Below are positions 1 through 64,000 of a stretch of DNA of 64,000 nt, piece by piece. The DNA is taken from the sequence record NC_041937.1; one strand, 5' to 3'. A model generated the notes under the pieces. The model saw only the letters and a program-made list of their open reading frames with translations. It made no database searches and had not been told where the DNA came from. Every line of letters begins with the position of its first letter. Within the stretch, counting starts at the first letter, position 1. The translations under genes and the position numbers were made by a program. Source of the DNA: Escherichia phage V18.

Positions 1-8780: not shown

Positions 8781-9394
8781 TGGATATTATTGTTCTTAAC
8801 GCCCCACCCAGCAGTGGTAAGGATCACATTGCAGATCTCTTGTTGGAAGCTATTCCTAACTCACACCACCGTGAGGTTAAGGAAATGCTCTTCAGTGTGG
8901 CAATTAAGGCAGCTGGTGTAACTCCTCAACTCTGGAATGCACTTTATGACCGCCACTACAAAGAAGAGCCTTGCCCTTTCTTAATGATAGACGGCAAGCA
9001 TGTTTCTCCGCGAGAATGGATGATCCATTGTAGTGAAAATCTGATTAAACCTATCTTTGGTGAAGATGCTTTCGGTAAAGCCGCAGTCGCATCTTTGAAG
9101 AAAGATTTCCCTGAAGGTAAAGGGGTTATTGTTTACTCCGATGGGGGATTCAAAGAGGAGCTGGCATGCCTTAGCGAGTACGCATACAGCACAGGTGGAG
9201 ATCTGTTGTTGTTCCGTATTCACCGTGTAGGATATGACTGGGGAAATGATTCCAGAACCTATCTAAGTCTGGAAAAGAACGGAATAAAAGGGGTTGAGTT
9301 TGATGTTGTAAACCCTGAAGGTGCACCTTGGGAGTGTGCATCGGAGATTGTGTGCAAGTATATTGATGTTAAAGAGGCCCAAGAAGAATGTTAA
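8780..9394 (+). CDS. P-loop kinase, possibly deoxynucleoside monophosphate kinase
   Basis: 204 aa; N-terminal Walker A-like LNAPPSSGKD; nucleotide-metabolism neighbourhood. Confidence 0.45.
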   Translation: MDIIVLNAPPSSGKDHIADLLLEAIPNSHHREVKEMLFSVAIKAAGVTPQLWNALYDRHYKEEPCPFLMIDGKHVSPREWMIHCSENLIKPIFGEDAFGKAAVASLKKDFPEGKGVIVYSDGGFKEELACLSEYAYSTGGDLLLFRIHRVGYDWGNDSRTYLSLEKNGIKGVEFDVVNPEGAPWECASEIVCKYIDVKEAQEEC

Positions 9395-9981
9395 TCGGAA
9401 TTGATGTAGATCTGACACTGGTAGATTCAGGAACAGCATGGTGGGAGTGGTTGGAGCGTTTGTATGGTCCAGCCAGTAAGACAGTAGCTAAACCTTCTAA
9501 TGGGCTAATGTATTACGATCTGTCAAAGTATTGGCCTGATCGTCCCAAAGAAAACATCATAGGACCTTTTGATTTCTGGAGTGATCCGTTCCTCTACGAC
9601 TTCCTTAAGCCTGAAGAGGGGGCTATTGAGGTTATGAAAGATTTGGTGGCTCGTGGTCACAAGCTTGCATTTATCTCGGTATGCAAGAAAGGTCACCTTG
9701 CATCTAAATCAAGGTTCTTAAAGCGTTGGACCAGTGATTTTATGGATCTGGACGACCACACCCAGGGCCACGGCTTCTACGCCACACATTTCAAAGGGAA
9801 TGTGGCTGTAGATGTTATAATTGACGACAGGCATGAATACCTGAACCAATTCGCTTCACGACCTGAAGTTATTAAAATCCTAAAAGATACGCCTTATGAG
9901 CAATTCGAGGAGTTAAAGGTCAGTGTTGACTATACCGCTAATAGCTGGTATAAAATAGGAAAATTTTTAGAAGGTATTTGA
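9388..9981 (+). CDS. HAD-superfamily phosphatase, possibly 5'(3')-deoxyribonucleotidase
   Basis: 197 aa; N-terminal IGIDVDLTLV (DxDxT motif I). Confidence 0.45.
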   Translation: MLIGIDVDLTLVDSGTAWWEWLERLYGPASKTVAKPSNGLMYYDLSKYWPDRPKENIIGPFDFWSDPFLYDFLKPEEGAIEVMKDLVARGHKLAFISVCKKGHLASKSRFLKRWTSDFMDLDDHTQGHGFYATHFKGNVAVDVIIDDRHEYLNQFASRPEVIKILKDTPYEQFEELKVSVDYTANSWYKIGKFLEGI

Positions 9982-9982
9982 A

Positions 9983-10183
9983 ATGGGCAGATGTTCTAAA
10001 GGTGGCGATCCTGTAGTCAGATATGGTGACTGGCTAGAGGTGTATGATCTAGAAGGTAAGCTAGTGTATGCCTCTAGGATCACCCAAGATATGTGCTCTG
10101 ACATGTTCAACAGATACCTTGCATTTAAGGCCAACATAAACCCAGACGAAATTTCCAAAATTAAAACAAGGAGAGCTAAATAA
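9983..10183 (+). CDS. hypothetical protein
   Basis: 66 aa ORF coupled to thyX. Confidence 0.3.
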   Translation: MGRCSKGGDPVVRYGDWLEVYDLEGKLVYASRITQDMCSDMFNRYLAFKANINPDEISKIKTRRAK

Positions 10184-11166
10184 TGCTAAAACTGTGCACT
10201 GCAAAGATTATTGCTGACAGCATTTCCGAGAAAGGTAAGCGTATCACCACTTTTGAACTAGAGTATCCTCGAATTATTCACTCAGAGCTTATGACGCACC
10301 GAGTGTTCAGCCGAAACGCCATGTCTTCCCGTGCAGTACCTGTCGGCAAGATGCTGCAACAGATTGTGGAGAATCCGGCAATGCCAGTTCGCTTCGGTGT
10401 AAATAAGCGAGGAATGGAAGATGGTGGGGAACACGATCAAAAGATCCGTGTAGAGTACACTGACATGGAGCTAACTCCTGAAGAGTTTTGGAAAGAAGCT
10501 GCAAAAAACGCCGCTTGGCATGCAGAGAAGTTCGCCCTTGCTGGTTACCATAAGCAAGTATGTAACCGCTTAGTGGAGCCGTTCCAGCGCATGAAAACAG
10601 TTGTAACAAGCACCGAGTGGAATAATTTTTTCCACCTCCGTTGCTGGCACGATGCGGATCCTACGATTCAGATGTTAGCTAATTGTATGTGGGAGGCTCT
10701 TGAGAATAGCACTCCTGAAATCCTTAAACCGGGTCAATGGCACACCCCATATGTAGAGCACGTTTATTTGGACGGAGAGTTTAACTACGCTGTACGTGAC
10801 ACAGAAGGAAAGCTTTGCATTCTCGATACTAAAGAAGCTCTGTCTATCAGTGCTAGTTGCTGTGCACAAGTATCTTATCGAAATATTGACAGCACGTTTG
10901 AAAAGGCAGATAGTGTTGCTAAAAAATTGATTGGTGGGGATCGTATTCATGCAAGCCCTTACGAGCACCAGGCAACACCTATGGATCACGATAATGCAAT
11001 GGAACGTTTAAACTACTACCTGTCTTCATGTGAAATCACACAAGACATCAGTACTTGGCAGGAAGGTGTAACCCATCAAGACCGTGATGGTAAATTCTGG
11101 TCTGCCAACTTTTGTGGGTGGGTTCAGCACAGACAACTGCTTAATAACCACTTCGTGAAAGGTTAA
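10183..11166 (+). CDS. thyX: flavin-dependent thymidylate synthase ThyX
   Basis: 327 aa; ThyX signature RHR-x7-S-x-R seen as MTHRVFSRNAMSSRA. Confidence 0.8.
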   Translation: MLKLCTAKIIADSISEKGKRITTFELEYPRIIHSELMTHRVFSRNAMSSRAVPVGKMLQQIVENPAMPVRFGVNKRGMEDGGEHDQKIRVEYTDMELTPEEFWKEAAKNAAWHAEKFALAGYHKQVCNRLVEPFQRMKTVVTSTEWNNFFHLRCWHDADPTIQMLANCMWEALENSTPEILKPGQWHTPYVEHVYLDGEFNYAVRDTEGKLCILDTKEALSISASCCAQVSYRNIDSTFEKADSVAKKLIGGDRIHASPYEHQATPMDHDNAMERLNYYLSSCEITQDISTWQEGVTHQDRDGKFWSANFCGWVQHRQLLNNHFVKG

Positions 11167-11195
11167 TCCTATCACAGCGATAGGTAACTTTTGTG

Positions 11196-11224
11196 TTGAC
11201 TAATAGTATCAGATAATCTATAAT
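11196..11224 (+). promoter_or_regulatory. sigma70-like promoter (TTGACT-17-TATAAT)
   Basis: -35 at 11196-11201, -10 at 11219-11224. Confidence 0.6.
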
Positions 11225-11264
11225 AATGGCTCACTTTGTTAGTGAGCCAGAAATGGAGACAGAT

Positions 11265-11726
11265 ATGAGTAATGTTATGATTCCTAAAAAGACATTTATT
11301 TCAGTTACTTTGGATTTCCTATCTACCGTTCCAGGGTTTAACGTTCGCACACGAAACGGTCTCCGAGCTGCACTCTTTGCCGTAGGGTTTGATTTAAAAA
11401 GTATTGATGTTCTTCGTGGAAAAAACGTTCGATGCAAAAATAAGCCAACACATTATCGAAAGGCAGATGTATTTGCTGGTGTCATGCGTGCAGACTTTAG
11501 ATACCCGCAAATGTATAACGGTGTAGATATTTTAGATGTAGATAAAGCACCCGGTGAGGCAATGCTTGTTCAAGATCTTCCGTATGATATCCCTGTAGAG
11601 GATCGTGTTAATGTAAGAAAGTATACAAAACAATCTGAAAAGGCTGAAGATATTCATATTGTTGATGAACCTTTCAATTTTGAAGATCTGCATCGCCTGG
11701 AAAAATTATTCGGTATTGAAAGCTAA
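11265..11726 (+). CDS. hypothetical protein
   Basis: ORF frame opens at 11226 directly after the -10 box; first RBS-preceded ATG is 11265. Confidence 0.4.
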   Translation: MSNVMIPKKTFISVTLDFLSTVPGFNVRTRNGLRAALFAVGFDLKSIDVLRGKNVRCKNKPTHYRKADVFAGVMRADFRYPQMYNGVDILDVDKAPGEAMLVQDLPYDIPVEDRVNVRKYTKQSEKAEDIHIVDEPFNFEDLHRLEKLFGIES

Positions 11727-11736
11727 GGTGGTGAAG

Positions 11737-11967
11737 ATGAGTCATAACTCCAAGTGGAAGGATCTTGGTTTTGCAAGTCGGGCAGAGTATGTTGGTTGGC
11801 TTTGGTTCAACGGCCTGACAAACGATATTAAAATGTATGATGATGTTTATTATGACGAGTATACAGGTAAAATTATAAATATCTCTGTAGAAGAGGATAC
11901 CTTTATCCAGCAAGATACTGATACCTGCCTTGATAAATACGTTAATGAAGTGGAGGAAGCAAATTGA
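11737..11967 (+). CDS. hypothetical protein
   Basis: RBS AAGGTGGTG before ATG 11737; stop overlaps nrdA start. Confidence 0.35.
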   Translation: MSHNSKWKDLGFASRAEYVGWLWFNGLTNDIKMYDDVYYDEYTGKIINISVEEDTFIQQDTDTCLDKYVNEVEEAN

Positions 11968-14279
11968 TCACCAAGGTAATTAAAAGCAACGGATGTGAAG
12001 TGGCATTCGATCCAGAACGTTTAAATAAGGCAGCTATTTTCGGTGACGACGGTAACGGCAATTGGTCACATATTGCACTGGATGCCTACAAGCGGTTGTA
12101 TGATGGATGTACAACCAAAGAAGTTAACCAAGCTATTATAGACTCTTGTGTTAGCCGTAAAGACGAAGCACATTCCCGTATGGCTGGTCGTGTTCTTATT
12201 GGTCAGATCTATAAAGAGGCTTTTGGAGGGTTTACAAAGATCCCTTCCTTACCATCATTTTACAATGACATGGTTGAGAAAGGTTATTGGGAGGATATGG
12301 GTTATAGCTTTACCGAGCTAAACACTTTAGACGCTGTTATTGACCACAGTAAAGATCTCGGTTATGGCTATGCAGTCCTTAAACAGTTTCGCGACAAATA
12401 CGGGATCAAGGATACTCTTAAAGACACCTTGTTTGAATCTCCCCAGATGATGTTTATGGGGATAGCAATGGCTGTCATGAAGAATATGCCGAAAGAACGT
12501 CGTATCAACGATGTTGTAAAATTATACACTTATCTGTCCGACTTAAAGATCAATGCCCCGACACCGTACTTAAACGGGCTGCGCACAGGTAAGACAGGGT
12601 ATGCATCTTGTTGTGTAATAAAAGCTGACGATACAGCAAAATCTATTGGTGTGGCACGTGAAGTTGCGTACACAATGACGGTTAACCAAGCAGGTATCGG
12701 CTACTACTTATCCTCAAGATCTGCAGGCGATGGTGTTCGTGGTAACACTATTAAACATATGGGTAAGATTCCATATTATCGAGGTATTGATGCTGGTGTT
12801 AAGGAGAACAGACAACAATCACGTGGCGGTTCTGCAACAGTATCATTCCTTGCACTGGACCCGCAGATTGATGAGCTAATCCGTTTGAGAAACCCTATGA
12901 CTGTTGCTTCAAAAAGAATCAACACCATGGACTACTCCATCGGTATTAATAGGTCGTTTATCAACCGTGTGGCTAAGAATTTAGATTGGATGCTTGTTTC
13001 TTATAAGCACGCTCCTCAACTGCATGAGGGTATCTTCACCATGTCTATGGAGGAGTTCGATGCAGAGGTTGAGCGTATTGCTAAAGATGACAGTATTCCT
13101 AAGACATGGATCCGGGCTAGAGATCTTGCTGTTGAGCTGATCACGCAGCGTACTGAGGTGGGAAGACTGTACGTATACTGGACAGATGAGATGAATAGAC
13201 ATACACCTTTTAAAGATGTGATCTATTCAAGCAACCTGTGTGCAGAAATAGCCCTCCCGACAAAAGGCTATTCAGATATGCGTAATATCTTCAAGTACGA
13301 TGTTGATGATGGTGAGGTTGCATTGTGCTTCCTGTCATCTCTTGTAGCTGGAAGGGTTACCCCAGAGGAGTATGAGGATGTTGCATACTACACGGTGCTT
13401 ATGATTGACAATGTTATGGAAATCATGACATATCCGTATGAAAACATGGAGAGTACTGTTAAAAAACGCAGATCCATCGGGGTTGGCCTTACCAATGTTG
13501 CACATTTTATTGCCAGCCACAAGGTTACTTACGGATCTCCTGAAAGTAAACAGCTTGTTCACGATCTTGCAGAACTTCACAGCTACAGCTTGCATAAGGC
13601 AAGTTTACGGTTGGCAAAAGAGCGTGGTGTCTGCGAGTGGATGTATAAAACAAAATATCCAGAAGGTTGGTTACCAATCGACACTTATAACAAAGAGGTC
13701 GATAGTGTGGTGAAAGATCCTTCTCTTAAACAGGATTGGGAAGGGTTACGTAAAGAAATCATTGAAAATGGTGGGCTACGTAATAGCGTTCTTGAAGCAT
13801 ATATGCCTAATGAAAGCTCTTCGCTGGCAACAAACACCACTAACGGGGTTTATCCTGTCCGTGAGCACATTATCTTTAAAAAGTCGCCACAAGGGCAGGT
13901 GCTGTTTATCGTTCCTGAATACGATGAGTTGAAAGAGTATTACACTTCGGCTTGGGACGTTGATACTAACGACATGATCGATATGTATGCTGTGATTCAA
14001 AAATTCACAGGTCAGGCAATCAGCGCGGATTTATACATAGACTACACCAAGTTGAAAGATGGTAAAATTTCAATGAAGGAGCAGCTAGGGTACCTTATCC
14101 GTGCCACTAAATTCGGGATGAAGACATGGTATTATTTAAACTCTAGGGTTGGTGCTGGTGACTCCTTGGCAGAGGAACTTCATGCCAAGAAACAGGCTGA
14201 AGATGAAACCAGAAAGAACTATCCTTTGATTGCAGATAGTTCAGTTGAAGATCCGTATTGCGAAAGTTGTGCACTATAA
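11964..14279 (+). CDS. nrdA: ribonucleoside-diphosphate reductase large subunit (class Ia)
   Basis: 771 aa; N-terminal ATP-cone, active-site NLCAEI, C-terminal CESCAL. Confidence 0.9.
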   Translation: MITKVIKSNGCEVAFDPERLNKAAIFGDDGNGNWSHIALDAYKRLYDGCTTKEVNQAIIDSCVSRKDEAHSRMAGRVLIGQIYKEAFGGFTKIPSLPSFYNDMVEKGYWEDMGYSFTELNTLDAVIDHSKDLGYGYAVLKQFRDKYGIKDTLKDTLFESPQMMFMGIAMAVMKNMPKERRINDVVKLYTYLSDLKINAPTPYLNGLRTGKTGYASCCVIKADDTAKSIGVAREVAYTMTVNQAGIGYYLSSRSAGDGVRGNTIKHMGKIPYYRGIDAGVKENRQQSRGGSATVSFLALDPQIDELIRLRNPMTVASKRINTMDYSIGINRSFINRVAKNLDWMLVSYKHAPQLHEGIFTMSMEEFDAEVERIAKDDSIPKTWIRARDLAVELITQRTEVGRLYVYWTDEMNRHTPFKDVIYSSNLCAEIALPTKGYSDMRNIFKYDVDDGEVALCFLSSLVAGRVTPEEYEDVAYYTVLMIDNVMEIMTYPYENMESTVKKRRSIGVGLTNVAHFIASHKVTYGSPESKQLVHDLAELHSYSLHKASLRLAKERGVCEWMYKTKYPEGWLPIDTYNKEVDSVVKDPSLKQDWEGLRKEIIENGGLRNSVLEAYMPNESSSLATNTTNGVYPVREHIIFKKSPQGQVLFIVPEYDELKEYYTSAWDVDTNDMIDMYAVIQKFTGQAISADLYIDYTKLKDGKISMKEQLGYLIRATKFGMKTWYYLNSRVGAGDSLAEELHAKKQAEDETRKNYPLIADSSVEDPYCESCAL

Positions 14280-14283
14280 TTTT

Positions 14284-14306
14284 AAAGGGGCTTCGGCCCC
14301 ATTTTA
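14284..14306 (+). terminator. intrinsic terminator
   Basis: ggggc-ttcg-gcccc hairpin then atttt. Confidence 0.6.
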
Positions 14307-14318
14307 GAGGTTAGAATA

Positions 14319-15407
14319 ATGGCTGTATTTAATGCTGAGAACACCGCTCATAAAACTGGTGACTATCCGCTGTTTTTAGGACAGCAAATGGGTATGTACG
14401 ACTCTATCAACAAAAAATATCCACAACTGTTTGAACTATACAAAAAACAAAAAGAACAAGATTGGGCAGAGGATGAAGTGGATTTGTCGCAATCTATTTC
14501 AGATTTTGTAACATGCTCAAAGTCAACTTATGACGTGATGGTACAGACCTTGATGTGGCAATGGGAGGCTGATAGCGTTGCGGCAAGATCGATCATCTGC
14601 CTCTTTTCACCGTTCATCACTAATAGTGAGCTTTTCACTCTATTGATGAAACAGTCGGAGATTGAAGTTCTTCACGCACTAACTTACTCAGAGATTGTTA
14701 GACAATGCCTCCCCAATGCCCGTGAGATTATAGAAGAGATTCAGGAAAACCAAAACGTTCTGAGCAGATCCGGTGTTATTGTCAAATACATGCAAGAGCT
14801 AGAGGTTATTGGTGCAAAATACCGACTGGATCCTTCTAGTGTTGAAGAAGATGTTGTGCGGAAATGCATTCTTAGAGCGCTTTTTGCACTTTTAGCTCTG
14901 GAAAGTATTGAGTTTATTGCAAGTTTTGCATGCACTTTCGCAGTAGCTGAACAGGGTATCTTTGTTCAGGTGGCGCAGCTTGTTCAAAAAATCATGCTTG
15001 ACGAAATGCTACATTCGAAAGGTGATTTTGCCATCATTGATATCTTGCTTAACGATCCCGCATGGGAGAAAAGCTTCCTGGAGATAAAAGGGGAGTTAAA
15101 AGAGATTCTTGATGAAGTACGAACCAAAGAGTACGGTTGGAGTGACTATATTTTCAGCGAAGGAAGAGCGATTATAGGTCTTAACTCACCGTTGCTTAAA
15201 GAATGGGTTGACTATAACTGCTCACCGATTTATGATTACTACGACATCGACAAAGACTTTGTGCCGCCAACAAAGGACCCGCTACCGTTTATGCAGGTGT
15301 GGATGAAACCTTCATTGCAACAGACGGCGAACCAAGAAATGTCGAACACTGACTACCGCGTCAACACAACTGTTAACGACGCTGAAGAAGAAATTTGGGA
15401 GTTTTAA
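14319..15407 (+). CDS. nrdB: ribonucleoside-diphosphate reductase small subunit
   Basis: 362 aa; follows nrdA; iron-ligand helix pattern (ESIEFIASFACTF). Confidence 0.85.
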   Translation: MAVFNAENTAHKTGDYPLFLGQQMGMYDSINKKYPQLFELYKKQKEQDWAEDEVDLSQSISDFVTCSKSTYDVMVQTLMWQWEADSVAARSIICLFSPFITNSELFTLLMKQSEIEVLHALTYSEIVRQCLPNAREIIEEIQENQNVLSRSGVIVKYMQELEVIGAKYRLDPSSVEEDVVRKCILRALFALLALESIEFIASFACTFAVAEQGIFVQVAQLVQKIMLDEMLHSKGDFAIIDILLNDPAWEKSFLEIKGELKEILDEVRTKEYGWSDYIFSEGRAIIGLNSPLLKEWVDYNCSPIYDYYDIDKDFVPPTKDPLPFMQVWMKPSLQQTANQEMSNTDYRVNTTVNDAEEEIWEF

Positions 15408-15410
15408 TAT

Positions 15411-15689
15411 ATGAGCTGCGAAAAATCTTTTTTCATCATCATTTACGGTAAGGATAACTGCCCACACTGTGTCAGAGCAAAAGAATTTGCAATCAGCAAA
15501 GGTCTGCCTTTTGTATATAAGACACTTGGCGATGGCTACACAAAAGAAGAGCTTATTGAGAAGTGTAGTCCAATTGTCCCCAGAACGTTGCCGCAGATCT
15601 TCTTAGAAAGCGATCTTGACAGTATCCATATAGGCGGTGCCGACGATTTCATCTCTTTTGTTAAGAATGGTTTTGGAGAGAAAAAGTGA
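15411..15689 (+). CDS. glutaredoxin-like protein (NrdH/NrdC-type)
   Basis: 92 aa; CPHC redox motif near N-terminus. Confidence 0.75.
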   Translation: MSCEKSFFIIIYGKDNCPHCVRAKEFAISKGLPFVYKTLGDGYTKEELIEKCSPIVPRTLPQIFLESDLDSIHIGGADDFISFVKNGFGEKK

Positions 15690-16597
15690 AAGTTGTAAAA
15701 CGGGACGGTAGAGAAGAGTTCTATAACGGAATTAAGGTGATCAAGGCGGCAGAGTCCGCCTTACTTGAGTCTGGACATACTGAAGAAGAAGCTTACCGGA
15801 TCGCCTGCGCGGTTAATGAAGTTGTTGCTAACAATCTACCAACCGACCAGTGCACGATCTCTGTAAAAAATATCCATATCCTTGTTGAAGATGCTCTTAT
15901 GGATATGGGTTTAAAATGTGCAGCCAGAGAATACATCCAGTATAGACAGACAAGAGATAATAACAGAGAGGCAGGTGGAAAACTGCTTGCAGATATTAGT
16001 GGCTTCTTGGATCGAACTTGTGATGAATTTACAAAAGAAAACGCAAATAAGCCCACTAATCATGTACACACTCATCGTGACCTGCTTGCAGGCATCCTTA
16101 GCAAACACCTTGCATCAACACAGATCCTGCCAGACCGTGTTTCAGAAGAGCACAATAAAGGCTTCATCCATGTGCATGATCTTGACTACTTGATCAGTCC
16201 GTTAACAAACTGTTGTTTGGTAAATTATCCAGATATGTTGGAAAACGGATTCAACATTGGCAACGCCCATGTCAGTAAGCCGAAGTCAATAGGGGTTGCA
16301 ACAACAATCCTTAGCCAAATCTCTAGTGCGGTAGCTAGTGCTCAATATGGTGGTCAGACTATGAGCCATATTGATCATTATCTGGCACAGTATGCTGAAG
16401 CGACCTATGAGAAGAACCTTAAATTTTGCCAGGAACATTGGTTGCCAGATGCTGAGACTGTTGCAATGCAAATGACAGATAAAGACGTGTTTGACAGCAT
16501 GCAGACGTTGCTTTATCAGATCAACACACTAACCTCGGTAAACGGTAACCCCTTTTATCACATTAAGTTTAGGTTTGGACACTTCGGTCTTTGGTAG
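15686..16597 (+). CDS. nrdD: anaerobic ribonucleoside-triphosphate reductase, N-terminal segment
   Basis: ATP-cone N-terminus and NrdD-like body; frame lost near 16547, the last residues before the stop are out-of-frame. Confidence 0.8.
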   Translation: MKVVKRDGREEFYNGIKVIKAAESALLESGHTEEEAYRIACAVNEVVANNLPTDQCTISVKNIHILVEDALMDMGLKCAAREYIQYRQTRDNNREAGGKLLADISGFLDRTCDEFTKENANKPTNHVHTHRDLLAGILSKHLASTQILPDRVSEEHNKGFIHVHDLDYLISPLTNCCLVNYPDMLENGFNIGNAHVSKPKSIGVATTILSQISSAVASAQYGGQTMSHIDHYLAQYAEATYEKNLKFCQEHWLPDAETVAMQMTDKDVFDSMQTLLYQINTLTSVNGNPFYHIKFRFGHFGLW

Positions 16598-16796
16598 AAT
16601 GATTACCAAAAACTACCTGAAAGTCCACAAAATGGGTCTTGGTGAAGAACGTATTACACCTGTGTTCCCTAAAGTGCTGTTCTTCCTAGAAGAGGGTGTC
16701 AACATGAACCCTGGGGATCCTAACTACGATTTGAAACGATTAGCTCTGGAATGCTGTGCAGAACGTATCTACCTGACTTCGTATCTGTACCACTAA
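16575..16796 (+). CDS. nrdD: anaerobic ribonucleoside-triphosphate reductase, internal segment in a second frame
   Basis: GLGEERITPVFPK...GDPNYDLKRLALEC matches the NrdD core; frame lost again near 16773 and 16843. Confidence 0.6.
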   Translation: MDTSVFGRMITKNYLKVHKMGLGEERITPVFPKVLFFLEEGVNMNPGDPNYDLKRLALECCAERIYLTSYLYH

Positions 16797-16941
16797 ATAG
16801 AAAAGTGACAGGCTCGACAGATGGCAAAGTAACGAGCATGGGATATGTAGAAGTTTCTTATCGAAATATAGCGACCCTGTAACAGGCGAGGAGAAATACC
16901 TTGGCAGATTTAACTTAGGCGTTGTTAGCCTTAACCTGCCA

Positions 16942-17808
16942 ATGATTGCGGCAAAAGCTAAGACGGAAGGTGTTGATTTCTTTGCAGTTCTTGACGAATA
17001 CTTGGATCTTGCATACGAGGCTCACCTTGTAAGGGTTAATCGTCTAAAAGGAACAAAGGCGGGGCAGAACCCCATCATGTGGTGTGAAGGCGCTCTTGCT
17101 CGCCTGGATCCCGAAGAGAGTATTGATAAACTCTTCTATGACGGGTACGCTTCCATCAGTATTGGGTATATCGGTGTGTATGAAACCTGTCAGATTTTGG
17201 GTAGAGAAGGCGACAAGGCTTTAGCTCTTGGAATCCTTCAGCACATGAGAGATGCTTGTGAGCGATACAAGAAGGAAAGTAGACTAGCATTTAGCTTGTA
17301 CGGCACTCCTTCTGAGAGTCTATGCTATAAAGCTGCAACCTGTCTGGATCGTGAATATCCGGAAGTGTTGAAGCACGAGCATGAATATCTCACCAACAGT
17401 TTCCATCAGCCAGTATGGATAAATAGCTCTCCTTTTGATAAGTGGGAGTATGAGGAAGGTTTTGCTATGATCTCCTCTGGTGGCAACATCGGATACGTAG
17501 AGACACCTAACCTGAAAAACAACCTGGATGCTTTAGAGGCCCTTGTTGACTTCGGGTATAAACACATTATGTATTTTGGTATTAACCAACCTGTAGATAA
17601 ATGTCTCAAGTGTGGTTTCTCTGGTGAGTTCAGTGCAACAGCTAAAGGCTTTGTATGCCCAGAGTGTGGAAACCATGAAGAGGGAACGATCAGTGTAATT
17701 CGACGTGTGTCTGGATACCTTTCCAGTCCTAACTCCCGTCCTTACAATAAAGGTAAGCAAGCGGAAGTTATCGAGCGAGTTAAGCACTACGGAAGTTGTG
17801 GTTGCTGA
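16942..17808 (+). CDS. nrdD: anaerobic ribonucleoside-triphosphate reductase, C-terminal segment
   Basis: CLKCGF...CPECG zinc site and glycyl-radical region IRRVSGYL. Confidence 0.8.
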   Translation: MIAAKAKTEGVDFFAVLDEYLDLAYEAHLVRVNRLKGTKAGQNPIMWCEGALARLDPEESIDKLFYDGYASISIGYIGVYETCQILGREGDKALALGILQHMRDACERYKKESRLAFSLYGTPSESLCYKAATCLDREYPEVLKHEHEYLTNSFHQPVWINSSPFDKWEYEEGFAMISSGGNIGYVETPNLKNNLDALEALVDFGYKHIMYFGINQPVDKCLKCGFSGEFSATAKGFVCPECGNHEEGTISVIRRVSGYLSSPNSRPYNKGKQAEVIERVKHYGSCGC

Positions 17809-17871
17809 TTCTTGACAAAAGCCACAAGGATGTGGCATATTATTGACACACAGTGAGCTAGGAGGTGCAGT

Positions 17872-17988
17872 ATGTCATCAGGTATTTATAAAATTTGCAA
17901 GTGTGGTTGTCGTTGCAATCTTCGTTGGTGCAAGGCACTAGACGATTTTATTTGGCATTGCCCTAAATGTGATGCGGAGTATCTATGA
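17872..17988 (+). CDS. small cysteine-rich protein (38 aa)
   Basis: GGAGG RBS; MSSGIYKICKCGCRCNLRWCKALDDFIWHCPKCDAEYL; ATGA overlap with nrdG. Confidence 0.3.
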   Translation: MSSGIYKICKCGCRCNLRWCKALDDFIWHCPKCDAEYL

Positions 17989-18458
17989 ACATTGTCGGAT
18001 ACACAGAAATATCTTACACCGAAGGGCCAGGTATTAGAACTGCCTTGTGGGTATCTGGGTGCCCACACGCTTGCCCTGGTTGCTTTAATCAGGCATTTTG
18101 GTCAAAAGATAAGGGGAGGGAGTTCACTGAAGAAGATTTGCAAAAAATCTTGTCAGATTTAGATAACCTGTCTGTGTGCGGTATCTCTCTGCTGGGTGGA
18201 GAACCCTTAGCATACTATAATGAGCCAGATATTATTAGCCTGATGGAGAAAATTAAGGAAAAATTTGGTGACAAGAAAACTATTCTTGTATATACTGGGT
18301 TCACATTTGACCATATCTCTAGTGATGTTCTTAAACTGGCTGATATCATCATTGACGGTAAGTATGTAAAAGATTTACCAACCAAGAAACCGTTCCGAGG
18401 CAGCGATAACCAAAGAATGTTTAAAAAAGTAGCAGGCGGTTGGGTTCAGGTAGACTAG
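17985..18458 (+). CDS. nrdG: anaerobic ribonucleotide reductase activating protein (radical SAM)
   Basis: 157 aa; CPHACPGC cluster near N-terminus. Confidence 0.85.
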   Translation: MNIVGYTEISYTEGPGIRTALWVSGCPHACPGCFNQAFWSKDKGREFTEEDLQKILSDLDNLSVCGISLLGGEPLAYYNEPDIISLMEKIKEKFGDKKTILVYTGFTFDHISSDVLKLADIIIDGKYVKDLPTKKPFRGSDNQRMFKKVAGGWVQVD

Positions 18459-18461
18459 TTG

Positions 18462-18491
18462 TTGACAAAGCTTGGTTTAGATAGGTATAAT
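18462..18491 (+). promoter_or_regulatory. sigma70-like promoter (TTGACA-18-TATAAT)
   Basis: -35 at 18462-18467, -10 at 18486-18491. Confidence 0.6.
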
Positions 18492-18522
18492 TATCGTAAA
18501 ATGAAAGCAGAGGAGGTGCCAA

Positions 18523-18636
18523 ATGGCTAAAAAAGCCTTGAAGAAGGCGTACAAAAAAGAGATTGCGCTTGAGCTTAAGAAAAAACACAAGCGTGAAAAG
18601 AAACATCATGAAGATGAAGAGGGGGTGCAACAGTGA
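18523..18636 (+). CDS. small lysine-rich protein (37 aa)
   Basis: GAGGAGG RBS 7 nt upstream; MAKKALKKAYKKEIALELKKKHKREKKHHEDEEGVQQ. Confidence 0.3.
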   Translation: MAKKALKKAYKKEIALELKKKHKREKKHHEDEEGVQQ

Positions 18637-18983
18637 CACAAGAACGTATCGATTTGGCTAATAAGTTTGTAGATCTCATTTTGCCACGGTTAGTTACTCA
18701 ACATGCAGATGCTATTTCTACTAATCTTGATGGCTTACGCCTAATGCTGAATCGCACAGATGACCCTCGTATTCGGGCTGATTTAGAAGCCTCTGCCAAC
18801 AAACTGGAAAAGTTCTTGCAAGTAGACACGCAAGAAGCCTTACACAAGATTATGGTGGAAGGTTTCTCTAAAGAATTTACCATTAAAGAGCTTAAGGAGC
18901 TGATCCACCAAGAAGAGATGAATATCCGAGTTCAGGCTGTTGCAAGCAGCATGGAAGCGGCTATTGAAAAACTGTTGCAGTAA
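18633..18983 (+). CDS. hypothetical protein
   Basis: 116 aa ORF, GTG start overlapping previous stop. Confidence 0.4.
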   Translation: MTQERIDLANKFVDLILPRLVTQHADAISTNLDGLRLMLNRTDDPRIRADLEASANKLEKFLQVDTQEALHKIMVEGFSKEFTIKELKELIHQEEMNIRVQAVASSMEAAIEKLLQ

Positions 18984-19021
18984 AAGTACTTGGCACATCT
19001 CAATCTGAAAGGAGTCCCAAC

Positions 19022-19387
19022 ATGGGTCGAGCTAAAGAAACAAAACGCATGCGTGATGAAGCTAGAGAGGCTCGCAAATCTGATCGCCTGCGTAAGGCTG
19101 CTGAGAAATTTGCTGACGAACGAGAGCACACTGCTCCAGCTCTCCGACCAATGAATAAGAAGCAGCAAAAGTATCTTGATTACCTAGGGTCGCGTAAAAT
19201 TATCATTGTAAACGGAGTGTTTGGGTCTGGTAAAACATTCATGGCATCTGCTATGCAGGTGACCTTCTGCGTAAGAATGAAATTGATAAGATCATTGTTG
19301 CACGTCCTTACGTTCAGACAGGAAAGACTTCAGGATTTAAACCTGGAAATGCAATGCAGAAACTGTGGCCCTATCTTCGAAGCATGA
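19022..19387 (+). CDS. phoH: PhoH-like ATPase, N-terminal segment (frame broken near 19255)
   Basis: Walker A GVFGSGKT; sequence after AMQ is out-of-frame. Confidence 0.7.
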   Translation: MGRAKETKRMRDEAREARKSDRLRKAAEKFADEREHTAPALRPMNKKQQKYLDYLGSRKIIIVNGVFGSGKTFMASAMQVTFCVRMKLIRSLLHVLTFRQERLQDLNLEMQCRNCGPIFEA

Positions 19388-19809
19388 TGGACACGATTTG
19401 TCGTCGTGTTGGCAAAGGTGCTTTTGCCGCAATGCTGGGAGACGGTCAGAACAGCCGTATCGAGATTTGTGAAGTTGAAAGCATTCGTGGTCGTAGTTTC
19501 GATGAGCGATGCTTTGTCCTGATTGACGAGGCACAGCAAACTAACCCTGAAGAAATGTTGTCAATTATCACAAGGATCTCTGATCAAGCCACCCTTGTAA
19601 TTATGGGTGATAATAGCCAACGTGACATCCCTGGTAAATCTGGCCTTGCATGGGTGACGGATTTCTTTACTCGTCATCCAGATCCTGAGGTTGGAATGAT
19701 CAGCTTTGATAGTCCAGACGATGTCGTTCGTTCTGGGTTGGGTCGTCAGATCGCACTCAATCTTATTGAGGATCGTGCAAATCATATTTGGACCCCTGTT
19801 TCCGAGTAA
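19354..19809 (+). CDS. phoH: PhoH-like ATPase, C-terminal segment
   Basis: VLIDEAQ (Walker B) and IMGDNSQRDIPG match PhoH; this frame extends upstream to ~19258. Confidence 0.7.
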   Translation: MQKLWPYLRSMMDTICRRVGKGAFAAMLGDGQNSRIEICEVESIRGRSFDERCFVLIDEAQQTNPEEMLSIITRISDQATLVIMGDNSQRDIPGKSGLAWVTDFFTRHPDPEVGMISFDSPDDVVRSGLGRQIALNLIEDRANHIWTPVSE

Positions 19810-19816
19810 TACAGAA

Positions 19817-19833
19817 GGGTGGTTATTCCACCC
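19817..19833 (+). terminator. hairpin, possible weak terminator
   Basis: gggtgg-ttatt-ccaccc followed by ttaaatatct. Confidence 0.4.
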
Positions 19834-19853
19834 TTAAATATCTAAAACAGTTG

Positions 19854-19882
19854 TTGACAAATAGGTAAGCTTTAGATATTAT
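19854..19882 (+). promoter_or_regulatory. sigma70-like promoter (TTGACA-17-TATTAT)
   Basis: -35 at 19854-19859, -10 at 19877-19882. Confidence 0.6.
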
Positions 19883-19910
19883 TATCGGACAAAACAGAGA
19901 GAAGGACAGT

Positions 19911-20222
19911 ATGGCTACAATACAAGAGAAACTGAATAAAATATACTGCCTGTTTGTCTATAACGGCGAGACAATTTTGGCAAATAAAGGATCCAAGAAT
20001 GTGTGGACCAAGGACAGCGGTGGTAATATAATTAACTTAGCGTTGCTACGTGAGCGCCGACACAGATTCTTTATCGAGTCTCGAATTATTGAAAGCAGCA
20101 CTTGCTACAGAACAGGCGATAAAGTAATTGTTGACAATGATACGTGGTATGTGGTAGACTGGCAATCATTGAGTTGTGATGCTTCTGACAATCGTAAGTA
20201 TTCCATAGTGATTGCTAAATAA
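19911..20222 (+). CDS. hypothetical protein
   Basis: 103 aa ORF downstream of promoter. Confidence 0.4.
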   Translation: MATIQEKLNKIYCLFVYNGETILANKGSKNVWTKDSGGNIINLALLRERRHRFFIESRIIESSTCYRTGDKVIVDNDTWYVVDWQSLSCDASDNRKYSIVIAK

Positions 20223-20282
20223 AGGTAAATGTGAATCAGGTTTAAATAAATAGCTTTCAACTTCCAATATTAAGGATTTCTC

Positions 20283-21329
20283 ATGAATTTAACACCTCGC
20301 AGCACCATGGTACACGGCATGAAAGAAAAACAGAACGGTTTCGAACCTATGAGTAATAAAATGTTTGGTATGCCGGGTGGTATCATGGAAACATACAGCT
20401 ACCCAACACCTGTTGTTGACCACGTTCTTTATATCGACGATTTGGAAGACCTGCAGGATCATATGTCTCGTCTGCAGACGATCCGTATGGCTCAGCCGGA
20501 AGAAAGCATTCGGGTGATCATCAATAGCCCTGGGGGTTGCGTGCACATTGCAATGGCTTATCTACAGGCATTCCGCGAGTCTCAGGCAAGCGTTGTTGCA
20601 CATGCTGAAGGGATGTGCTGCTCTGCGGGAACAATCTTATGGCTGGGTTGTAAAGAACGCACTGTGGCTCCGGACACAGAATTTATGTTCCACTACTATC
20701 AAGGTGGCACTTATGGTAATGGTGTGAACATGAATACTCAGGTCAGCTACTGGAAAAAACGTTTTGAACGCCTGATCGAAAAATACTACGGTGGGGTGCT
20801 GACAGAAGATGAGATCGCATCCATCACAGCTGGTGGTGAAGTGTGGTTGGACGGAGAGGAGCTGGCAGCTCGAACTGGAGCCATCATTCTGGATGAAGGC
20901 AACATACAACGCATCCAGAATGGACAAAAACCTAAAAAGCTTCTGGCAAAAGGTGATGAAGGCGTGTTAGGTGAAGCAGGTCTTCCGGAGATTCACCAGT
21001 GCACCTCTTTAGATGAGCTAGTTCATGCTGTTGAATCTGCGAAAGCGGTTGGTTCGAAAGGTGATGTTCACACTGTGTTCCTGAATCTGCAGATGGAAAG
21101 TGGTGAGACCATTAAGATTGCCTTAGGTGAGATTACCTCAGAAGATCTGCAGCGATTCTCTGTCGTTGAACTTCAAGACATTCTGTCCCAATTGAAGACA
21201 ACCCTGAACGGCGGTGAAGAGGTTAAGGTAAAAGATAAGACTCGCAAGCGTCTGGTGGACAATATTATTAAAACAGCAAAAGAACTCAATGAAAAAATCC
21301 TGGGTGCAGGAATTGTCGAAGAAGCTTAA
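20283..21329 (+). CDS. ClpP-like serine protease with C-terminal extension
   Basis: INSPGG, GMCCSAG (Ser) and FMFHYYQGG (His) match ClpP catalytic blocks; 348 aa. Confidence 0.75.
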   Translation: MNLTPRSTMVHGMKEKQNGFEPMSNKMFGMPGGIMETYSYPTPVVDHVLYIDDLEDLQDHMSRLQTIRMAQPEESIRVIINSPGGCVHIAMAYLQAFRESQASVVAHAEGMCCSAGTILWLGCKERTVAPDTEFMFHYYQGGTYGNGVNMNTQVSYWKKRFERLIEKYYGGVLTEDEIASITAGGEVWLDGEELAARTGAIILDEGNIQRIQNGQKPKKLLAKGDEGVLGEAGLPEIHQCTSLDELVHAVESAKAVGSKGDVHTVFLNLQMESGETIKIALGEITSEDLQRFSVVELQDILSQLKTTLNGGEEVKVKDKTRKRLVDNIIKTAKELNEKILGAGIVEEA

Positions 21330-21342
21330 ACATTAATTCTAA

Positions 21343-21365
21343 AGCCCTCTTCGGAGGGCTTTTAT
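21343..21365 (+). terminator. intrinsic terminator
   Basis: agccctc-ttcg-gagggct hairpin then tttat. Confidence 0.6.
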
Positions 21366-21380
21366 GATCTGGAGATTTGC

Positions 21381-21914
21381 ATGACTTGTGCTAGAAAACC
21401 TGATGAACAACGTAACGCCTACGATGAGTATGTGACACCGGAGTGGTGTGCAGAAGGGCTGTATGACCTTATTCCGTTCCCAGAAGACTGGACCTACTTA
21501 GAGCCTTGCAGGAATAGTGCCTCAGGTGTGTTCTACTCCCGTATGCCGTTAGGATCTGCATGGGGAGAAATCCAAGAAGGTGTTGACTATCTGAATACAG
21601 AATACAACCATGTTGACTGTATTATCACCAACCCACCATACAGTTTGGCTCGTGAGTTTGTAGACAAGGCGTTGAAAGATGCTGACGTAGTTATTATGCT
21701 TTTGCGTCTTAATTTTCTGGAAAGCAAAGCCAGATTTGAATGGTGGCTTGATAATGCACCTACCACTGTGATCACAATATCTAAGCGTCCATCTTTTCAA
21801 TCAAATGGCAGAACTGACGGGCAAGCATATGCATATTTTGTGTGGGATAAGAAAAACCGTTTAGGCTTGCCGCCATTTATGTGGTTGGCACCACCAGAGG
21901 TAGACCTGAAATGA
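21381..21914 (+). CDS. small N6-adenine DNA methyltransferase
   Basis: 177 aa; YVTPEW, LEPCRNSASG, IITNPPY motifs; paralog of 7316-7830. Confidence 0.6.
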   Translation: MTCARKPDEQRNAYDEYVTPEWCAEGLYDLIPFPEDWTYLEPCRNSASGVFYSRMPLGSAWGEIQEGVDYLNTEYNHVDCIITNPPYSLAREFVDKALKDADVVIMLLRLNFLESKARFEWWLDNAPTTVITISKRPSFQSNGRTDGQAYAYFVWDKKNRLGLPPFMWLAPPEVDLK

Positions 21915-22195
21915 AGATGAGTGCTAAGGACAAATTACACCAGTTAGCGCTAAAACGTCCTGTAACGCTCCCTGACGAGCTTAACTCCATTTATGATGCG
22001 ATTGTAGGGGAGATACAAAATAAAGCGTTAGCAGGCTTTCTGGGATGCGGATTTTCGATAAATCTACCCTCGCATCTCTCAGATTACTTCCCGCACATTG
22101 TTGGAGATTTGAGAGCAGGAGGTCTGCAGGTAGATGTTGTTGGCATCTCCCCAGAGAAAAATAACACGGTTGCCTACTTGACAGTAACCTGGTAG
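21881..22195 (+). CDS. hypothetical protein
   Basis: 104 aa ORF overlapping previous gene end; start uncertain. Confidence 0.3.
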   Translation: MVGTTRGRPEMKMSAKDKLHQLALKRPVTLPDELNSIYDAIVGEIQNKALAGFLGCGFSINLPSHLSDYFPHIVGDLRAGGLQVDVVGISPEKNNTVAYLTVTW

Positions 22196-22231
22196 TTGTG
22201 TATTGTTGTTCTCAACAAGGGGGAGTCATTT

Positions 22232-22471
22232 ATGTACAAGTCATTTTCAATTTACTCAAGACAGGGGAAACACTACACAGAGATCCTGATCACTCAGAAA
22301 AAATCTGTAGAAGGTGAGTGGGAATATCACCATAAAATGTTGCGTCCAGATTGGGTTTTTGATAGACTTATTGCCATGATCCCTCTTGGAGAAGTATATC
22401 CTCTGACAGGCGGGAGGGATGTTTGGGATTTAATTGCTTACATAGATTCATTTAAGGAGCCCAGTGTATGA
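22232..22471 (+). CDS. hypothetical protein
   Basis: RBS AAGGGGGAG before ATG 22232. Confidence 0.35.
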   Translation: MYKSFSIYSRQGKHYTEILITQKKSVEGEWEYHHKMLRPDWVFDRLIAMIPLGEVYPLTGGRDVWDLIAYIDSFKEPSV

Positions 22472-22869
22472 AGATTGAGATCACCAAAGAAGGCAAGAAA
22501 GTGTCTGGCGACTATGCAACAGTAATTCGGGATTTAATGTTTGAAGCCACCAAGATCGGTACATCTAAAGTTGGTCAAACTGTTAGTGTGCAAAGTAATA
22601 TCGCCACAGGAGAGAAGGTATTCATTGTGGTCAAAGGGCAGGATCCTGTGGAAGGAACAGTGGGCCGAGGAGGTTACCTGTGCATTTCTGAAGAGCCTCG
22701 TATGCTAGTGGCTGACTCCGCTACTATAGGTGGGAAACGTGTGTGCGAGGCGGATGAGGTAATGATTATCCAGCCTGTTGACCCAGATGATCCAGCAACT
22801 TGGGTGGTAGGAAATGAAATCTTCTCTTTAGAAGAGTTATCCTTCCCAGCCCCGCGCTCTGTTCAGTAA
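22468..22869 (+). CDS. hypothetical protein
   Basis: 133 aa, ATGA coupling, N-terminus MKIEITKEG. Confidence 0.4.
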   Translation: MKIEITKEGKKVSGDYATVIRDLMFEATKIGTSKVGQTVSVQSNIATGEKVFIVVKGQDPVEGTVGRGGYLCISEEPRMLVADSATIGGKRVCEADEVMIIQPVDPDDPATWVVGNEIFSLEELSFPAPRSVQ

Positions 22870-22908
22870 TAATTTATCTTACCAGGGACGGTAGAAGCAG
22901 GAGGTAGC

Positions 22909-23142
22909 ATGAAAGTTAAATTTCTTACAGATTTAGGGTACCCTTCCTTGGTTGACTGTGTTGGTAAAATTGTGGAAGCAAAACGGCTATCTGCAAACGA
23001 GAATGTTGTCCTGGTTAAAGGGAAGGATTTACTAGCTGCAGGTGCAGAGTCTGGCAGGATCTCTCCTGATTATATGTATTACCTATCTTTAAGTAATCTG
23101 CCAGAGCGAGGCGGTAAAGGCCTTGAAGTTGTGGAGGAGTGA
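22909..23142 (+). CDS. small acidic protein, MK[VI]K...VEE paralog family
   Basis: 77 aa; MKVKFL start, LLAAGAESG core, ends EVVEE. Confidence 0.45.
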   Translation: MKVKFLTDLGYPSLVDCVGKIVEAKRLSANENVVLVKGKDLLAAGAESGRISPDYMYYLSLSNLPERGGKGLEVVEE

Positions 23143-23344
23143 CAGGTATGCTTCTGATTAACTGGGAAGACCTCTATGGGCCTTTATGGGAAAAGAGCAT
23201 GTATTTAAAATGGTGCGTTAATTTAGGGAGGCCTTCCAGTGTTTCAAGCCATGTTTATTGAGATGCTATCTGGGGTATTGTTACTGGTAGCCATCTTAGG
23301 TGGTGCAGTTCTGATGTATAACTATCTTGAAAAAGGAGACAGCA

Positions 23345-23530
23345 ATGGTAAAAAATAAATCTTTAGAGCAGGCTGAAAACCTTCTCCACGAGCTGGTAAA
23401 GGAGTGGAAAGTTGAATACTCAGATTTTAATGCACGAGAGGGTGAAGATTATTGGCCTACGGAGCGCTCAGAGGGCGAATGGTATCAAGATTTTATAGAG
23501 TGGTTATATCAGACGTGCGATGAGGGGTGA
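23345..23530 (+). CDS. hypothetical protein
   Basis: RBS AAAGGAGA before ATG 23345. Confidence 0.35.
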   Translation: MVKNKSLEQAENLLHELVKEWKVEYSDFNAREGEDYWPTERSEGEWYQDFIEWLYQTCDEG

Positions 23531-23991
23531 CGATGTTTGTTAAATATGTAAAAACGTGCCTCAACAGTCTTGGCAGAGAGCATTGGTACACCTTGCTTGA
23601 AAAAGGGGAAATTTTAACAAAATCTGGAAAGATAACTTTTATACATAGTAAAGGTAAAGACCCGTCACGACTTGTTATAGATGATTACGTTACAGGTGTG
23701 ACGTTCGAGGTCTCTGTGGAGAGGTTAATACGCAGAGCTGGCGGCCCTTATGACCGAAGAGAGTATGTTTTCGATTCCGTTACAGAGATGGGGGAGCATC
23801 CGTCTTTAATGTTCAGGATGGTAATCAGAGATATGAGGTCATCTATAGATAGGATTGTAAAGGACATTAAGGAACCTTTTAGAGTAAAAGTTAAGAAGTT
23901 TTTCGATTCTAAGATTAACATACTCGCCGTTGCACTAGGTGTAGTTCAACTTCTGTTAATTTTGCACTATTTTGAACTACTATTTAAGTAG
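23527..23991 (+). CDS. hypothetical protein with C-terminal hydrophobic anchor
   Basis: 154 aa; C-terminal ILAVALGVVQLLLILHYF. Confidence 0.4.
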   Translation: MTMFVKYVKTCLNSLGREHWYTLLEKGEILTKSGKITFIHSKGKDPSRLVIDDYVTGVTFEVSVERLIRRAGGPYDRREYVFDSVTEMGEHPSLMFRMVIRDMRSSIDRIVKDIKEPFRVKVKKFFDSKINILAVALGVVQLLLILHYFELLFK

Positions 23992-24053
23992 TAGTTGAGA
24001 TATGGCACAAAGGATGTGCCATAGTGAAATAAACTAAGAAAGAGGTAGAGAGA

Positions 24054-24401
24054 ATGCCAAAGATTAAAACGTTATTACTGTGGGTAACTGTTTTAGCTTT
24101 TATAGGGTACTGGACTTGGGAAACTGAATTAAAAGATATAGGATATACCAGTCTTGAGAGCAAGGCGTGCATTGGCATAACCGATGCGTTCAGGCAAAAT
24201 GCTATGGATCACGAATGTGTTGATGCAGATATAGATGAGAAACTGTCTAAGGACAAAGATTTTTACCATGGGCATGCTTTACTTGATAGTGGTGACACTG
24301 TAGAGTTCTGGTCGTGGTTTCGTGAAGATGGAACAATAAAAACAGCAGTAAAGATCTCTAACAAAGAGTTAATGCTGTTGCAGCAAAAGGAGGCTCAATG
24401 A
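24054..24401 (+). CDS. hypothetical protein with N-terminal transmembrane segment
   Basis: 115 aa; LLLWVTVLAFIGYW. Confidence 0.4.
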   Translation: MPKIKTLLLWVTVLAFIGYWTWETELKDIGYTSLESKACIGITDAFRQNAMDHECVDADIDEKLSKDKDFYHGHALLDSGDTVEFWSWFREDGTIKTAVKISNKELMLLQQKEAQ

Positions 24402-24685
24402 TCTGGATATCCTATGCTGATGGCACCATGCTGTATACTGCAGGTACCAGATATGAAGTTCAGGAGAACGATAAAAAATTTATCGTAAAAACATTTGACA
24501 AGGACGACAACCTTTTGCTAGAATTGACTTACAAGGTTGGAGAGGTATCCAATATCCAATTGGATTGTGGTCATAAAGATAACCCACTCAAAAAACCTGG
24601 AATAGGCAAGGCTTCAGAAGAACGTTTGTCTCGTATTGCAGAAAGCGTTTCTACACAAAAATCTAAGAAGGGGACTAGAAAATGA
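24398..24685 (+). CDS. hypothetical protein
   Basis: 95 aa, ATGA coupling. Confidence 0.35.
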   Translation: MIWISYADGTMLYTAGTRYEVQENDKKFIVKTFDKDDNLLLELTYKVGEVSNIQLDCGHKDNPLKKPGIGKASEERLSRIAESVSTQKSKKGTRK

Positions 24686-24750
24686 AAAACTTACGTTTTA
24701 ACACTGGCGCAATGGAAGAAGCAATATTCTAAACCAGGCGGGAGGGTTTT

Positions 24751-24936
24751 ATGAAGCACTATTGCCTGTCTGGTAGAATGGGTACAGATTGTGATTGGGT
24801 TTTCTTAAAACTTGTCAGCATTCGAGAGTTCATCCCAGAGGAAGAGCAAGAAAGCGAGCTGATGTCATGGATCAACCATTACGGTAACACTTTTCGGCAT
24901 GTTAAGGTAGAAGAGTTGCCAAGCGAGGCTGATTGA
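24751..24936 (+). CDS. hypothetical protein
   Basis: 61 aa ORF. Confidence 0.3.
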   Translation: MKHYCLSGRMGTDCDWVFLKLVSIREFIPEEEQESELMSWINHYGNTFRHVKVEELPSEAD

Positions 24937-25031
24937 CTATGATTGCATCAATATTAACGTTTATGGGTGGCGTGGCATTCGGATTCATTGTTTGCCTGTT
25001 TATAGTGATTATGTCTATGCGAGGCTGAATT

Positions 25032-25403
25032 ATGAAACTTTTTGAGTGGTTTAAAAAGTTTAAATATAAAGCTGTAGCCATCGTGCCGTGGTCAATTCAG
25101 TGGGTTGATGAAGGTGGTCTACCAATACCTGGTGACAAAGATACTGGGTACTGGATTATGATGGAGAACGGGTTTGGAAAGCGAAAGTATACGTGCACAA
25201 ACTCTACTCGATCTGCCACTAACTGGTCTAAATTCTACTGGGGAGCCAACGAGTGGGGAAGATACGCCACCAAATCAATGGCACTTATTGGTATAGCAGA
25301 GTACATTGCAGCCAGAGATAGGGTTGGAGACACTTATTACTATACTGCGGACGATATTCGTAACAGTGTTTACGTCCCACAACCACCTGATGGAGACCGT
25401 TGA
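25032..25403 (+). CDS. hypothetical protein
   Basis: 123 aa ORF. Confidence 0.4.
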   Translation: MKLFEWFKKFKYKAVAIVPWSIQWVDEGGLPIPGDKDTGYWIMMENGFGKRKYTCTNSTRSATNWSKFYWGANEWGRYATKSMALIGIAEYIAARDRVGDTYYYTADDIRNSVYVPQPPDGDR

Positions 25404-25627
25404 TGAAAGTTAAAGTTTTAGATTCAAGCTTCTATATTGGTCAGGAGCCCTTAGTGGGGAAAGTGTTTACTGCTGTCCCTAACGAAGATTACCCCGACCT
25501 TTTAAAAATAAAAGGGGCAGATCTTATTGCCGCTGGTGCATCTCATGAATGCTTTGACAGTCAGTGGACCTACAACTTTGCCCTAGGTGAGGATGTAGAG
25601 ATAGTGGAGGACGATCATGAAGGTTAA
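25400..25627 (+). CDS. small acidic protein, MK[VI]K...VEE paralog family
   Basis: MMKVKVLDSSFYIGQ...GADLIAAGAS...EIVEDDHEG. Confidence 0.45.
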   Translation: MMKVKVLDSSFYIGQEPLVGKVFTAVPNEDYPDLLKIKGADLIAAGASHECFDSQWTYNFALGEDVEIVEDDHEG

Positions 25628-25871
25628 AATTCTTGATTCTAACGTCTACTTGGGACAATCCTTCCTGAAGGGAAAGGTAGTTCCTGCGGTATACTTTGAA
25701 GGGTTGCCGTGGGATGATCCTGTGCGGCAACATCACAGTTATGTAGGCCACAACGTAGTGTTTATCTTAGGATCAGACCTGATCGCTGCTGGTGCACCGG
25801 AATATTATTTCGGGGAAGAATCCTATTATGCCTTTGGGGCAGGGTCAGATGCAGATATTGTAGAGCTGTGA
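25617..25871 (+). CDS. small acidic protein, MK[VI]K...VEE paralog family
   Basis: MKVKILDSNVYLGQ...GSDLIAAGAP...DIVEL; tandem to previous. Confidence 0.45.
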   Translation: MKVKILDSNVYLGQSFLKGKVVPAVYFEGLPWDDPVRQHHSYVGHNVVFILGSDLIAAGAPEYYFGEESYYAFGAGSDADIVEL

Positions 25872-25883
25872 TGGGTAACCGTT

Positions 25884-26279
25884 GTGAAAAATAAACTGTT
25901 CAAAGTTACAATGAAAATTCGCGGAGCTTGGAGCGTAAAGCAAGGGCGTATCCCAGAATTTGAGAAAGACTTCTACGTAGTCTCCACCTCGGAGGAGGCT
26001 GCATGCTGGCAGGCTGGCTATGCCTATGCAAGAACCTGGTACGAAGGATACCAGACTGGGGGCTATGACGGAGAAATTATCAGCAAGGGTGTGGAAGAAA
26101 TTAATGTGTTGACAAGTAAAAATTTTGTTATAGTGCATCCAGATTCCAGAGTGAAGCATTACTGGAATGCCAGAACAAAAACTTGGACACCGTTTGCAGA
26201 TTCTGCTACACCACTTTTAAACCAAAAAGCTCTTGACTCTGCCCCGAGCTACGGGGTTGTTGAAGAAAAGCTAGACTGA
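25884..26279 (+). CDS. hypothetical protein (paralog of 28089-28484)
   Basis: 131 aa; shared block HP-S-xxYW-xxxx-WTP. Confidence 0.45.
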   Translation: MKNKLFKVTMKIRGAWSVKQGRIPEFEKDFYVVSTSEEAACWQAGYAYARTWYEGYQTGGYDGEIISKGVEEINVLTSKNFVIVHPDSRVKHYWNARTKTWTPFADSATPLLNQKALDSAPSYGVVEEKLD

Positions 26280-26296
26280 AACAGTGAGGTGCCACT

Positions 26297-26587
26297 ATGA
26301 TGGATTTAGTTCTGAATATTGATAACGCAGGGGAGTTTAAAGACGATGGTGTAACAAGCATTGACCAACCATGCTCTGCCAAGATTGACTCAAAATGGGC
26401 CTACAAGTTTGACGGAGAGATCTTCGCAAATGATGAGAAGGTTGTAGATGCTGCAGCCATTTTGAACGCTCTAGGGTACGACCCTGTGAATTCTTTGATC
26501 AAGGATCCTGTTGAGTTTGCAGAGTATGTTCGAAAAATGGCAGATCTTGCTGTAGATATTTTAGATACTATCGATAATAAGCTGTAA
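26297..26587 (+). CDS. hypothetical acidic protein
   Basis: 96 aa ORF. Confidence 0.4.
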   Translation: MMDLVLNIDNAGEFKDDGVTSIDQPCSAKIDSKWAYKFDGEIFANDEKVVDAAAILNALGYDPVNSLIKDPVEFAEYVRKMADLAVDILDTIDNKL

Positions 26588-26593
26588 AAACTG

Positions 26594-26622
26594 TTGACAC
26601 AACGCTTCAGATTTAGTATCAT
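26594..26622 (+). promoter_or_regulatory. sigma70-like promoter (TTGACA-17-TATCAT)
   Basis: -35 at 26594-26599, -10 at 26617-26622, immediately upstream of the HPF-like gene. Confidence 0.6.
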
Positions 26623-26671
26623 TGTTTTCAAAGAGAGATAGTTATTCCCTCTTCCTTAAAAGGAACACGTT

Positions 26672-26992
26672 ATGCAAATTGAAATCACTGGCAACAATGT
26701 AGAAATCACAGAAGGTATGGTATCTTTTATTTCCCGCAAAATGTCCAAGCTGGAGCGTTTACATCCCTCTGTCAACTATGCACGTGTGAGTGTAAAAGTT
26801 GAAAATGATCACCAGGAAGTTATGGCGTTCATTTTTGACAATTCTGGAAAAGAAGTTATTGCCAAAGCTAAAGGCAGTGATGCTTACGAGGCAACTGACC
26901 GTATGGTAGATGTTGCAGCACGTCAGCTGGCTAAATGCGGTGGAAAGAAAGGTAAGGGGAAAGGCAAAGTAAAGATTGACTTTGGAGAATGA
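26672..26992 (+). CDS. hpf: ribosome hibernation promoting factor / RaiA-like protein
   Basis: 106 aa; MQIEITGNNVEITEG...KLERL nearly identical to the bacterial HPF N-terminus MQLNITGNNVEITEA...KLE; similarity continues through VKVEN...ARQLAK. Confidence 0.8.
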   Translation: MQIEITGNNVEITEGMVSFISRKMSKLERLHPSVNYARVSVKVENDHQEVMAFIFDNSGKEVIAKAKGSDAYEATDRMVDVAARQLAKCGGKKGKGKGKVKIDFGE

Positions 26993-27129
26993 GGTGCTAC
27001 AATGGGTGTGATTAAGAAATTAGTCACAAATGTAGAGATTGCATGCTTTGAAATTATGTTTGCAATCGCAGTTGTAGTTAATGTGTTAGGTTACGGCTAT
27101 TAATATCAAATAATTGAGGAGACCTCTAA

Positions 27130-27399
27130 ATGAAAATTAAATTATTCAAAACTGAGCTGGCAGACAAAAACTGTGGACTGGTTGAAGGCATGATTGTTGA
27201 AGCACAACCAGTGGACTATATGAAGGTGGTTCGTGATGCCCTAGGTGAAGGTTTTGATCTGATGGAGCCAGCTCTGCGAGAAGATGTTATCGAGATGGCT
27301 AAAAAGCACACACCTGAAGGTTTGGTGGTGTTTGTTGCACCGGGTAACGGAGAAGAGTTGATTGTAACTCCGGATGTGTATGAGATTGTAGAGGAATAA
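27130..27399 (+). CDS. small acidic protein, MK[VI]K...VEE paralog family
   Basis: MKIKLFKTE start, ends YEIVEE. Confidence 0.45.
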   Translation: MKIKLFKTELADKNCGLVEGMIVEAQPVDYMKVVRDALGEGFDLMEPALREDVIEMAKKHTPEGLVVFVAPGNGEELIVTPDVYEIVEE

Positions 27400-27490
27400 T
27401 CCTGCTTGGATTAGCATACTTCCTCGATAAGGAAGATTTGTAATTATTTGTGGGAAAGGAATCCCAATCTCTTACCAGAGGTGATACTAT

Positions 27491-27670
27491 ATGATTGTTT
27501 ATTTTAAAACTTCAGGTGGATACCCTGATTCTCAAAGCTTGATCGGAAAAACGTGCACAGCATACTCACCTCTTGATGAGGAGGTAAGCGATATTCTACG
27601 AAATATGTATCGGATTGACCCCCAAGAAGCTTTGATCAAAACCTTGTATTTGTCAAGGGCTCAGATATGA
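27491..27670 (+). CDS. hypothetical small protein (59 aa)
   Basis: RBS GAGGTGA before ATG 27491; below the ORF-track size cutoff. Confidence 0.3.
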   Translation: MIVYFKTSGGYPDSQSLIGKTCTAYSPLDEEVSDILRNMYRIDPQEALIKTLYLSRAQI

Positions 27671-27757
27671 AGTCTTTGGGAGCATTCCCTGAAGCAGATG
27701 ATGATGCCGTTTATTCGTTCATGACTCCTTTTGAAGCTATGGTTGTTGGGTGATAAT

Positions 27758-27949
27758 ATGAAAGTACGCTTTATTGGTGAAACAATTCCTGTGCATCTCC
27801 GGTCTCCTGAGGATTCTGCAGATCTTGCATCTCAAAAGGCGAGAGGTTATGATAAGAAAGTAACCTCAACCGATGTAGTGCTTGAGGCTACTAGCTACCT
27901 GACCCTGCTGCATTCTTTAATCATTATGGGTACTATTTCAGCAACCTGA
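27758..27949 (+). CDS. hypothetical protein
   Basis: ATG 27758 (MKVRFIGE) inside the 27731 ORF frame. Confidence 0.3.
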   Translation: MKVRFIGETIPVHLRSPEDSADLASQKARGYDKKVTSTDVVLEATSYLTLLHSLIIMGTISAT

Positions 27950-28088
27950 TGAATATCGGTGAGCTTGTATTTATTAGTGGTGGAGAAATTGTTAGCAAGC
28001 TCGGTGGCGATCCAGATGTCTTTCATGAAACCTGTCCTTTTGCATTTGTGGTAGGTTCAGATGTGGAAGTTATTGAGGAGGTGCGGTA

Positions 28089-28484
28089 ATGGTAAGCCTA
28101 TACCGTGTCGAGTATAGCTCGGATACTGTATACAACGTAAGAAGCAAAGATCGCAGCGACAGAGTGCAAGAAATGTATGTTCTTGCCGACAGTCCGTTAT
28201 CTGCAGCGTTCAAGGCAGGGGCTCTTGCATCTCGTTGGAAATTTGAAGGTGGATCTTTCTATGAAGAAACCCTTGAAGATTCTGTTGTTATTTCTTCTGT
28301 AGAGGTTTCAGATGACTACGAAGGGAAAAAGTTCGTAATGCGGCACCCACACAGCAATATTGCGTACTACTGGGACGTTCTGAACAACGAGTGGACCCCA
28401 GATCTTCAGAAGGCTACTGTGCTAACACCGTTTTTGGCAGATAAGTTCCCACCAGAAGGTAATTTATCTGCACTGTTTCAGTAA
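28089..28484 (+). CDS. hypothetical protein (paralog of 25884-26279)
   Basis: 131 aa; FVMRHPHSNIAYYWDVLNNEWTP versus FVIVHPDSRVKHYWNARTKTWTP. Confidence 0.45.
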   Translation: MVSLYRVEYSSDTVYNVRSKDRSDRVQEMYVLADSPLSAAFKAGALASRWKFEGGSFYEETLEDSVVISSVEVSDDYEGKKFVMRHPHSNIAYYWDVLNNEWTPDLQKATVLTPFLADKFPPEGNLSALFQ

Positions 28485-28502
28485 TTTTCTTGCACACAGG
28501 TG

Positions 28503-28531
28503 TTGACAACGCCAACCCTGTGTGAAATAAT
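28503..28531 (+). promoter_or_regulatory. sigma70-like promoter (TTGACA-17-AATAAT)
   Basis: -35 at 28503-28508. Confidence 0.55.
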
Positions 28532-28563
28532 ACCTTCATCTTAACAAGACAGGAGACCGATTG

Positions 28564-28821
28564 ATGAAGATTAAATTGAAAAACCTTGAAACGGCAGAGA
28601 TTCAGGACGGTGTTGATTTCCGTTCTAAAGATGGTGACATCTTAGAGGTAAATATTCCAACCTACGATCTGATCAAAGGTTTTGGCAACGTCCCCGAGGA
28701 AGGTATCGCAGACGTTCTTCTAATGTTAATCGTTAGTGGGACAGTGTTCTTGGGTGAAGGTGAGAACGCTATTGCAATCCCAAGCCATTTTTATGAAGTA
28801 GTTGACGAAGAGGTGCTGTAA
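28564..28821 (+). CDS. small acidic protein, MK[VI]K...VEE paralog family
   Basis: MKIKLKNLE start, ends YEVVDEEVL. Confidence 0.45.
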   Translation: MKIKLKNLETAEIQDGVDFRSKDGDILEVNIPTYDLIKGFGNVPEEGIADVLLMLIVSGTVFLGEGENAIAIPSHFYEVVDEEVL

Positions 28822-29172
28822 ATGAAAGTAGAAATTACTGGTTTTGATGTGAATGCGGTTCCGGAAGATATTTTAGCTAAACTTCCGGAAGGTTTTGGTA
28901 ACGGTGTTGTGGTGGATGCTGTTCCTCCTACCAAAGACATTCTGCTGCAGTATGGTGTAGCAGAGGAAGATGTCGATAAAGTTCTTACAATGATGGCAAT
29001 CGATCGTGTTGTCGTTGTTAAAGGTCTCGATAATTTTGAGAGTGATCCCCTGATTATTCGTGGAGATGACTACAAAATCATCGATAATGAAGGCCAAGAG
29101 TTCTATGAACCTTGTGCAGAAGATATTCTTAACTTATTACTGGAAGCAGGCACCGAAGAGGAGGACGAATAA
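28822..29172 (+). CDS. hypothetical acidic protein
   Basis: 116 aa; MKVEITGFD start, very acidic C-terminus. Confidence 0.45.
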   Translation: MKVEITGFDVNAVPEDILAKLPEGFGNGVVVDAVPPTKDILLQYGVAEEDVDKVLTMMAIDRVVVVKGLDNFESDPLIIRGDDYKIIDNEGQEFYEPCAEDILNLLLEAGTEEEDE

Positions 29173-29501
29173 TGAAGATTGACCCGTTACTGAAGGCTCG
29201 TGCAGAAAAAGCGTACACCATTAAGCTGACCACCCTGGTTCCTGCTTGTCATCCGGATGTAGGTTGGCCCGAAGGTCTGGTAGAGGGGACTGTAACAGCC
29301 GCATACCTTCCTAACATCAAATACCTTATGGAAATCTTAGAGATGGATGAGGAAACTGCAGAACAGTTCCAGTTGGATATGAAACAAAGTGGGACTTTGG
29401 TTATTCACGGGTGGTATAATACTAAAGATGCAGAAGACCCTCTGGTAACTTCTAATCTGGCATATGAAATCTTAGGGCCTTTGAACCTGGGGGAAGACTA
29501 A
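29172..29501 (+). CDS. hypothetical protein
   Basis: 109 aa, start/stop coupled. Confidence 0.4.
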   Translation: MKIDPLLKARAEKAYTIKLTTLVPACHPDVGWPEGLVEGTVTAAYLPNIKYLMEILEMDEETAEQFQLDMKQSGTLVIHGWYNTKDAEDPLVTSNLAYEILGPLNLGED

Positions 29502-29788
29502 TGAAAGATCTGGTTAAGATTAAGATTAAAGATACCAATGGAGAACTCAGCCATTTTGGAATTAATGATGGTGACGAGCTGATCGCACACTTGCCTACCA
29601 AGGAAGTTGTAAGCAAAGCGGTTGCCGGAGAAGAAGCTGCAATGCAGGCTGCAGGTGTGGATGAAAACTATGTAGCCATGTGCATGTGCCGAGATCAGGT
29701 TGTTCTGTATAAAGCGTATCGACCAAACGGAGCCACGGAGTGGCTTGTATTCCGACCTGAAGGATATGAAATCTTAGAGGCACTATGA
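29501..29788 (+). CDS. hypothetical protein
   Basis: 95 aa, start/stop coupled. Confidence 0.4.
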   Translation: MKDLVKIKIKDTNGELSHFGINDGDELIAHLPTKEVVSKAVAGEEAAMQAAGVDENYVAMCMCRDQVVLYKAYRPNGATEWLVFRPEGYEILEAL

Positions 29789-29877
29789 TAAATCTTGCCA
29801 AGGTTGCAATGGTCCTGCTAATTATTTGCTGGTCAGTAACCTTAACACTGTGTCTTGTATTTCAGTAAGGTGCTTAT

Positions 29878-30075
29878 ATGAACATCCTGATGTGGGTTGT
29901 AGCAGTGGCGTTTGTTGCATGTTTTTGCTGCTGGGTTGCGGTGAGGATTTCTGTAGCTACCTTCGGAAGTTGGGGTTCTCAGAGTGGGATATTAATATCC
30001 TTTCTTTTCGCAATGAAACAATCTCAGCCGCCCTGCTCTGTAAGAAATTCAAGTGGGAACCTTGTGAGGTCATGA
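29878..30075 (+). CDS. small membrane protein
   Basis: RBS TAAGGTG before ATG; hydrophobic WVVAVAFVACFCCWVAV. Confidence 0.35.
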   Translation: MNILMWVVAVAFVACFCCWVAVRISVATFGSWGSQSGILISFLFAMKQSQPPCSVRNSSGNLVRS

Positions 30076-30295
30076 ACTATCTAAGAACGGGGGATATCCC
30101 TGAAAGATTTAAAAAAGTTCTTGACGGCAAGGATAAATGATAGTATAGTGACTAACAAGAGGTGAGGAATGACTGATTTTACTGAAGCTTTGATGATGGC
30201 CTTGTCTGTTTTAGCGCTATCGGTATGTTTTGGGGCGTTATTCACATCTCTGGTTAAAGTTTTACATACAGTATTATTACCCAAGGAGCGCAGTA

Positions 30296-30547
30296 ATGAC
30301 GAAGATTGACTTGAATGCTGGCGACCATGTTGTTGTCAAATGCATCGGAGATTATCTTGGATTCACAATCGGCAATACTTACGAGGCGGTAGTGTCGAAG
30401 GTTTATCATGATAAAGTCCTCAGTCTTGTATTTGACTGCGATGATGATGGGGATGACCGATACGTCTGTGAGGTGCTGGCACGAGACGATAGTGAAGACC
30501 AGAAATTCCTGGTTATTGAACTGAACGGTATTTTTGTAGAACGTTAA
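30296..30547 (+). CDS. hypothetical protein
   Basis: RBS AAGGAG before ATG 30296. Confidence 0.4.
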   Translation: MTKIDLNAGDHVVVKCIGDYLGFTIGNTYEAVVSKVYHDKVLSLVFDCDDDGDDRYVCEVLARDDSEDQKFLVIELNGIFVER

Positions 30548-30575
30548 TTTAAAACAACATAAGGAGACTCTTACT

Positions 30576-30881
30576 ATGGCTAAATCTAAAGTTGAACTGT
30601 TCACCTCTCTTCCTTCTGACACTGCAGAACGTGATCGCCTTCGCAAAACAATCGAAGAACTGGTGGAACTCCAGCTTCAGATTAAAGACCTGAAAGATGC
30701 CATCAAGGATATCATTCTCGTTGAGAAGCAGGATCATCTATATTCTCCTAAATTCATCAAATCTCTGGTGGCTACAGAGTTTGATATCCGCTACGAAGCT
30801 GAAAAACGTCGCGCTAAGATTGAAGAAGAGGTTGAGCACATGTCTGAGGCAGACATTCTGTTCAAACGCTCTGTAGAATAA
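30576..30881 (+). CDS. hypothetical coiled-coil protein
   Basis: 101 aa; RBS AAGGAGA; followed by strong terminator. Confidence 0.45.
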   Translation: MAKSKVELFTSLPSDTAERDRLRKTIEELVELQLQIKDLKDAIKDIILVEKQDHLYSPKFIKSLVATEFDIRYEAEKRRAKIEEEVEHMSEADILFKRSVE

Positions 30882-30886
30882 TGACA

Positions 30887-30913
30887 AAAAGAGGGGCCCA
30901 AGCCCCTCTTTTT
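30887..30913 (+). terminator. intrinsic terminator
   Basis: agaggggc-ccaa-gcccctct hairpin then ttttt. Confidence 0.65.
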
Positions 30914-30936
30914 ACTATCTATGAAGGAGATTTGAG

Positions 30937-31263
30937 ATGGGTATACCGATCACTGTAAAAGAATTGAATGAACGTGATGCAGGCGGTCTATGGCCTGCAC
31001 GAAAAATACGCTGCGTCTATATGAAAGAGAATCTTGAACATCTTGATCAACAGATAAAGGTCGGCGATATTTTCGAGGTCTTCTATTCCAATCGGCGCAA
31101 CTGGGAAACCATTCAGCCTTCTGGTTTTGTTCTTGCCAAACTTGACACTGGAGAAGTGATTATCCCTGGGTTGGATATTGTCTTCGAAATTATCCAGGAG
31201 TGGGATCCGGATAAGATTAGATACGAAGAACTATTCGGTAAAGGTATTATCAAACCTGTGTGA
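30937..31263 (+). CDS. hypothetical protein
   Basis: 108 aa; RBS GAAGGAGA. Confidence 0.4.
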   Translation: MGIPITVKELNERDAGGLWPARKIRCVYMKENLEHLDQQIKVGDIFEVFYSNRRNWETIQPSGFVLAKLDTGEVIIPGLDIVFEIIQEWDPDKIRYEELFGKGIIKPV

Positions 31264-31271
31264 GGTGGATT

Positions 31272-31655
31272 ATGTCTACAAAGGCGGCTAAATACTCTTA
31301 CATGCCATCAACCTCTGCAGAGGTAGACTTTAGTTTCGATGTGTTTCCACTGTTTGAGGTGGTTCTGGCATACCCAACAATACTATCTACTCCTGAATCA
31401 CTTGTGCCTGTTAAGTTGCAGAACGCTATGCATTCTATGCACTACAACAATAAATGTAGGCACAGATGGTGTCAAGACGAGGAAAAAGATTTGGATAGTT
31501 TGAGGGATTTTGACAGTCACCTTTTGACACCTTTCAGCTACTCCAACCTTGATAAGCCTCATGGGTATAGCAAAATATCAAATTTAAGACACCTAGGACG
31601 CTCTGTGGCGTCCTTTTCTTTATCTGGTGCACGATTGCATACCTTGGACAGATAA
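31272..31655 (+). CDS. hypothetical protein
   Basis: RBS GAGGTGG before ATG 31272. Confidence 0.4.
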   Translation: MSTKAAKYSYMPSTSAEVDFSFDVFPLFEVVLAYPTILSTPESLVPVKLQNAMHSMHYNNKCRHRWCQDEEKDLDSLRDFDSHLLTPFSYSNLDKPHGYSKISNLRHLGRSVASFSLSGARLHTLDR

Positions 31656-31928
31656 TCCCGTTACAGAGCGTTTAAGAGCTTCCTACAAACAAATCTCTCT
31701 TTCGAGCGTAGCGAGAACGCACGTCCGTTTTGACCCAAATCACCATACGCTCGGATTTTAACCAAACCCTCGCGGCGTTTCTGTTGACACATTACCGCTA
31801 CCGTGATAGTATCCACACAGTTTGGAGAATATGGAATACACAATGAGAACATTGTCTGAAGTTTTAGTGGTGATCCTGATGATCATTACGTCTATAGCGG
31901 CTGTTGCCGGAATACTCACGGGTGGAAC

Positions 31929-32129
31929 ATGATCAACACACATGCATCTGAAGGAGTGACGACATGTAGCCTGGATGAGCCAGTTAAAGAGGAAAACTTA
32001 GATTCTGATGACTCTTCATCTTCGTCCCAGACAGATCCTGAGGCTGATGACCTAACGTGGGAAGACATCGTAGACATCTGGTTCTCTATTATGCCTGAGC
32101 ACGAAGAGTTCAGAGGTGGTAGACTATGA
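31929..32129 (+). CDS. hypothetical acidic serine-rich protein
   Basis: 66 aa ORF. Confidence 0.3.
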   Translation: MINTHASEGVTTCSLDEPVKEENLDSDDSSSSSQTDPEADDLTWEDIVDIWFSIMPEHEEFRGGRL

Positions 32130-32250
32130 AGCACCGAGCCCACACAGATTCCTCATGCTAAAGCATGGCCTGAAGAGGCAAACGTGCATAATTCCAGCGT
32201 ATTGGAACGTATAAAACCCTGTTCACACTCTCATTTCCAGAGGAGATTTC

Positions 32251-32466
32251 ATGAAGATAGAAATATTTGGTGGAGCTGACAACACTCGTGGCCTGATTTA
32301 CCTTGAATTTGATGAATCATACCTGCCAGAGGTGTTAAATATAGACTCTGTTGCTGAGGCTTTGGGAGTAAACCCTAAAGAACTCCACTCTTGTGCTGAG
32401 ATCGATGGTTGGGAAGAGACCATGAACATTGATTTCAGTGAAGTGGAGGATGAACCGCTAGACTGA
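32251..32466 (+). CDS. hypothetical acidic protein
   Basis: 71 aa; RBS AGAGGAG; MKIEIFGG start; last plus-arm gene. Confidence 0.4.
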   Translation: MKIEIFGGADNTRGLIYLEFDESYLPEVLNIDSVAEALGVNPKELHSCAEIDGWEETMNIDFSEVEDEPLD

Positions 32467-32593
32467 CGCACAATTAGCTGCCCGGCTAAAGTGCTGGAAG
32501 CACCTATAACACATCTTTCAACTAAATTTCCTACCACCACAATCACTTACCTCCCGCACATGACTGTTTGCTTGTTTAGTGAGCAGTCATGCC

Positions 32594-32621
32594 TTGACAT
32601 TCTTGCCTATCCTGATAAAAT
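32594..32621 (+). promoter_or_regulatory. sigma70-like promoter (TTGACA-16-TAAAAT) firing into ORF-free DNA
   Basis: -35 at 32594-32599, -10 at 32616-32621; no credible ORF downstream. Confidence 0.5.
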
Positions 32622-33160
32622 TAAGTTCTTCTCTTTTCTTTTACCGAGTAATTCGGGTTTTCTGTTCTCTTCGGTTTGAAGGGGTATGGAGATACACCTG
32701 AGTGAACAGGGTGAACAACCGAACCATTAGCTATGGCATTAGCATGGCGAAGCGGACGGGTGACGAAAGAGGGGCCGGAGGACACCAGTCACTGCCATAT
32801 GATATATGGGTGATAACCTGAAGAGTCTGAATAAGTGTTTAAGTACCAGTCAGAGGAAAAGGTGAATGGTAGCCGAAGGGGGGAGGGGGGTTTCTTGTAT
32901 CTTTAATTTGTATATTATGTATACACTTGTAAACCAATCTAATCTGAATCTGTTTACCACACAAAGCGGATAGAGACAAATATTGCCTATTAAACTTGAA
33001 TTATTTATAGAAAATACCACAACACCCCTTAAGTCTTTGATTTACACACAAATCCTACAGATATTCAACCTCCATATTTAACATACTTGTAACATATTCC
33101 ATACTCTACCTGTCTGATCAATTTCCCAACTACATTCTCATATTTTCCCTGTCTGTACTA

Positions 33161-33356
33161 CCCCTGCCCCGCCGGGAGTCCCGTCATATCTGGCTTTCCA
33201 GCAAATATCACACCCACAAATATCATTGCCTGAAGAGGGTTTCATCCCATAATACCTGCCTTACCTGAAGAGCGCTTCATACACCACGTAAATTTTTTAA
33301 TTGACCTCCCCCTGCCCCTCCGGAGAGGTTGGCTTTTCCCACACAGACCTGAAGAG
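33161..33356. repeat. cluster of short direct repeats
   Basis: cccctgcccc-g/t-ccgg-g-ag at 33161 and 33308; cctgaagag at 33229, 33264, 33348. Confidence 0.5.
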
Positions 33357-33976
33357 TCAGCCAGAAATATCTGAATAGGCCCGATCTGCCCAGTCAGGAG
33401 CCAGTAGCGACTGGAGTGCTGCCAGGCGGACGGAATGGGAATACTTCTCATTCTTATAACAATTCTCAAATATCGAGGCAGTGAGAGAAATTAATAGGCC
33501 AGGCCGTTCACACAGTGGCACAACATTTGCAACCTATCCTGTGGGGATGAATGAGAATACCTATCATTGTGAGAACTATTATCATTACGGGCAATTTAAC
33601 ATAATACCCATTATGCGCACCACTGGCGATACATACAGGGATTGATACCATGAGTTACAGTTTACACACATAACAATTATATTTCTTACTATTTGTGTGG
33701 GATATAGTTAGCAGCCAATAGATTAGATATTGACCTGTAGACTTCCAACCGTCTGGACGTCTAAACGCCCACACACCAAGGGTTATACATACATCGCTGA
33801 ATGTAAACAGGGCCGCAAAAATGCTACCATACCAGTTTGTAAATTTTTCATGCAGCACTTGACAAAGAGGAGAAAAACTTGTCTGACACAATGTCACACA
33901 ATATGACACTTTACACTGGACACACTAGGCACAAAAAAAAAAAACTGCAGTGACTAGGTCACCCCTTCAGGTGTTT

Positions 33977-34171
33977 CTATGACATAATATAAAAGCAGGG
34001 CAACTATTACAAATCTAAAGTTGCCTTGCTTGTTATGTCATGATTAACTAAATACAAGGCAACTATGATCTGATTAATAGTTTGCAGACAAACTATCACG
34101 GGGGTGATGGTTACTGCTTTTATATTATGTCGCGACTCCGTCGCGCCATGCCATTCGTTTGCATAGTTGCC
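33977..34171. repeat. palindrome-flanked iteron cluster
   Basis: 19-bp inverted arms at 33980-33998 and 34114-34132; GGCAACTAT copies at 33999, 34048, 34087 (variant) and inverted at 34017, 34163. Confidence 0.55.
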
Positions 34172-34824
34172 TTATTGTTACAGATAAAATAATTGTATTG
34201 TTAATTATTTCTTATCTTTCTATTAGTCATCTAATGATTCCAGTTAGTATAGTAACGTATAGTAAACATTAGACGACTAAATATTTCTCTGTTTATGATA
34301 ACTCACCGTAATAATTTCGGACTGTTTACGAAAAATGTTGACACCCTGGCTGATTTATGTTATGCAATTTAAACGAATAATTATTTTATGCAGGTATTGA
34401 CTATTCCGTTATTCTATGGTTGGAATAAATACTTAGCAGGCTATAGAATGGTGAGCGTACGTAAATTCTGAGATCTGTCGGCTATAGTTATACCCGATTT
34501 TTCACGTAGAACACGCTTTCGATGCTGTGTAAGTGTATGACTTATAAAGATTTTTAGTTGTTGACAAGATATTGGAGATGTGCATCAGGTTAAAATTTGT
34601 GCAATAGCGGCATTACGTGCACTTTTGGGAGAGAAAACGGGTAAAAATGGACTTGCTACCACACAATGAAAAATTATGCAATAGCTATTTTACATGTATG
34701 TTTGTACAGTGCGGGCAATTGATGGCTCGTCAATTATTCCACTTGCCAGGTAGGGCCGTTTATGGTAGGGGGAAGAGCAGACAAAAAGAAAGGGGCCTAA
34801 GCCCTTGATAATTCAGTTAAAAAA

Positions 34825-35244
34825 TTATAATGATTCGTATATTTCAAAAATCCGATTTGCCAGGTCGTTACGGTAGCGGAATTTTTCCTCACGTTTGATC
34901 ATCAGATCTTTAAAGCCATATTCTTTAAGCACTTCATTAACTTTATGGCGGCACACCTTCATATTATCTTGAGCGTCACCAATAAACTTGTTGCTGTGGT
35001 GCATTGCTTTAATTTCTTCTTCCAGGACCAGGGCAACTACCCGGACCGGATCAAGCTGGTAGGCGGTAACATCGATGCGGCATTGTAGACGGCTTTTAAC
35101 GTCTGCCACCGGATATACTGCAACCTCTTCCCCGTCAACATTGACAATAACTAGTTTACCATCGATCTCGAATCCTTTCGCCGCCGGACCGTGACAAAAA
35201 GCGTTATCAAAGCTATATGCCGGATTATTAGATTTAATGTTCAT
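34825..35244 (-). CDS. hypothetical protein (last gene of minus arm)
   Basis: 139 aa; RBS AGAGGTAAA upstream. Confidence 0.4.
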   Translation of the reverse strand: MNIKSNNPAYSFDNAFCHGPAAKGFEIDGKLVIVNVDGEEVAVYPVADVKSRLQCRIDVTAYQLDPVRVVALVLEEEIKAMHHSNKFIGDAQDNMKVCRHKVNEVLKEYGFKDLMIKREEKFRYRNDLANRIFEIYESL

Positions 35245-35388
35245 GGTGTTTTTACCTCTTAGTTAATTTTCTTACAACTTCCCTTCAAAAAAGAATATAG
35301 CAAAACTGCCGATCCCTGTCAACCAAGGATGGCATAATTTTTATGTGATCAAGGGGCTTTATTGCCCCTGACCATGTAACTTGTTGTA

Positions 35389-35652
35389 TTATTTGTTATT
35401 CATCCAGTTTTCCCAAGCTGCCTGATAATCTGCCTCACTGCGGCGGATCTCTTCTTGCTCTTCAAGCCGGATCTCTTCTTCCAGGTACCCCAAGATATCG
35501 GCTTTTTTGGTCTGGCGTAACATCCAATCATCTTTTTTACGGGTAAAGATCTTATATGCTTTCTCGCAAACCTCTTTTTTGCTACCTTTTTGGACTTTAA
35601 GAACTTTGTAGGCCATGTACTGAACTAGTTTGAGCTGATCAAGACGTTTCAT
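35389..35652 (-). CDS. hypothetical protein
   Basis: 87 aa; RBS AAAGAGGTAAA; GC hairpin in leader. Confidence 0.4.
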   Translation of the reverse strand: MKRLDQLKLVQYMAYKVLKVQKGSKKEVCEKAYKIFTRKKDDWMLRQTKKADILGYLEEEIRLEEQEEIRRSEADYQAAWENWMNNK

Positions 35653-35744
35653 GATGTTTACCTCTTTATGAGGTTCTGGTTTGGTGTGGGCCTTTTGGCC
35701 CGTGTCATTATCTTATTACTTACGGCGGCAAAATTCAAGTGTTT

Positions 35745-35987
35745 TTAATTGATAATCTTCCTCAGCTTGGAGTACAACCGCTCGATCATTTCGTTGGCAT
35801 TGGTGAAGCCATACCCTTGAGCGAACTCATCCGCGCCACCTTCGTGATCATGTTCTGCGTTCATCGCTTCCACAAAATGGAATTCAAGATTATTGAGGTA
35901 AGGGCTTGATGTTCCGTCCTCTTTTTCGATGAGATCCCAGATAGCATTAAAACGTGATTCAACTTCTTGATTAATCCAGCTTGACAT
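35745..35987 (-). CDS. hypothetical acidic protein
   Basis: 80 aa; RBS AGAGAGGAAA. Confidence 0.4.
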   Translation of the reverse strand: MSSWINQEVESRFNAIWDLIEKEDGTSSPYLNNLEFHFVEAMNAEHDHEGGADEFAQGYGFTNANEMIERLYSKLRKIIN

Positions 35988-36197
35988 AATGTTTTCCTCT
36001 CTTCTGGTTGTTGTGTGGGCACTTTTGCCCCTTCAAGATAAATAATATCCCACCACCTGGCAGATGTCAACGGTTTTTATAGTTTTTATATAACAGGCAC
36101 CCCCGGTGATTGTCTCCCCCCGTCGCCAGGTGCCACCCGTGAAACAAGTATAACAAAAAACAGGACAAAAACAAGCCCTGTTTTGTAGATATAAGGA

Positions 36198-36389
36198 TTA
36201 TATTTTTTCGCCTATGTAGTCCGGCCTATTCTTTTCGGTCATACGCTTAAGCATTTTTTGCAAAGAGTTAATATATAACACCAGATCGCTGACTACCAGG
36301 ACAACATTAATCAGCACATACCTAACCATAAAGGGAAAGATCGCCAACATTGCCGCCACGATCCCCATGGTAATAATTACCTTTCTCAT
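36198..36389 (-). CDS. small membrane protein
   Basis: 63 aa, two hydrophobic segments. Confidence 0.35.
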   Translation of the reverse strand: MRKVIITMGIVAAMLAIFPFMVRYVLINVVLVVSDLVLYINSLQKMLKRMTEKNRPDYIGEKI

Positions 36390-36399
36390 GGTTAGCGGT

Positions 36400-36675
36400 T
36401 TACGTAGCTTTACCGTTTACGGTTATCGGCAGATCCTCCAGGTCTGGATCTTCTTTAAGGTCGCGAGCAAGTTCACCGCACCGAACGCCCTCGAATCCGT
36501 AGTACTCTGTCGTGCCATCCTGGAAAGTTTTAGCGGCAAGGCATAGGCGATAAGTAACACCGATTTGATTGACGGCATGGATATCAGTTAGATCTACCTC
36601 TTTTGCCAGCTCTTTGGCCATTACAGGCGCATTAAGTCCAACAACCAGGGCAACCACTGCGATCATCTTTTTCAT
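36400..36675 (-). CDS. small secreted protein with signal peptide
   Basis: MKKMIAVVALVVGLNAPVMA signal-like N-terminus. Confidence 0.45.
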   Translation of the reverse strand: MKKMIAVVALVVGLNAPVMAKELAKEVDLTDIHAVNQIGVTYRLCLAAKTFQDGTTEYYGFEGVRCGELARDLKEDPDLEDLPITVNGKAT

Positions 36676-36766
36676 TGTATCTATCCTCTTTCTGCTACGT
36701 TTAAGGCGGCGGCAACCGCCTGTTTATGCTTTGTTGGTTAATTTTCGGGTATCGGTATAAATTAAA

Positions 36767-36982
36767 CTATGCTGTACGCTCAACTATAACAACGGCTTGA
36801 GGGATCTCACCTTCCACCACTATCAAGGCTTTTTTCTGCGTAATGGATATCTTTACCCGCTTCAGCGTGGCGGTAAAGTCTTTCATTTCGTCACGTGGTG
36901 TTTTAGTGCAATACCAGATCTCAGGCTTGCCGATCTGTAAGTTGCGTAAAAATTCCGTTTTGCCTGTTTTGTTAGTGATCAT
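36767..36982 (-). CDS. hypothetical protein
   Basis: 71 aa ORF. Confidence 0.35.
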   Translation of the reverse strand: MITNKTGKTEFLRNLQIGKPEIWYCTKTPRDEMKDFTATLKRVKISITQKKALIVVEGEIPQAVVIVERTA

Positions 36983-36991
36983 TTGCCAACC

Positions 36992-37096
36992 TCACCCGAT
37001 ACCGTTGGAAGACAAGATCACATTAGCCATGGTTGCAATCAGGCCAATACCCAGGGCAATAACCAGGATCACCGCATCAATTAATTTCTGTTTCAT
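36992..37096 (-). CDS. small hydrophobic peptide (34 aa)
   Basis: RBS AGGAAGAGGATAAA; MKQKLIDAVILVIALGIGLIATMANVILSSNGIG. Confidence 0.3.
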   Translation of the reverse strand: MKQKLIDAVILVIALGIGLIATMANVILSSNGIG

Positions 37097-37240
37097 GGTG
37101 TTTATCCTCTTCCTGTTGCGTTTAATGGGGCGCTTGTCTCCCCTACTTATTATGTTTTAATCTTCTTGTTCCAGGTGGCGGACCATTCCACCGCCTTATG
37201 TATTATGCTTTGTAAGATGGTTGTTTGTTTTCAAACTATT

Positions 37241-37420
37241 TTAACGATAATCATCGTACGCTTTATTAACCTGGCGAATATAACATTCAAAAGCCAGATC
37301 AATAGATTTATATTCACGGATATACTCACCATAGGAAACCACATACATTTCTATAGCTTCCTCATATGCGAGGAGAGTAGAATCCAAGCCTACGATCTCA
37401 GTCTTTGCAATAATAGCCAT
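37241..37420 (-). CDS. hypothetical small protein (59 aa)
   Basis: RBS AAAGAGGA before ATG; below ORF-track cutoff. Confidence 0.35.
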   Translation of the reverse strand: MAIIAKTEIVGLDSTLLAYEEAIEMYVVSYGEYIREYKSIDLAFECYIRQVNKAYDDYR

Positions 37421-37490
37421 GATTTTTATCCTCTTTGTGGTTGGTGGGCTTGCCCCTTTGATTTATATACTACAGTCTTATATGGTCATG

Positions 37491-37724
37491 TCAACTATTT
37501 TCAAAAAATTTTTCTGCCGTGATATTCTTCCCGGTGGGGTTCGCCACCTTCAAAATTTTATCATGCACTGGACGCCCAAAAGAATAAGCGCCGTACGCAG
37601 TAAGCCAATAATCCCCGTCAGGCTGTACTATTACCGCCGCATATGGTACGCCTTTTTCGTTTTTGCTGACAAAATAGATCACATTGCCATTAATAGCCTC
37701 AGCGCGTTTAATTTGTTCCATCAT
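37491..37724 (-). CDS. hypothetical protein
   Basis: 77 aa ORF. Confidence 0.4.
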   Translation of the reverse strand: MMEQIKRAEAINGNVIYFVSKNEKGVPYAAVIVQPDGDYWLTAYGAYSFGRPVHDKILKVANPTGKNITAEKFFENS

Positions 37725-37780
37725 GATGATTCACCTATCTTTATTTTTAATAGTTTCAGGCCTTTTTGGCCCCGCCAGGT

Positions 37781-38065
37781 TTATTTATTGATAGCGTGCA
37801 ACGGGAAAGGTACGCCAGGTTGATAGATAACTTTTACAACCTCATCGGGGCAAAAGAAATTACAAAATTCACCCCGATAAGCTTCATCTTCTTTTAATTC
37901 TTCATCAACATACTCAAAAAAGTAGTCGATGCTTGGATAATCCTGACCGGGATTATAGTCAACCATTGTCAGGACTAGTTCAAGATCGTTGCGTAGGATA
38001 TGCATACCTGCTTTTAAGTATTTTGCTTCCATTTCTACTACATCGCCAACGGTAACAATAGCCAT
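37781..38065 (-). CDS. hypothetical protein
   Basis: 94 aa; RBS TAGGAGTTAAAA; leader contains the G17 tract. Confidence 0.4.
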   Translation of the reverse strand: MAIVTVGDVVEMEAKYLKAGMHILRNDLELVLTMVDYNPGQDYPSIDYFFEYVDEELKEDEAYRGEFCNFFCPDEVVKVIYQPGVPFPLHAINK

Positions 38066-38101
38066 GATTTTAACTCCTATCTATCCGGTTAATGATTGGA
38101 G

Positions 38102-38118
38102 CCCCCCCCCCCCCCCCC
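38102..38118. repeat. homopolymeric C17 tract (G17 on the coding strand)
   Basis: 17 consecutive C residues counted in the sequence, 37-53 nt upstream of the 38065 start. Confidence 0.9.
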
Positions 38119-38298
38119 GACACCCTTTATTATCCATATTGTAGGGCTTGATGCAAGTACTTCTTTAAAAATTTTTTAAGCGCCTTGGGGGCCGCTGTAG
38201 CGCTAAAATAATAAAGGCCATGCAACCGCATAGCTTTATGTGATTATATCGCTGCAGGCCCTACCATGGGCCTTATTTTGCATCATTTGCTGGAATTA

Positions 38299-38616
38299 TT
38301 AAGAGAAAACATCGTTCACAATAGCGATCACAATGCCGCCCACCTTGTCACGGTCAACAATGCACAAATCACCATAGATCATGTGGTAGTCTGGATGATC
38401 TTTCACGGAATAGTCAATGAGTGTCTTCTTATCGTCCAGCTTACTAACTTCCATTCTCATAAAGATATGAGAATCATCAAAGGCATTATTCCGAAAAGTC
38501 ATAACCTGACCGCCAGGGCACCCGGTGATTTCCACCTCCACGCCGTCTACGATCTGACCATCAAAGAAATAAAGATTATTAGCGGGTATAAACATGATCA
38601 TTGCTCCTTTTTGCAC
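38299..38616 (-). CDS. hypothetical protein
   Basis: 105 aa; RBS AAAAGGAG. Confidence 0.4.
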   Translation of the reverse strand: MQKGAMIMFIPANNLYFFDGQIVDGVEVEITGCPGGQVMTFRNNAFDDSHIFMRMEVSKLDDKKTLIDYSVKDHPDYHMIYGDLCIVDRDKVGGIVIAIVNDVFS

Positions 38617-38640
38617 TGATTATTTTAACAGGGTTTAAAT

Positions 38641-38689
38641 TTACTTTATTGATGGCCCTGGAGTCAAGGCCATCTAAAAATAAATTTTA
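38641..38689. repeat. copy 1 of a conserved ~50-bp intergenic element
   Basis: ttactttattgatggccctggagtcaaggccatctaaaaataa; near-identical to copies at 42367 and 42987. Confidence 0.7.
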
Positions 38690-38694
38690 CAGGC

Positions 38695-38886
38695 CTACAA
38701 TCTCTTTATTCGTTTTACTGCTGCCTCAGCGCCTTGAGGGTAAAAATTATGGTAACCAATCACGCGGGTAATACTGATCGCCGCCTGATGATCTTCATAA
38801 TACCCCTTGAATATTTCTTGACCATCAACCAGCACAGCAATTTTTTCTTCTTTTTTGAAGTTAATAACGCGGATATTGTTGCTCAT
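38695..38886 (-). CDS. hypothetical protein
   Basis: 63 aa ORF. Confidence 0.35.
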   Translation of the reverse strand: MSNNIRVINFKKEEKIAVLVDGQEIFKGYYEDHQAAISITRVIGYHNFYPQGAEAAVKRIKRL

Positions 38887-39364
38887 TTTGTTTCTCCTTT
38901 TGGAACTTTGTCTGTGTGGTGGGGAGTGTCTCCCCGTTGATTGTTATTATCCATATTCAGGACCGGATTGCAACACCCAGGGAGAAAAAATTTGAAAAGT
39001 TAGGCCCCAGGGATCGGGGCCGTTATCAGGCACGTACAGCGATAAAATACATCCCTACGCCTAACAATATTTCAAGGGCGATGATCTCCAGCCATACCAT
39101 AACACGGCGCGCCTTATCGGTGCTGGGCTTATCCTTGGGTGTCATCGTCTCCCCCTTTCCTCCTGTTAGTAGTGACGTGGTTTGTAATGGTCCCCAGGAG
39201 TATTATCACCACGCACATTACAAGAAAAATTATCTCTGTCGTTGTTCGATCCATTGTTATAAAACTCCTTAAGATCAGGCCTGAAAATAAAGCTTTCGTT
39301 ATTGAATCCATCCCGCCAGGCGGCTGGCTTCAAATCTTCACTAAATGGATTAATTAACGTGGTA

Positions 39365-39736
39365 TTATTTAAACGGCTGGCCCACATATTTTCTATTCCT
39401 CTCAAATAAGCGATCCGCCTCAGTTAAACAAATCTCATGGGCGTGATCTCTGGTTTTAGCTTCATCGAAAACCTGTTGTGCAAGGCTGCAACGTAGGGAG
39501 ACTGGAAGATCACTATAATAGGCGTTGACAAACGTTTGAGCGTCGTACAGGTCTGAAAATACTTTACCCTTTCTATTATTCCCCTTGTCAACAATTGCAA
39601 GGATAACCAATACAATAGTTGCAACCACCCCCAGGAAAATAGATATAATAAACCATAAAAAGGCGGATCTTCCCATCTTGCCAGCGATCCAGGCGTTAAA
39701 CAAGGCAACCAATACAGCCAAAATAATAAATTCCAT
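39365..39736 (-). CDS. membrane protein
   Basis: RBS AAGAGG before ATG 39736 (MEFIILAVLV); two transmembrane segments. Confidence 0.4.
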   Translation of the reverse strand: MEFIILAVLVALFNAWIAGKMGRSAFLWFIISIFLGVVATIVLVILAIVDKGNNRKGKVFSDLYDAQTFVNAYYSDLPVSLRCSLAQQVFDEAKTRDHAHEICLTEADRLFERNRKYVGQPFK

Positions 39737-39877
39737 TCTATGTACCTCTTTTACAGTTCTGATTAACAATAAGGCGGCAAATATGCCGCCTGTTACCTGA
39801 TTAAAAATTATCGCCGTAAAGCTTTCCGCTTTCTGCCCATACCACCACGCGAGGCATACTATCCCACACGTCTTGTT

Positions 39878-40180
39878 TTAGATTAACGCGTGCAATTCTT
39901 CGGTGGTGCTCATACCGGGCACGGGCTGATTGTATACTGCAAAACGACCGCCTGCATAATCATAGGCCAGGGTTAAATCACACTGGATCATCTTTTTGAT
40001 CATGGCATTAAGCATGGCGTTAGCCGCATATTGATCACGTTTTAAAGGCAACTCTTTGATTAGTTTGCGATAGTTTTCGATATGGTCGCACACTGTTTCA
40101 CGAGGAAGATCTTTCATATCCTCGCGAAAGGTAACCAGGTTAAACATAACGGTGTCAATAGCTTTGGTAGTGTTTTTCAT
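39878..40180 (-). CDS. hypothetical protein
   Basis: RBS AAAGAGGA before ATG 40180. Confidence 0.4.
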   Translation of the reverse strand: MKNTTKAIDTVMFNLVTFREDMKDLPRETVCDHIENYRKLIKELPLKRDQYAANAMLNAMIKKMIQCDLTLAYDYAGGRFAVYNQPVPGMSTTEELHALI

Positions 40181-40268
40181 GATGTTATCCTCTTTGTTTT
40201 GTGTGGGGCAAATCATCGCCCCCTTGAGTTTTAATATAGCAGGTTTTTAGGTTATTGCAACACTTTAT

Positions 40269-40478
40269 TTATGAAAAAGTCATCTCACCATATTCATCGA
40301 CATCAAACCGCCAATCATTGGCCTCGATAAGGCCGATCAGGTTTTCTGCGGTGAACTGTTCTAGATAGGCCTCCTCCAGGTCTACGTAAACCTTGCGGGA
40401 TAGCTCCCGTACCGTCTCGGTGATCAGTTCTTCCAGTCTTCCACTTTGTTTTCTTGTTTGGCGGTCAGATCTAGCCAA
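40269..40478 (-). CDS. hypothetical acidic protein
   Basis: 69 aa ORF. Confidence 0.35.
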   Translation of the reverse strand: MARSDRQTRKQSGRLEELITETVRELSRKVYVDLEEAYLEQFTAENLIGLIEANDWRFDVDEYGEMTFS

Positions 40479-40497
40479 GTGGTATCAATGTACCCGC

Positions 40498-40890
40498 TTA
40501 CAGTGTTTTCATGGCTGTAATGGCTGTACTTGTCGCGTTCAACACTGGCTGATAACTCGCATCGTGCATTGTGCCGAACAAGTGACGAATTGATCGGAAC
40601 TTGGTCAGGGCCCTTACTTTACGCAAAAATTTTTCTAAATCCACGTTTTCAGCACTGATTGAAGCGCCGTCACCCTGGCACCAAAAGCCGGACCAATGTA
40701 CTTCGGTATCTTCAAGGCCGTACTCTGGAAAGATATATTCTTTGTAGTGTTCAATTACACTTTCTGCAAAAAAGTCATCCCCGCTGCGTTCTTCTCTTTC
40801 GCGGACCATTTCAATGGCTTTTTCTTTTTGTTCGTCGGTCAGCACGTCGAAAGATAAATTGCAACCTGTAGTAATGTTAACGGTAGTCAT
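40498..40890 (-). CDS. hypothetical protein
   Basis: 130 aa; RBS ATAGGAGAAAA; promoter and leader hairpin upstream. Confidence 0.4.
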   Translation of the reverse strand: MTTVNITTGCNLSFDVLTDEQKEKAIEMVREREERSGDDFFAESVIEHYKEYIFPEYGLEDTEVHWSGFWCQGDGASISAENVDLEKFLRKVRALTKFRSIRHLFGTMHDASYQPVLNATSTAITAMKTL

Positions 40891-40946
40891 GATGTTTTCT
40901 CCTATTTTCTTTGTTAGTGGCGGGAAGTTTTCCCGTTTACGTGTTT

Positions 40947-40975
40947 AAGTATACTTATCAAGATTTACTTGTCAA
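40947..40975 (-). promoter_or_regulatory. sigma70-like promoter (TTGACA-17-ATACTT)
   Basis: plus-strand tgtcaa at 40970-40975 and aagtat at 40947-40952. Confidence 0.5.
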
Positions 40976-41225
40976 CACTATTTTTTAAATTATTGTGGCG
41001 CAAAATGTTTAAAATCTCCTCAACGTCATCAACACGGCGGCAATTTTTAAACGCTACCAATTGCCCCATGATTTTAATCACTGGGCGGCCTTGCCAGTGC
41101 CCCTGGAGAAAGCGCGCCTTGACTTTATCGGTGGAACTATCACGCCACCAAATAGCCTTGTTGTTGCAGTAGTAAAAATTATTCAGGACAACATCAACTT
41201 TATCAAAATTTTTTAATTTACGCAT
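40965..41225 (-). CDS. hypothetical protein
   Basis: 86 aa ORF. Confidence 0.35.
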   Translation of the reverse strand: MRKLKNFDKVDVVLNNFYYCNNKAIWWRDSSTDKVKARFLQGHWQGRPVIKIMGQLVAFKNCRRVDDVEEILNILRHNNLKNSVDK

Positions 41226-41430
41226 GGCGTTTACTCCTTTCTCTCTTTGATGTGGTTAGTATAGCTAACCTGTTGACGATGTCAAGGTTAAATAAAAAAC
41301 TGTCAATGATATTTTTAACGCCATAAAACGGCCCTAAGCGATGTTTTCAGGTTAAAGGGGGGGCGATTGCATAGGTGGGGCCTTTTTGGCGCTTACAGGG
41401 CCAACCAGGGGCGCTATTCGTAGGATAGAA

Positions 41431-41457
41431 ATAAAAAGCCCCGCACAATGGCGGGGC
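41431..41457 (-). terminator. intrinsic terminator
   Basis: gccccgc-6 nt loop-gcggggc then U5 on the minus-strand transcript, just after the 41466 stop. Confidence 0.6.
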
Positions 41458-41465
41458 GTTGGTTG

Positions 41466-41687
41466 TTATTTGTCTTTATGGCGGTATCGTTCTGCCTGTC
41501 GTTCACGTTCCAAAAGTAGGCCGGGCAATTTACGATCATAATGATTGCGCCAGATCTTCCCAAACCTTTTTGGCTTATTCAGTTTATTGTTACGCTGGCG
41601 GCGTTCTGGCAGCTCTTCGGAATCATGAGGGCGCTTTACAATTTTCTCGAAATTAATTTTCATATATTCCCCCCTTGCTAACTTCAA
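41466..41687 (-). CDS. hypothetical basic protein
   Basis: 73 aa, Arg/Lys-rich. Confidence 0.4.
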   Translation of the reverse strand: MKLARGEYMKINFEKIVKRPHDSEELPERRQRNNKLNKPKRFGKIWRNHYDRKLPGLLLERERQAERYRHKDK

Positions 41688-42004
41688 TATTGGCCTGAAT
41701 AGCCGATACGGCGCTTTATAACTTCCTGATCTGTGTGGTCATATCCCCAAAAGTCTACGATTTTTGCGCCTCCAGCCTTTAGGCGGTATAGTGTTTCTTG
41801 CATCTTGTAAGCTGGGATCGGTCGCGGTGTTACCTGGTCGCCTCTCTCATCCTTGTACTTGATAATGTAGTCTTCGTTGTCGTTGAATGCCCAAAATGGG
41901 TATTCTGTGAGCGCGTTGCTATCTTTTTCGTTTTTAGATTGGATCTTGTTTACAATTAAAGCCGTAGCAATAGCGCCAATGATAAAACTAGCCCCGCTAA
42001 TCAT
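41684..42004 (-). CDS. membrane protein
   Basis: 106 aa; N-terminal SFIIGAIATALIV. Confidence 0.4.
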   Translation of the reverse strand: MISGASFIIGAIATALIVNKIQSKNEKDSNALTEYPFWAFNDNEDYIIKYKDERGDQVTPRPIPAYKMQETLYRLKAGGAKIVDFWGYDHTDQEVIKRRIGYSGQY

Positions 42005-42079
42005 GTACTTTCTCCTTTCATGGTGTTAATAAATTATCTTTATAGATGGCCCTGCAACCAGGACCACCGAAAAAACAGC

Positions 42080-42325
42080 TTATTTGACGATACCGACAAA
42101 ACAGATCCCGCCTTCCCCTATATAGGCAATATCGGTAATTTTATAATTTGTCAAGATCTGCTTATTTAGTTCATTAATAAAATCGGTCATTGCGTTGGTG
42201 TAGTTGTCTTCCGTGTCTAAGGCATAATCCCAGGTGTACACCTTTTTACGTCCGAAGCCTTTTACCATGATACGGGCGCTTTTGGTGTTGGTAGGGGCAT
42301 AATATTTGGTGATTAGTGCTGCCAT
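42080..42325 (-). CDS. hypothetical protein
   Basis: 81 aa ORF. Confidence 0.4.
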   Translation of the reverse strand: MAALITKYYAPTNTKSARIMVKGFGRKKVYTWDYALDTEDNYTNAMTDFINELNKQILTNYKITDIAYIGEGGICFVGIVK

Positions 42326-42366
42326 GGTTTTAACTCCTATGCATTAGTTCAGTGTTAACAGTATAA

Positions 42367-42417
42367 AGTTTACTTTATTGATGGCCCTGGTGTCAAGGCC
42401 ATCTAAAAATAAGCTTA
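42367..42417. repeat. copy 2 of the conserved ~50-bp intergenic element
   Basis: 51 nt identical to 42987-43037. Confidence 0.8.
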
Positions 42418-42755
42418 CTCGTTTTCTTCCAGCTCCGCAAGCTCTTCTTTTGCTTCTTCCAACCCTGTCTGTAATTCCTGGTATTCTTCATCGTCCTCAA
42501 TATCCAGCTGTCGATGTAGTCGCTAAATCCGCAGCGGTAAGCGATAGGATCTAGCTCCTTGAGGATACGCGACGGAAGAAAAGAAATGTTTCCGATCATA
42601 ATTTCGCCGTAGATCTCGTCTAACCATTCATCATAGTTTTCGTCGTACTTGTCCTCGTCGATTTCAAAGTTATCGATCTTATTCTCAAGGTCTGCGATCT
42701 GTTTTTTCAGCGCGGCGATCTGCATGGCTTTTTCTGCGGCGGTCATAGTAGTCAT
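42393..42755 (-). CDS. hypothetical coiled-coil acidic protein (3' end probably frameshifted)
   Basis: tracked frame ends in a K/R-rich tail; an alternative frame gives an acidic end LDIEDDEEYQELQTGLEEAKEELAELEENE with stop at 42416. Confidence 0.4.
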   Translation of the reverse strand: MTTMTAAEKAMQIAALKKQIADLENKIDNFEIDEDKYDENYDEWLDEIYGEIMIGNISFLPSRILKELDPIAYRCGFSDYIDSWILRTMKNTRNYRQGWKKQKKSLRSWKKTSKLIFRWP

Positions 42756-42806
42756 GGTGTTTTTCTCCTTTTGTGTGTTCTGGGAAGTTTTCCCGTTTAT
42801 GTGCTT

Positions 42807-42834
42807 ATTATAGCGATTTAAGTTAGCTTGTCAA
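42807..42834 (-). promoter_or_regulatory. sigma70-like promoter (TTGACA-16-TATAAT)
   Basis: plus-strand tgtcaa at 42829-42834 and attata at 42807-42812. Confidence 0.5.
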
Positions 42835-42954
42835 TTAAAAGTTTAAGAAAAATTTTGCGACACCGTTGGCGCTACCCATCAACATTTGCGCCAGGATGTA
42901 CCCAATGATGCAAACGATGATGGTTACCTTTGTGTGCTGGCGTGTAGTGCTCAT
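42835..42954 (-). CDS. small hydrophobic peptide (39 aa)
   Basis: MSTTRQHTKVTIIVCIIGYILAQMLMGSANGVAKFFLNF. Confidence 0.3.
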   Translation of the reverse strand: MSTTRQHTKVTIIVCIIGYILAQMLMGSANGVAKFFLNF

Positions 42955-42986
42955 CTTCAAGCCTCCTTTTTCGCTTAATTGAGATT

Positions 42987-43037
42987 AGTTTACTTTATTG
43001 ATGGCCCTGGTGTCAAGGCCATCTAAAAATAAGCTTA
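42987..43037. repeat. copy 3 of the conserved ~50-bp intergenic element
   Basis: 51 nt identical to 42367-42417. Confidence 0.8.
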
Positions 43038-43183
43038 GTAAATTTTCAGTACTTTACCGTCCAACCTGTCAAGCTGGATCTCGATAGCTGCAGAAAACCT
43101 ATTGTACACCACGTCGCCCATAGAATCCAACCAGTCTATGACGTTATACACTTGCTCTTTGTTCTTGCAGGTCCGGATCCGTT

Positions 43184-43396
43184 TCATGATGTAAGCCGGA
43201 TCAATATTGGTACTCTCGTTGGGGCCTTTACCACCACCTGGAATGGCTTTAAGGTGCCTTTTGCGTTCATCTCACGCGCTTTTGCGGCGCGGTTGTTATA
43301 TGTTACACAACGGCGGCAAATGTTGATCAAATGCATGTCAATAATTTTTTCATCGTTTGCCAACTCGTTCATGATGCGGCGTACGTTCTTATTCAT
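43184..43396 (-). CDS. hypothetical protein
   Basis: 70 aa ORF; C-terminal part may be out of frame. Confidence 0.3.
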   Translation of the reverse strand: MNKNVRRIMNELANDEKIIDMHLINICRRCVTYNNRAAKAREMNAKGTLKPFQVVVKAPTRVPILIRLTS

Positions 43397-43443
43397 GATC
43401 TTTTTCCTTTGTGCTGGCGGGAAACATTCCCGCCTTTTGTGTC

Positions 43444-43472
43444 TAGTTTACTTAAATTTTGCAGCGTGTCAA
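43444..43472 (-). promoter_or_regulatory. sigma70-like promoter (TTGACA-17-AAACTA)
   Basis: plus-strand tgtcaa at 43467-43472. Confidence 0.45.
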
Positions 43473-43478
43473 TGATTT

Positions 43479-43877
43479 TTATTCGTGGGCGCATGTTACA
43501 ATGTGCTTTTTATAACCCAGGTGGTCAGCAAGTGCCGACAAAAACTCTTCTTCGTAGATCCAGCCGTCGGCAGTGATCCCCATAGCATCTAATGCGCTTT
43601 CAAGTGCTGCGTTGGCTTTATCGTAACCGTGACCGCTCGCCTTGCCGCCAGTATAACCGTACTTATTGTTCTTGTTGTCGTGAATCCAAAACACGCAGTA
43701 GTAAGTGTTCCCGCTGGCTGCGGCATAATACCGGATCTCAGCTACTTCGTGCAAATTATTGTCATCGTCCAGGCCCACCAGATTATAAGCCTTGTAAAAT
43801 CCACGATCACGGCGGCAGTTCTTAACATCAGAAAAAGAGAAGTTAGCATTATCAAAATTAAAGGTAGTGGTTTTCAT
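43479..43877 (-). CDS. hypothetical protein
   Basis: 132 aa; RBS AAGAGGATAAA. Confidence 0.4.
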   Translation of the reverse strand: MKTTTFNFDNANFSFSDVKNCRRDRGFYKAYNLVGLDDDNNLHEVAEIRYYAAASGNTYYCVFWIHDNKNNKYGYTGGKASGHGYDKANAALESALDAMGITADGWIYEEEFLSALADHLGYKKHIVTCAHE

Positions 43878-43941
43878 GATTTTATCCTCTTAGTGTCTTT
43901 TGTGCTTTCAGTGTATTTTGTGTCAGACTATATGTCAATAC

Positions 43942-44139
43942 TTATTTTTTATTAAACCAGTGGTTGATCTGACCTTTTGTCAGGGCGCAACGGTTAAGCT
44001 GTTGCAGGGTATAGCTATGACCGCGACGGAATTTATAAAGGCCTTGCCCGTTGTTGATGGTTACATCCACCCGGCAAATCACTTGATTGGTGACCACCTG
44101 GCGAGTATTGCGACGTACTTTAATTCCGTAGGCGTTCAT
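43942..44139 (-). CDS. hypothetical basic protein
   Basis: 65 aa; RBS AGAGGATAAA. Confidence 0.35.
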   Translation of the reverse strand: MNAYGIKVRRNTRQVVTNQVICRVDVTINNGQGLYKFRRGHSYTLQQLNRCALTKGQINHWFNKK

Positions 44140-44215
44140 GATTTTTATCCTCTCTGTTAATTAGTGTGGTGTTGTTCACCTTGCGAGGATAAGAATAACA
44201 GAACTATCCGAGCTG

Positions 44216-44386
44216 TCAACCATTGGTTAGAATTATTTTTTGGGCAGAATCCCCGCCCAGGTTAACCATCATTTTTTCGTACTCTTCTTTATGTTCCAAT
44301 GCTTCCGTTTTAGCCTTTTCGACCAGGGTGATAGCCTCAGCGTCATTAATCGCTACATTTCCCAGGTGAGTAGCATTACCTTTCAT
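44216..44386 (-). CDS. hypothetical small protein (56 aa)
   Basis: strong RBS GAGGAGGT 7 nt before ATG; translation checked by hand. Confidence 0.4.
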   Translation of the reverse strand: MKGNATHLGNVAINDAEAITLVEKAKTEALEHKEEYEKMMVNLGGDSAQKIILTNG

Positions 44387-44544
44387 TTTTGTACCTCCTC
44401 TTCAATTGTTTACCCTACAGCATGGGCCTACCAGGTTTGCAAGATTTCACCCTCTCCCACCTGGTCAGTTAGGTCCTGCCAGGCTGGCCCCGCCAGGTTG
44501 CAGCGGTTGGCGCATTATGTTAGAAAAAAAATTTTGAAAAGGTG

Positions 44545-44573
44545 TTGACAGCGGCCCCGCCAGGTGGCACAAT
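44545..44573 (+). promoter_or_regulatory. sigma70-like promoter on the plus strand inside the minus arm
   Basis: TTGACA at 44545-44550, 17-nt GC-rich spacer, CACAAT. Confidence 0.4.
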
Positions 44574-44670
44574 ATACCTATCGAAAGGACGGCAGGCACC
44601 GGTGACGGGGGAGACAACCACCGGGGATGGGCGCTGCATAAAATGAGAACGGTTATCATTATCATTTAAA
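44574..44670 (+). ncRNA. candidate small non-coding element, copy 1
   Basis: no ORF; GGGAGACAACCACCGGGG core and GAGAACGGTTATCATTATCATT tail; paralogous to 44720-44800. Confidence 0.3.
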
Positions 44671-44719
44671 AATTTATGCAAAAAATCCTTGCTTTCTTTG
44701 TCCTGTGTGATACTATAAT

Positions 44720-44800
44720 AACAAGCCGGGGCAACAGGGGCCGGGAGACAATCACCGGGCCTGCCCGTTATTCTGCAAACGAGAATGATTATCATTCAAA
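44720..44800 (+). ncRNA. candidate small non-coding element, copy 2
   Basis: TATAAT at 44714-44719 upstream; GGGAGACAATCACCGGG core and palindrome GAATGATTATCATTC. Confidence 0.3.
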
Positions 44801-44913
44801 ATTCTAAATGAGAACTCCTCGCATTTAACAAATTTAATTAGCATGCTAATTACCTTCCGTAACAATTTCCTATAAAATAGTACCCCATAAAATATTCCCA
44901 TATAGAAATTTTA

Positions 44914-45089
44914 AAAATCCATTTCTGAAAACGAAAAATCGATTTCGTTCCCAAAAATTTTAGACCTGGTGCTGGACCAATTTCAAGAAAATCCGATTCA
45001 GAAAACGAAAAACAGATCGAGTACCGAAAAATTTATCGAGAAAAATTTTCAGAAAATTCAATCTTTGAAACGAAAAACAGATCGAGTAC
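44914..45089. repeat. tandem direct repeats (three units of ~66-74 bp)
   Basis: gaaaacgaaaaa(c/t)... at 44927, 45001, 45067; a 23-mer is identical between units 2 and 3. Confidence 0.7.
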
Positions 45090-45401
45090 TTGGAAAGCTG
45101 TGCCGCAACTTCAAGATAGTGGTTGGATTATTACCATAAAAGGTCAAGGGTAAGCGGAGGAAGTTCCCGTAGAAGGGTGTGAGCATGTGCGGGAAATCTG
45201 TAATGGTGATCTGGAATATGGTGCAAACGATAGGATGAGTGATTCATCTCGTCGTGCCTGCTCTGAAAAATCCATTTTAGTTTTCGATCCATTTTCTGAT
45301 TTTCTAAGGATTTTAAAATATCCGGGCAGGTAAAATATCAAAAGGAGGAAATCCATTTTAGAAATCCCCCTTACACTTGATATGCCAGGAATTTTCAAGT
45401 A

Positions 45402-45728
45402 TCAGCTGTTTTTGTTTTTAGGTTTGTACATGCGCAGAGGTATGGTCGTAACAGTCCATCTCCCCAGCCCTTCCCAGTTCCAGTTGTAGGCATGGTACCC
45501 GGTTATGCATGCACTGCTAGAGTGGTCATAGGCATAAGAGAACGCTATACGCACCAAATGGAACCAGTCTTTCCACGGTTGTGGTCCGTAAGCTTTTCTC
45601 CAACACCGACACAAACTAAATGTCTCAAGAATAGGCAGGATAACAAATCCATACACCGCCACCAGAATAGCCAGCGCAATGATTGTCAGGAATACATACC
45701 CTGCAGTTGAAACGATGATCTCTGTCAT
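45402..45728 (-). CDS. membrane protein
   Basis: 108 aa; N-terminal YVFLTIIALAILVAVYGFVILPIL. Confidence 0.4.
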   Translation of the reverse strand: MTEIIVSTAGYVFLTIIALAILVAVYGFVILPILETFSLCRCWRKAYGPQPWKDWFHLVRIAFSYAYDHSSSACITGYHAYNWNWEGLGRWTVTTIPLRMYKPKNKNS

Positions 45729-45928
45729 TTGTCGTCCCCTTTCTTACGGATATAGATGTGAGAGCCTGCCTGTATATAAATTTCTCGACCATCTTCTGCA
45801 AAGATATGAAATACACGATCACCTTCATACTCGATACGTGATATCTTCATAATGGTCTTTCCACCTGGGATGCGGATCTCGTCCCCCACAGCGATGTTCC
45901 ATGCAGATTTAAGCTTAAACATCTGCAC
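45725..45928 (-). CDS. hypothetical small protein
   Basis: 67 aa ORF. Confidence 0.4.
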   Translation of the reverse strand: MQMFKLKSAWNIAVGDEIRIPGGKTIMKISRIEYEGDRVFHIFAEDGREIYIQAGSHIYIRKKGDDK

Positions 45929-46160
45929 CCTCCTTTGGGAGCTCTAACTCTGGCATAGCCATATACGCCACAACAGGGTTGTAATCAAAGTAGAAATGAC
46001 CGTTAATTATCCCAGTTTTGTGAGCATAGTCACCAGATCCTGCAAGAACAACCTCGCAAACTCCGAAATCCACCTTGCCATTCTCATCTGCCATGGCTAC
46101 AATATACTTTCCTAGAGGCATGTTTTTAACGCCGTCTACAAATGTCCACCCTTTGTTCAT
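45915..46160 (-). CDS. hypothetical protein
   Basis: 81 aa ORF. Confidence 0.4.
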   Translation of the reverse strand: MNKGWTFVDGVKNMPLGKYIVAMADENGKVDFGVCEVVLAGSGDYAHKTGIINGHFYFDYNPVVAYMAMPELELPKEGADV

Positions 46161-46180
46161 ACTTTATCTCCTGCATTCTC

Positions 46181-46513
46181 TTAAGGTAACCAGTAAACAA
46201 TCTCGCCTTTCAGCTTCATGTCGTTTCCAACATAAATTTGCCAGCCATCCATCTTAGCAGCTGCAGGCCCAAAGTCATCCGCACCCCTTACCTCTTTCCA
46301 GGTCCCGTAGTCAGGTTGCCAGATGTAAAATCCACCATCTTTATCCCATGCTCCGTACACTACGTTTAACAGGTTTCCCATTGCAACAATGGTGGGCCGT
46401 GGGAATAATACATCTACAGATGCGCCACAATTTCTGGTATCTTTTAAGTTGCAATCCCAAAAGATGTCTGCCAGTGTGGCGGCGATAGCTTTACGTCTTT
46501 CCAATGTTACCAT
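46181..46513 (-). CDS. hypothetical protein
   Basis: 110 aa ORF. Confidence 0.4.
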   Translation of the reverse strand: MVTLERRKAIAATLADIFWDCNLKDTRNCGASVDVLFPRPTIVAMGNLLNVVYGAWDKDGGFYIWQPDYGTWKEVRGADDFGPAAAKMDGWQIYVGNDMKLKGEIVYWLP

Positions 46514-46710
46514 ATCATACTCACTTTGTTAATAAGTTCTAAAACTTTCTGTCTTACTTTGTCAAGGTCTGTGGATTCAAAAACTGTACGGTATCCCCAA
46601 CTTTGCCCATAGGAGTGACTGCAATCCCCGTAGCACCATTGCTCAATTTGATAGTATTCAAGGAACGGGTGCTGTCTAACTATGATACCATCTCGGTTAA
46701 AAATTACCAT
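46507..46710 (-). CDS. hypothetical protein
   Basis: 67 aa ORF. Confidence 0.35.
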   Translation of the reverse strand: MVIFNRDGIIVRQHPFLEYYQIEQWCYGDCSHSYGQSWGYRTVFESTDLDKVRQKVLELINKVSMIW

Positions 46711-46773
46711 AATACATCGCTCTCTGTTAGTTTATGCGTATATTATACACTGCAGTCTTCAGATGTCAACCTC

Positions 46774-46968
46774 TTACAGATTGCTCCAGTACAATCGGCA
46801 TTTACATTTTGGGCAATGAGGTTCTTTTATGTAATAACCGTCAGTCTTTGGAACACTTTTTGGTGCAGTTTTAAGATTGTACCTGGTAAAACATCGGAAG
46901 CAGGTTACCTCTCCCACCTGTTGATCGTTGATCCACTCACCAGAGTAAAGTTCTTTCTTGTTTCTCAT
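46774..46968 (-). CDS. small zinc-ribbon protein
   Basis: RBS GGGAGAG before ATG 46968; CFRC...CPKCKC. Confidence 0.4.
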   Translation of the reverse strand: MRNKKELYSGEWINDQQVGEVTCFRCFTRYNLKTAPKSVPKTDGYYIKEPHCPKCKCRLYWSNL

Positions 46969-47164
46969 AATTCTCTCCCAAATCATCTGCAATCTTATAC
47001 CAAAATCTCCAGCCAGAAAGCACACGGGAACACTTTGAGGATTGAATCTTTACTTGGCTCGGAAGTTCTTTTCCGTATGGTAGGTAGAAATACCCTCCTG
47101 CAGATTCGAATATAGCTCCTTCGGTTGTATCTACCACAGCAAGAATTAAGATTTTAGTCTCCAC
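46937..47164 (-). CDS. hypothetical protein
   Basis: 75 aa; own promoter-like TTGACG-17-TATAGT upstream. Confidence 0.4.
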   Translation of the reverse strand: METKILILAVVDTTEGAIFESAGGYFYLPYGKELPSQVKIQSSKCSRVLSGWRFWYKIADDLGENYEKQERTLLW

Positions 47165-47252
47165 AGTGCTCTCCTCTCTTAGTTGTTGTGGAAACTATAT
47201 CACCTCAGAAGATGGTCGTCAACACTTTTAACCTTTCATGATTGAAAAGTAT

Positions 47253-47543
47253 TCAGCATTGGGTCCTGGGTAGAACTGGGTATACAGCTAGATTGCCATA
47301 AGCAGTCTCTTTGTCGGCTGCCAGTGCTTGAGGGAACTCACGGGCAATATCTTTCGCTATACCTGCACCCATTGTGTGAAAGCAGTTACAACCGTGGATC
47401 ATGTGGCCTGACCCTTTCTTGAAAATGGAGATTAGATCTCCCTTTACAGTATCAATAATCACGGTATGCCAACTCCTCTTCCGCAATTTCAAAAAACTCA
47501 GTCCAGCACTGTGGCATATTGGAGTTACCGAAGTGGCTTTCAT
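47253..47543 (-). CDS. short protein with TARG1/DarG-type macrodomain-like N-terminal motif (possibly truncated)
   Basis: VKGDL...HGCNCFHTMGAGIAKD resembles the TARG1 block VKGDL...HCISEDCRMGAGIA; only ~96 aa. Confidence 0.3.
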   Translation of the reverse strand: MKATSVTPICHSAGLSFLKLRKRSWHTVIIDTVKGDLISIFKKGSGHMIHGCNCFHTMGAGIAKDIAREFPQALAADKETAYGNLAVYPVLPRTQC

Positions 47544-47877
47544 AGTAAAGGTTCTCACCACTTGGAAGGTAGAAATCTGTTACCTCATAGAATCCACAAT
47601 CGTCGCACTCACCTTCTTCAAACTTGGCCTCAACCTTAATACCGAGGAAGGTAAAAAGTTTATGGATATCTTCAGTTTCGAACTCCCAGTGAATGTTGTT
47701 TTCCGCATCGGTATAGAACTGGATCAGCAGACCATTGTCCAGTTTACCAAAATACTCTGTGAAGTAACTTCCTTCCCAGAAATCTTTATGACAAATAATA
47801 TCCATGCGTTTACCCATAATAATGGTGTGAGCGTTTTGGGCATCGTCACGAATCAGTTTTGGCATTTCATAGCTCAT
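47452..47877 (-). CDS. hypothetical acidic protein
   Basis: 141 aa ORF. Confidence 0.4.
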   Translation of the reverse strand: MSYEMPKLIRDDAQNAHTIIMGKRMDIICHKDFWEGSYFTEYFGKLDNGLLIQFYTDAENNIHWEFETEDIHKLFTFLGIKVEAKFEEGECDDCGFYEVTDFYLPSGENLYYESHFGNSNMPQCWTEFFEIAEEELAYRDY

Positions 47878-47945
47878 CTTAGTTCTCCGGGTTCAACAGG
47901 TGGTGGCGCTACAGGAAGATCATAAAACATGGCTATCACAGTCTC

Positions 47946-48143
47946 TTACACAGGAATTGCTTCAAATAGACCGTTATCTATACCGTCCTTCAGGTAGAGG
48001 TTATATTCTATGTCGGTATCTGTATAAAGGGCAGCATCCAGCATTCTATCCGTGAGTCCATCCATCGGGGGGAGAAACCACCACCCACGCCAGTCAAAGT
48101 AACAGCCTGGTGCATCTTCTCTTACACGGATTCGATAAATCAT
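47946..48143 (-). CDS. hypothetical protein
   Basis: 65 aa ORF. Confidence 0.35.
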   Translation of the reverse strand: MIYRIRVREDAPGCYFDWRGWWFLPPMDGLTDRMLDAALYTDTDIEYNLYLKDGIDNGLFEAIPV

Positions 48144-48239
48144 GAGCAGTGGCCTCCTGTTAGTTATACATCCCAGTTTTCTTCGTTCATCACGTCCTCC
48201 CGTTCTATGAAGTTATAATTGCACACCTTTCAACCTGTG

Positions 48240-48656
48240 TCAACAGAAAACTTCAACAAATTCTTCCACAGTTTTAATGTCGTGGGAAAAAGGTTTACGG
48301 CTATAACGGGCAATAGCACTATCAACCACCGCCCGGTACTCCAAATCTTCAGAATATTTCATGAAGCATTGTAGCGTCTCTGGACAGATAGCTAAATAGC
48401 TCCACCACCCCTCTTCAGATTGGTAGTCGAATCCCATACTCTCCAACCATGAAGCATATACGCCTGCACCCTCAAGCCAGTGAGTGTTTTCATCCAGGAA
48501 CTTGTTAACAGACATGTGGGCTTCCAAGCATTTATCCAACTCTTTTCCGTTAACCAGCCACGCACTGACCGTGGCGCATCCAAGGTCTACAGATTGAGTT
48601 GACAGGTTGTATTGGTCATAGTTCTCAGGCTTAACAATGATATCTTCTAATGTCAT
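48240..48656 (-). CDS. hypothetical protein
   Basis: 138 aa ORF. Confidence 0.4.
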   Translation of the reverse strand: MTLEDIIVKPENYDQYNLSTQSVDLGCATVSAWLVNGKELDKCLEAHMSVNKFLDENTHWLEGAGVYASWLESMGFDYQSEEGWWSYLAICPETLQCFMKYSEDLEYRAVVDSAIARYSRKPFSHDIKTVEEFVEVFC

Positions 48657-48718
48657 TTTTCAGATCTCCTTATACAAAAATGCCCCACCCTTTCGGGCAG
48701 GGCTATGTCAGTTAGGTG

Positions 48719-49153
48719 CTAAAAGTATTCATAGAAGTATCCATCTGGAGCTGGAATTTTTTCATGAATGTAGTAACCAATATATATTCCGGTTTCTCTG
48801 CTACAAGAGTTGTGGGATACCCATTCTTTAAGAACGTTACCATTCATGTCCAACCTCCTTACATTTTTGCACCGTCTACCGCTGGTGCTTCTATGCAACA
48901 GAATATCCTCCGTCTGCTTATCTTTATTTTCTCCCCAAGTCGTTAAACGGATATTATCAAAAGAGTACCCTTTGAAATCATCTATCCTGTCACAAGAAGG
49001 CTTTTTCCTTTTGTCGTATCCGCTGGCTACCCACTGATCATACAACTCTTTGTAACCGTTTAGGTATAGCCACTCCTTAAACTCTTTTTTGGTGTAAGTC
49101 GGAGGAGGGTGACCTCTTTGCTTGCTGTTGCACTTTTGAGCCTTGTACAACAC
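48719..49153 (-). CDS. putative HNH-family endonuclease
   Basis: PSCDRIDDFKGYSFDNIRLTTWGEN resembles the HNH_3 core (DxID...DN...EN). Confidence 0.35.
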   Translation of the reverse strand: MLYKAQKCNSKQRGHPPPTYTKKEFKEWLYLNGYKELYDQWVASGYDKRKKPSCDRIDDFKGYSFDNIRLTTWGENKDKQTEDILLHRSTSGRRCKNVRRLDMNGNVLKEWVSHNSCSRETGIYIGYYIHEKIPAPDGYFYEYF

Positions 49154-49263
49154 ACGTATTACACCTTTTTCTGAAGAGTCTTTAGCAAATTGGTCAGCCT
49201 CCCTGCTGGCCTTCTTGCAACACTCTTTGCACGTTGATTTGTTGCTGGTATAGAAGTCGGACC

Positions 49264-50490
49264 TTAGAAAGGGATCGAGTCATCGAACTCATACTGTGCT
49301 GGATTCTGATCCATTGGGTCATCTTCCTCATCATTTACAGGAGGAGCGTCTACAGTGTTTTGCTGTGGAGCTGCTTCCTGTTTGGCAGCTTGAGGTTCTT
49401 GATGGTCAGTGGACCCAGCACCGTTCTTGATCCAATCGTACAACGGCTCAGCCAGATTAGTCAAGACATCTTTTGCTTCTGCAGTAATTGCCGCTGCAAA
49501 ATCATCAACTTTCGTTTTCTTGTCAATACGGCGACAAGCGTTCAACACCGCATTGCCGACACTGGCACCTACTTCATCTTCAGTTCGGTTGGTGGCTTGA
49601 GCATACTCTTTCTTAAGCTCAATGGTGACTACGTGCAGTGTTTTAGCCACGCCTAGTGGGTCGTCCACCTTAAACCCGCGATCCAGGATGATCTGCAACG
49701 CATTGATGCTATGTCCCGTCTCCACACCGATAGGGTCGTAAGAGGATTTACGCTTGCCACCAGAGCCTTGAGTGCCGTTCTCTGCCTTAGGAGGATAGGC
49801 CTTGAAACCACTGATAATGTTTCCGGTGTCTTTGTCAACAATGGCTGCAACACGACCACCTACCACCAGGTCTTTAAGCTGCTCATCAGTGACAACCATA
49901 GCACCTTCGCCAATCTTGTGGTCATTAACAGTAACCACGTTGCCAACAATCTGAGTCACATCACCATAGATGCGTAAAACGTCCTGATTGGCATTCTGCT
50001 GAGGTTTCTGCTTCTGGCCTTGTGATTGTGCACCTTGTTGCTGTTTTTGCTGCTGAGTCGCTGCTGGAGCCTCTCCTGCACCCAGCTTAACCATCTTAGC
50101 CAGTGAGCCTTTGTAATAGGTCTTACCGTTATGCTCGTTTGCCTTCAAAGGGATATTTACGATCCATCCTGGCGTTACGGTTTCCCACTTGTCATCAATC
50201 TTAACAGAGACAGAGTCTTGATGACCCGGTTTAAGCAGTTTATCACCCATGCTGATCCAGACTTCTTCACCACCTTGAAGCAGGTTATCAGAGGAATCCA
50301 GTTCAGAAATCAGTAAAGAGATGGTGTGGCTGGATTCAATTTTCTTACCTTGCCACACAGTGGTTTTAATACCTGTTGTAGGATCAGTACCTTTGATAGG
50401 CTTGATGCTGACACGTTTAATCATGCCGTGAGCCAGTAAAACAGTTTCACGCGGATTCATCGGGTTAGCGAATTGTTGAATAACGCTCAT
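49264..50490 (-). CDS. SSB-like protein with conserved acidic C-terminal tip
   Basis: 408 aa; Gln-rich linker; C-terminus EFDDSIPF like bacterial SSB DFDDDIPF. Confidence 0.5.
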   Translation of the reverse strand: MSVIQQFANPMNPRETVLLAHGMIKRVSIKPIKGTDPTTGIKTTVWQGKKIESSHTISLLISELDSSDNLLQGGEEVWISMGDKLLKPGHQDSVSVKIDDKWETVTPGWIVNIPLKANEHNGKTYYKGSLAKMVKLGAGEAPAATQQQKQQQGAQSQGQKQKPQQNANQDVLRIYGDVTQIVGNVVTVNDHKIGEGAMVVTDEQLKDLVVGGRVAAIVDKDTGNIISGFKAYPPKAENGTQGSGGKRKSSYDPIGVETGHSINALQIILDRGFKVDDPLGVAKTLHVVTIELKKEYAQATNRTEDEVGASVGNAVLNACRRIDKKTKVDDFAAAITAEAKDVLTNLAEPLYDWIKNGAGSTDHQEPQAAKQEAAPQQNTVDAPPVNDEEDDPMDQNPAQYEFDDSIPF

Positions 50491-50855
50491 TATTTGTCTC
50501 CTTGTTCTTCGTTAGTGTTTGCCGTGTGTGCAAACCCTGCCTGAATTAATTTGTCCTGAACTTGAGCCAACAGGCCCATTGCAAAACTTGTGGTCCCAGA
50601 GAGAGCCATCAGCATATCTCGTTGTTGAGCTACCCAACCTAAGGCATAGTCCAAACGACGATATTTTTCTTCTTCGCGCAGAGCCTGAAATAATTGTTCA
50701 GCCTCCGGTTGTTGTGTGAGCTCCTGAAGTCTTCCCATGAAAGAAGAAAGCACTAGCAAAAGAGACACTTGATCTTTACTTAACCCTAAGAAAAATTCTT
50801 GAGGTTGTTCTTGCTCGTTCATTGCAACCGACGTTTGATCGTTCATTTGTTCCAT
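50490..50855 (-). CDS. hypothetical protein
   Basis: 121 aa ORF. Confidence 0.4.
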   Translation of the reverse strand: MEQMNDQTSVAMNEQEQPQEFFLGLSKDQVSLLLVLSSFMGRLQELTQQPEAEQLFQALREEEKYRRLDYALGWVAQQRDMLMALSGTTSFAMGLLAQVQDKLIQAGFAHTANTNEEQGDK

Positions 50856-50938
50856 TATGGAATCTCCGATTTTATTTGAACAACATAGAAGGAGACACTA
50901 TTTTAGCATCCCCTTCTGCAAATTACAATAGGTATTTG

Positions 50939-51184
50939 TTAGCCAATCACTTCAAAAGTTCCCCAATTCCCGTCCAGCAGGCAGGTGATCGGATCCCCAT
51001 CGTCGTCAAAGATTTCAAAGTTTTCAGCATCCAGGATGTGACCCTCGAACACGATACTTTCGTCTCCACCACCAGAAATAACAGCGTATTCCTTACCTTG
51101 AGTCAAGTTTTGACACCCTTTGCCACCAAAACCTACTTCAACACAACGTACTTTCTGTCCTGCGCGAGCAACTGCTTCAGTCAT
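50939..51184 (-). CDS. hypothetical protein
   Basis: 81 aa ORF. Confidence 0.4.
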   Translation of the reverse strand: MTEAVARAGQKVRCVEVGFGGKGCQNLTQGKEYAVISGGGDESIVFEGHILDAENFEIFDDDGDPITCLLDGNWGTFEVIG

Positions 51185-51201
51185 CTTAAGGTCTCCTGAT
51201 A

Positions 51202-51522
51202 TTAATCGTCAAGTTCAAAATAGATTTTAACAGCTTCATCAAAGATTGGAATCCCGATGTTGTTGATAAGCTGCCAAACTACCATATCTTTACCTGGATC
51301 TGGGAGAATGTCAACCTTTCTCCATGCGCTGTATACCCAGTTCGGACCGCCTTCTGCACTAACTGGCAGATTTTCACCAGCTTCTTGTAGATACTTATAC
51401 AGCAAAAGATATTCTGGATACTCTAGAACACTGTCCTCTGTAGTATATAGCAGTTCACGGTATACTTTTAAGAACCCTGCTGGGGTAATGTTTTCAGTCT
51501 TCATTTGCCGCTTCTCCTGCAT
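51202..51522 (-). CDS. hypothetical protein
   Basis: 106 aa ORF. Confidence 0.4.
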   Translation of the reverse strand: MQEKRQMKTENITPAGFLKVYRELLYTTEDSVLEYPEYLLLYKYLQEAGENLPVSAEGGPNWVYSAWRKVDILPDPGKDMVVWQLINNIGIPIFDEAVKIYFELDD

Positions 51523-51676
51523 TCATCAGGTCTGCCATAGCGTCACCCACGAAGAGGACAACCACATCGTTGACAGCGTCAGCATCATCTTTGTTGACGT
51601 TGCTGAATTTAGGACACACAGCAATGATCATATAGACACCGTTACCAACCTGAACTGTCCGTGTGGTGCACATCAT
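51494..51676 (-). CDS. hypothetical protein
   Basis: 60 aa ORF starting ATGATG. Confidence 0.35.
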   Translation of the reverse strand: MMCTTRTVQVGNGVYMIIAVCPKFSNVNKDDADAVNDVVVLFVGDAMADLMNAGEAANED

Positions 51677-51882
51677 GGCGGTATTTGTGCCTTCTTTGAA
51701 GGCGAAGCTTGAAGACGCTCCTCTAAAGTGTTACCGGTAGATTTCAGAAGCGCCAGCTCGTCCAAGGCATAGATGATATCTCCGGAAGTTAGTGTTGCCT
51801 TGCCATCAGACACCATAATCACTCCATCAGCACCGTCAAGCTTAGAGGCTTCAAAGATATCAATATCCCAAATATTTTTCAT
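51673..51882 (-). CDS. hypothetical protein
   Basis: 69 aa ORF, ATGA coupling. Confidence 0.35.
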   Translation of the reverse strand: MKNIWDIDIFEASKLDGADGVIMVSDGKATLTSGDIIYALDELALLKSTGNTLEERLQASPSKKAQIPP

Positions 51883-52214
51883 TACGCTTCCTCGTCGTCT
51901 AAGTAATCATCAAGAGAGGTGAAGATTTCACCGAAGTATTCTAAGATTTCTAGCTCACGTGTGGTGCAGCAAACATAATCTCCTTGGTCGTCCTTAATAG
52001 TGGCCTCTTTACCCAGAACATCTACTTCAAATTCATCGTTCAGCAGGACGGCCCCTGTGTAAACTTTGTCAGCTGTGCAGTCCCGAAAAGCAGAGTCCTT
52101 TTCCAGATAGTCTGGCTTAACCTTGGCTTTAATTCGTTGATATTGTTTGGTCATTGCTGTGGTCTCCTTTCGTTTTGATAGGGCCATTATATTAGGCCCC
52201 ATCACTGTTGTCAA
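51882..52214 (-). CDS. hypothetical protein (paralog of 52218-52472)
   Basis: shared KP(D/E)...D-AF(R/K)DCT...KDD(Q/E)GD. Confidence 0.4.
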   Translation of the reverse strand: MTTVMGPNIMALSKRKETTAMTKQYQRIKAKVKPDYLEKDSAFRDCTADKVYTGAVLLNDEFEVDVLGKEATIKDDQGDYVCCTTRELEILEYFGEIFTSLDDYLDDEEA

Positions 52215-52217
52215 GTA

Positions 52218-52472
52218 TTAATGTTCAGGTTTTACAAAAACTACTTCATTAACAGTGCACCAGACAGAGTCTCCTTCGTCATCTTTAAAGGTAAGGCACT
52301 GTGCTGAGTTTTCCAGCTCATCAATCTCTTCTTGTGATAAAGGGGCCCCTTCTTCCAGAAGGGCTTTTACCAGAGGGTTCTCACAAAACTCTGCTTCATA
52401 AATTGCACCGACTGTGCAATCTTTAAAAGCTCGGTCATTTGCAACGCATTCTGGCTTCAAAGTAATTTTCAT
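52218..52472 (-). CDS. hypothetical protein (paralog of 51882-52214)
   Basis: 84 aa; tandem paralog. Confidence 0.4.
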   Translation of the reverse strand: MKITLKPECVANDRAFKDCTVGAIYEAEFCENPLVKALLEEGAPLSQEEIDELENSAQCLTFKDDEGDSVWCTVNEVVFVKPEH

Positions 52473-52548
52473 CTTGGCAGTCTCCTTAGTTATTTAAAAA
52501 TCAACGCTCTGTTTGTGTGAAGCATCTTATATCTAATCTTACTTCTTG

Positions 52549-52947
52549 TCAATGACTATTTTCAATCAGCCACACAGGGTCGAGGTAGATTTGTTGGCGT
52601 GTTGCCCAATGACAAACTTCATTGTACATCTGCACCTCTTTGTCTGTCAATTCACGAATAGGCTCATCTATACCCTCATTTTTGTGGTAATCCCAGTCGG
52701 CATCGATTTCCCACAGCCATGACTTGTTGTCACCACGCTTACGCACACAGAAGTCACCAGGACGGCCTGCCAGTGCATTTAAGAACTCGTTCTCTGCTCG
52801 CTCTTGAAGAATGCTAAGGAGCAAAACGTTGGAGCATGACCGTAAAATATGCTTCAGCTCACAATCATCAATCTCAACTTCAATACGTTGTTTGACTGTG
52901 TGGGTACCTTTTACTAACATCCTACCTCCTCTAAACGAACTCTGCAA
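52549..52947 (-). CDS. hypothetical protein
   Basis: 132 aa ORF. Confidence 0.4.
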   Translation of the reverse strand: MQSSFRGGRMLVKGTHTVKQRIEVEIDDCELKHILRSCSNVLLLSILQERAENEFLNALAGRPGDFCVRKRGDNKSWLWEIDADWDYHKNEGIDEPIRELTDKEVQMYNEVCHWATRQQIYLDPVWLIENSH

Positions 52948-53125
52948 GGGTTGTGTTGTTCACTGCACCACAGTAAATGGAGTATCCCAGCCCATTAGAG
53001 TGCAGAAACCACGGCGTGCCGAAATTATCTTTCACGTAGACATCGCCGTTGCTTGTAAAGGGCCAATATTCTTCACCAAGGGTGAAATACCTACTCATAC
53101 CCTCAGCCAGATACTTTACTTTCAT
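52931..53125 (-). CDS. small protein of a tandem paralog family
   Basis: LGEEYWPFTSNGDVYVKDNFGTPWFLHSNG. Confidence 0.4.
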   Translation of the reverse strand: MKVKYLAEGMSRYFTLGEEYWPFTSNGDVYVKDNFGTPWFLHSNGLGYSIYCGAVNNTTLAEFV

Positions 53126-53349
53126 AGGTCCTCTTCAACAGCTACAAACTTGGCAAGCAGGGTGGTTCCGTAGATATGATACTCACCGTTTGCCAGATGG
53201 GAGATAAACCAGGCAATCCCTTCCTCGTCTTTAATCATCTTGTTTGCACGATTTTTATCGTAATAAACCTCGTAGGTCTTTCCTTCTTTAAAGAAGGACA
53301 GGTCTGTCATCTTTTCTTCTACAAAAGTAGCTTTAACCAAAGTTGTCAT
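53122..53349 (-). CDS. small protein of a tandem paralog family
   Basis: EGKTYEVYYDKNRANKMIKDEEGIAWFISHL. Confidence 0.4.
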   Translation of the reverse strand: MTTLVKATFVEEKMTDLSFFKEGKTYEVYYDKNRANKMIKDEEGIAWFISHLANGEYHIYGTTLLAKFVAVEEDL

Positions 53350-53720
53350 TGATCGGTCTCCTTCTTGTTAAGTCTGAATACTGCAATAATAGCATTCCCA
53401 AGGTGCAGTGTCAAATCATTTCCAAGATACCACAGCATCCCACGGTCATCTTTAATGAAAGGGTAACAATCTGGTGCCTTCCAGACATTGTACACTTTGC
53501 CAACCTGAAAGAAATCAGGCCCTGTTGGGATTTTAGTTCCAGGCCACACTTGAGATACCTGAACACATTCCACCTGCATAATAACAGGGATAGTCATGGA
53601 TGTAAATGTTTTTGTTGGTTCTACTACCATAAAAGTCTCCTCTTTGCTCAACAACACTTCCATGTGTTGATAGTTTACATTAGTGACAATCACCCCAATT
53701 ACGACCACACAAGTATTCAC
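53346..53720 (-). CDS. small protein of a tandem paralog family
   Basis: VGKVYNVWKAPDCYPFIKDDRGMLWYLGND. Confidence 0.4.
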   Translation of the reverse strand: MNTCVVVIGVIVTNVNYQHMEVLLSKEETFMVVEPTKTFTSMTIPVIMQVECVQVSQVWPGTKIPTGPDFFQVGKVYNVWKAPDCYPFIKDDRGMLWYLGNDLTLHLGNAIIAVFRLNKKETDQ

Positions 53721-56457
53721 CTGTGATCTGGAACGGGACTCCCATCATTTTAGAAGCTTGCCAGAAGCAATGCACCACCATTTCACCCACAGGGCTCCAG
53801 ATAAGCTCAAGCTTTCCGTCATCGTTCAGGATAGGATCGTACACCGTGTTTCCGTCTCTGTCAACCACTTCGTTTCCGTCCTCATCCTTGCGTGCCTTTT
53901 TGTACTTATGACCGTCGAACACATGAAGTTTGGCCTCCTGCTCTGCCTTAAATGCTTCCAGTTCTTCGATTGTGTCGAAGGTGTACACAGTCTTATACTT
54001 CGGTGTGTCAGGGACTTGAAGCTGATATTCGTCATGGTAATAGATAATACGACGAACACCTTCATCGTACCACCCACGCTTCACCATTTGGTGGTGCATG
54101 AGTATCCCAACTAAGTCACACAGCGATGCACCACCATTCTGTTGGTATGCATTAAGTAAAGAGTGTTTAGATCGGGTCCAGATAGCATGACCATCAAAAG
54201 AGTAGATAAACTTCTTACCCGTTGCTTCCCAGAATTTCTCCAGATCTTCTTTACGCCCCTTAAGACCGGGGTTGGCATCCCAAAGTGCATCGATTACCCT
54301 TTGTCCCAACTCTGGAGAGATGTCCAGCATATCTGCAACTTTATCTTTTTGTGCCCCATACATAACCCCATACGTGATAGGTTTACCGTCGTTACGAGAC
54401 ACCTCTCTGCCTGCTACTTTTGTATATGCTTCAGCATTGTTTTGGTGTGCGTCCCCGTTACTTACAACATCATAATACAATCCGTTGTCGAACTCAAAGG
54501 CACCCCAAGCCCCGATAAGCTGCTCTAAGTTGGACCCGTCAATACCGATCTCAAAGTATCCTGGAGGAACACCCCACAGACTACGCATCTCTTTACCCAT
54601 GACCACTTTAGGAGATGGTTTAGGCATGTTTGCACAAATACTGTGTTTCTGTCGGGAAGTGTTTGTTAACCCAGAGCTTTTAGCAGGAAGCTTATGGTCA
54701 ATCTTCAAACGTGGATGATTAAGAAGACCAGTATCAACCTTATCCTCCTTGATTGGATCAAGTACCGATCTGCGGTTTCGCAATGATAACCACAAGACGA
54801 TATCTTTAGCCATCTCTCCGTTCAATTTTTCAAGATTCGGGCATAGGTGTCCAAACGTATCTTTCAGTTGCGGAGAAGTAATAAGTGCCCTAGCTTTTCT
54901 ACGTATTTTCCCGAATACTTCCTTTTTAATCCTTTCGGAGTTAGGAAAGCTTCGGAACTTGTGCACGGTTGTCTGGAACTTAGCATCAGTTTTGTTCCAG
55001 AAGTTGATAATCAGGTCACAATACTCTGACTCTAAAAGCTCGTCCATATATGCATATACTCGTGCATCAACATCTGCATCAGGTAGAGCTTTCTTCTTGC
55101 TGTCTTTAGTTACATCCTTAGTTCTCCACATTGTCGGAAGCCAACCAGCACTGATCAGGTATCGCTTAATGTCGTCCTGGTTGCTGATTTTCATAGGTAT
55201 CTTGCAGTCCGGCATTCGCTTCTGCTGTAGATCACTTATTGCCTGATCCATTAGCTCTTTAGGTAAAGGTTGTGGTGTGGAGGTGCCCTTAATATAGCCT
55301 CTCAAGAAATCAGCCATCTTATCGGGGTCTTTGCAGCCCATCTCTTCACACCATTTTATCCCCATCTTACTGACATCTCCTGTAGAGGTAAATGCTCGCT
55401 TAGGCGGGGCTTTGAACTCTAAAGCGCTCATATCTACAGGATAGCCAAGCTTATCTTTTAACCATTTCCAACCATTATTGGAGATTGTCCCATCTTGGTT
55501 AAACGGCTTTTCAGGGAACTTGGGCCGCTGAGACATTGACAGCTCTTTTAAAGGTAGTTGCGGTTCAACACGATCAGCGATTTCTTTCATCCACGCATCG
55601 CAACGGTCACGTAAAGCAATAGCTCCATCTATGTCAAAATACACACCCTGACGGGCCTGCAGCTCCATCAGGAAGTGCTGCAGCATGCCTCGGCGTAATG
55701 CGTTCTTCCAGGTGATCTTCTTGAACCCTTTCGGCTTCTCTTTGGCAGGATCGTACATAAAGTTCTGCATGTCAGATTTGCCGTAGAATACACCTTTTGA
55801 TTCCGCTACCAGCTCTTTCCAGAGCAGCTCCTGGATGATAACGTCCTCGAATACACGATCCACATACTTCCACAACGGAAGATCGCGCCAGTCATCAATT
55901 TGAACTTTCTGGTTACCAAGGGCGTAGCCCCATGCCATAAGGCCGTGAGGACCAACAGGTTGCATTTTCTTAGTAACCGGGTTGAATACAGCGTCCGGAC
56001 AACCTTTTGGTAAAGGGCGATCAGGCCACAAGATTCGGCTCATAGCCAACGTATCAAACAGGTTAACCTGGTGGTCGTTGATAGTCCCCATGCATTTAGG
56101 ATCACGGAACATATCAAAATGAATACCGGATAATCTTTCCATCAGCATAAAGTCATAACTGTAGCAGTTATGGCAGTTCAAAGCTGTTGGTGACCAGTCG
56201 GAATTGCCTGTAAGCCAACCTTCCAACTCCGAAAAATCTGCTATGCGAACTTCAAAATCTTTATAAAGAGTTTTCTTTGCCAGAATAAAGTTCTTAGCCT
56301 TTTCTATATCCTCCTCGGAGTAGTGTGTGCGGCTATTTAGAGGAAGGAACAGCATAAAACGGTTCTTATTCAGCTCTTTAAACAGACCGCAGTGATAATA
56401 AAGATCTGGGTCTTCCAGCAAACCGGATGACTCAAAATCGAACGACCACATACTCAT
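53680..56457 (-). CDS. DNA polymerase, family A (Pol I/T7-like) with 3'-5' exonuclease domain
   Basis: 925 aa; N-terminal FDFESSGL (Exo I), motif B-like KPITYGVMYGAQ, motif C YYHDEYQ. Confidence 0.9.
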   Translation of the reverse strand: MSMWSFDFESSGLLEDPDLYYHCGLFKELNKNRFMLFLPLNSRTHYSEEDIEKAKNFILAKKTLYKDFEVRIADFSELEGWLTGNSDWSPTALNCHNCYSYDFMLMERLSGIHFDMFRDPKCMGTINDHQVNLFDTLAMSRILWPDRPLPKGCPDAVFNPVTKKMQPVGPHGLMAWGYALGNQKVQIDDWRDLPLWKYVDRVFEDVIIQELLWKELVAESKGVFYGKSDMQNFMYDPAKEKPKGFKKITWKNALRRGMLQHFLMELQARQGVYFDIDGAIALRDRCDAWMKEIADRVEPQLPLKELSMSQRPKFPEKPFNQDGTISNNGWKWLKDKLGYPVDMSALEFKAPPKRAFTSTGDVSKMGIKWCEEMGCKDPDKMADFLRGYIKGTSTPQPLPKELMDQAISDLQQKRMPDCKIPMKISNQDDIKRYLISAGWLPTMWRTKDVTKDSKKKALPDADVDARVYAYMDELLESEYCDLIINFWNKTDAKFQTTVHKFRSFPNSERIKKEVFGKIRRKARALITSPQLKDTFGHLCPNLEKLNGEMAKDIVLWLSLRNRRSVLDPIKEDKVDTGLLNHPRLKIDHKLPAKSSGLTNTSRQKHSICANMPKPSPKVVMGKEMRSLWGVPPGYFEIGIDGSNLEQLIGAWGAFEFDNGLYYDVVSNGDAHQNNAEAYTKVAGREVSRNDGKPITYGVMYGAQKDKVADMLDISPELGQRVIDALWDANPGLKGRKEDLEKFWEATGKKFIYSFDGHAIWTRSKHSLLNAYQQNGGASLCDLVGILMHHQMVKRGWYDEGVRRIIYYHDEYQLQVPDTPKYKTVYTFDTIEELEAFKAEQEAKLHVFDGHKYKKARKDEDGNEVVDRDGNTVYDPILNDDGKLELIWSPVGEMVVHCFWQASKMMGVPFQITGEYLCGRNWGDCH

Positions 56458-56515
56458 ATACAGTTCTCCTTAAAGGGGAGGCGGTTGTACTACCCCTCCC
56501 ACTCTTTGTTAAACA

Positions 56516-58222
56516 TTAAAAAGGCGTTTCATCATCCTCAAAACCAGGGACCGGGTCAGAGGATGGATCATCGTACTGGAGGTCTTCCTGCGTGTCAACA
56601 GGCTTAACAGTAGGAGTTACAACCTTATCAGCCACAACCTTGCCCATAGGTGTTTCTACAACTGCATGCTCCTGATCCTCAAACATAGCCTGAGGTCTCC
56701 AAACAACCTCCCCGCCTTCTCCGTCTGTAAACATTTGCATTTCTTTGTCCCAGTACCAATTACTGGCATCATGGAACTTACCTGTGTGCGGGTCCATAAC
56801 CAAAGTGTCAGCAATACCTAGAGTTTTTGCTGGACGGTTTTTAAGACCTACCAGACGGACACGTCCACGAGAACGATCCACCATTTCTTCGGCCTCGACA
56901 CCTATGACTACCCAACTCAACTGTTCAAGCCCAGCCGATCCTCGCAAATTCTCTTTTCGCACAGGATACCAGAAAGGTAACGGGTTACCATCCTTGTCCT
57001 TAGGAGGCACAATCTCTGTACGTTTGAGGTGAGCGATCACCAAGATAAACACATTAAACTGCTTACAAAACGCAGCCAGTTGGGTCATAGCCATGTCCAG
57101 TTCTTTTCGCTCATCCTTAACATTAAGCCCTGAAATTACCATGGACAGGTGATCCAGCACAATATAACGACAATGGTACAGGCAAACCATTTGCTTAAGC
57201 TTGGTAATCAACTCGTCCACCGGAATAGACCCGAAATGTTTGAACACTTTGATTTTTCCAGCTTTTGCCCATGATTGGTGAATCTCTGCGTGTTCTTGAT
57301 CAGTTAAAAACTGGCTAGGATCTTCAACAAACTCTTTAACATCAAACCCTAACTGGTTTGCATACAAGGAGTTAATTGCTTCCTCTGGGTCCTCCTCAAG
57401 ATGGATCATGCATAGACGATCATCCTCTTCATAGTCATCAGCCTTCGGGCATGTCGGGTCCATTAGGTATCTTGCAATACAGTGTTCCAGTTTTTTAGCC
57501 ACGGTTGTTTTACCGCCCCCTGATGGCCCTGTAAGCATTACGAGTGTCCCTTTGTGCAAGCCTTTTAGCATTTTTTGCAGTTTTGGGAACTCTGCGCTGA
57601 TATCTACCCCGTTGGAAGTCTTTTTCCGCAAAGACTCGATAGAGAAGTCTTCTAAATCCGACACAGCATCAGGCACATATTTAACAGGATGCCGGAACAT
57701 GTTGACAATATCTTCCAGCTTTTTAGCCTTCAGCATGTCACGGATATCTTTTACACCGTCAGGATCGTTTACCTCACCGGGGTATTCTACGTGGTAAACG
57801 TTATCAGCCATCAAAAATGCTGCAATATTGTGCGTGGCCTCGACACCTTTAATGACGTGTTTTTGCTTCTCTACCTCGTTAGCTGCATCGTTATCCATTG
57901 CCAGCACAACTGTTCCATAGCTACGGATAAACTTCTCATTGTTTGCAAAAGTATCTACTGCGTTTGCACATCCACAGTTAATTCCAACAAAAGGTAGGCA
58001 AGGTTTTCCTGCCAGATCACCACCGTTGATAACTGCGTCGATCCCGTCCTGGACCTCTTTAGCCCACTGCTTCACCTTTGCCGGGGCTTTAGCGTTGGTG
58101 AGAATCCCTTTTACTTGTATCTGATATGCAGCCTGCCATGCTGCAATAACATCACCTTCTCCCTCACAAACGTTAATCTGCTTACGGTTGTTGGAAGATG
58201 CACACAGCTTTTGACCAAACAT
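56516..58222 (-). CDS. primase-helicase (T7 gp4-like): TOPRIM plus DnaB-family helicase
   Basis: 568 aa; TOPRIM VLAMDNDAANE; Walker A TGPSGGGKT; acidic C-terminus ending EDDETPF. Confidence 0.85.
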   Translation of the reverse strand: MFGQKLCASSNNRKQINVCEGEGDVIAAWQAAYQIQVKGILTNAKAPAKVKQWAKEVQDGIDAVINGGDLAGKPCLPFVGINCGCANAVDTFANNEKFIRSYGTVVLAMDNDAANEVEKQKHVIKGVEATHNIAAFLMADNVYHVEYPGEVNDPDGVKDIRDMLKAKKLEDIVNMFRHPVKYVPDAVSDLEDFSIESLRKKTSNGVDISAEFPKLQKMLKGLHKGTLVMLTGPSGGGKTTVAKKLEHCIARYLMDPTCPKADDYEEDDRLCMIHLEEDPEEAINSLYANQLGFDVKEFVEDPSQFLTDQEHAEIHQSWAKAGKIKVFKHFGSIPVDELITKLKQMVCLYHCRYIVLDHLSMVISGLNVKDERKELDMAMTQLAAFCKQFNVFILVIAHLKRTEIVPPKDKDGNPLPFWYPVRKENLRGSAGLEQLSWVVIGVEAEEMVDRSRGRVRLVGLKNRPAKTLGIADTLVMDPHTGKFHDASNWYWDKEMQMFTDGEGGEVVWRPQAMFEDQEHAVVETPMGKVVADKVVTPTVKPVDTQEDLQYDDPSSDPVPGFEDDETPF

Positions 58223-58239
58223 CTGGGAGTTGGCCTTTA

Positions 58240-58509
58240 CTATGCTACTACAGACCAGTGCCCTTTCTGCTCTTTCGGCTTAGACCAGTCACGCTTTTTG
58301 AAACCAGACAGATTTCCGTAGCGGTCGTAATATGGGAAATATGTTGCAGTGACTGTCACACCGTCTTCTTGGGACAATGCTGATCGCACACCAAAATATT
58401 GTGCAGCCATCAGACCGATATTTTGTTGTGGGACAGGGACAATTTTAGTATTTTCTAAAACAGTCTCTACAGTTTCAACCTCTTTTTCATCACGATAGTC
58501 TCGTTTCAT
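58240..58509 (-). CDS. primase RNA-polymerase-domain N-terminal segment, frame-separated from the primase-helicase
   Basis: RSALSQEDG...YDRYGNLSGFKKRD resembles the T7 gp4 segment YSALTARGIS...YRDQNGNIVSQKVRD; no Cys4 zinc-binding domain. Confidence 0.55.
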   Translation of the reverse strand: MKRDYRDEKEVETVETVLENTKIVPVPQQNIGLMAAQYFGVRSALSQEDGVTVTATYFPYYDRYGNLSGFKKRDWSKPKEQKGHWSVVA

Positions 58510-58582
58510 ACTACCCCCACTTTTGTATCTTGTTGCAACTGGGTTAGGTTCTCCATAGCGGCTATATGCAGAGGATATAAAC

Positions 58583-59368
58583 TTATTCCCCTCTCCTTAC
58601 TACAGGCTCGTTTGCTAAGAATACAGCTTTTGCCCAGCCACGTGGTGTGAGGCTTCGAATCATCTTCGTTCTTGCACTCTTTCCACCAAGCTTGGCGTGT
58701 TGCATGGAATACCCGCTAACCACGTCAACTATTTGCGGGACAGGTTTTGTGTCCGGGATTATAAATCCATTACCTATCCAGCCGCAAGTTATTTTTGGAT
58801 AGGCATCACGTGGAGCTATAAATTCAGGAAACCATGGGTTTACATCATCCTCAGGTAAATACCCGCCATAGTCAGAAGGATGAAAACGGTAATCAGGTTT
58901 GCGCCACAGTGTGGACATAACACCAACAGGATTCTCTACATGCCACGGGCAATCGTAAATCTCTCCCAGCTCTTCCGCAACCCGAGCATCCTTTACAGCA
59001 TTAATTTGGATCATGGGGTCCTTAGCCAGCTTTTTCTTAAAATGTGCAGCACCCGATACCGCTAAATGCGTGCACGGAGGAAATGCAAGAATAAAGTCTG
59101 GAGCTGGATACATGCAAAAAGTTTCCTGAGGGAACCACGGGTCAATCCAATAGTCAACATAGTGAATGTTGGGATGATCGGTTATCACCTCTGCATAACT
59201 GCCGTGATCAGCACCTTCTGCGTTAAAGCACAGGCACAGATATCCAGCTTTTGCCCAGTCAATGACTGCACCACCAGACCCGTCAAATAGACTCCACACA
59301 ACACCTTTGTGGTAGTGTTCTTTGTAGATAAATTTCAATTTGCTGTCTCCTAATGCAAAAAGCCCCAC
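58583..59368 (-). CDS. putative DNA cytosine-5 methyltransferase-like protein
   Basis: 261 aa; SLFDGSGG (motif I-like), FPPCTH (PC motif), HVENPVG (ENV motif). Confidence 0.5.
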   Translation of the reverse strand: MGLFALGDSKLKFIYKEHYHKGVVWSLFDGSGGAVIDWAKAGYLCLCFNAEGADHGSYAEVITDHPNIHYVDYWIDPWFPQETFCMYPAPDFILAFPPCTHLAVSGAAHFKKKLAKDPMIQINAVKDARVAEELGEIYDCPWHVENPVGVMSTLWRKPDYRFHPSDYGGYLPEDDVNPWFPEFIAPRDAYPKITCGWIGNGFIIPDTKPVPQIVDVVSGYSMQHAKLGGKSARTKMIRSLTPRGWAKAVFLANEPVVRRGE

Positions 59369-59389
59369 CCTTTCGGGCAGGGCCTAGTG

Positions 59390-59872
59390 TTAAACCCGGA
59401 TACCTATTGTATACTCGGTGGATACCAATGTCAAATCTAAATTTAAAATTTCTTGCATCTCATAATATGCGTCCAGGGTGAGATACATTTCCCCATCCTT
59501 TTCTACATACTTGTCCAAGTGCTTGAGGCATTTCGGATAACTATCAAGTGCAGCTTTCAGACACTCAAATTCTGTGCTGTTGATGAATCCTTCCATCTTA
59601 GCTACCCGTTCTGGAGTAACGATAGCACTGTAGTGAGATTTAGCTTCCTGAATGCAATGGGTCCAAGCATCAACTTTCTCTTCAAAAAGTCCGAAGAACT
59701 TCTTTTTGGTGAGCTTCAGATTCTTTAAGTGCTTAAGCACTCGGTTGCCGATCACAGCTACATCACGAAACTTAAGGATCACTTTGTCGATATCCTCGCG
59801 GCCTATTTTCACAAAGCAAGCCTCGCACATTTCAGGAGTGGCATAGCCTACTTTCCACATAAAATCTGACAT
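59390..59872 (-). CDS. hypothetical protein
   Basis: 160 aa ORF. Confidence 0.4.
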   Translation of the reverse strand: MSDFMWKVGYATPEMCEACFVKIGREDIDKVILKFRDVAVIGNRVLKHLKNLKLTKKKFFGLFEEKVDAWTHCIQEAKSHYSAIVTPERVAKMEGFINSTEFECLKAALDSYPKCLKHLDKYVEKDGEMYLTLDAYYEMQEILNLDLTLVSTEYTIGIRV

Positions 59873-59884
59873 AGCACTCTCTCC

Positions 59885-60280
59885 TTATTCCTGAAAAGCA
59901 ACGATATCATATGAACTTGCAGATGATCCTGGTGAAGAATGACTCCAGTCTAGGTCATCAGAGTAGTCAGCGTACTGTGCACCACTACGTAGTTTGTATT
60001 TTACCCACTTACCTGGTGCAGGGTTTTCACCACCTTCCCATACTTCCCAGCCTTCTGGCAGGCCGTCCTGGGGGTAGTCATCCACCTCACTAATAATCTT
60101 AGGGTTTGGCACCAAGATCCCCGCAGGCTCTTCCTTCCGGATAAGTGTCCACACAGCGCAGGTGTCTGAGCAGGCGCATGATAGCAAAGTATATCCACTA
60201 TTCAGAACTTCTGCAAGCTCTTTTTCAGCATCTTCTAATTTGGTTAAGTGGTATTGGATAATCTTCACACCTGTAATCAT
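59885..60280 (-). CDS. hypothetical protein
   Basis: 131 aa ORF. Confidence 0.4.
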   Translation of the reverse strand: MITGVKIIQYHLTKLEDAEKELAEVLNSGYTLLSCACSDTCAVWTLIRKEEPAGILVPNPKIISEVDDYPQDGLPEGWEVWEGGENPAPGKWVKYKLRSGAQYADYSDDLDWSHSSPGSSASSYDIVAFQE

Positions 60281-60624
60281 CAGAAACCTCCCACTTCTTC
60301 AGCAAATGCAGCTGCTGTCGTCGCTGCATCCAGATAGGACTCTAGTTCACGGGATGCACGTTTGTAAATTGAGTGGCGCATATCGTTTGGCAGTTGGTGG
60401 AAGTCCACCTCTTCACCGTTGTGGTAAACATGCACATCGGTAATTTGTCTAAATCCGTAATAGTCAACATCAGAATCACGGCACTCTGGGTCTGGCAACT
60501 GGACAACTGCCTGAGCTTCCACAGTGAACATATCGTCAAGTTCGAAATCGATTTCAAAAGTGTATGGTTTATAACGTTTCATCATTTGATTGTGCTCTTT
60601 ATTGATCAGACTTATCTTTCGCAA
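60280..60624 (-). CDS. hypothetical protein
   Basis: 114 aa ORF. Confidence 0.4.
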   Translation of the reverse strand: MRKISLINKEHNQMMKRYKPYTFEIDFELDDMFTVEAQAVVQLPDPECRDSDVDYYGFRQITDVHVYHNGEEVDFHQLPNDMRHSIYKRASRELESYLDAATTAAAFAEEVGGF

Positions 60625-61924
60625 TTAAGGTCGGGGTAAGTTTGTAATAACGGAAGCCACCACCACCTTTCCAGTTTACAGACTTAGAAATACCACCTTG
60701 ATCTTCGCCATCGATCACTTTTTCCAAGCGCGGAATAATATGGGTATGACAATGATCACCTAGCTCGATTGAGATCCAACGTCTTTTCATCTTGTGAGCT
60801 ACAGCAGCAGTAGTTCCCGAACCACCGAATGAATCCAATACCAAATCGCCTTCTCGCGTACACATTTCTAAAATCCGCTTCAAAAGAGCTTCTGGTTTTT
60901 TCCCATTTTTGAAACTGACGCCGCCTTCATTTGCTATTCCATTCCAACTAATGTCTGTCCAAACATCAGTTATTAGTTCCGCAGGTTGCATCTCACCGTC
61001 AATTTCCAAAAGTCTATTGGAGTAAAAGACCATTTGCCTACCATTTGCGATATAAAATCCTTCAACATCCTCATTTGGATGTACATAAACCTTATCCCTA
61101 TCTTTCTTTGACTTCTCGATAGTTTCTTTTCTCTTTATTTTAGCACCACCACCAATTGCAACAGATTGAAATACACGTTCTGCATTATCAGTTGCGAATT
61201 GTGCTAATTCATCATCGAATGTATCAGGCAGTTTTTTCTTGGCTTCTTTTGCATCTTTATAACCATTGGCCTTTGCAAACGCATCGGCAATACCGCACCA
61301 CGTCCAATTTTTATAATGGTCATCCGGGTTTAATAGGTATTTGTTATATCCTGTATCATACCCTTTAGGTATATAGATTTTGTTAAGCGGTTTCTGGGTG
61401 CGATCTTTTGCATATACAAGCAAAAAGTTTGCTGTGGAGAAAACTGTGGCTCCTGTTGCCTTAAATCCCGAAGGGGAATTTGTGGTCATCGATATGGTAT
61501 TTAACTGATTTGCACGACCAAAAATCTCGTCCATCAAAACTTTTAAATACGCCATTTCGCAATCATCTAAGTGAACGAATATTACCCCATCATCACTTAG
61601 AAGATTACGAATTATTTCTAACCTATCCCTCATTAAGCCCAGCCAAATGGAATGCTCCAGGCTATCATCGTAGTGCTCAAAAGCCCTTCCGGTATTGAAT
61701 GGTGGGTCTATGTAAACACACTTCACTTTGCCTGCATACTCTTGCTCTAGCGCCTTCAATGCTAATAAGTTATCTCCAAAAATCAGTTTATTATCAAAAA
61801 TATCGTTTTCGGTCACTTTCTGGCTGTGGTAAGACTTGCTAGAATCCTCTAACAAAATGTGCGGCTCTAACTTTTTGCGCTCGTTTTTACCTATCCAGGT
61901 AAGTTCTAATTTGGTTTTGCTCAT
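60599..61924 (-). CDS. DNA N6-adenine/N4-cytosine methyltransferase, type III Mod / ParB-methylase-like
   Basis: 441 aa; YIDPPFNTG (DPPF motif) upstream of LDSFGGSGTT (SAM-binding); N-terminal ELTWIGK. Confidence 0.8.
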   Translation of the reverse strand: MSKTKLELTWIGKNERKKLEPHILLEDSSKSYHSQKVTENDIFDNKLIFGDNLLALKALEQEYAGKVKCVYIDPPFNTGRAFEHYDDSLEHSIWLGLMRDRLEIIRNLLSDDGVIFVHLDDCEMAYLKVLMDEIFGRANQLNTISMTTNSPSGFKATGATVFSTANFLLVYAKDRTQKPLNKIYIPKGYDTGYNKYLLNPDDHYKNWTWCGIADAFAKANGYKDAKEAKKKLPDTFDDELAQFATDNAERVFQSVAIGGGAKIKRKETIEKSKKDRDKVYVHPNEDVEGFYIANGRQMVFYSNRLLEIDGEMQPAELITDVWTDISWNGIANEGGVSFKNGKKPEALLKRILEMCTREGDLVLDSFGGSGTTAAVAHKMKRRWISIELGDHCHTHIIPRLEKVIDGEDQGGISKSVNWKGGGGFRYYKLTPTLIAKDKSDQ

Positions 61925-61985
61925 CGTTTGGTGCTCTCCTTAGTTTTTGTGGGGAGGAGTGCCTCCCCTTTATACTCACATCTTA

Positions 61986-62327
61986 CTACTCAAGGTCTTC
62001 AGAGTCAAGCTCAAAAAGAATCAAACTGTGCATGCCTGCAGAGAGATTAACACACCCTGCAACAATAAGGGTTTGATAGTAAGGTTCAGCACCCTCAATG
62101 TCTTCGTTAAAATCCACAACAAGGTAGTCACCTTTGTTAAAGGTGTATTTGTCCGATGTAAACGCAAAACCTGCCCAGTCCCCTACTGCAGGATCTTTAT
62201 CAGTCACCTTTGTTAGCAGTAGATCTTTTTCACGAGATCTTTTAGTAAAATCGTGAATCACAACATCCTTCTCTTCAGGAGTCGGATTGCCACACACGTA
62301 GTTAACGATATTTCTCCACAAACTCAT
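61986..62327 (-). CDS. hypothetical protein
   Basis: 113 aa ORF. Confidence 0.4.
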   Translation of the reverse strand: MSLWRNIVNYVCGNPTPEEKDVVIHDFTKRSREKDLLLTKVTDKDPAVGDWAGFAFTSDKYTFNKGDYLVVDFNEDIEGAEPYYQTLIVAGCVNLSAGMHSLILFELDSEDLE

Positions 62328-63694
62328 ACGTCCCCCTCTTCTGCTCTGGTTTCAAAATCTTTCCTGACAATTTTGTCTAAGTCAGGGAATGTTGTATTGT
62401 AAAACTCTACGACTCGCGGGTCAACAATAATGTCAACTTCTCTTAGCGGACGCAACAAGTTTATTCCTTGTATTGTCTTAACTCTACTCAAAGCGACATA
62501 CGTCATCCCAGGAGAGAAAGCTCCGTTCTTTCCAAGGTCTAGGTTGTAACAATCTAGCGTAAGTCCTTGACTTTTATGAGATGTTACGGCGTACCCAGAT
62601 TTCAGAGGAAGTTGCTTGTATGACCCAATCACTACCCTCTCTATAAACTTCTCCATCTTCCTTTCTGCAATGTTGTATCTCTGAGATGGCTTATACTCGT
62701 TATTCTCCCACAACCTCTGCTCTATGTCAACCTGTGTTCCATCTTCAAGCTCTACCACCACCGCCTTGTTCTTAAATTTAACAATCGTGGCACGTGTTCC
62801 GTTAACATAATAAGGTACTTTGTGCGTCGGGTCAACATCGTTGGCGGTTATCATAACTTTCATGCCAATTTTCAACTTCATCTCCTGCTCAACTGGCAGG
62901 GTGGAGGGAAACTTACCCTTCATTTCACCAGTGTATACCTTCTCTGGGGCGTTGATGGCATCATAGAACCTTCTGTTCACTTCCTCTGCTTGTTTGTTGG
63001 TGGCGCAAATTGTGAGAGCATCTGTTGGTACACCACCTTTGTAACAGCGAGCATTAAGTTCTGCTACAACCTCTTTTATGCGACGACCCTCACGAACACA
63101 GTTGAGCATTGTGGCAAATCGAATAGACTCCTGTCGGAACTGATCTATTAGGGCTATGTTGTGGAGGTCAAGCTCTTTCCAAGATTCGGTATAGCAACAC
63201 AGGTCCGTATGGTAGAAGTTGAAATAGGCTTCCTTCTCCATAGAAGAGACAACAGGAGGTGCCTGGTAAAAATCGCCAAACAATATGACCTGTATGCCTC
63301 CGAAAGGTTTGTCATTTTTTCGAAGGAAGCGGAGTTTCCTATCCATCTCTATAAACTTATCAGCGCGGATCATAGAGATTTCATCGATAATTAGGATGGT
63401 AAATGCCTTGCTTTTCAAAGGCTTTGCTGTTTTTGCCCTTATTGCGGTCCAGTCTGACTCCATGCTCACACCTGCTGCAAGATCGAAGGTTCGGTGTGCT
63501 GTTGCTCCATTAACGTTTAAAGCGGCTACCCCTGTCGGGGCAACCGTTATGCAAGAGTCTCCATACATTGACTGGATCATGTTGATGAGATACGTCTTCC
63601 CACAACCTGCAGGCCCTGAAACGAAGACATTCTCACCACTCATGATTGCAACGAGGGCAGCATCTGTGCCTACATCATACTGCCCTTTTTCCAT
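62324..63694 (-). CDS. SF1B DNA helicase (Dda/RecD-like)
   Basis: 456 aa; Walker A VSGPAGCGKT, IIDEISM, TSHKSQGLT, YVALSRV. Confidence 0.8.
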   Translation of the reverse strand: MEKGQYDVGTDAALVAIMSGENVFVSGPAGCGKTYLINMIQSMYGDSCITVAPTGVAALNVNGATAHRTFDLAAGVSMESDWTAIRAKTAKPLKSKAFTILIIDEISMIRADKFIEMDRKLRFLRKNDKPFGGIQVILFGDFYQAPPVVSSMEKEAYFNFYHTDLCCYTESWKELDLHNIALIDQFRQESIRFATMLNCVREGRRIKEVVAELNARCYKGGVPTDALTICATNKQAEEVNRRFYDAINAPEKVYTGEMKGKFPSTLPVEQEMKLKIGMKVMITANDVDPTHKVPYYVNGTRATIVKFKNKAVVVELEDGTQVDIEQRLWENNEYKPSQRYNIAERKMEKFIERVVIGSYKQLPLKSGYAVTSHKSQGLTLDCYNLDLGKNGAFSPGMTYVALSRVKTIQGINLLRPLREVDIIVDPRVVEFYNTTFPDLDKIVRKDFETRAEEGDV

Positions 63695-63972
63695 TACGCC
63701 TCCTCGTAAAGAATGTCGATAGTGTTACCGTCACGATCAACTACATATTCAATAGGGTCTCCATCTTTGCGTGCTTCCGGAGCTACCACAATCTCATAGC
63801 GGCATGCACGGCACTTAGCGCTATTGTGTTGGTATGGCACACTAACCACATCTGCAGGGTCAACCATAACAGTCATTACAGTGCCGTAGCTCTTTGCATA
63901 CTCTTTGCTGGCGCAGTGTAGGCCATAGGAGCACGCAGCTTCAGGATCATCCTCTACAAAGTTACGAGGCAT
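63694..63972 (-). CDS. hypothetical protein
   Basis: 92 aa ORF. Confidence 0.35.
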   Translation of the reverse strand: MPRNFVEDDPEAACSYGLHCASKEYAKSYGTVMTVMVDPADVVSVPYQHNSAKCRACRYEIVVAPEARKDGDPIEYVVDRDGNTIDILYEEA

Positions 63973-64000
63973 GGATACAAAAGCACCTTGGTATTGTGGG

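Follow-up and report, generated by a model that had tools for sequence, protein, structure and literature searches.

A single missing base divides a T7 gp4-like primase-helicase gene of the Escherichia phage V18 record: a probable sequence error in a phage protein family without the N-terminal zinc-binding domain

The stretch of DNA analysed here, hereafter the window, covers 64,000 nt of Escherichia phage V18 (NC_041937.1), with positions counted from its first letter. As written, the locus contains two ORFs on the minus strand. The upstream ORF (58240..58509) has 89 codons and a TAG, with its ATG at 58509 and its stop at 58242-58240, and encodes the initial part of the N-terminal subdomain of a DnaG/gp4-type RNA-polymerase domain. 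The downstream ORF (56516..58222), running from an ATG at 58222 to a stop at 56516, encodes 568 amino acids comprising the remaining primase domain from an FGQ motif onwards, a TOPRIM fold (EGEGD and DND motifs) and an SF4 helicase of the DnaB/gp4 type. Its frame is −1 (+2) relative to that of the 89-aa ORF and, since it stays open upstream as far as 58279, the two frames overlap by 40 nt (58279-58240). From 58279 down to 58222, the second frame contains no ATG, GTG or TTG before the ATG at 58222 itself. The original prediction, made from the letters of the window, had placed two ORFs in different frames at these positions, and both are present as described.

The upstream neighbour is a gene for a Dcm-like C5 methyltransferase (58583..59368, minus strand), the downstream neighbour encodes a 925-aa family A DNA polymerase, and the adjacent helicase is PIF1/Dda-like. 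Directly upstream of the ATG at 58509, 27 in-frame codons (58510..58590, minus strand; GNKFISSAYSRYGEPNPVATRYKSGGS) correspond to the Cys-free N-terminal extension of the 692-aa protein found in relatives. In the window this extension lacks a start codon, since the ATG of the relatives is not present at the junction, which lies at the 3′ end of the methyltransferase gene (58588-58594). In the closest relatives this position is occupied by a homing-endonuclease gene, which is absent from the window.

Both ORFs matched the PHROG 239 ‘DNA primase/helicase’ profile, and the two are pieces of one protein family: the 89-aa ORF aligns with positions 101-174 of the profile (E = 5e-17), and the consecutive stretch 183-633 is taken by the 568-aa ORF (E = 6e-133). 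The helicase part was recognised by Pfam AAA_25 (E = 1.8e-15) and DnaB_C (E = 1.8e-13), and T7 gp4 helicase chains match the C-terminal part of the protein (E = 3e-16). With Pfam alone the primase part went unrecognised, with Toprim_2 and Toprim_4 reaching merely E of about 0.1-0.2. Searching with a profile built from eight homologs recovered 1nui, the primase fragment of T7 gp4 (E = 2.7e-7). The AlphaFold model of a homolog that is 74% identical (P0001) is confident across residues 40-300, and a Foldseek search with this model returned T7 gp4 structures 5ikn, 1nui and 6n9u as top matches (E = 1e-11 to 1e-8), followed by bacterial DnaG RNA-polymerase domains. Against 6n9u_F, a 196-residue primase chain, Foldseek gave a TM-score of 0.83. 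The likeness of the upstream ORF to the T7 gp4 RNA-polymerase domain, proposed from the letters of the sequence, was thus borne out by the profile match to 1nui and by the fold search. The alignment with gp4 given in the original prediction for the start of the 568-aa ORF also proved right, as HMMER pairs VVGIVKANSQMFGQKL with T7 TTGSHKSDALFGKHL.

Comparison with relatives located the frame change at a single base. The region belongs to a Vequintavirus (rV5-like coliphage), with DNA 96-98% identical to Vequintavirus genomes, and 119 phage records matched it, 112 of them with query coverage of at least 80%. At least 116 GenBank phage records and 6 metagenome/SRA assemblies have the gene as an intact 692-aa ORF, and the records examined in full (EmilHeitz, bov10K2, inoa and 241Ecol014PP) each have one CDS of 2079 bp encoding 692 amino acids. 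What stands as two ORFs in the window as written is a single ORF in every relative examined. In alignments with these relatives, the window carries a private 1-nt deletion (GG to G) at 58245..58246, which produces the frame change. The plus-strand sequence is GATGCCTAC in relatives and TATGC-TAC in the window, and on the minus strand GTAGTAGGCATC in relatives becomes GTAGTAGCATAG in the window; the closest relative, EmilHeitz, reads GTAGTAGGCATCG on the minus strand at the site. A second private change lies 4 nt away at 58241, a C to A substitution on the minus strand that leaves Ile unchanged in the downstream frame (ATC to ATA, synonymous) and gives the upstream frame its TAG stop. Once one G is restored, the protein is 100% (residues 7-121) and 99.5% (residues 123-697) identical to that of EmilHeitz, and the flanks of the break show no decay.

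The deletion appears to be confined to this one sequence. A query of 111 nt covering the site was matched over 112 nt by all 60 of the phage records listed, and the best identity, 98.2%, corresponds exactly to the gap plus the mismatch at 58241. Six independent metagenome/SRA contigs, reached via the neighbouring PIF1-like helicase, each carry a called gene of 692 aa here, and the loci readable at the site (4 of the six contigs) have the GG as well as the ATC, with the sequence GTTGTTGGCATCG. Exact and degenerate DNA patterns of the window variant gave 0 matches in IMG/VR, JGI metagenomes and GTDB genomes, and exact-product look-ups found no record of the 89-aa ORF, the 568-aa ORF or the DNA polymerase. 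The original prediction had left the choice between an indel and a naturally split primase. The indel is supported, in that a base present in every other copy examined is missing from the window and re-adding it yields 99-100% identity to EmilHeitz; the natural split is not, being private to the window, cutting a near-invariant motif, carrying no recoding signal and forming one of eight private frameshifts.

The break falls in a conserved motif of the primase catalytic subdomain. Alignment of close and distant homologs showed H84, V88, G89, V91, K92, F98, G99 and Q100 to be invariant. G89, the equivalent of T7 G134, is conserved in 110 of 114 representatives of protein clusters (described below), namely 81 of 83 that lack a zinc-binding domain (ZBD) and 29 of 31 that have one. 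In the window as written, G89, V91, K92 and the rest of residues 89-96 occur in neither product, and the cut falls inside the beta-rich N-terminal subdomain of the primase and not at a domain boundary. K71 and K79 remain on the 89-aa ORF and align with T7 K122 and K128, which are essential and lie beside the primer-contacting peptide T132-K144 (PMC9198812). The repaired protein aligns K71, K79, E116, D206 and D208 with T7 K122, K128, E157, D207 and D209, and the features expected of an RNA-polymerase domain come together in this repaired reading only, residues 89-96 being lost as written. Homologs have an internal M or F where the ATG at 58222 falls, and this Met is not conserved as a start; the ATG lies 17 nt past the TAG stop, with AAAGG 13 nt upstream as a poor ribosome-binding site.

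In order to place the deletion in the context of the whole window, we compared it with EmilHeitz and 241Ecol014PP, which are of similar divergence, counting an indel as private when the same event was seen against both other sequences. Substitution branch lengths were comparable (0.016 for the window, 0.018 for EmilHeitz and 0.0195 for 241Ecol014PP), whereas private indels numbered 69, 25 and 18, respectively, private one-base deletions 37, 12 and 7, and private one-base insertions 19, 10 and 8. In a symmetric tblastn test of conserved ORFs of at least 100 codons, the window has 8 private frameshift junctions and EmilHeitz and 241Ecol014PP have 0 each. These junctions fall in genes for an HNH endonuclease (about 2604), an N6 methylase (about 7684), NrdD (about 16766) and PhoH (about 19250), in further conserved ORFs (about 27895, 39886 and 40558), and in the primase-helicase (about 58244); the PhoH deletion is absent from every phage record listed. 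The 37 private one-base deletions are evenly spread over the four bases (A 10, C 11, G 9, T 7) and are not concentrated in long homopolymers, many of the contexts being non-homopolymer. Near GATC the deletions are slightly over-represented (5 of 37, with 1.9 expected; P about 0.04). Taking base composition, homopolymer and GATC context together, no single known platform signature is evident among the private deletions.

There are three possible explanations for the frame change. Based on these comparisons, the missing base at 58245/58246 is quite probably an error of sequencing or assembly. We judge an error likeliest because the deletion is private and is one of many private one-base gaps in the window. 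Eight fresh frameshifts in conserved genes, together with undecayed flanks and an ordinary substitution divergence, point to a technical cause, which we put as probable given that no clean platform signature marks the deletions. Under this explanation, 58241 would be a miscalled base beside the missing one, and the real phage would make one primase-helicase of roughly 665-692 amino acids, like all relatives. An alternative is that the deletion is a genuine mutation, either in a defective genome or in a variant, taken from a mixed population or metagenome, for which co-infecting intact genomes provide complementation; in a second form, the phage would survive on a TOPRIM-helicase product reinitiated at the ATG at 58222. 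The deletion is, after all, present in the sequence as given, the private deletions are without a strong homopolymer signature, TOPRIM and helicase are intact in the downstream ORF, and the 17-nt distance from stop to ATG is near enough for termination-reinitiation, which could in principle yield a helicase-only product. Such a product would be translated from the poor ribosome-binding site noted above, and T7 is not known to grow on a helicase-only gp4, which counts against it. More generally, a genuine mutation needs eight independent frameshifts in conserved genes, PhoH, NrdD and the methylase included, within one genome whose substitution divergence is ordinary, and here the two flanks have kept 99-100% identity to intact relatives. 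We consider this alternative unlikely.

Far less probable again is that the two frames are a natural arrangement, either as a programmed −1 frameshift within the 40-nt overlap or as a two-piece primase-helicase of 89 and 568 amino acids. The geometry is suggestive, as the second frame lies in the −1 direction, which most programmed frameshifts use, and the two frames overlap by 40 nt. However, no slippery X XXY YYZ heptamer or homopolymer run occurs in the 40 nt of 58279-58240 and the arrangement is not conserved, so that both programmed frameshifting and transcriptional slippage were rejected. None of the at least 116 records and 6 assemblies shows the arrangement, all of them being in frame, and because no relative has the two frames we conclude that the split was not selected for. 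The cut inside the beta-rich subdomain at a near-invariant Gly, and the absence of residues 89-96 with the invariant G89, V91 and K92 from both pieces, likewise speak against an evolved two-piece enzyme. Lack of a slippery site, lack of conservation, the internal M or F at ATG 58222 and its poor ribosome-binding site together make a programmed frameshift or an evolved two-piece enzyme very unlikely. The frame change is most likely no real biological feature.

Read as an error, the locus is one unexceptional rV5-type gene encoding a T7-gp4-like primase-helicase, a gene already known and widely annotated among Vequintavirus as primase-helicase. In its product, an SF4 hexameric helicase would be joined to an RNA-polymerase domain of the DnaG type that contains a TOPRIM fold. 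The Vequintavirus primase/helicase (for example EmilHeitz QXV77978.1, 692 aa; PHROG 239) is 99-100% identical after restoration of one base, and the Vequintavirus gene order of methyltransferase, primase-helicase and family A DNA polymerase is also that of the window, whose DNA shows 97-98% identity to genomes with this order. The window differs from these relatives in its private 1-nt deletion and in having neither the upstream ATG nor the upstream homing-endonuclease gene.

The second element of the original prediction, that no Cys4 zinc ribbon precedes the primase segment, was confirmed, as the first Cys of the repaired protein is residue 103. H84, C103 and C115 are the only Cys or His in its first 115 residues, the 27 in-frame codons upstream of the ATG at 58509 encode none, and an N-terminal Cys4 zinc-binding domain of the T7 gp4 type was not found. 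Repair of the frame might have brought such a domain into frame upstream, an outcome that the original prediction had named as one that would count against it, but none appeared. In the P0001 model, residues 1-37 are predicted to be disordered, with pLDDT below 50. As a candidate internal zinc site we considered C115, C170, C177 and C179 and rejected it, these residues not being conserved in homologs P0002-P0006.

A wider search indicated that the missing domain is a property of a large group. An exhaustive profile search gave 837 related cluster representatives (50%-identity clusters), and we analysed the 114 that ranked in the best 150 and had a length of 480 aa or more. In 83 of these the primase domain is preceded by 55 residues or fewer; the median Cys count there is 0, and no member reaches 4. 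The other 31, which are more distant, carry 60 residues or more ahead of the primase domain, and here the median Cys count is 4 and CxxC...CxxC motifs are obvious. The ZBD-less group keeps the equivalents of T7 E157 (83/83), D207 (80/83) and D209 (79/83), along with those of K128 (76/83) and G134 (81/83). Judged from sequence, the absence of the zinc domain is genuine, clade-wide and independent of the frame change.

A zinc ribbon on a separate partner protein, as had been suggested, was not found in the window by motif scan of all ORFs of at least 40 aa or by Pfam. Among the zinc sites that were encountered in the window, the C-terminal zinc ribbon of a DnaQ-like exonuclease, the zinc site of NrdD and an 83-aa PF23903 protein, which is zinc-ribbon-like, were each set aside as not primase-type. 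In EmilHeitz, no second primase is annotated within 1-50,000 and 60,000-139,980, the ranges covered by this search.

T7 gene 4 (PDB 1nui, 1q57, 5ikn, 6n7i) offers a further close comparison, its RNA-polymerase domain, TOPRIM and SF4 helicase being colinear with those of the window protein at an identity of about 19% in the primase part. The equivalents of T7 gp4 K122, K128, G134, E157, D207 and D209 are conserved in the phage family. Two differences stand out. The Cys4 domain of T7 gp4 is replaced here by about 30-50 residues that are Cys-free and predicted to be disordered, and in the window protein about 45 residues forming two helices are inserted after the EGE motif, ahead of the next TOPRIM strand. 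T7 also makes a 56-kDa gp4, which starts at an internal Met, lacks the zinc-binding domain and keeps the helicase. The start of the 56-kDa form is in frame, conserved and placed at the boundary between the zinc-binding and RNA-polymerase domains, whereas the 568-aa ORF of the window is out of frame and starts inside the RNA-polymerase domain at a Met that is not conserved.

Metazoan Twinkle (PDB 7t8b, 8e2l) matches the protein weakly in sequence, at the linker and the Walker A region. Twinkle is a gp4-like mitochondrial helicase without a Cys4 zinc finger, and the human and Drosophila proteins have lost conserved primase motif IV and V residues and have no primase activity (PMC3610141). Unlike human and Drosophila Twinkle, the ZBD-less phage clade keeps the motif IV Glu (83/83) and the motif V DxD (79-80/83), and a Twinkle-like inactive primase remnant was rejected, since the motif IV and V residues are kept even though the zinc finger is absent.

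The split primase of the window most likely reflects sequence quality and not biology, and its practical value is as a warning. The window has about eight probably spurious frameshifts, and other observations of a ‘split gene’ or ‘short ORF’ in it should therefore be viewed with suspicion.

Of wider, if modest, interest is a primase-helicase that lacks the zinc finger and has its catalytic centre intact, which applies to the whole Vequintavirinae-related clade rather than to this locus. A literature search gave nothing specific on a zinc-finger-less phage gp4-like primase or on a Vequintavirus primase. In T7 gp4 and bacterial DnaG the zinc ribbon is held to be needed for template recognition. 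The zinc-less family keeps its active-site residues and probably still primes; the template would then be contacted by the RNA-polymerase domain, by the helicase or by some other factor. We propose tentatively, as a possibility that falls a little short of an even chance, that a large clade of gp4-like phage proteins primes without a zinc ribbon, by a different mechanism of recognition or by sequence-independent priming. If its members are active primases, the ZBD-less clade would choose its priming sites without a zinc ribbon.

The frameshift at 58245/58246 in the primase-helicase gene is one of several differences private to the window, that is, present in it alone against the two relatives used for comparison, EmilHeitz and 241Ecol014PP. 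Seven further private frameshift junctions were found (at about 2604, 7684/7690, 16766, 19250, 27895, 39886 and 40558), all in conserved ORFs of the window, and the genes affected include those for an HNH endonuclease, an N6-adenine methylase, NrdD and PhoH. In total, 69 indels are private to the window, compared with 25 and 18 in two relatives of equal substitution divergence. Split genes anywhere in the window are therefore suspect. Window-wide, 37 one-base deletions are private, and a GATC lies within 6 nt of 5 of them, where 1.9 would be expected (P about 0.04). GATC is itself over-represented, with 355 occurrences where base composition predicts about 240. Base-calling errors linked to methylation are weakly suggested for this phage, which encodes several methylases.

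An intergenic run of 19 C (38103-38121), at the position of which EmilHeitz has GCCTCACCGCCCCCCCC, could be either genuinely hypervariable or an artefact of assembly. The N6/N4 DNA methylase ORF (60599-61924) encodes 441 aa, as it does in four metagenome contigs, whereas the EmilHeitz protein is annotated at 345 aa and its gene has an A-run one base longer than that of the window; the gene is missing from 241Ecol014PP and two other contigs.

In the closest relatives (EmilHeitz, HeinrichReichert and Phage 203/206), a homing-endonuclease gene separates the methyltransferase gene from that of the primase-helicase. This gene is absent from the window at 58588-58594, yet the window retains the flanking sequence variants of these relatives, and its junction there reads GGAGA/GGGG, with the start ATG of the 692-aa protein gone and the following start codon being the ATG at 58509. 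It seems that the endonuclease gene was lost imprecisely here.

As the primase segment lacks a Cys4 zinc-binding domain, the window was searched for a separate zinc-ribbon partner. The only candidates were a DnaQ-like exonuclease with a C-terminal CxxC...CxxC zinc ribbon (6281-7270), an 83-aa protein (46774-47025) matching the Pfam 'Phage zinc binding domain' PF23903 (E=1.6e-22), and NrdD; no link to priming was found for the exonuclease or the PF23903 protein.

Among database records, 16 unannotated 'Campylobacter phage' entries (MG0656xx) are about 96% identical to the E. coli rV5-like phage of the window, and their host label looks doubtful.

Truncations and insertions also occur among primase-helicase homologs (P0002-P0004, P0007, P0009, P0021, P0025, P0030 and others). 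Three homologs of 353 aa stop within the Walker A motif (GPSGAG), and in many relatives of 800-1000 aa the helicase domain is interrupted by intein-like insertions, such as those between LRG and SAALEQ or after the P-loop. The primase-helicase family is a hot spot for such elements, whether inteins, introns or both.

Follow-up and report, generated by a model that had tools for sequence, protein, structure and literature searches.

A short Dcm-like cytosine methyltransferase and a host-derived Mod without its Res-docking domain among the replication genes of an rV5-like phage

Gene content of the region

The DNA analysed here (the window) was a 64-kb stretch from a Vequintavirus (rV5-like E. 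coli myophage) that was 97-98% identical to published phages. Its segment 58583-61937 lies in the replication-gene arm and has two unrelated orphan DNA methyltransferase genes, both on the minus strand and separated by three small genes; two further methyltransferase-like genes were located on the plus strand (Table 1). The initial annotation of this DNA had counted four methyltransferase-like genes. All four were found to be methyltransferase-like, but one of them is disrupted in the window. As worded there, the finding was already known and contained nothing new: all four genes have been annotated in relatives, methylase annotations exist in dozens of these, and "four methyltransferase CDSs" have been published for E. 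coli phage BME3 (for taxon and prior annotation, see PMC12210895). Genomes of the rV5 type have carried genes annotated as methylases since the first sequence of the type.

Table 1. Coordinates of the features considered in the 64-kb window
Feature	Position	Strand	Remarks
Gamma-class N6-adenine methyltransferase gene (YTNP ... EPSAGRGSF ... NPPF)	7316..8132	+	272 aa in relatives
Minimal 177-aa methyltransferase core, invariant TNPPY, degenerate motif I, no TRD	21381..21914	+	Intact frame
Short Dcm-like C5-cytosine DNA methyltransferase	58583..59338	-	251 aa from TTG start
Terminator-like hairpin and T-run	59350..59385	-	Between 160-aa gene and dcm-like gene; 11 pairs, 7 G-C
Sigma-70-like promoter match, TTGACA-17-TACAAT	59406..59434	-	11/12; just 5' of hairpin; lead only
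Three small conserved genes, function unknown	59390..60585	-	Between the two methyltransferases
160-aa gene	59390-59872	-	One of the set PHROGs 12900, 11995, 4240
131-aa gene	59885-60280	-	One of the same PHROG set
~100-aa gene	60280-60582/60585	-	One of the same PHROG set
Accessory cassette of host origin	60588..61937	.	Absent from MiataMamis; 94.2% nt identity to E. coli mod
Orphan beta-class N6-adenine DNA methyltransferase (441 aa; DPPF ... FGGSGTT)	60599..61924	-	PF01555, PDB, PADLOC

The claim that no cognate restriction subunit accompanies these genes held in the neighbourhoods scanned. No restriction-endonuclease-like partner was detected in the six small ORFs adjoining the two minus-strand genes (Pfam, NCBIfam and PADLOC, on most of them) or in three ORFs neighbouring the plus-strand genes (Pfam and PHROGs only).

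The plus arm had been described as carrying two small N6-adenine enzymes. ORFs with NPPF (7286-7741) and NPPY are indeed present there, and in both genes motif I is followed by NPPY/F within an M.TaqI-like catalytic fold. However, the 151-aa NPPF ORF covers only the N-terminal portion of a gene of 272 aa, in which two 1-nt deletions, at about 7684 and 7690, separate the ORFs 7286-7741 and 7674-8132 in the window. This split is private to the window, since the gene is intact in 118 relatives and none of them shares it. Like two more frameshifts, at about 19252 and 58245, it may be either a real mutation or an error of assembly. The intact slur16 homologue matched the PADLOC model MTase_II PDLC03255 from end to end (3e-34). 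Compared with M.TaqI-type gamma-class enzymes and phage Dam (PF05869), the second plus-strand product is a bare catalytic core that lacks a TRD and has a degenerate motif I, and the first gene is frameshifted.

The three small genes between the minus-strand methyltransferases correspond to PHROGs 12900, 11995 and 4240, each of "unknown function". They matched no Pfam, NCBIfam or PADLOC family and no methyltransferase or nuclease in the libraries searched, and they are kept in MiataMamis, which is without the Mod gene. A Vsr-like repair nuclease, as found beside E. coli dcm, was considered for the 160-aa gene and rejected for want of Pfam, NCBIfam or PADLOC support. The terminator-like hairpin is identical in sequence in WalterGehring and MiataMamis. 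The adjacent promoter match is regarded as a lead only, the overall number of promoter-like sites being not above the shuffled expectation.

The short Dcm-like cytosine methyltransferase

The initial annotation had described a 261-aa protein with C5-methyltransferase-like motifs. A mechanically delimited ORF of this length is present at 58583-59368 on the minus strand, but its GTG start at 59368 lies inside the terminator-like hairpin (59385-59360). The WalterGehring annotation uses a TTG start at 59338, with AGGAG upstream, and the protein is accordingly taken to be 251 aa long. Two of the motifs named, FDGSGG and FPPC, were confirmed, whereas the supposed "ENV" reads ENP (HVENPVG). In 261-aa numbering, motif I is FDGSGG, motif IV is FPPC (Cys99) and motif VI is ENPV (Glu145); C99, E145, N146, P147 and V148 are invariant across 20 homologues.

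Sequence searches of Pfam, NCBIfam and PDB with the 261-aa protein gave no significant match, and its identification required PHROGs, structure prediction and the literature. The protein falls below the gathering threshold of PF00145, while three homologues that are 55-56% identical to it (P0052, P0067 and P0070) reached 24.7-28.5 bits (cut-off 22) in a match confined to motifs I-IV. Its predicted structure has the fold of a DNA C5-methyltransferase, with DNMT3B (a catalytic domain with a small TRD) as the best structural match. The sizeable TRD expected between motifs VIII and IX is missing; this place is taken by ~25 variable residues (about 205-228) predicted with lower confidence. In comparison with the bacterial PF00145 enzymes (E. 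coli Dcm, M.HhaI and M.HaeIII), the protein is ~75-220 residues shorter and is without a recognisable large TRD. After motif IV it has Thr-His, whereas most family members have Thr-Asp, the classical bacterial enzymes Gln and DNMT3B Asn-Asp.

The protein belongs to PHROG 757 (9e-87), a family with 3543 database homologues and 1504 phage records, so that its earlier description as atypical does not apply among phages. It occurs at at least 95% identity in 115 records, and its gene is core, with dN/dS of 0.01-0.06 (strong purifying selection). Replication genes surround the dcm-like gene, which in relatives overlaps the start of primase/helicase. Lambdoid prophages carry the short Dcm-like family as well, as a moron beside Dam in their nin region.

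It had further been suggested that this protein could have a different substrate. Its fold and its relationship to phage Dcm proteins lend this suggestion no support. BLASTP aligned it with the Dcm of KarlJaspers (Bas06) over the full length (5e-86, 54% identity over 235 residues), and C82, E128 and K175 of the latter correspond to C99, E145 and K192 of the window protein; the second Lys (K176) is replaced by Ile. Phage K42 is closely related to KarlJaspers, and its Dcm was demonstrated by LC-MS to produce 5mC on DNA in vivo in cmoA+ E. coli and to trigger retron Ec86 (bioRxiv 10.1101/2023.08.16.553469; also cited as Cell Rep 2024 43:114857). In that study, four residues were mutated together, K176 among them (bioRxiv 10.1101/2023.08.16.553469). 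The K42/KarlJaspers Dcm (236 aa) is in the same size class as the window protein; both have the motifs FDGSG, FPPC, ENP, RDxYxK and GGKSxRTKxIRSLTPRG and a DNMT3-like predicted fold. By analogy with the K42 enzyme, the window protein most likely forms 5mC in DNA, presumably by flipping out cytosine at a short motif on replicating phage DNA.

The alternative that the enzyme forms no 5mC on DNA, and instead acts on RNA or transfers another group, such as carboxymethyl from Cx-SAM in the manner of phage CmoX, is considered extremely unlikely. Enzymes of the CmoX type are characterised by Arg at the position of M.HhaI Asn304, and their systems are accompanied by a phage cmoA and a ligase. Neither of these genes has an annotation in those parts of the relatives' genomes that were inspected, and the 5mC of the K42 enzyme was formed in a cmoA+ host.

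The two enzymes also differ. Between GNGF and GGKS, the variable segments of the window protein and of the K42/KarlJaspers Dcm belong to distinct types (GYSxQHxKL vs DNPGWxKT); therefore, the recognition sites may not be the same. For this family, the site was assumed rather than mapped in the retron paper. The carriers differ as well, the window deriving from a myovirus (Vequintavirus) and the K42/KarlJaspers Dcm from Drexlerviridae siphoviruses. Because the window enzyme belongs to a family that triggers retron Ec86, therapeutic rV5-like phages are predicted to be vulnerable on retron hosts such as BL21, and McrBC+ hosts could impose a further vulnerability through the same enzyme.

The Mod-like adenine methyltransferase and its host origin

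The second minus-strand enzyme had been described as type III Mod/ParB-methylase-like. The type III Mod assignment, together with the DPPF and FGGSGTT motifs, was borne out. PF01555 was the sole significant Pfam match (1e-42), the best PDB matches were the type III Mods 6k0w and 4zcf, and the PADLOC model MTase_III PDLC03636 was matched over positions 2-444 of 575 (1.5e-204). The protein has a beta-class N6/N4 domain, with DPPF before the FxGxG-type motif (DPPY/F before FxGxG in this class), and a central TRD. The ParB part of the description was not retained, as no match to PF02195 appeared at E up to 0.1.

A chromosomal Mod of E. coli with 567 aa (P0243; WP_024226319.1) matches the 441-aa protein at 96% identity over its N-terminal ~437 residues. 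At the DNA level, positions 60590-61937 share 94.2% identity with this chromosomal mod, from 14 nt upstream of the ATG to about codon 450. The segment missing from MiataMamis is 60588-61920. Similar start-region repeats, CATCATTTGATTGTGCTC and CATCGTTTGGTGCTC, border the cassette. Of about 116-118 Vequintavirus records, 86 contain it and ~26% are without it, and the Mod gene is frameshifted in EmilHeitz; the cassette is thus dispensable.

In E. coli, the 567-aa Mod is encoded directly upstream of a 910-aa protein (WP_024226320.1, Res; PADLOC REase_III, 9e-191). Since the full length of both Mod and Res is matched by type III models of PADLOC, the donor locus was taken as a type III R-M system inside a defence island. 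ARMADA II was rejected for this locus because the gene set differs, and MADS because only a small HTH protein matches (MAD1). The cognate-looking E. coli system is rare, being present in 24 of 5426 complete genomes; SMN152SH1 is one of the E. coli strains with this Mod and Res.

The phage Mod shares with EcoP15I Mod and the 567-aa E. coli Mod the beta-class motif order, DPPF and the N-terminal LTWxGK segment. Unlike them, it lacks a C-terminal domain of ~126 aa and forms a single-gene cassette amid phage replication genes. No res gene (SF2 helicase-nuclease) adjoins it; an SF1 Dda-like helicase and proteins of 100-113 aa without an assigned function are encoded next to it. The EcoP15I MTase domain extends to residue 516, Res is contacted extensively by the C-terminal domain (539-644), and Mod2 is active as a methylase on its own. 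The C-terminus of the 441-aa protein aligns to EcoP15I residues ~515-521, its end being equivalent to ~520, and the truncation is thus at the domain boundary. By analogy with EcoP15I, which is only a distant relative, the missing domain would dock Res, and its loss would leave the phage protein unable to recruit the host nuclease subunit.

The phage Mod is shorter than all the ~570-600-aa homologues from bacteria, and this shortening, the patchy and frameshifted state of the cassette and the lack of protection in published R-M panels (PMC8594841) could mean that the gene was picked up from host DNA by accident and is now a non-functional relic in decay. This explanation appears very improbable, however, considering that all catalytic motifs are intact, that the protein stops precisely at a domain boundary and that an 84%-identical Mod of equal length is carried at a different locus of a related phage contig. 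Moreover, dN/dS of the Mod gene is 0.08-0.13, and it is 0.078 between two phage copies at dS of 0.31, which corresponds to purifying selection. Other ~440-aa homologues were not all phage-borne: P0245 is, whereas the contig with P0290 looks bacterial and the neighbouring gene there is a different one. That phages have repeatedly lost the C-terminal domain is thus a suggestion rather than an established fact.

Orphan methyltransferases acquired by phages from hosts have been treated in a review (Murphy et al. 2013, as cited in PMC12210895), and an example from lactococcal 936 phages has been described (PMC4190342). The Mod cassette resembles such genes in being a single methylase without a nuclease, patchy in close relatives and presumed to protect against a matching host R-M system; it differs in that a donor system with 94% DNA identity is identifiable and in that the capture removed the nuclease-docking domain.

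Protection from restriction and alternative functions

Taken together, a core, short Dcm-like 5mC enzyme and a host-captured Mod that lacks the Res-docking domain and serves as a stand-alone methylase are considered the probable content of this arm. What the genes are, their homology and fold, where Mod is truncated, the limits and spread of the cassette and the purifying selection are shown by the data; enzymatic activity, recognition sites and protection of the phage DNA are predicted. The N6-adenine methyltransferase captured from mod of the E. coli type III R-M system retains the catalytic and target-recognition parts and stops where the Res-contacting domain would begin; it would probably methylate with the specificity of the host system. 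If so, progeny DNA would bear the "self" mark of that system whatever the previous host had been.

The initial annotation had read the four genes as heavy investment in epigenetic self-protection. For Mod specifically, self-protection is plausible, given the 96% copy of a host Mod and the purifying selection, but the breadth was overstated: the cassette is patchy and frameshifted, one of the four genes is disrupted, and Vequintavirinae of the BASEL collection were "exceptionally susceptible" to the R-M systems tested (PMC8594841). Broad protection is contradicted by these phenotypes, and because of this sensitivity any protection must be narrow. The rV5 genome paper and the BASEL-related literature yielded no methylome data for rV5-like phages.

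The same phenotypes bear on the possibility that the methyltransferases, above all the core Dcm-like enzyme, serve phage biology and not anti-restriction, for example in the timing of replication or packaging, in transcription control or in marking phage versus host DNA for a phage nuclease. It would agree with the strong purifying selection on the dcm-like gene and its position among replication genes, and in Drexlerviridae, too, no link was observed between methyltransferase content and restriction resistance (PMC8594841). Nevertheless, the window shows neither a regulatory target nor a phage function that depends on methylation, none is known, and a location such as that beside Dam in the nin region is typical for accessory anti-restriction genes. 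Such a role is regarded as rather unlikely.

Interference with the host enzyme was also considered. Because the phage Mod shares 96% identity with the host Mod and keeps the MTase domain and the short N-terminal segment matching the EcoP15I dimer interface, it could heterodimerise with the host subunit and act as a dominant-negative anti-restriction protein. With the phage protein as the DNA-reading subunit (ModA), the complex would then be without the Res-docking domain. This is judged quite improbable; if it held, the host type III enzyme would be disarmed in the first infection, before protective methylation, and the recurrence of ~440-aa forms elsewhere among phages would be explained by selection that favoured losing the C-terminal domain.

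The cassette represents a clean natural experiment in the capture of a host methylase by a phage, with intact, frameshifted and absent alleles in Bas51 (WalterGehring), Bas49 (EmilHeitz) and MiataMamis. These alleles would allow protection by methylation alone to be separated from added interference with the host complex.

Counts of candidate sites in the 64-kb window were also obtained. CCWGG occurred 121 times against 147 expected, GATC was not avoided, and GGCGCC, CGATCG and TGGCCA were depleted; these site-avoidance statistics indicated no recognition site.

Methyltransferase genes of the window and of related phages

The segment 58000-62500 of the window matched more than 80 published Vequintavirus Escherichia phages at 97-98% identity, including rV5/V5, slur16, FV3 and the BASEL phages EmilHeitz and WalterGehring, and the first 25 kb likewise closely matched Vequintavirus phages. 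The initial annotation, which had claimed four methyltransferase-like genes, was largely correct in substance and wrong in several details. Both ORFs that it described on the minus-strand replication arm were present, and most of the quoted motifs were confirmed. The order of transcription on this arm is Dda-like helicase, 113-aa ORF, 441-aa methylase, three small ORFs, short C5-like gene, primase/helicase and DNA polymerase. BASEL entries already name the 441-aa gene "putative N6 adenine methyltransferase" and the short C5-like gene "Dcm-like C5 cytosine methyltransferase", and four methyltransferase CDSs have been published for E. coli phage BME3 (PMC12210895). The identities of the methyltransferases are well supported, and the set is an ordinary, previously annotated trait of a well-sampled phage genus.

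Coordinates of the features discussed in the text
Feature	Position	Strand	Remark
N-terminal piece of 272-aa methyltransferase gene	7286-7741	+	two single bases missing near 7684 and 7690
PhoH pieces	19022-19387; 19354-19809		1-nt deletion at 19252
177-aa methylase	21381-21914	+	TNPPY, intact
Primase/helicase pieces	56516-58222; 58240-58509	-	several small indels; 9-nt deficit at 58586-58593
Short C5-like (Dcm-like) gene	58583-59338	-	251 aa from TTG
Promoter match, sigma-70	within 59350-59434	-	TTGACA-17-TACAAT, near-consensus; about 20 nt upstream of hairpin
441-aa methylase (Mod)	60599-61924	-

Two small N6-adenine enzymes had also been proposed on the plus strand; one is intact, and the other is only the 5' portion of a gene encoding 272 aa. 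At the deletion site in the latter, the sequence A6-T-A-T6-G-C found elsewhere reads A6-T7-C in the window, and this double deletion occurred in 0 of 118 related records. Three conserved genes were frameshifted in comparison with close relatives, namely those for the 272-aa methyltransferase (7684-7690), PhoH (19252) and the primase/helicase (58240-58594); the PhoH and primase sites are not homopolymers. The three frameshifts are either true inactivating mutations or assembly errors.

Homing-endonuclease genes were found in relatives (stretches L001, 722-1456, and L002, 1583-2254), in EmilHeitz between the dcm-like gene and the primase and in WalterGehring between the primase and DNA polymerase. 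Both are missing in the window (58583-58600 and 56457-56516). About 13-20 MG0656xx records with C. jejuni as the stated host (e.g., MG065655, "Campylobacter phage C2", and MG065662, "A142") shared 98-99% identity over these genes with Vequintaviruses of E. coli and most likely represent contaminants or assemblies with a wrong label; the genuine Campylobacter phages CPX and F379 matched Mod at 38-41% only.

A type III Mod captured from the host

The 441-aa protein is a beta-class N6-adenine methylase with DPPF ahead of FGGSGTT. PF01555 (1e-42) was its sole significant Pfam family; the label "ParB-like" had no support. Its best PDB matches were type III Mod subunits, and the PADLOC MTase_III model matched at 1.5e-204 over positions 2-444 of 575 only. 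A 567-aa E. coli chromosomal protein (334 member sequences) was 96% identical across 99% of the phage Mod, and more distant bacterial homologues (60-75% identical) were mostly 570-600 aa long. At the DNA level, window positions 61937-60590 were 94.2% identical to the E. coli mod gene, from 14 nt before the ATG to approximately codon 450. In E. coli, the MTase_III match spans the entire Mod, and mod lies directly upstream of a gene for a 910-912-aa protein matching REase_III (PADLOC, 9e-191). The phage protein end (...YYKLTPTLIAKDK-SDQ*) aligned with EcoP15I Mod residues ~515-521, and the EcoP15I methyltransferase domain ends at residue 516 (PMC4490356). Therefore, the catalytic and recognition parts were kept, and the part docking Res in EcoP15I was lost. 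The EcoP15I Mod2 dimer by itself is an active methylase (PMC4490356). Methylase capture is neatly illustrated by this host-derived Mod, which lacks the C-terminal domain.

The Mod-Res pair is rare in E. coli, with 24 carriers among 5426 complete genomes, and its surrounding defence island includes a DrmD-like SNF2 helicase, AbiD and AbiU. In two E. coli chromosomes (L009, 3919-14464; L016, 2115-11464), the island further includes the gene of a MAD1-like HTH protein (NCBIfam antiphage_MADS1, 82 bits); the helicase scored 698 bits, under the DISARM cut-off of 950, and AbiU is an AbiU/AIPR protein. Together, the SNF2 and type III genes may form a composite defence system not described as such.

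The Mod gene is accessory. The cassette was present in 86 of ~116-118 Vequintavirus records and is flanked on both sides by similar start-region sequences; MiataMamis lacks window positions 60588-61920, precisely this gene. The EmilHeitz copy differs by one gap column and is annotated as shorter (344 aa), which is consistent with a frameshift there. It could be supposed that the cassette is a dead relic. However, its dN/dS was 0.078 when the window was compared with phage SYGMH1 (dS 0.31) and 0.11 against the E. coli gene; this explanation is not favoured, and the window's copy is, by these ratios, not decaying. The dS between the two phage copies exceeded that of either against the E. coli gene (0.19-0.22), and their C-termini differ (KDKSDQ* vs KDRFDSEEDL*), which hints at more than one host-phage exchange. 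Campylobacter phages have orphan Mod-type genes too, more distantly related and variable at their ends.

In a contig of a related phage (L015, Logan SRR16894903, 7089-11886), an 84%-identical 444-aa Mod, also without the C-terminal domain, occupies another locus, flanked by PhoH and a ClpP-like protease, and a 295-aa Dam (PF02086) follows ClpP in the slot of the window's 177-aa methylase. Given this placement, methylase genes act in these genomes like exchangeable cassettes at fixed slots.

Protection against restriction

Orphan methylases within the replication module would modify progeny DNA, and a phage-internal regulatory role is not favoured. For the Mod cassette, the relevant interaction is likely with the type III system of E. 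coli to which the copied Mod belongs. Broad epigenetic self-protection is contradicted by BASEL phenotyping, which described Vequintavirinae as "exceptionally susceptible" to its panel of R-M systems (PMC8594841); the putative cognate of the cassette was not in that panel. More speculatively, the truncated Mod could act as a dominant-negative against the host system, which is a testable hypothesis.

Counts of 6-bp palindromes over the whole window were compared with Markov expectation. No GATC avoidance was found. Strong depletion was observed for GGCGCC (0 vs 7 expected), CGATCG (1 vs 9), TGGCCA (1 vs 6), and GCTAGC and CCCGGG (each 0 vs 4), which, in a small sample, is consistent with some restriction-site avoidance.

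The short Dcm-like protein

The short C5-like protein had no match in Pfam or NCBIfam and none that was significant by PDB sequence search; PHROG 757, "DNA methyltransferase", matched it at 9e-87. It had been considered atypical, yet its family is common in phages and includes an experimentally characterised member. A database search returned 3543 homologues of ~225-260 aa, and the gene was found in 1504 phage records with Escherichia, Klebsiella, Salmonella and other hosts. A copy in an E. coli prophage adjoins Dam, NinG, RusA and antiterminator-like genes, an arrangement characteristic of lambdoid nin regions. In an alignment of 20 members, FDGSG was nearly invariant, and the FPPC cysteine and E-N-P-V were invariant (the motif reported as ENV reads ENP). 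The RDxYxK block and the C-terminal GGKSxRTKxIRSLTPRG block were also conserved, with only ~25 variable residues between them. Among Vequintavirus phages, this is essentially a core gene (≥95% identity in 115 records), and its dN/dS of 0.01-0.06 indicates strong purifying selection.

In phage K42, which is closely related to KarlJaspers (Bas06), a 711-bp "Dcm" acts as the trigger of retron Ec86 (bioRxiv 10.1101/2023.08.16.553469; Cell Rep 2024). By LC-MS, wild-type K42 Dcm increased 5mC on msDNA, whereas the C82A/E128A/K175A/K176A mutant did not (bioRxiv 10.1101/2023.08.16.553469). A different substrate or transferred group for the window's enzyme is not favoured. The KarlJaspers Dcm (711-bp gene) was 54% identical to it over the full length (5e-86); C82, E128 and K175 correspond to C99, E145 and K192 of the window's 261-aa ORF, whereas K176 is replaced by Ile. 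The CCWGG site in the retron study was assumed by analogy rather than mapped, and is thus a putative specificity for the family. Since this family triggers retron Ec86, the Dcm-like enzyme may, by analogy, be a liability to the phage.

A length of 261 aa from GTG 59368 had been given for the protein. This GTG falls within the descending arm of a terminator-like hairpin with 11 pairs, and the WalterGehring start is TTG 59338 after AGGAG. The promoter match and the strong hairpin both directly precede the dcm-like start, and 59350-59434 is unchanged in WalterGehring and MiataMamis. This promoter-then-terminator order is unusual and could serve the dcm/primase/polymerase unit as an attenuator or leader.
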